The translations under genes and the position numbers were made by a program. This document shows, one piece after another, positions 1-20,610 of a stretch of 20,610 nucleotides of DNA. This stretch comes from an uncultured virus (IMG/VR IMGVR_UViG_3300031998_000047). Its lineage: Duplodnaviria > Heunggongvirae > Uroviricota > Caudoviricetes. The DNA lies in IMG/VR virus record IMGVR_UViG_3300031998_000047. One strand, written 5' to 3'. The first letter of the stretch is position 1, and each line of letters begins with the position of its first letter. The notes below the pieces were generated by a model. That model did no database searches. It saw only the letters and a list, made by a program, of their open reading frames with translations, and was not told the origin of the DNA.

Positions 1-3
1 TTT

Positions 4-312
4 ATGGCAAATGTGGTTACAAAGTTGGATGACGAGGTTCGTTGGGGTGCTATGTTGGGTGTTATGCAAGGTGATTTGGATAAGACTCGTAGCATGTTGA
101 ATCTTGTTATCAATCAAGTTGACGATGCTATGCAACGTCGTGTTAAGGAACTTGCTGACATGGGTATTACTGAACCAGCTGGCGATGGTATTTTCAATCG
201 TTGTTTTCAACTTCACAACATGTTAGGTGGCATATATGCGGTTATGCGTGGTGCTGACGGTATTATGTCGGGTGTGATAGTTGAAATGCTTCGTGATATT
301 GATGACAAGTAG
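4..312 (+). CDS. hypothetical phage protein (102 aa)
   Basis: ATG-started ORF collinear with the + strand gene run; no recognisable motif. Confidence 0.7.
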   Translation: MANVVTKLDDEVRWGAMLGVMQGDLDKTRSMLNLVINQVDDAMQRRVKELADMGITEPAGDGIFNRCFQLHNMLGGIYAVMRGADGIMSGVIVEMLRDIDDK

Positions 313-389
313 TATATGGCAAGCGTGTATTTTGAGGTTTAACGCGATGATATAGAATTGCATGAATTGAACGAAATTATTAAGGAACT

Positions 390-818
390 ATGAAGTATAT
401 TGACGCAGATAAACTGATTGCCGAGATAAACAAAAGGTTGATGGACGTAAACCTTGAAAAGTTGCACAACATGGGGTCGCACAGGGTTTGGGCTTATAAT
501 GATGTCAAGTCCATCATCGACAAGATGAAGCAGGAAGAGCCGACACCTCCTGACATCGAAGAGGAAAGTCAGAAGAAAGGCTGGCTTGACTACGGACTGA
601 CGATGAGTGAGATTGGATTGCACCGCTACAATGCGATACACCGCATCAAGGAGCACAAGGAGCAGTTTAACCCGCTGGCCGTCCCCGACCTCTATCATGT
701 CGAGGAATACTATAAGGCCGTAGGTGCGGAGATAACTTGTTGCTGTCTGCAGGCATACGGCAAGGATTTTATCTTCACGCAGGACGAAGTAAAGGAAATC
801 ATCGAAAATGAGGGTTGA
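390..818 (+). CDS. hypothetical phage protein
   Basis: N-terminus MKYIDADKLIAEI resembles the IDADxL start common in small phage proteins; 3 nt from the next gene. Confidence 0.8.
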   Translation: MKYIDADKLIAEINKRLMDVNLEKLHNMGSHRVWAYNDVKSIIDKMKQEEPTPPDIEEESQKKGWLDYGLTMSEIGLHRYNAIHRIKEHKEQFNPLAVPDLYHVEEYYKAVGAEITCCCLQAYGKDFIFTQDEVKEIIENEG

Positions 819-821
819 CGT

Positions 822-1238
822 ATGAAAAAGCAAGTTATTTTCCTTGGTGCGTCATTATTGCGCGAAAAGATAGCCATCTCGTCTGAACATATTCCAGAGC
901 TTTGCTTAGACGTTCAAACGTTCAACGAAAAGAACGCCTACGCCACTCCGCGTTTCACGCGCCCTTGTGACATGAGTATTTCTTTGGATATAAAGGCCGA
1001 CGTGATGAAAGATGATATTTCAAATATTCTTGGTATGAGCCCGATTTTCGATGTCAAGGTAACGGATTTGCGCGGAAACGAGCTTGTTATCCCAAACGCA
1101 AAGATTTCTGCACGTTTGAGCGTTGCTGGGCGCATACCGCGAAAGCTTAAAAAGCAGCTCAAAAAGAAACATGGTGTCTATTGGAAACAGCACCATCCAA
1201 ACGTGGAAAGGTTTTATTCAATTTCAAATAAAGATTAA
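822..1238 (+). CDS. hypothetical phage protein with basic C-terminal motif
   Basis: Tightly packed between neighbours; RIPRKLKKQLKK basic motif. Confidence 0.75.
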   Translation: MKKQVIFLGASLLREKIAISSEHIPELCLDVQTFNEKNAYATPRFTRPCDMSISLDIKADVMKDDISNILGMSPIFDVKVTDLRGNELVIPNAKISARLSVAGRIPRKLKKQLKKKHGVYWKQHHPNVERFYSISNKD

Positions 1239-1243
1239 CAATT

Positions 1244-1813
1244 ATGATTTCAAAAGAGAAAGTACAAGAATTGATTAAGCGTGCCTACAGCATTGCGGCC
1301 ACACACGGCTTTCATGAGGTAGACCGCAGTAATGCGCATTTTATGATGCTCGTCGTTTCGGAAATCGGCGAGATGGTCGAGGCCGACAGAAAGAATATGC
1401 GTGCCAATCCCAAAGGTTTTGAAAAGTGTGTTGGTCTTACGTATAACGACCGTTTCAAGAACTACGTCAAGGACACGCTGGAGGATGAATTGGCCGACGT
1501 CGTTATCCGTATATGTGATTTCTTGGGAACACGGCATATAGAGCCGCTTATCCTCGAGGAAACATCTACAAGCGATGATTGGGCTAACCTTTGGGGTAAG
1601 GCCTCTATCAACGAGCAATGCTACGGATTGACGAAGATTATAACCCGTATTGACGAAGAGACGTCGGCAGACGATATTTCCCGTCTTCTTGGTGCTTCTC
1701 TTGCATGGTGCTTTGATTTCGCCGATTTCCACAAATTCGACCTGCTTTGGCATGTGGAGCAGAAGATGCTATACAACGAGACCCGTTCAATTCGTCACGG
1801 CAAGAACTATTAA
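1244..1813 (+). CDS. MazG-like / all-alpha NTP pyrophosphohydrolase
   Basis: Motifs HGFH, LVVSEIGEMVEADRK, EDELADVVIRICD and C-terminal KMLYNETR..HGKNY match the ExxE...ExxD metal-binding pattern of phage MazG-like proteins. Confidence 0.8.
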   Translation: MISKEKVQELIKRAYSIAATHGFHEVDRSNAHFMMLVVSEIGEMVEADRKNMRANPKGFEKCVGLTYNDRFKNYVKDTLEDELADVVIRICDFLGTRHIEPLILEETSTSDDWANLWGKASINEQCYGLTKIITRIDEETSADDISRLLGASLAWCFDFADFHKFDLLWHVEQKMLYNETRSIRHGKNY

Positions 1814-1825
1814 ACGTTGTTTATC

Positions 1826-2014
1826 ATGGCAAAGTTCGTAAGAATCAAGGTCGGCGAGGAGAATCTGCCGTGTCTTTTCGATTTGGAGGCGATAGAATGC
1901 ATCGACCTGCGAAACAAGAGCGTTTATACCGTAGGTACAAACCAACCATATCATATTTGCGACCAATCATCATGGGATAAAATAATACTATATGCGAACG
2001 AAAATGCGAAATAG
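1826..2014 (+). CDS. small hypothetical protein
   Basis: ATG at 1826 (MAKFVRIKV) preferred over TTG 1817; fills the gap in the operon. Confidence 0.65.
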   Translation: MAKFVRIKVGEENLPCLFDLEAIECIDLRNKSVYTVGTNQPYHICDQSSWDKIILYANENAK

Positions 2015-2017
2015 CGG

Positions 2018-2101
2018 TTTTAAGCCGTTTTAAGGCGTTATTTTTCTTTCGGTGGGTAGTTATCCCACAAATGGTATAGAAACGCGCCTACGGGCTTAAA
2101 A
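2018..2101. repeat. intergenic imperfect palindrome, copy 1
   Basis: Outer arms ttttaagccgt / acgggcttaaaa, inner gtggg-tagttat-cccac (2052-2068); reverse complement aligns with 11863-11940. Confidence 0.8.
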
Positions 2102-2133
2102 ATGGGCAAAAACGATAATAAACGGAAATAGTT

Positions 2134-2316
2134 ATGAAATGTTCGGAATGTAAATTTTGGCAACGTTCAAAGATGTACGGCAATCATTGTAAGTTTAGGG
2201 ACGGTGTAAAGCCTTGCGAATTTGATAGAATGAACAAGGAAACGAAAGCGCGACGTAAACGAGCAAAACGTAAAATGGAGAAGTATGATAAAAGTATGCG
2301 AAAGATTAGGTTTTAG
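2134..2316 (+). CDS. small Cys-rich basic protein (possible Zn-binding)
   Basis: CSEC...HC...PC pattern, K/R-rich C-terminus, AT-rich leader gaaatagtt-ATG. Confidence 0.7.
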   Translation: MKCSECKFWQRSKMYGNHCKFRDGVKPCEFDRMNKETKARRKRAKRKMEKYDKSMRKIRF

Positions 2317-2324
2317 CGGATTTA

Positions 2325-2399
2325 GCGGCCAATCGTGGTACACATATCTACTTTTAGGGTGTATATGGGTACACATCAACAAACATTTCCGTTGGCCGT
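2325..2399. repeat. intergenic imperfect palindrome, diverged copy
   Basis: gcggccaatcg / cgttggccgt outer arms, inner gtgta-tatggg-tacac (2359-2374); similar span (~75 bp) and same flanks as copy 1. Confidence 0.55.
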
Positions 2400-2442
2400 T
2401 TATAAGTTTCAAAAGATTACCGTTTTAACAAAAGAAATAGTT

Positions 2443-2730
2443 ATGAAATTTGGAATAAAGAAAGAAACAAGGGTTATTAAAACCAATATCGAAGGTAAGG
2501 TTTTAGATGGCTACACAAGATACAAAGTATATCGTAAGTTGTTCTTTGGACTAATAAGATTATATGTTGAAACACGTACAATAGGCGGCGTTGACTACTC
2601 GAAGGCAGATGAAGTTATCATTGTATATACCAAAAAAGATAATGCGACATCATTTAGAGAACGTTGGCAAGCTGAAAATCTTATACGTGATATGAAAATC
2701 GAACCAGACAAATTCGTAAGACATAAATAA
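2443..2730 (+). CDS. hypothetical phage protein
   Basis: ATG 2443 (MKFGIKKET) has the same gaaatagttATGAAAT context as the 2134 gene; in frame with track ORF 2335..2730. Confidence 0.7.
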   Translation: MKFGIKKETRVIKTNIEGKVLDGYTRYKVYRKLFFGLIRLYVETRTIGGVDYSKADEVIIVYTKKDNATSFRERWQAENLIRDMKIEPDKFVRHK

Positions 2731-2737
2731 CAATAAT

Positions 2738-2980
2738 ATGGAAAGTCAAATACATCATAATGTAGGAAAGATGTTTGCAGAACACATTGATATTGAATCA
2801 CACCGAAAAGGCGATTTGCATTACGTATGTATATATTGGGGTGACAACTATTACGAAACAGACCATTATAAAGAAGAATCTTATGCTTTATCAGAAGCAA
2901 AAGGTTATCTTGATGGGCTTAAAATAAAATTGGATATTGAATTACAAAACATAGAAAAACAATTAAACAAAAACAAATAA
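2738..2980 (+). CDS. hypothetical protein
   Basis: Packed in operon; C-terminal coiled-coil-like heptads. Confidence 0.7.
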   Translation: MESQIHHNVGKMFAEHIDIESHRKGDLHYVCIYWGDNYYETDHYKEESYALSEAKGYLDGLKIKLDIELQNIEKQLNKNK

Positions 2981-2983
2981 ATT

Positions 2984-3394
2984 ATGGAAATACAAGGAAA
3001 AGTCGTTGCGGTGCTTAATCCGCAGTCATACACATCACAGAAGAACGGCAATACATACGTAACCAATCAGTTCGTTATCGAAACGCAGGGGCAGTACCCG
3101 AAAAAGGTGGCCTTCAAGGTTATGGGCGAGGATAAGTTCGCACAGATGCAGATTGCCGTTGGCGGTTTCTATAACGTATCATTTGACGTGGAAAGCCGCG
3201 AATGGAAAGGCAAATGGTTTACTGAATGTCAAGCGTGGAGAACGCAACGAGTGGACGGTACGCAAGAACAACCGCAACAAGCCACTACACAGACCGCTCA
3301 AAAACCAGCCCCTGCGCCTGCGCAAAACCCTTTCCCCGAAAATAACGGAGGTGTGCAAGGTGATGGTAAACAAGGTGATGACTTACCTTTCTGA
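2984..3394 (+). CDS. DUF3127-family OB-fold protein, putative single-stranded DNA-binding protein
   Basis: MEIQGKV, FVIETQGQYPKKVAF, VSFDVESREWKGKWFT; Q/P-rich linker and acidic DDLPF tail. Confidence 0.85.
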   Translation: MEIQGKVVAVLNPQSYTSQKNGNTYVTNQFVIETQGQYPKKVAFKVMGEDKFAQMQIAVGGFYNVSFDVESREWKGKWFTECQAWRTQRVDGTQEQPQQATTQTAQKPAPAPAQNPFPENNGGVQGDGKQGDDLPF

Positions 3395-3419
3395 TGTATA
3401 ACAAATAAAATAAAAAGCT

Positions 3420-3836
3420 ATGGAAAATTGGATTTTAGTAAAGAATCTTGACGGCGAGAAAATAAAAGTTCGTCAACACGTCAAATATGGTGACATCTTT
3501 GTTGATGAAAACGGAAAAGAGTACAAGGCATCACATTTGGATTTTACCGAGGCAATATTCGCTTTCCCAAAGATAAAAGATAGCCATTTTGACGAACTAA
3601 AGGAAATAATGAAGTCTTGGGACGTAAAAGAGCAAGACAACAATCGTGCCTTGATAGCCGAGCGTGAGTATTGGCGCAAGCTACGTGGTGACATTTTCTT
3701 TGCCGTATTTAAGGAAAACGATAATGCCACGTTCCAACAAGTCGTTGATTACACGAAAGATTATTTCGATGCTCTCTACGAACAAGACAGAAAATTCTTT
3801 GCCGACAAGATGGCGTTTAACGTTCCAGTATTATGA
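3420..3836 (+). CDS. hypothetical phage protein
   Basis: ATGA overlap with the next gene. Confidence 0.75.
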   Translation: MENWILVKNLDGEKIKVRQHVKYGDIFVDENGKEYKASHLDFTEAIFAFPKIKDSHFDELKEIMKSWDVKEQDNNRALIAEREYWRKLRGDIFFAVFKENDNATFQQVVDYTKDYFDALYEQDRKFFADKMAFNVPVL

Positions 3837-4183
3837 AGCGCAACGAAACATTGCAAGCCTTGTGCCGTAACTATCTTAATCGGTTGCGGTACATGGCTTC
3901 AAAGCACGGTCTTTTGCCTTGGGTTGACGAGACGATACGCGCAAACCGTAGGCGTGAATGTGAGGCCACGAAAAAGGAGGTTGAAATGTTGTCAAGGCTA
4001 TGCAATGACGAGCGTATTGAAAGAAACGACGTACCAAAGGTGTTAGGCAAGTCTTATAGGCAAAGCGTAGAGGATGATGACTTCTCGCATATCCGTAAAC
4101 TTCCCCGCCTTGGAACTTATCTTAAACTCGATGCGCTTCTGTTGAAAGAACGAAGAAAAACGAAAAAGAAGAGTAATTTATGA
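3833..4183 (+). CDS. hypothetical phage protein
   Basis: ATGA overlaps at both ends (translational coupling). Confidence 0.8.
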   Translation: MKRNETLQALCRNYLNRLRYMASKHGLLPWVDETIRANRRRECEATKKEVEMLSRLCNDERIERNDVPKVLGKSYRQSVEDDDFSHIRKLPRLGTYLKLDALLLKERRKTKKKSNL

Positions 4184-5052
4184 ACGAACTTACGCAAATA
4201 ATCGGAAATGACGGAAAATCGGGATATATAAAGAAAGATTCCGATTTCCAAAAAGACGGCCTTTGTGGTATGGAACAGCAGATATTAACGCCAGTAGAAT
4301 ACAAAGACGGTTTTTTCCTTAAAAGGGATGATTATTTCACCGTCTATAACGTTTGCGGTGGCAAGGCGCGTGCGGCATACCAAATCATAACCGACGCTAT
4401 GAAAGACGGCCAAAGGGTTTTCGTGACCGCAGGAAGCCGCATGTCGCCACAATGCGAGATTGTGAGTTGCATTTGCCAAAACTTGAACGTGGACTGCCAT
4501 TTGTTCATGCCTAACGGCAAATCTACAAGCGTGCTTGAAAGCATACAAGCGAATACGACATCACACCTTCATCTTCAAAAGGTCGGATATAACTCCGTCA
4601 TCATCCATCATGCTATGGAATATGCCAAAGAAAACGGGTATTTCTATATTCCGTTTGGAATGGAATGTGAGGACAATATCGAAATTACGAAGCATCAAGT
4701 CAGGAACATTCCAAAGGAGGTTAAGAGAATCGTCATTCCTTGCGGAAGCGGCATGTCTATGATTAGCGTCATAAAAGGCCTCGAATACTACAAGATGTAT
4801 GACAAAGAGGTTTTGGGCGTTGTCGTAGGTAAAAAGCCGAATGGCACGTTTGGCAAGTTCTTGCCTAATGACATGTTTAACGGCACGCACATCAAGTATT
4901 CTTTTGTCGATGCTGGTATAGACTATCACAAGTCGCCGAAAACGACGCAAGTAAACGGCGTGGAGCTTGACCCTATCTATGAATCGAAGTGTATTCCGTT
5001 CTTGAAGGAGATGGATTTATTGTGGATTGTAGGACACCGTATCTTAAAATAA
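4180..5052 (+). CDS. fold-type II PLP-dependent enzyme (ACC deaminase / D-cysteine desulfhydrase / PALP-like)
   Basis: LTPVE..FLKRDD...GGKAR (Schiff-base Lys motif), YIPFG, phosphate-binding loop VIPCGSGMS, LDPIYESK; alternative start ATG 4270. Confidence 0.85.
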   Translation: MNELTQIIGNDGKSGYIKKDSDFQKDGLCGMEQQILTPVEYKDGFFLKRDDYFTVYNVCGGKARAAYQIITDAMKDGQRVFVTAGSRMSPQCEIVSCICQNLNVDCHLFMPNGKSTSVLESIQANTTSHLHLQKVGYNSVIIHHAMEYAKENGYFYIPFGMECEDNIEITKHQVRNIPKEVKRIVIPCGSGMSMISVIKGLEYYKMYDKEVLGVVVGKKPNGTFGKFLPNDMFNGTHIKYSFVDAGIDYHKSPKTTQVNGVELDPIYESKCIPFLKEMDLLWIVGHRILK

Positions 5053-5058
5053 TTATTT

Positions 5059-5952
5059 ATGGCACAACAAAGTTTTGATTTATTTGGAAACCCTATTGAA
5101 ACGAAGGGTGATTTGAAGAAAGAATTTGGCGCAAACCCGTTTTCTATTCTTGACACAAAGGATGGTCTTTGGCAAGCGCGTAAAAAGAAGTGGATTAACA
5201 TGGGTATAAAATCAGAGGTCGGTCGTGACGCTGTGACGTACCACATGAAAGACTGGGCTGACAAGAAAGGCGCGGAGGGTACGTTGAAAGGCAATAACCT
5301 TCCGTCCGACACATCAATCTTTGACCCCGTTCTTTGTGAATTGATGTACCGTTGGTTTTGCCCAGATGGTGGCTCTATCCTCGACCCCTTTGCAGGCGGT
5401 TCGGTGCGCGGTATCGTTGCTAATTATCTTGGCTACCATTATTCGGGTATCGACATACGGCAAGAGCAAGTAGATTCTAACCGCGAGCAAGCATTGGATA
5501 TATTGGGCGTGGAAAACCTACCCCAATGGTATGTTGGTGATTCCAATATCGTACTCGAACAAAACTGGCAAAAGCAATTCGACCTTGTTTTCACCTGTCC
5601 ACCGTATGCCGACTTAGAGGTGTATTCGGATATGCAAGGCGATATATCGAATATGGAATATGACGATTTCATCTTTACCTTTGAAAGCATCATGCGTAAG
5701 GCATGTAAGTTGCTTAAAAAGGGTGGCATGGCCATTGTCGTTGTTGGCGAGGTGCGCAATAAGCAAGGCAACTACTATGGCTTTGTAGCCGACACAATAA
5801 AGTTGATGCAACGGTGCGCGGGTATGGGCTACTACAACGAGGCAATATTGGCCACAAGCCTTGCAAGCGCGGCCTTACGTGCTGGTGGCAACATGAAATC
5901 GGGAAAGTTGGTAAAGGTGCATCAAAACGTCTTAATGTTTAAAAAATCGTAA
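5059..5952 (+). CDS. SAM-dependent DNA amino-methyltransferase-fold protein (motif I before motif IV)
   Basis: SIFDPVLCE, ILDPFAGGSVRG (motif I variant), GIDIR (motif II), VGDS, FTCPPY (motif IV), LKKGG. Confidence 0.85.
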   Translation: MAQQSFDLFGNPIETKGDLKKEFGANPFSILDTKDGLWQARKKKWINMGIKSEVGRDAVTYHMKDWADKKGAEGTLKGNNLPSDTSIFDPVLCELMYRWFCPDGGSILDPFAGGSVRGIVANYLGYHYSGIDIRQEQVDSNREQALDILGVENLPQWYVGDSNIVLEQNWQKQFDLVFTCPPYADLEVYSDMQGDISNMEYDDFIFTFESIMRKACKLLKKGGMAIVVVGEVRNKQGNYYGFVADTIKLMQRCAGMGYYNEAILATSLASAALRAGGNMKSGKLVKVHQNVLMFKKS

Positions 5953-5956
5953 ATAG

Positions 5957-5988
5957 TTTGCATATTACAATTATTATGATTACCTTTG
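5957..5988 (+). promoter_or_regulatory. Bacteroidota sigma-A type promoter (-33 TTTG / -7 TAnnTTTG)
   Basis: TTTG 5957-5960, 20-nt spacer, TACCTTTG 5981-5988, intergenic. Confidence 0.8.
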
Positions 5989-5994
5989 CATCGT

Positions 5995-6167
5995 TCTATC
6001 AACCAAGTGTTGAAAAGATTACGAAATCGTAGAAATGCGATTTTTGCCCAAAGGTATGAGGGCGTGAGTGGACTTGCAACCCACAACATACCAAATGAAA
6101 GTTTTGTGTACGTCTTTCATTCGCCATTTTCTACAAAACGACACGTCACATTTAGTACACGTTTATT
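5995..6167 (+). ncRNA. putative structured 5' leader / small RNA
   Basis: Stems tcaac/gttga (5999-6013), aaatcgta-GAAA-tgcgattt (6024-6043), ggtatg/catacc (6053-6092), gtgg/ccac (6068-6084), aatgaaag/ctttcatt (6094-6121). Confidence 0.4.
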
Positions 6168-6806
6168 ATGAAATTAGGTTATAAGACAGACGAGCAAAAG
6201 GCTCACATAGAGGAACTATTTGGCCACACGTCAATATGGTTTAATGACGAAGGCGATTGTATCAATATTGACGATTGGGTATCGTTTGACACGTTGGCAG
6301 CTGTTGTTGATTATCTACGCCAGCCGTCAGACGCAAAAAAGGAACTTTTCGAGGAGTGTTGGATAGCATATCGGCGTAAGGGGTCAAAGAAGAAGGCTTT
6401 GGAATATTGGAAGAAACTTACCGACACGGAAAAGGAAAACGTGTTGGTGCATATCAAGGCTTACACGTCAACACGCGAACTACAATATCAAAAGGACTTT
6501 GAACGCTATTTGCGCGACAAGGTGTTTATGACCATTGTGTTTAATGGCAATAAAGTTGTCTATGACCCGACAAAGATAGGGAAAGGCGAAACCGTCAACG
6601 AGGTGTATATGCCTACATGTGATGGTGCGTTGTCGTGGAATGAATACTACAAGTGTTTCATGTATGTTGGCTTTTGGGATGGAAGGCACATTGCCGATGG
6701 CTACAATGACGATAACCGTCCTCACGGTGCAACAATTACTCTTAACAACGGACGCGGTACTATCACTTGGAATAGTGAAACAAAAACTTGGGATAAGATA
6801 TGTTAG
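6168..6806 (+). CDS. phage replication-associated protein (replisome organiser/initiator-like helical motif)
   Basis: LFEECWIAYRRKGSKKKALEYWKKL...YQKDFERYL resembles the FEEFWxxYPRKxxKxxAxKxW motif of phage initiators; lies upstream of the primase-helicase. Confidence 0.6.
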   Translation: MKLGYKTDEQKAHIEELFGHTSIWFNDEGDCINIDDWVSFDTLAAVVDYLRQPSDAKKELFEECWIAYRRKGSKKKALEYWKKLTDTEKENVLVHIKAYTSTRELQYQKDFERYLRDKVFMTIVFNGNKVVYDPTKIGKGETVNEVYMPTCDGALSWNEYYKCFMYVGFWDGRHIADGYNDDNRPHGATITLNNGRGTITWNSETKTWDKIC

Positions 6807-7589
6807 AATTAGACAAAATTTATTGCATGGATAACGTGCAAGGTATGAGACAGTGCGACGCAGAAAGCATAGACTTGGTAGTTACAAGCCCACCGTATGA
6901 CAATTTGCGTAATTACAACGGTTTTTCTTTTGACCTTGATGGTATGATAGCAGAACTGTTAAGGATAGTTAAAACGGGGGGGGGTAATTGTATGGATTGT
7001 AAGCGACGCAACTCAAAACTATAGCGAAAGCGGTACTTCATTTAGACAGGCATTAAAGTTTATGGACGCAGGATTTTGTTTATTCGATACAATGGTCTGG
7101 ATAAAAGACGGCGGAGGTGCTATTGGAAGTAATATCCAATACGTACAGAATTTCGAGTACATGTTTGTGTTTAGCAAAGGCAAGCCAAAGGCTATCAATC
7201 TCATATACGACAAGCCTAATATGTCATTTGACCCAAGCAAGAAGACTTACACAAGAACTTGCAACAGGACTGGTGACAGCAGGGAGGGTTATGAGTGTAC
7301 GATGCACATGCTGGAGTTCTCTCGTCGCAACAACTGGTGGTACTTATGCCCTCAGAAGCAGGACGGTAGTAAATGGCATCCTGCCGTGTTCCCAGAGGTG
7401 CTTGTGCGTGACCACATCATTTCTTGGTCTAACGAGGGCGATGTGGTGTTAGACCCATTCATGGGAAGTGGCACTACCGCAAAGGTTGCAAGGGCATTGG
7501 GTCGCAAATATATCGGCTTTGAAATAAGTCAAGAATACGTTGATTTAGCCAACAAAAGATTACAAGATACAAAAACATTATTTGATTAG
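6800..7589 (+). CDS. beta-class N4-C/N6-A DNA methyltransferase, split by a frameshift at a G9 tract (~262 aa if G8)
   Basis: First part has IDLVVTSPPY; after the G run the +1 frame reads VIVWIVSDATQNYSESGTSFRQAL, continuing into HPAVFPE and VLDPFMGSGTT. Confidence 0.85.
6976..6984 (+). repeat. G9 homopolymer at the methyltransferase frameshift
   Basis: aaaac-ggggggggg-taattg; 8 G restores the frame. Confidence 0.9.
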
Positions 7590-7591
7590 AT

Positions 7592-7855
7592 ATGAGATAC
7601 GTTATAGAAAAGCAAGTCACGAACAAGTACGAGGTTATAGACATGCTGCGGTTTATGAAATATGACTTTTTCACCAATGCGCGAAAAGGTATGCGAAACA
7701 CTCCACACACTTGTTTCCGTTGTGGCCACAAATTCGTTGGTAGTGATTGGATATACCTTGGAGTGGTTAAGGGTGACAAAAACCGTATCTTTTGTGAAAC
7801 GTGTGGTGAACATATCAGCAAGTGTCTTGACATTCAACAACATAATGAAGGATAA
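7592..7855 (+). CDS. small zinc-finger protein
   Basis: CFRC...CETC pairs; 2-3 nt gaps to both neighbours. Confidence 0.75.
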   Translation: MRYVIEKQVTNKYEVIDMLRFMKYDFFTNARKGMRNTPHTCFRCGHKFVGSDWIYLGVVKGDKNRIFCETCGEHISKCLDIQQHNEG

Positions 7856-7858
7856 ACT

Positions 7859-10000
7859 ATGTACGAAATAGACGAAAGCCAAATACGGCAATGGTGGTCG
7901 TTGTTTAAAGGTGGTGAAAGATTGGTCGAGGTACGCCTATTGGGTAAGAATACTTATAGCGGGTACTTTACCAACGTGGAAACGCTTATAGCGCAATTAA
8001 AGCCGCTTTTAGACCCCAACAATGCGCAATACTACGGTGCGATGCAAGCATACTTTACGCTTAACGACATCAACCCAGCATTGTATAGCCGCGAGCAACG
8101 TGACGTGTTTGTTAAGAAGCCGAAGTCAACGACAACTGACGGTGACATTGTGCATCGTGGAATGGTGTTGATTGACCTTGACCCGAGCCGTGCCGCAGGG
8201 ATTAGCGCGAGTGATACAGAATTTGAAAAGGCACACTTGAAAGCTGTTGCAGTATATCGCTATCTTATCAACGAGGGGTTTAAAGACCCTATCATAACGA
8301 AAAGTGGAAACGGCTATCACGTGTACGTTACTTGTGATATGCCGAATGATGACGAGCACAACGAACTCATAAAGCGTTTCTTGCAGTCATTGTCAAAGAT
8401 GTTTAGTGACGGTGACGTTGAAATAGACGAAAAGGTGTTCAATCCTGCTCGTATTGACAAACTTATTGGTACGTGGGCTAAGAAGGGAGCAGATAGCCAA
8501 GAAAGACCTTGGCGTTTGGCTACCATTGTCAAAGTACCGCAAGACCTTTCTCCTAACGAAGATTCGCTTTTTCAAAAGATAGCAGACTTGCTACCAAAAG
8601 AAGAACCAAAGCAAGCACCCAATAGACCAAACAGGCAATTTAGCAATGCACCTTTTGACCTAAGAACGTGGCTAAATCAGCACGGCATAGTTTATAAAGA
8701 GGAAAAGCAGGGAAGTAGCATAAGGTTTACTTTGGAAAAGTGCCCTTGGATAGACCAACACAGCGACCACAAAAACTGGGACAGTGCGCTTTTCCAAGAT
8801 ACAGAGGGGAAAATTACATTTAATTGCCAGCACAGTCACTGCAAGGGGAAAACTTGGATGGACTTTCGATTATTCTACGAGCCTAATGCTTATGACAGGC
8901 CTGCGTATCAACCGCAATTTGCACCGCGTCAATATGCACCACCAAAGCCAAAGTACGAAATAAAGGACGTGTTGCCTGAATTGGGAGAAAAATGGCTTTC
9001 CCTTTCGTCTATACAAAAGATAGACCTAACGCAAATTGGCGGTGTCAAAACAGGCTTTACCGAACTTGACCGTAACATTGTGCAATTGAACTATTCCGAG
9101 GTTACGTTATTGTCTGGTAGCAATTCAAGTGGTAAATCGTCTTGGTTGAACACGTTGATATTGAATATTATTCAACAAGGCGTACCGTGTGCGTTATGGT
9201 CAGGCGAGTTACGTGCCGACATCTTGAAAACGTGGGTGCAAATGGTTGCCGCAGGAAAGTCAAATCTAAAGCAATCCAACTATGGTGACGGCAAATATTA
9301 CGTGCCTAATGGTATTGCGGAAAGAATAGACCAGTGGCTCGATGGAAAGTTCTTCTTGTATAACAACGAATACGGTTGTCAATGGGAGCAAATATTCCAC
9401 GACATGAACGAATTGCTAAAGGCTGGCGTGAAAGTCTTTGTGCTTGACAATCTTTTCTCGTTGAACATTGACCTTTTGGAGGGTGACAAGAACAATAAGC
9501 AAAAGGAACTTATCTTGCAAATCAAGGAATTTGCGAAAAAGAATCAAGTACATATTATCCTCGTAGCACACCCGCGTAAGGTGATGACATTCTTACGCAA
9601 GAACGATATTAGCGGTACGTCAGACTTGACCAATGCAGTTGATAACGTGCTTATCATACACCGTGTAAACAACGACTTCTTTAGGGCGGGTGCGGAGTTC
9701 TTTGGTCAAGGCGAAATACAACGTTTCCAAGGTTTCGGCAATGTCATCGAGGTGGCAAAGAATCGTATGTATGGTATCGTCGATTTGATGGTAGGTATGC
9801 AATATGAAATCGAAAGCCGCCGTTTCAAGAATACGCCCGATGAGAATATACACTACGGATGGGAGGCTGAGCCCGTTCAAGGCACGATGTCCTTTAATGA
9901 AAAGGAACGTGCGGAGGTACATACAGAGCAAAGTGATGCGCCCTATGCAGTAGGCGATATGCCGTTTGCACCCCCTATTGATAGTGATGCACCATTCTAA
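7859..10000 (+). CDS. primase-helicase: AEP/Prim-Pol domain + Zn-binding module + SF4 (DnaB/T7 gp4-like) helicase
   Basis: VLIDLD and SGNGYHVY (AEP motifs I/II); CPW..H...CQHSHC; TGFTELD, Walker A SGSNSSGKS, Walker B FVLDNL, LVAHPRK, DISGTSD, KNR. Confidence 0.9.
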   Translation: MYEIDESQIRQWWSLFKGGERLVEVRLLGKNTYSGYFTNVETLIAQLKPLLDPNNAQYYGAMQAYFTLNDINPALYSREQRDVFVKKPKSTTTDGDIVHRGMVLIDLDPSRAAGISASDTEFEKAHLKAVAVYRYLINEGFKDPIITKSGNGYHVYVTCDMPNDDEHNELIKRFLQSLSKMFSDGDVEIDEKVFNPARIDKLIGTWAKKGADSQERPWRLATIVKVPQDLSPNEDSLFQKIADLLPKEEPKQAPNRPNRQFSNAPFDLRTWLNQHGIVYKEEKQGSSIRFTLEKCPWIDQHSDHKNWDSALFQDTEGKITFNCQHSHCKGKTWMDFRLFYEPNAYDRPAYQPQFAPRQYAPPKPKYEIKDVLPELGEKWLSLSSIQKIDLTQIGGVKTGFTELDRNIVQLNYSEVTLLSGSNSSGKSSWLNTLILNIIQQGVPCALWSGELRADILKTWVQMVAAGKSNLKQSNYGDGKYYVPNGIAERIDQWLDGKFFLYNNEYGCQWEQIFHDMNELLKAGVKVFVLDNLFSLNIDLLEGDKNNKQKELILQIKEFAKKNQVHIILVAHPRKVMTFLRKNDISGTSDLTNAVDNVLIIHRVNNDFFRAGAEFFGQGEIQRFQGFGNVIEVAKNRMYGIVDLMVGMQYEIESRRFKNTPDENIHYGWEAEPVQGTMSFNEKERAEVHTEQSDAPYAVGDMPFAPPIDSDAPF

Positions 10001-10034
10001 AAAGCGTTAAAGTTTGGTTAAATAATGTAATTTC

Positions 10035-10066
10035 TTTGGAATATGCCAAAATAAATACTACCTTTG
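10035..10066 (+). promoter_or_regulatory. Bacteroidota sigma-A type promoter
   Basis: TTTG 10035-10038, 20-nt spacer, TACCTTTG 10059-10066; same architecture as 5957-5988. Confidence 0.8.
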
Positions 10067-10120
10067 CGGCAGATTTCTTTATTAATAATTAATATAGTTA
10101 CTTTTAAAACGTTTACGAAA

Positions 10121-10624
10121 ATGAGCAAGAAAGTTGAAAAGAAAATTGATGAGTTAATTAACATGCTTGGCGATAACGAGTCTGTTGTTGTTATCTATAA
10201 GGATGAGAAGGACAACGTCAACTATTTCGATTCCTGCAAGGATGGCTTCGAAATTGCCGCTGCTATTGCCACCGTTCTTGATGATTACTTCGGCGACGAC
10301 ATCAAGGAAGGAAAAATCTTTGCAGAGGGCGTTATGGATGCCCTTGGTGCTATCATCAAGAAACATGGCAATGCTGGCAGACGTATCGTGATGCGCCTTA
10401 TGCCGATGATTTCGATGGCCGCAAAGAAAACCCTTGAGAACCTCCGCGACCGCCTGCAAGAAATGGCTGGCGATAACGACGAGGATGCCGACGAGGATTG
10501 CACCGACTGCGACGAGCGTTTCAACTGCCCGCTGCCAAGTGCTATTAAGTGGCGTAAGGAGAATCATGTGCCTGCACCAAACAACCGTCACGGTAAGAAC
10601 GGTCGCAAGCACACCAACAAGTAA
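10121..10624 (+). CDS. hypothetical protein with C-terminal CxxC-x5-C motif
   Basis: ATG 10121 (MSKKVEKK) after an AT-rich leader; acidic stretch followed by CTDCDERFNCP. Confidence 0.8.
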   Translation: MSKKVEKKIDELINMLGDNESVVVIYKDEKDNVNYFDSCKDGFEIAAAIATVLDDYFGDDIKEGKIFAEGVMDALGAIIKKHGNAGRRIVMRLMPMISMAAKKTLENLRDRLQEMAGDNDEDADEDCTDCDERFNCPLPSAIKWRKENHVPAPNNRHGKNGRKHTNK

Positions 10625-10628
10625 ATAA

Positions 10629-11156
10629 GTGGAAAAAGTTAAGAACTTAGGATTTATCGGACATCCGAATTACGAAGTAACAAGTAATGGCGAGGTGTTT
10701 TCCTTGAATTTCAGAAATTCGGGGAAACGCCGCCAATTACGTGCAACAAAAACCCAAAAAGGATATTTGCACGTAAGCCTAAAAGATGGCAAATACGAAT
10801 ACATACACAGGCTTGTTGCGTTGGCATTTATACCAAATCCAAATAATCTACCTCAAATAAACCATAGAGACGAAAACAAATCAAACAACAATGTTGATAA
10901 CCTCGAGTGGTGTGATGGCAAATACAATCGAAACTACGGAACAACAAACAAAAGACTATCAAAAATAAATACAAATGGTGTTTTAAGTAAACCAGTATTA
11001 CAATACGACAAAAATGGAAACTTGTTAAAAGAGTGGCCTTCAATTATAGAAGTAAAAAGACAATTAGGTATTCATGCTGGTGCTATATCTTTGTGCTGTC
11101 GTGGTAGTAGCAAGTATTCTCATGTTGGAGGTTTTTGTTGGGAATATAAAAAATAA
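10629..11156 (+). CDS. HNH homing endonuclease (NUMOD4 - HNH - NUMOD1-like)
   Basis: YEVTSNGEVFS (NUMOD4), IHRLVALAFIPNPNNLPQINHRDENKSNNNVDNLEWC (HNH), KPVLQYDKNG...ISLCCRG...GGFCWEY (NUMOD1); AT-richer than the upstream gene. Confidence 0.92.
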   Translation: MEKVKNLGFIGHPNYEVTSNGEVFSLNFRNSGKRRQLRATKTQKGYLHVSLKDGKYEYIHRLVALAFIPNPNNLPQINHRDENKSNNNVDNLEWCDGKYNRNYGTTNKRLSKINTNGVLSKPVLQYDKNGNLLKEWPSIIEVKRQLGIHAGAISLCCRGSSKYSHVGGFCWEYKK

Positions 11157-11161
11157 TAAAA

Positions 11162-11569
11162 ATGAATAAAAAGCAACTATATACAAAAAACGAAAAAGGT
11201 AGATACGAACCTTATCAAGAGCCCGAGCCACCCTTTGATAATATGCTGTACCGAAAGGTCTTGCACGGAAAGAAAATCGTGTACGAGCCACAATCCATGT
11301 GTATAGACAAAGGATTAGAGGAGGGCGTTTGGGTAGTTGTTAAGCACTTGTACGGCAAAAGCTATACAACGGGCAAATATCTGCAAGATTGCTTCCTTTG
11401 CCTAAAGGCATCGGACATCCAAGAAACGCCGTTATCTAAGCTTGGCGGCATGGATAAGTTGGCCGATTGGCTTTCACACAATTGGGATAAACTGCCAAAG
11501 AACACGTCGCAATACGACCTTTGCCGTGCCATTGTAGGCTTGTTATTTAAATACGAACAAAGAAAATGA
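11162..11569 (+). CDS. hypothetical phage protein
   Basis: ATG ORF in operon; ATGA overlap with the next gene. Confidence 0.8.
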   Translation: MNKKQLYTKNEKGRYEPYQEPEPPFDNMLYRKVLHGKKIVYEPQSMCIDKGLEEGVWVVVKHLYGKSYTTGKYLQDCFLCLKASDIQETPLSKLGGMDKLADWLSHNWDKLPKNTSQYDLCRAIVGLLFKYEQRK

Positions 11570-11835
11570 ACTCAATAAAAGACTTTTTAGAATCATTAGG
11601 TTGGGAATATGATTTTTTTTGGAATAATCGTGATTTCTATCATTTCCCACATGTCGATAAGTACGGTCTATTTATACACCTACATGACGATTCTGTTGGC
11701 CTTGTTGTCTATAAGCAAAATAATGATTTTAGACTTGTATATTGTAACTTAAAAAAAGGCCAAATACGAAGATTTACAAATAGTATGAAAAAAAACGCCA
11801 AACTTGAAGAGTTTCTAAACGAAATAAAAATGTGA
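11566..11835 (+). CDS. hypothetical protein
   Basis: Coupled by ATGA overlap; AT-rich. Confidence 0.7.
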   Translation: MNSIKDFLESLGWEYDFFWNNRDFYHFPHVDKYGLFIHLHDDSVGLVVYKQNNDFRLVYCNLKKGQIRRFTNSMKKNAKLEEFLNEIKM

Positions 11836-11862
11836 ATACGAAAGATGATGAAAAGCAAAATA

Positions 11863-11940
11863 AAGCCCGTAGGCGCGGTTTTACAACGCTGATGGATAGT
11901 TTTCCACCTAAGATGTAAAATGCGCTTAAAACGGCTAAAA
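11863..11940. repeat. intergenic imperfect palindrome, inverted copy of 2018-2101
   Basis: aagcccgtaggcgcg ... tgga-tagttt-tcca ... gcgcttaaaacggct; both arms match the reverse complement of copy 1. Confidence 0.8.
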
Positions 11941-11960
11941 AGTGGCAAAAACGAAATATT

Positions 11961-12362
11961 ATGGCAGATTTTACGGTTACAGGATTTATAAACACGGTCA
12001 AGTACCTACCAGACGCGGCCTTGGTGTTCATAGACGAATTTAAACGCGGCTATAAGAAACCTAATGGCGAAACGGTCGAGGATAAGTACCTTTCATGGAA
12101 ATGCGTATTTAAGCCGTATTTCAAGAAATACATCAACGAACATTTTGCAAATGGAATGTTGGTGCAAGTTAAGGGTGAAATATTGCCTTATGCAATCCAA
12201 AACCAAAACATCGTTGACGGGTATTCCGTGTTAGGCCAAACAATCAATCTTGCTTCTTTCCCACGTGCAAGCGTGAAACAAGAAAACAAGATGATAAAGG
12301 AAAGCCTCCTGCATGGCAGCGAGATACCGAATATTGACGAATACAATAAACCCGACTTTTAG
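11961..12362 (+). CDS. putative OB-fold single-stranded DNA-binding-like protein
   Basis: FTVTG..., YLSWKCVF, GMLVQVKGEI pattern like an SSB OB fold; acidic tail ending PDF. Confidence 0.55.
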   Translation: MADFTVTGFINTVKYLPDAALVFIDEFKRGYKKPNGETVEDKYLSWKCVFKPYFKKYINEHFANGMLVQVKGEILPYAIQNQNIVDGYSVLGQTINLASFPRASVKQENKMIKESLLHGSEIPNIDEYNKPDF

Positions 12363-12404
12363 TGTTATATAACCCAAATATTTAACTTAAAAAATTACGT
12401 AATT

Positions 12405-12845
12405 ATGGCAAGTAAGAACAGCATGGAGCAAACCATTCAAACCCTCAAAGGCGACAACGAAAAGTTGATGAAGGAAAACGCCTCCTTGAAAAAGCAGATT
12501 AGCGGCTTCAAGACATCCAATGCGAACTACAAAAAGCAGATTGCCAACCTCAAGCAGCTCGACAAGGAGGGTGATGAGCTTAACGAAAAGCGCATTGCCG
12601 AGATGGACGTTATGCAAAAGAACCACTTGGCAGTGGTCAAGCAGTTGGGACAGTCCATCAAGGAAAAGGATGAGAAAATCGCCGAAAAAGACAAGGTCGT
12701 CAACGGCTTGCAGGAGCAGGTGCGTGAGCTTATCCAAAAGAAGAATGAGCTGTATGGCGTGGTCGCTGCAAACAATGATTATATCACGGAGCTTGAGGCT
12801 ACCGTCGAAGACCTCCGTAAGCCTTGGTGGAAGAAGTTTTTTTAA
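12405..12845 (+). CDS. coiled-coil protein with C-terminal KPWWKKFF motif
   Basis: Continuous heptad pattern; aromatic/basic terminal motif. Confidence 0.8.
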   Translation: MASKNSMEQTIQTLKGDNEKLMKENASLKKQISGFKTSNANYKKQIANLKQLDKEGDELNEKRIAEMDVMQKNHLAVVKQLGQSIKEKDEKIAEKDKVVNGLQEQVRELIQKKNELYGVVAANNDYITELEATVEDLRKPWWKKFF

Positions 12846-12870
12846 GCCAGCTTATCTATTTATTGTCGAA

Positions 12871-12908
12871 AAGAAAGGCCACTATCCTCGCGGACGGTGG
12901 CTTTTCTT
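12871..12908. terminator. bidirectional intrinsic terminator between the convergent arms
   Basis: aagaaaggccac...gtggcttttctt inverted repeat with T-rich tails on both strands. Confidence 0.75.
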
Positions 12909-12978
12909 GTACCATTTGCTAATGGCAACTTCAACAAATCTTAGTTTTTGTTTGTTAATTAAAACTGAAATCAACACT

Positions 12979-13476
12979 TTAAGAATCTATCGCAGGTGCA
13001 TCAAGCGCGTGTAGGGTTATAGTTCCTATGATATAGGAATTATCCCCGCGCCCAAGTTTTACCGTTGTCGGCTTGTATTCCTTTAGGCACACGCAATGAA
13101 CGTATTTGTTCCCAAGGTATGCGGACTTAATCCAAACATCGCTATCCGTTAGGAACGATACAAAGCTGTCATGTACCGCCCTAACATCGAATCCCGTTTG
13201 TGTGGTTGCATATTTCTTGCGAACGATGAACGTAATGTCAATATCCACATTTTCACGTATTACAACGGGATTGTTCTGATTATCGAATGTGGTTATCATA
13301 AAGTCCTCCTGTTGGGAGTTCACCCATTGAGCCGTGTATATGTTCACGGGCTTACCCTTACCAAGCATACCGTCGACTTTAAGTATTGCAACACCGTCGT
13401 AAAGAGTCGTTATGTCGGTAAACGAACCGTTGGCCGTGTTCTTTGCAAAATATCTGTTTGATGAATTGTTTGCCAT
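12979..13476 (-). CDS. putative tail-associated protein (distal-tail-like position and size)
   Basis: Second gene after the tape measure gene; beta-rich 165 aa; function inferred from position only. Confidence 0.55.
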   Translation of the reverse strand: MANNSSNRYFAKNTANGSFTDITTLYDGVAILKVDGMLGKGKPVNIYTAQWVNSQQEDFMITTFDNQNNPVVIRENVDIDITFIVRKKYATTQTGFDVRAVHDSFVSFLTDSDVWIKSAYLGNKYVHCVCLKEYKPTTVKLGRGDNSYIIGTITLHALDAPAIDS

Positions 13477-13480
13477 AATC

Positions 13481-14080
13481 TTATAATCTTAGTTCTTTGT
13501 CGAAAATCTTAATGTTATCAGTAGTGCAGTATTTGCCTTTCTCGACGGTGGCATTACGCGAATATCGGTACACCACAATGCTGCAAGTATCATCAGCGTC
13601 TTCAATGATTAGCCTGCTATCATCGAAAAGGTAGATGTGCGGAGAATTGTACCCATCGCAAACGAGGTGTAGTTCGCTATCACAGCCGACGTAAATTACG
13701 GGGCATTTGGCGGCTTTAATTTCGAGCTGTGGGCAATTACACCACATAAAGGCCGTAACATCGTTGTCGGGCTTGCAAATGGCCTTAAAATCAACGTAGA
13801 TAGCATAAGAATACCCTTTAACGAGGTCTGCATCAAGAATCGGGCGTTTCCCGTTGATGAAATCGGAAAAGTTCTTGATGATATACTCCTTGCTTAACCC
13901 CTTGCCTTGATAGCAATGCGTAATGAAATACGGGAGGCTCTGCTGGCGCATAACCAGCTTAACAAGCTTTTCCTTATCATCGCCGCATTTGCGCCACTCG
14001 TTTTTGTATTCCGCACACAAGGGGGCTGTTATCTCCCCTTGTAATGCGGCCTTGTAAAATGCTAACATTCTATTATCCAT
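13481..14080 (-). CDS. hypothetical protein immediately downstream of the tape measure gene
   Basis: ATG at 14080 (MDNRML; GTG 14086 possible); Cys-rich; C-terminal half has repeating short beta strands (VIYVG, IYLFD, VVYRY). Confidence 0.75.
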   Translation of the reverse strand: MDNRMLAFYKAALQGEITAPLCAEYKNEWRKCGDDKEKLVKLVMRQQSLPYFITHCYQGKGLSKEYIIKNFSDFINGKRPILDADLVKGYSYAIYVDFKAICKPDNDVTAFMWCNCPQLEIKAAKCPVIYVGCDSELHLVCDGYNSPHIYLFDDSRLIIEDADDTCSIVVYRYSRNATVEKGKYCTTDNIKIFDKELRL

Positions 14081-14091
14081 AATCACGAAAA

Positions 14092-17000
14092 TTAAACCAT
14101 TTCAACACGAACGGCCATACCAGAAGGATTAGACCATCCGTTAAGAATATTCTGTATAGCCAATTGCACTTGATAGCTTTGCTGCAACTGCAAGAGCATT
14201 TGCGACATCGTTGCAACCTGAACATCAATGTCAATGCCAACGACGGCATCACGAATTTGGGCAAGCAAATCGCTTTGATAATACACTTGCTGACTGACGC
14301 CGTTCATATACGCTTCCAACGCTCCAGCTGTATCTTCGTTTATGCCCTGTATGCCTTGCTGTAGAGCTGAGAGTTTTTGTTCGCTGACCTTATCGCCAAA
14401 CAGTCCAAGCTCACGAAGCAGGTCTTCGATAGACTTCATTTGCTCTTCCAATATTGGCTGTCCAGACCTTAAAAGCTCTGCGTAGTATTTGATGTCATCG
14501 ACGGTTGGTGTGTATGCCTCATCGAGCTGTTTCTGTGCATCGGCAATTATCTGTTCAGTCTGCTTTATCCAGTTTTCCCTTGTCGTTACAACCCATTCGT
14601 TGTTAAGAGCCTTGTACCTGTCATAGAATCCATAGTATTCTTCGTTCTTGGCTTTTTCAAGAGCGTTTTGCTGTTTTGCGACAAATTCTTGCAAAGACAT
14701 AGACAAATTTTTTCCTTCAAAACCAGTATAATCCCATGTCAATTCGTTAGCTCTCGCGCTAATACTTTCTTGTATCTTATTCCATTGCTCGTCAAACCAA
14801 GGCTGTAGAATCTTTGTTGTAAACATCTTCTTAACCATGTTGGCTATCATTTCATCAACGGATTCGTCAAACTTTGCCATAGCATCTTCTCCGCTACGCA
14901 AAGCTTCTACGAAAGCATCCATCATACTTTCCATTGCGTCGCCAACACTTGATATGCCAAGCAGGTCATTAACGATGCTGTCAACCGTGTCTGCTATGTC
15001 GTATTCAAGTTCCTTGATTTGCTTTTGCAAGTCAATAATCTTATCCTCATCACGGTTCTTTGAGTCACGAGAACGTTCAAGTGCAAGTTGACGCTTGAGT
15101 TCTACAAGTTGCAATTCCTTGTTAGCCTTTGCAGCCATGTTAGCACCAATGGTAGCCATGCCATACGCTTGTTGTACTGCATGTTCAAGGTTAATGTATG
15201 CAAGTTCAAGACGCTTTACTTCACGCTCGGATTCCTCTATTTGTGCTGTAATATTTCTATTGCTTTGGCCTGCAAGGAAAGATACAAGGCTTATAACAAC
15301 GGTAAGTGCAGCGGCAGCAGCAGCGACCCATCCAAGCGACATTTCGGCTATTGCTGCTACGGTAGCTACCAATGTTAAAGCGGTAGCCATCATGGTAAAC
15401 CCTTGTGCAAGTGATTTTACCATTTGGCCAGCCTCGCTATCCTCGGTGACTCCAAGCAGCTCTGCAAATTGCGTCAGCAAATTACCAACGTTTTGAAGTG
15501 CTGTTGCCGAACCGTTCAAGGCGTTTTGGAACTTTGTTTGAGCGTTCATCTGCTTTATTTCGGCCTGCGCGACATTTTGCTCCGCTTGGTTTTTGTTTTT
15601 GACAGCCTTTGTGTAACGCTCTTGTGCTTTTGCAAGGCGTTCTGCTTTTTCAGCCTCGTTACCGAATCTTGCGTTTGGATTATTGGCTGCGCTTTGAGCA
15701 TTATTCAATTCGGCTTGTGCGCTTTCGAGTTCTCTGTTAGCGTTAGCAAGTTCTCTGTTAGCACCAGCTGCCTCAACGGATGCGTTGCGCCACTCTTTTA
15801 TGCTTTCTATAATATTCTCAAAAGGAGCACGGCTTTCCAACTCGTCGCGGCCTTTTTTGTACGCATCCATAAGAGCCTTCATGCTTGCAGGGTCGTCTTT
15901 GACTTTTTCCTTGAGTATATCAAGCCACGCAAGAATAGAGCGAATTGCACGGGTAGAAACCCTATCCATGTCTTCAAACATCATGGCATAGTAGTCGCTA
16001 TCCTTAAAGTTGTCCCATTCGATTTTTGCTTTGGTTTTAATATCGCCCTGCTCTACACTTGCCGCCAACTTAATCCCGACATCTTTACCTTTAACGACCT
16101 TGTTTACAAGTTCGTAAAGCTGCTTTTGAATACGTGCGACTTCGTCTTGGTCTGTAGTAAGAGTTATCTTTTTAGACAAATCCAAAGCCTCGGCCTGCTC
16201 GGAATCGTTACCAAACTTTCGCACAATATTAAGCTGCTCTTGTGCAGTATCTTGTGCGGCCTTTATAAGTTTTGTTTGATAATCGCCGTACTTTTCGAGT
16301 AGGGAGTTCCAGTCTTTAATGGTATCTTCTGCGTTCTTTTTCCAAATACCACGAATATAATTTTGCGCTTTCTCCAACTCTTTTATGGCATCACCATCTA
16401 TCGACTGTTTTACCGACTTCGCAAAGGCGTTTATATCCCCTTTCAGAATGTCAAACGAACGCTCAATGCCAAGCTTGTTTAACGCCTTATCGACAGAAGA
16501 TTGAACCATTGCAAGAGCCTGCTCAAAAGTGTGTGGAAGGGATGATGTGTCGATATTGAACATATCCGCAAATAAATTGCCAAGCTCTGTATTTGCGTCA
16601 AGCTCAACGGCCAGCTCGTAATCGTCTTTTATTTTCCCAAGTTCACTATTAAGCCCATCTGTGATTTTCTTGTAGTCAACCTTGGTTATTTCGACGTTAA
16701 GGTTGCTAATGGCTTTCTCCAACGCCTCAATGCCTTTAGTGTTGCCTTTAATCGAAGCAATCTCGCGAAGATTCTTATAGTAGTCGCGAAGTTGGCGTGC
16801 ATCCATCTTTACAAGCTCGGAACTATCAAGCCCATTTATACCAAAGCTCTTTAGCACATTGTTTTGTGCAATAAGAGATTTCTTATATTCATTAGATGAT
16901 GCAATACGAGCCTTGTCTGCGTCAACGCCAGCTTTCTGATAATCCTTATACAATTTCTGCATTTCGGTTATCAGCTGTATTTCTTTCGTTAAAGCGTCTC

Positions 17001-20000
17001 CAAGTGGGTCTTTCTTTGAACCTTTATTATTTTTCCCCTCTTTTGCCTTTTTAAGTTCTTCAAGGCTTACGCCAGCTTTTAATGCTTTGTTGTATTTGGC
17101 TTGGGCTTCTGTTTCCTTTTCGGTAACAAGGCTGTTGTCGGCAGTTCCTTGCTTTACGCGATTTTTGGCGACAGCGACAGCGTCTAACGCAGACTTGTAT
17201 TCTTTCAATGCGTTAGAGGCCTCCTTTGTTATCGTTGCGCTTTTACGAGACTCAATATCTTTTGCCTTGTTTTGTGCGGCTTGTGAGTATTGTGCTGCAC
17301 GCAGGAAAAGTTGCTCGACGCTAAATTCTGTCCCATTAACATTCAAGGATTCTTTTCCCGCCTTTTTTGCTTGTGTAGCCAAAGCCGTGAAACGTGCTGA
17401 AAGTTGTGTAAGCTCGGTTAATCCCTTTTGACTCATCCACGCTGGAACCTCGGTCTTGACCTTTACCAAAAAGTCAATGATGTTAAGTCCGCTATAATCT
17501 TTGATTAACTTGTCAATTTTCTTATAGAAATTGTCAGTATCGTTAGCGGCTTTCATCAGTTGCGTTTGCGTCTGCTCTACGCGGTCATTGAAATCAGCAC
17601 CACCTTCGGTAGCCTTTTTCTCTGCCTCGTAAGCCTTGTCAATCGACTCTATATATTGGTCTTGGGCTTCTTTTGCGTCCTTAATCTTTCCAATGAAATC
17701 GCCTACTATATCGTTCTTGAGGAAAAGCGTGTCATCGAGCCATTGCTTAGAAATAGTGCTTTCGCTAATGCCGATGTCGCGCATACGTTGTTGGATGGTG
17801 TCATAGATTTTTTGAACACCTTTTTCGTATTCTTCACCCGTCTTACCAGCAATAAGCGTGATGTTTTGCTCTACAACGTCGCTAATGATATTTGCAATAG
17901 CCGATGCGTTTTGGCGTAATTCTTGGTTTTCGTAAACAAAGCCATACATACCAGTAACGGCTTCTTTTAATTGCGAACGCATCTTATTGCGTGCCTCTTC
18001 TACCGTAGACGTGTATTCGTCGCGTCCTTGTTGAACATCGTTTAAATGCTTTCTTTCAAGAGTTTCCTCTTTAATAAGGGCAATAGCAACGCGACGTTTT
18101 TCATTCAATACGTCCATGCCGTCGGTTTCCTTGACGGTTTCAATGCCGTATTCCTCGAGAATGCTATTAAGTTCGCCTAAAACCTTTTTGTAGTTCGATG
18201 TTTCGCCAGACATTCCCTTTAACGAATCAAAGAATGCCTCGGTTTCTTGTACGACCTTTGCACCTGCACGCCCAAATCTTTCTTGGTATTCGGTAGCCTG
18301 TTCTGTGTTGTCTTTAAGGAAACCGTAAGCCGCAGCCGCAGCGGTGATAACGGTGGCAATCGCACCTATCGGGTTTGATGCTACCGCTGCACTAAGGATT
18401 TTCCATGAACTGGCGACAAAACCGACAGCACGGCCAAGTTGGAACATTCCGCTTATAACTCCTTGCGTTATCAGAGTTCCGTTGACAGCGGCCACAAGAA
18501 TAGCCCGTGCGCGATAAATACCATACATGATAGCCACGTCGCGAACAATCTCATAAATCATTCGCCAATGCGCGAAAAGGAGTTTTAATCCGTTTACGGG
18601 CAAAGTAAGTGCGCTTTGGTTTTCTGCGCCTATTTCGTTTAGCATATTATTCCATGCCAACGTAAGATTAGCCATCTTTACGCGGAGTGTTTCAGCCTGC
18701 TTTGCTTGGAAATCAAAGAATTTACCACCCTCGTCGGTAACGCTATTGATAACCTTCATTACGTCGGCATAAGATACCATCTTGTTTGACATCATATCAA
18801 ACACTTGTGCGGTAGTAACAATCTCGTTGCCGAAACGCTTTTCTTCCGTGTACATTTGCGCAAGCATCGGAACGATAGCCAAGCCAGCATTTGCAAAGTC
18901 GCGGGCATCACGGGCTGTAAGTGCCGTTTGGGCGCGAATCTGACCTAAGTTGTAAACCAAACGCTCCATAGGCACGCCCAAGGCAGCGGAAATATCTGCA
19001 AGCCTGCGTGTAGTATCTACAACTTCCTCCTCTGCAAAGTTGTACGCCAACAACTGCTTTGCGCCCGTCGCAAGTTCAACGAGGGTAAATGGCGACTTGA
19101 TAGCCATTGTGTTTAATTCGTTGAACAATTCCGAACCACGACGCATATCATCAATCAAGATGCCGAGCGAACGTTCAAGCATTTCGTATTGACCGCGCAC
19201 TTCGTACATTTGTTTGACAAAGTTAGTAATAGCACCCAATGTCATTGCATAAACAACACGATTACGGATATAGCCGAACGATTGCGCTAAATAATTGTTG
19301 CTGTGCGTTAATTGTATGCCTTTTCCGAGCAATTCTGCTTGCAAACGCGAAAGACGTTGGTATTCGCTGCCAAGTTGATGAATCTCGCTTGCATTACCAA
19401 CTTTGATAGATTTCAGCGCACGCATTTTTCTTGCAACAGCATCAACGCTTGACTCGTCCATGCCAAGAACGTCTTTAAGCGTGTTGCCTCTTGCGTTTTG
19501 GCGCATATCACGGATTCTTCCTATAAGTACAAGGATTTTCTTGTCTAATGCAGCCATTGCATCAGCATCAAGGACTGGTGTAGCCCTTAATTCATTCTTA
19601 ATCCGCAACATTTCGCGCAATTTTCTCTCTGCGTCGGGCAGAGATTTATCCATCATGAGGTTTGCACGCTTAATTTCGCTTGAATATTGTTGCACAAGTT
19701 TCTTGGGGTCGCTGGTCGTTTCTGAGCGGAGTTTAGCACGTTGCTCGTCCAACAGCTCGTTTTGTTTACGCAATTCTTCTGTACCAAGATACATTTTATC
19801 GCGCCTTTGTTCCTCTAAATTGATAAGCTCTTTCAATTGACCTACCGTGCCATCGTCAAACGCGCCCTTTCCGCTACCTTTTCCACCGCCCGAAGCCTCG
19901 GATTGCGCCTTGAACATAGCATCAAACGACGCGGACATATCCTTCCAAGCCTCCTTCATCAAATCGACGGAAACTTTCTGCGTAATTGCGAAATCCTTCA

Positions 20001-20151
20001 TGGCCGATTTCATCTTATCCATTGCGGAATCAAACTTACCAGCCATTATAGTAGTCTTATCACCAACGAAATCTATCAAATCGTTAATCGACTTTTCTAA
20101 TTCCTTGGAATCAAGCTTACCAACAATCAGAACATCATCATTTGCTGCCAT
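14092..20151 (-). CDS. tail tape measure protein (2019 aa)
   Basis: Very long A/K/E-rich helical ORF; tape-measure domain SPFTLVELATGAKQLLAY...LGQIRAQ; hydrophobic NPIGAIATVITAAAAAY and a second TM-like segment; follows the chaperone genes. Confidence 0.93.
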   Translation of the reverse strand: MAANDDVLIVGKLDSKELEKSINDLIDFVGDKTTIMAGKFDSAMDKMKSAMKDFAITQKVSVDLMKEAWKDMSASFDAMFKAQSEASGGGKGSGKGAFDDGTVGQLKELINLEEQRRDKMYLGTEELRKQNELLDEQRAKLRSETTSDPKKLVQQYSSEIKRANLMMDKSLPDAERKLREMLRIKNELRATPVLDADAMAALDKKILVLIGRIRDMRQNARGNTLKDVLGMDESSVDAVARKMRALKSIKVGNASEIHQLGSEYQRLSRLQAELLGKGIQLTHSNNYLAQSFGYIRNRVVYAMTLGAITNFVKQMYEVRGQYEMLERSLGILIDDMRRGSELFNELNTMAIKSPFTLVELATGAKQLLAYNFAEEEVVDTTRRLADISAALGVPMERLVYNLGQIRAQTALTARDARDFANAGLAIVPMLAQMYTEEKRFGNEIVTTAQVFDMMSNKMVSYADVMKVINSVTDEGGKFFDFQAKQAETLRVKMANLTLAWNNMLNEIGAENQSALTLPVNGLKLLFAHWRMIYEIVRDVAIMYGIYRARAILVAAVNGTLITQGVISGMFQLGRAVGFVASSWKILSAAVASNPIGAIATVITAAAAAYGFLKDNTEQATEYQERFGRAGAKVVQETEAFFDSLKGMSGETSNYKKVLGELNSILEEYGIETVKETDGMDVLNEKRRVAIALIKEETLERKHLNDVQQGRDEYTSTVEEARNKMRSQLKEAVTGMYGFVYENQELRQNASAIANIISDVVEQNITLIAGKTGEEYEKGVQKIYDTIQQRMRDIGISESTISKQWLDDTLFLKNDIVGDFIGKIKDAKEAQDQYIESIDKAYEAEKKATEGGADFNDRVEQTQTQLMKAANDTDNFYKKIDKLIKDYSGLNIIDFLVKVKTEVPAWMSQKGLTELTQLSARFTALATQAKKAGKESLNVNGTEFSVEQLFLRAAQYSQAAQNKAKDIESRKSATITKEASNALKEYKSALDAVAVAKNRVKQGTADNSLVTEKETEAQAKYNKALKAGVSLEELKKAKEGKNNKGSKKDPLGDALTKEIQLITEMQKLYKDYQKAGVDADKARIASSNEYKKSLIAQNNVLKSFGINGLDSSELVKMDARQLRDYYKNLREIASIKGNTKGIEALEKAISNLNVEITKVDYKKITDGLNSELGKIKDDYELAVELDANTELGNLFADMFNIDTSSLPHTFEQALAMVQSSVDKALNKLGIERSFDILKGDINAFAKSVKQSIDGDAIKELEKAQNYIRGIWKKNAEDTIKDWNSLLEKYGDYQTKLIKAAQDTAQEQLNIVRKFGNDSEQAEALDLSKKITLTTDQDEVARIQKQLYELVNKVVKGKDVGIKLAASVEQGDIKTKAKIEWDNFKDSDYYAMMFEDMDRVSTRAIRSILAWLDILKEKVKDDPASMKALMDAYKKGRDELESRAPFENIIESIKEWRNASVEAAGANRELANANRELESAQAELNNAQSAANNPNARFGNEAEKAERLAKAQERYTKAVKNKNQAEQNVAQAEIKQMNAQTKFQNALNGSATALQNVGNLLTQFAELLGVTEDSEAGQMVKSLAQGFTMMATALTLVATVAAIAEMSLGWVAAAAAALTVVISLVSFLAGQSNRNITAQIEESEREVKRLELAYINLEHAVQQAYGMATIGANMAAKANKELQLVELKRQLALERSRDSKNRDEDKIIDLQKQIKELEYDIADTVDSIVNDLLGISSVGDAMESMMDAFVEALRSGEDAMAKFDESVDEMIANMVKKMFTTKILQPWFDEQWNKIQESISARANELTWDYTGFEGKNLSMSLQEFVAKQQNALEKAKNEEYYGFYDRYKALNNEWVVTTRENWIKQTEQIIADAQKQLDEAYTPTVDDIKYYAELLRSGQPILEEQMKSIEDLLRELGLFGDKVSEQKLSALQQGIQGINEDTAGALEAYMNGVSQQVYYQSDLLAQIRDAVVGIDIDVQVATMSQMLLQLQQSYQVQLAIQNILNGWSNPSGMAVRVEMV

Positions 20152-20180
20152 ATCTTAAAGTGTATATATAGAGTTTATAA

Positions 20181-20558
20181 CTATTCTTTCTTTTTCTTGT
20201 TTCGCTGCGGCATGGGGATTTCCATCTCCTCTCCATCAGCAAGGTTTTTAGGCGCACCGATAGAATTAAAGAACCGTTCGAGTTTCTTCTGTGCCTCGTA
20301 TGCCTCCTTAAAGTTTTGCCAAGCTTTTTTGTCCGTACCACGTAAGTATTTCGTGTGCGTATTGTCAACAGCCATAAACTGCACTTGTGCGATGCTTAAC
20401 CGATAGAGGTAATCATCTAATCGGTATTGTGGGAAGGCTCTGAGGAAGTCTGCTGCGTCTGCAATGATAGTGCTTCCATAAATAGTGATGCTGTCTCCTC
20501 CGATTTCTTCTTCCGCATCAGAAGTGAACCCGTAAGCGTACTCACCGATTTTTTGAGT
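20181..20558 (-). CDS. tail assembly chaperone, frameshift-extension frame (gpT-like)
   Basis: -1 frame is open from the T9 run to TAG at 20181 (TQKIGEYAYG...DFLRAFPQYRLDDYLYRLSIAQVQFMAVDNTH...); ends 29 nt before the TMP start. Confidence 0.7.
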   Translation of the reverse strand, partial: TQKIGEYAYGFTSDAEEEIGGDSITIYGSTIIADAADFLRAFPQYRLDDYLYRLSIAQVQFMAVDNTHTKYLRGTDKKAWQNFKEAYEAQKKLERFFNSIGAPKNLADGEEMEIPMPQRNKKKKE

Positions 20559-20610
20559 AAAAAAAAAGCGGATAAATCTATTGATTTTATTGCGCCCAGC
20601 ACAATTGCCG
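20417..20610 (-). CDS. tail assembly chaperone (gpG-like), 3' part only; starts outside the window
   Basis: Frame open from the window edge (AIVLGAIKSIDLSAFFLLKK...) to TAG at 20417; position upstream of TMP. Confidence 0.65.
   Translation of the reverse strand, partial: AIVLGAIKSIDLSAFFLLKKSVSTLTGSLLMRKKKSEETASLFMEALSLQTQQTSSEPSHNTD
20558..20564 (-). other. candidate -1 ribosomal slippery heptamer U UUU UUA
   Basis: Minus strand gct ttt ttt tta ctc; X XXY YYZ phase is correct for the 20417-ending frame. Confidence 0.65.

Follow-up and report, generated by a model that had tools for sequence, protein, structure and literature searches.

A linked pair of phage genes for a PLP enzyme and a methylase-fold protein suggests an unstudied DNA mark built from SAM

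Introduction

Which reaction could employ a PLP-dependent enzyme right beside a methylase-fold protein in a phage? This question is raised by a phage sequence from the rumen with a length of 20,610 nucleotides (the whole 20.6-kb stretch of DNA analyzed here, termed the window), in which the ORF of a methylase-fold protein begins 6 nt past the stop codon of an ORF encoding a PLP enzyme. From the bare sequence, it had originally been predicted that the methylase-fold protein attaches an aminocarboxypropyl or other SAM-derived group to a DNA base, which is then decarboxylated or deaminated by the PLP enzyme. The present analysis bears out this idea in part, as the two genes form a functional pair, the PLP protein is homologous to gp226 of phage ViI and AdoMet decarboxylase accompanies a sister clade of the methylase, while the argument from unusual motifs did not hold and most of the close methylase relatives lack a neighboring PLP gene. 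The findings suggest that the pair is one DNA-modification module producing an unstudied, SAM-built DNA mark.

To our knowledge, all known phage DNA hypermodifications bearing amino acid side chains begin from 5-hydroxymethyl-pyrimidines made before replication. According to PMC8989533, gp226 decarboxylates O-seryl-thymidine in DNA, and both gp226 and gp52 of phage M6 are PLP-dependent enzymes that decarboxylate amino-acid:thymidine conjugates in phage DNA.

Results

The PLP protein (290 aa) is recognized by the Pfam PALP profile PF00291 (47.7 bits at a cut-off of 35, E 1.7e-12) and by phrog_3650 (E 3.2e-32). Its Schiff-base lysine K62 is in register with K92 of ViI gp226 and, in D-cysteine desulfhydrase 4d8t, with the stretch containing the PLP lysine, the glycine-rich phosphate loop is in register as well, and K62 plus 51 further columns, among them G60, G61 and G189, are invariant in an alignment of 16 homologues. 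These matches confirm the originally assigned fold-type II PLP enzyme with intact lysine and phosphate loop (Table 1). A PDB profile search retrieved ACC deaminase 1f2d (7e-8) and DcyD 4d8t (7e-7). As the homologues comprise about 255 aa and start near M31, this methionine is likely to be the true start. In some records, homologues are labelled threonine dehydratase or carboxylate deaminase.

Table 1. Features of the gene pair and of neighboring ORFs in the window.
Feature	Position (nt)	Strand	Basis
ORF	3420..3836		no family match (Pfam, PHROGs)
ORF	3833..4183		no family match (Pfam, PHROGs)
PLP-dependent enzyme, fold type II, ACC-deaminase/D-cysteine-desulfhydrase-like, ViI gp226 homologue	4180..5052	+	Pfam, PHROGs, BLASTP, profiles
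Likely start of the PLP gene (M31)	4270		length of homologues
Schiff-base K62 in GGKAR	4363..4365		alignment
Phosphate loop PCGSGMS	4738..4758		alignment
Amino-methyltransferase-fold protein, phage 'ParB-methylase' family, without ParB N-terminal domain	5059..5952	+	PF01555, phrog_12517, phrog_498
Motif I DPFAGGSVRG (residues 109-118)	5383..5412		
Motif IV CPPY (residues 180-183)	5596..5607		
Conventional MTase, first part	6800..7024		
Conventional MTase, second part	7062..7589		

The downstream protein (297 aa), likewise found as predicted with both its motifs in place, matches PF01555 in two stretches (52.4 bits at a cut-off of 26.7, E 8.6e-14), phrog_12517 (E 1.9e-85, residues 14-296) and phrog_498 (E 7.7e-66). 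In PDB profile searches, both halves of the protein, though swapped, match the beta-class N4-cytosine/N6-adenine methylases 2zie, 8s9n (an N4-cytosine methylase), CcrM, M.PvuII and M.MboIIA (3e-18 to 9e-7), with which it shares an xPPY catalytic motif. However, the beta-class order of a (D/N/S)PP(Y/F) motif IV followed by an FxGSG motif I is not found. Instead, the motifs are circularly permuted, with motif IV lying C-terminal to motif I, and show Cys in place of Asp/Asn/Ser as first residue of motif IV and GGS in place of GSG in motif I. An AF2 model (pLDDT 77.8) has a predicted class I methyltransferase fold, with aTrm11, TrmN, Trm14, RlmL and PrmA as top Foldseek matches. Neither spermidine synthase nor TYW2 is among the Foldseek matches listed, and these as well as the 19 PDB sequence matches include no aminopropyl or aminocarboxypropyl transferase as closest relative.

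Within phages, the closest described likeness is to ParB-methylases (phrog_498 and phrog_12517), such as gp77 of Listeria phage B054 and gp36 of Enterococcus phage phiFL3A, which carry the same DPFAGGSVRG and CPPY motifs, are 36-47% identical over the methylase part and possess the same conserved N-terminal linker. In contrast to these proteins with an N-terminal ParB domain (CTPase fold), the window protein lacks such a part: a Pfam scan of 25 window ORFs detected the ParB domain PF02195 neither in the methylase ORF nor in any of the others, and the upstream ORF ending at nt 4183 shows no similarity to B054 gp77. In a search of phage records, a PLP match was not obtained in B054, phiFL3A, Funu2, phiCTP1 or HCTV-2. 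In the accessible part of PMC12704722, ParB-methylase fusions are noted and nothing more, and a subfamily member with measured activity or product was not found there or elsewhere in the literature searched.

Comparison with gp226 revealed a clear relationship of the PLP protein to this DNA-modifying enzyme (BLASTP E 4e-10; hhalign probability 98.6%, E 1.3e-15). The Schiff-base lysines are aligned, the motifs GYNS, QVxNIP, YExK and WIVG are held in common, and both are phage-encoded proteins of the same fold and family, located in DNA-metabolism regions. By these sequence scores, the PLP protein is nearer to gp226 than to metabolic enzymes, whereas similarity to M6 gp52 is weak (probability 48%, E 2e-4). 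The two systems differ in protein length (424 aa for gp226 against about 260 aa) and in their partners, which are an amino-acid:DNA transferase and a 5-hmdU kinase in the case of gp226 but a SAM-dependent methylase-fold enzyme in the case of the PLP protein. In line with the original reading of the window, neither a 5hmU kinase nor an amino-acid:DNA transferase was found in it by Pfam, PHROGs or tblastn with M6 proteins. Moreover, tblastn with M6 gp51, gp53, gp54, gp55 and gp58 and with part of a ViI kinase gave no match in the window or in 31 PLP loci (±6 kb), so that no M6-type transferase, kinase, radical SAM enzyme or thymidylate synthase was found there. The co-occurrence with 5-hmdU DNA kinase and aGPT-Pplase that characterizes gp226-type enzymes is not seen within these 20.6 kb and ±6 kb, respectively.

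For evaluating whether the two genes belong together, the neighborhoods of their homologues were surveyed from both sides. Among 31 viral contigs bearing a PLP homologue, 21 also hold a homologue of the methylase, which is adjacent in six cases, located at a distance of about 1-2 kb in three and fused in the remaining 12, where the PLP domain interrupts the methylase at residue ~145-155. Other methylase-type partners are found at three more loci, namely a PLP-ParB-methylase fusion (L019), a SET-PLP fusion (L020) and a PF01555 methylase located upstream at a distance of about 1 kb (L027). Besides, 68 longer proteins with a PLP domain were found, of which 51 are assigned to PF01555 in a precomputed Pfam list, 54 show CPPY and 50 GGSVRG. 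A different methylase with the motif (F/L)TSPPY is present in eight of these proteins, and SET domains occur in six, in addition to L020. Altogether, three fusion topologies and both gene orders are realized. The pair or a fusion is also encoded by isolated phages, i.e., Mycobacterium phages Vincenzo and AlanGrant, Pseudanabaena phage Pam4, Erythrobacter phages vB_EliS_R6L and ZS04, and Microcystis phage Mae-JY30. Since adjacency or fusion of the genes recurs across many lineages of phages, the objection that homologues would show no linkage clearly fails, and, judged by gene order and domain architecture, PLP and methylase-fold genes are functionally linked and constitute one real unit.

The genes between methylase and PLP gene in L006 and L009 are mutually unrelated and missing from the window. 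A PP-loop ATPase-like gene immediately precedes the PLP gene in L009 and in Staphylococcus phage Alsa_1, but not in the window. The second of the upstream ORFs in Table 1 recurs in L009 only, the first not at all. In the AF2 model of the methylase, the insertion site of the PLP domain corresponds to the loop before strand 3. In the usual topology of the methylase fold, this loop faces away from the SAM site, and such a predicted placement counts against the explanation favored below.

Seen from the methylase, the link to the PLP gene appears weak. In only seven of the 79 most similar viral methylase loci was a PLP-family gene detected within 4 kb (tblastn and family HMM), the other 72 having none nearby within the fetched DNA, and the methylase family is far larger, with at least 8000 clusters versus 395 + 68 for the PLP family. 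The neighbors of unlinked methylases are NinG, DnaB, terminase and other methylase genes, as is the case with ordinary orphan methylases. Moreover, DPFAGGSVRG and CPPY are invariant in all 65 relatives whose fetched DNA contains no PLP gene as well as in all 28 PLP-linked ones. Being family-wide, these motifs do not sustain the original argument that their oddity points to special chemistry. As no other cofactor or catalytic column differs between the 28 linked and 65 unlinked methylases either, the whole family would transfer aminocarboxypropyl or none of it does. In a quick tree, PLP-linked methylases had formed a clade (support 82) resembling a specialized subfamily. This notion was dropped because the methylase-anchored survey revealed many unlinked close relatives missing from that tree. 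All 28 PLP-linked methylases retain G114, R117 and Y128, and when S115 is included the residues are kept in 27-28 of 28. Hence, their cofactor probably keeps its carboxylate, and the PLP enzyme would act after, not before, the transfer.

A sister clade of the methylase, forming a single tree branch (SH-aLRT 95), is accompanied by AdoMet decarboxylase. From 80 loci selected by the motif-I variant FDxFAGDTVFG, all hold the methylase and 76 an AdoMet_dc gene directly downstream, while two of the four exceptions are cut at a contig end. The type of decarboxylase is tied to the residues of the cofactor loop: a PLP gene is present in none of the 80 sister-clade loci and an AdoMet_dc gene in none of the 31 PLP loci, and compared to the SAM-type relatives the sister clade shows G114D, S115T, R117F, Y128F and F88L, where the search pattern itself prescribes residues 114, 115 and 117 for 80 of 82 rows, so that only the rows of P2559S and Pseudomonas phage ZRG1, together with columns 88 and 128, are independent data. 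With a cationic side chain and a hydroxyl removed and an anionic side chain introduced, the change is in the direction expected for a cofactor without carboxylate. The association of this clade with AdoMet decarboxylase fits a SAM-derived group of the aminopropyl type. Gene order and Pfam assignments demonstrate the same pairing in Croceibacter phage P2559S, whose AdoMet decarboxylase is an active enzyme according to PMC9992855, in which phage AdoMet decarboxylase is read as polyamine metabolism and methyltransferase and ParB are not mentioned. On the other hand, arginine or ornithine decarboxylases are found among phage SpeD homologues, as stated in PMC10407285, which counts against the favored explanation.

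Concerning the rest of the window, the conventional MTase that had been noted at nt 6800 is present, albeit not as one gene but split where nine consecutive G cause a frameshift. A new promoter proposed to follow the gene pair was not confirmed by a simple sigma-70 scan, which gave no promoter-like site on the + strand between 5953 and 6167; the host may use other promoter types. In a DNA-level search of phage records, only short methylase matches were obtained. Contigs from four ruminant-gut runs (at least 85% likeness) cover the methylase gene but not positions 4000-5055, being uninformative on presence of the PLP gene.

Discussion

The explanation that we tentatively prefer is that the methylase-fold enzyme transfers an aminocarboxypropyl group from SAM to DNA and that the PLP enzyme decarboxylates it to aminopropyl. 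A gp226-type enzyme needs a free alpha-amino acid, and the sole steady partner of the PLP protein in these loci is a SAM-binding enzyme, which we take as support for a SAM-derived arm. Transferred group, acceptor atom, order of steps and a role against restriction are what we infer from this combination. Specifically, the methylase-fold enzyme would bind SAM with intact carboxylate and flip a base, its CPPY site acting on the nitrogen of an exocyclic amino group (A, C or G). Instead of, or besides, the methyl group, the 3-amino-3-carboxypropyl arm would be transferred under release of methylthioadenosine. The gp226-like enzyme might then engage the arm's free alpha-amino group on DNA in a Schiff base and remove the carboxylate, resulting in a positively charged 3-aminopropyl base that would impede nucleases of the host. 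The order would be reversed in the sister clade: AdoMet decarboxylase may first produce decarboxylated SAM, from which a methylase-fold enzyme with re-tailored cofactor loop would transfer aminopropyl.

Both orders have precedents. Decarboxylated SAM is the aminopropyl donor for methylase-fold spermidine synthases, and in microcin C biosynthesis the methylase-fold MccD transfers aminocarboxypropyl from SAM before the PLP domain of MccE, having another PLP fold than the fold-type II enzyme found here, decarboxylates it. The logic of a methylase-fold enzyme plus a decarboxylase of the methionine-derived arm is the same, with decarboxylation preceding transfer in the sister clade and, as in MccD/MccE, following it in our proposal for the window pair. 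In contrast to the DNA proposed here, the acceptors in these systems are small molecules, and between spermidine synthase or TYW2 and the window methylase similarity is neither detectable in sequence nor, among the matches listed, in structure.

Rather unlikely, yet to be taken seriously, is an ordinary DNA N-methyltransferase (m4C/m6A) with the PLP enzyme as cofactor-side accessory acting on SAM or SAH, for example, by destroying or decarboxylating inhibitory S-adenosylhomocysteine or by breaking down SAM. Both compounds are amino acids tethered to a nucleoside and, hence, resemble the gp226 substrate. The identical motifs of linked and unlinked methylases, the many close relatives without PLP gene in the fetched DNA and the neighborhoods typical of orphan methylases would all be expected from such a role, and the closest solved relatives by sequence are real N4-cytosine/N6-adenine DNA methylases on the one side and the ACC-deaminase-like family on the other. 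Moreover, fusion partners of the PLP domain comprise at least three unrelated types of SAM enzymes (CPPY, SPPY and SET) with SAM as common element, which an enzyme working on SAM or SAH fits at least as well. However, we know of no fold-type II PLP enzyme acting on SAM or SAH, and the nearest characterized relative of the PLP protein acts on DNA. In addition, its partner is overwhelmingly one methylase family, with 54 of 68 fusions and 21 of 31 loci, and the sister clade with AdoMet decarboxylase and altered cofactor loop would be left unexplained.

The remaining alternatives appear less probable. The PLP enzyme could itself be a SAM decarboxylase replacing the pyruvoyl AdoMet decarboxylase, with the methylase-fold protein then aminopropylating DNA. 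The mutual exclusion of two unrelated decarboxylase types around one methylase family and the decarboxylase nature of gp226 relatives are in line with this scenario, which we nevertheless regard as improbable: PLP-linked methylases do not have the D/T/F/F set of the sister clade but retain the residues of the unlinked type at positions 114, 115, 117 and 128, and, hence, do not look adapted to a carboxylate-free cofactor. Of similarly low probability is trimming of an amino acid attached by another enzyme, where the methylase part would serve as scaffold for DNA binding and base flipping or as amine methylator. Besides homology to gp226, the PP-loop ATPase-like gene, which could activate base or carboxylate, would agree with such a function, as would the fused SET domains, since these methylate lysine-like amines. 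Nevertheless, a consistent transferase candidate is missing, the PP-loop gene being confined to two loci, M6-type hypermodification genes were not found by tblastn in the window and the 31 loci, and at least 50 of the 68 fusions have both motif I and motif IV intact. Finally, a purely metabolic enzyme for breakdown of ACC, D-cysteine or threonine, placed beside the methylase by chance, is disfavored and very improbable. ACC deaminases and D-cysteine desulfhydrase are the closest solved structures by sequence, and some annotations of homologues point in this direction, but fusions recur in three topologies, 12 of 31 loci having the methylase interrupted by the PLP domain, and the match to gp226 is stronger than those to metabolic enzymes.

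Beyond the window, and with still more reserve than the preferred explanation itself, the phage ParB-methylase family might include, or even consist of, DNA aminocarboxypropyl/aminopropyl transferases, with two convergent SAM routes leading to an amine-bearing base, either by transfer followed by gp226-like PLP decarboxylation or by AdoMet decarboxylase first and subsequent aminopropyl transfer. If true, this would add to DNA hypermodification a new class independent of any 5-hydroxymethylpyrimidine precursor, the side chain being taken straight from SAM onto finished DNA as a new way to non-canonical, positively charged bases. Part of a very large 'methylase' family with thousands of members would have to be re-labelled, and there would be consequences for the evasion of restriction, for artefacts in sequencing and for site-specific DNA amination tools. 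In addition, it would account for phage AdoMet decarboxylase genes beside a 'methylase', so far interpreted as polyamine metabolism (PMC9992855). If, instead, the PLP enzyme acts on SAM or SAH, its fusion into methylases would be an undescribed form of cofactor management. In the literature searched, nothing was found on the gene pair, on DNA with aminocarboxypropyl or aminopropyl groups or on AdoMet decarboxylase in connection with DNA methylases. An article by Iyer et al. from 2013 (NAR 41:7635) is said to have possibly predicted DNA bases made from modified SAM derivatives already. The sole literature match for the term 'aminocarboxypropyl' concerns MetY.

Gene Pair and Surroundings

The window appears to derive from a tailed phage, and DNA near-identical to it is present in bovine and goat gut metagenome runs. 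As originally predicted, a PLP enzyme (P0001) and a methylase-fold protein (P0002) are encoded side by side, with only 6 nt between the stop codon of the former and the start of the latter. The expected motifs were confirmed in both ORFs, GGKAR (K62) and PCGSGMS in P0001 as well as motif I (DPFAGGSVRG) followed by motif IV (CPPY) in P0002. The PLP gene start at 4180, however, needs correction, as homologues have about 255 aa and begin near M31. The P0002 family profile matches solved N4-cytosine/N6-adenine DNA methylases (2zie, 8s9n, CcrM, M.PvuII, M.MboIIA) with the halves in swapped order, and the AF2 model (pLDDT 77.8) is similar to amino-group methyltransferases, for example, aTrm11, TrmN, Trm14, RlmL, and PrmA.

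Features of the window and of compared viral loci
Feature	Source	Position	Strand	Size	Remarks
P0001	window	4180-5052	+	290 aa	PALP-family PLP enzyme, E 1.7e-12, above curated cut-off
P0002	window	5059-5952	+	297 aa	PF01555 8.6e-14; phrog_12517 1.9e-85; phrog_498 (ParB-methylase family) 7.7e-66
Intergenic stretch	window	5953-6167
Beta-class methylase (TSPPY)	window	6800-7024, 7062-7589			two ORFs
Primase-helicase	window	7859-10000
Tape-measure gene	window	14092-20151	minus
HNH endonuclease	window
DUF3127 SSB-like gene	window
Pyrophosphatase	window
PP-loop ATPase-like gene	L009	4051-5091			between methylase and PLP gene
PP-loop homologue	L003, Staphylococcus phage Alsa_1	4259-4867			directly before PLP gene
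Protein with uracil-DNA-glycosylase (UDG) domain	L029	3384-4664		426 aa
ORF in same place as L029 protein	L032	8155-9435		same as L029 protein
PLP enzyme	L039, Mae-JY30	3741-4451			PALP E 4.6e-12; annotated 'DNA modification methylase'
gp1	L001, Vincenzo	1406-2275			contains methylase part; annotated 'ParB-like partition protein'
SET-PLP fusion	L020	2128-3657

A new promoter proposed to follow the pair could not be verified, a simple scan of the + strand of the intergenic stretch revealing no sigma-70-like site, a type that may not be the host's. By eye, TTTG-containing stretches are seen there, of the kind found in Bacteroidota promoters. The nearby methylase regarded as conventional does belong to the beta class but is interrupted by a frameshift in a stretch of nine G (6974-6982), which could be due to phase variation, decay or homopolymer sequencing error. 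Since the whole gene is absent from contigs of three ruminant-gut runs (three studies), where 6775 is joined to 7591 with 23 other letters, it represents an accessory insertion.

Relatives of the PLP Enzyme

Compared with solved structures, P0001 shows distant likeness only, to ACC deaminase and D-cysteine desulfhydrase. Matches were obtained to the Ackermannviridae PLP enzyme, which is present in 348 phage records, and to ViI gp226 (BLASTP E 4e-10; profile probability 98.6%), with K62 aligned on K92 and GYNS, QVxNIP, YExK, and WIVG common to both. As pure enzymes, gp226 and M6 gp52 were shown to decarboxylate thymidine-linked amino acids in DNA (PMC8989533). M6 gp52 is weakly similar to P0001. 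M6 partner genes were detected neither in the window, where a 5hmU kinase or an amino-acid:DNA transferase had originally not been visible either, nor in 31 viral loci with PLP homologues collected by a pattern-plus-tblastn scan of viral contigs.

Linkage Seen From Both Sides

The neighborhood survey bears out the proposed pairing, the two genes being adjoining or fused across phages. By tblastn, 21 of the 31 PLP loci contain a P0002 homologue, either directly adjoining the PLP gene (n = 6; L005, L008, L010, L011, L017, L033), 1-2.2 kb away (n = 3; L006, L009, L014) or split around the PLP domain (n = 12; L012, L013, L015, L018, L021, L023, L024, L025, L026, L035 and, cut by the contig end, L028 and L034), with the break always near P0002 residue 145-155. 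Among loci lacking such a match, L019 encodes a PLP-ParB-methylase fusion, L020 a SET-PLP fusion and L027, roughly 1 kb upstream, a methylase of standard PF01555 type, while no methylase was seen in seven of the 31 (L007, L016, L022, L029-L032). Among longer proteins, 68 fused PLP forms were found, 51 with PF01555 and six with a SET domain, showing CPPY (54), (F/L)TSPPY (8) and GGSVRG (50) and arranged as insertion, methylase-then-PLP or PLP-then-methylase. The link is also seen in isolated phages. Pam4_70 and gp1 of Erythrobacter vB_EliS_R6L are insertion fusions, gp1 (methylase) and gp2 (PLP) of Mycobacterium phage Vincenzo overlap, and in Microcystis Mae-JY30 three separate genes for ParB, methylase and PLP lie next to one another. 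Public records mislabel both Vincenzo gp1 and the Mae-JY30 PLP gene. L009, which shares synteny with the window, has the cassette at the equivalent place, in different order and with an additional PP-loop-like gene.

From the methylase side, a PLP-family gene lies within 4 kb in 7 of 79 loci (tblastn plus family HMM; the best by similarity of at least 567 viral loci), a lower bound because some loci have little flank. The remaining methylases lie among genes for NinG, DnaB, recombinases, small terminase and additional methylases (scan of 95 ORFs). The methylase family comprises at least 8000 matches versus 395 + 68 for the PLP family. Linkage being common from the PLP side and rare from the methylase side, it is the PLP enzyme that relies on the methylase, rather than vice versa.

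The methylase motifs, originally considered unusual, are not peculiar to the pair. DPFAGGSVRG and CPPY also occur in Listeria B054 gp77, Enterococcus phiFL3A gp36, Funu2, and HCTV-2, and in variant form in phiCTP1, all without a PLP match in the phage-record search, as well as in unlinked methylases. Between 28 linked and 65 unlinked methylases (seven loci with the contig ending at the gene left out), no difference is seen at positions 109, 111, 113, 114, 117, 128, and 180-183, and none of the columns switches cleanly. Whichever group the methylase transfers, it probably does so whether or not a PLP gene is present.

AdoMet Decarboxylase Sister Clade

The P0002 homologues (36-40% identity) of Croceibacter phage P2559S (L045) and Pseudomonas phage ZRG1 (L046) contain motif I FD(C/T)FAGDTVFG, and each overlaps a small AdoMet decarboxylase (AdoMet_dc) gene. 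A DNA pattern for the FDxFAGDTVFG variant matched at least 113 viral stretches, 80 of which (L047-L126) were taken with flanks. The methylase is encoded in all 80, and in 76 an AdoMet_dc homologue follows immediately downstream. Of the other four, L064 and L084 are cut off by the contig edge, and L096 and L121 lack such a gene. PLP homologues are absent from these 80 loci, as are AdoMet_dc genes from the 31 PLP loci. The clade forms a single branch in a quick tree (39 rows, SH-aLRT 95) and differs from SAM-type relatives by F88L, G114D, S115T, R117F, and Y128F, where 114, 115, and 117 are imposed by the search pattern in 80 of 82 rows, leaving 88, 128 and the two phage records as independent. 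The P2559S enzyme is a true AdoMet decarboxylase, as it enabled an E. coli speD mutant to make spermidine again (PMC9992855, which makes no mention of the methylase). A caveat is that arginine or ornithine is the substrate of other phage SpeD homologues (PMC10407285). SpeD homologues occur in 147 phage records, mostly of cyanophages. Methylase-fold protein plus AdoMet decarboxylase forms a widespread module of two genes in its own right, which has until now been interpreted as polyamine metabolism.

Proposed Function

The one-sided dependence, the need of the PLP enzyme for a free alpha-amino acid and SAM as the sole amino-acid-bearing partner point to tailoring of a SAM-derived arm. Tentatively, we favor that the methylase-fold enzyme would transfer aminocarboxypropyl from SAM and the PLP enzyme would then decarboxylate this arm to aminopropyl. 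The AdoMet decarboxylase clade would arrive at the same aminopropyl product starting from decarboxylated SAM. Such a module would mirror MccD/MccE and spermidine synthesis, which are parallels to this logic. Our confidence is held down because an otherwise ordinary-looking methylase family would have to transfer a larger group, and because fusions of the PLP domain with SET and SPPY-type enzymes fit uneasily. The main rival, to which we assign a distinctly lower probability, pairs a plain methylase with a PLP enzyme acting on SAM or SAH. That the PLP enzyme is itself a PLP-type SAM decarboxylase is improbable given the unchanged cofactor loop, and a third-enzyme model, for which a steady candidate is lacking, appears just as doubtful. 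A purely metabolic role of the PLP enzyme is contradicted by the fusions and can practically be dismissed.

Our literature search found no description of the PLP and methylase-fold pair; reportedly, Iyer et al. in 2013 may have predicted related systems. A ParB-fold survey does no more than list ParB-methylase fusions (PMC12704722). The pair could be a new form of phage DNA hypermodification, a reading that is directly testable.

Further Observations

The PP-loop gene of L009, with weak QueC, PAPS-reductase and tRNA-methyltransferase HUP matches, has a homologue in Alsa_1 (28.6% identity, E 1e-23), is absent from the window and may be a third component in some module versions. PLP loci without methylase sit among replication genes, and the UDG-domain protein of L029 is reminiscent of polymerases with a fused UDG, which have been reported in phages whose genomes are T-modified (PMC13697223). 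SET-fused PLP proteins (P0147, P0152, P0155, P0162, P0163, P0173 and that of L020) include some with DUF5872, and the contig of one of these loci bears the label giant-virus MAG. The amino-methylase in the eight (F/L)TSPPY fusions differs from the CPPY type. P0184 and P0185 bear an extra Asp/Arg-hydroxylase-like domain and P0183 a LAGLIDADG homing-endonuclease insert.
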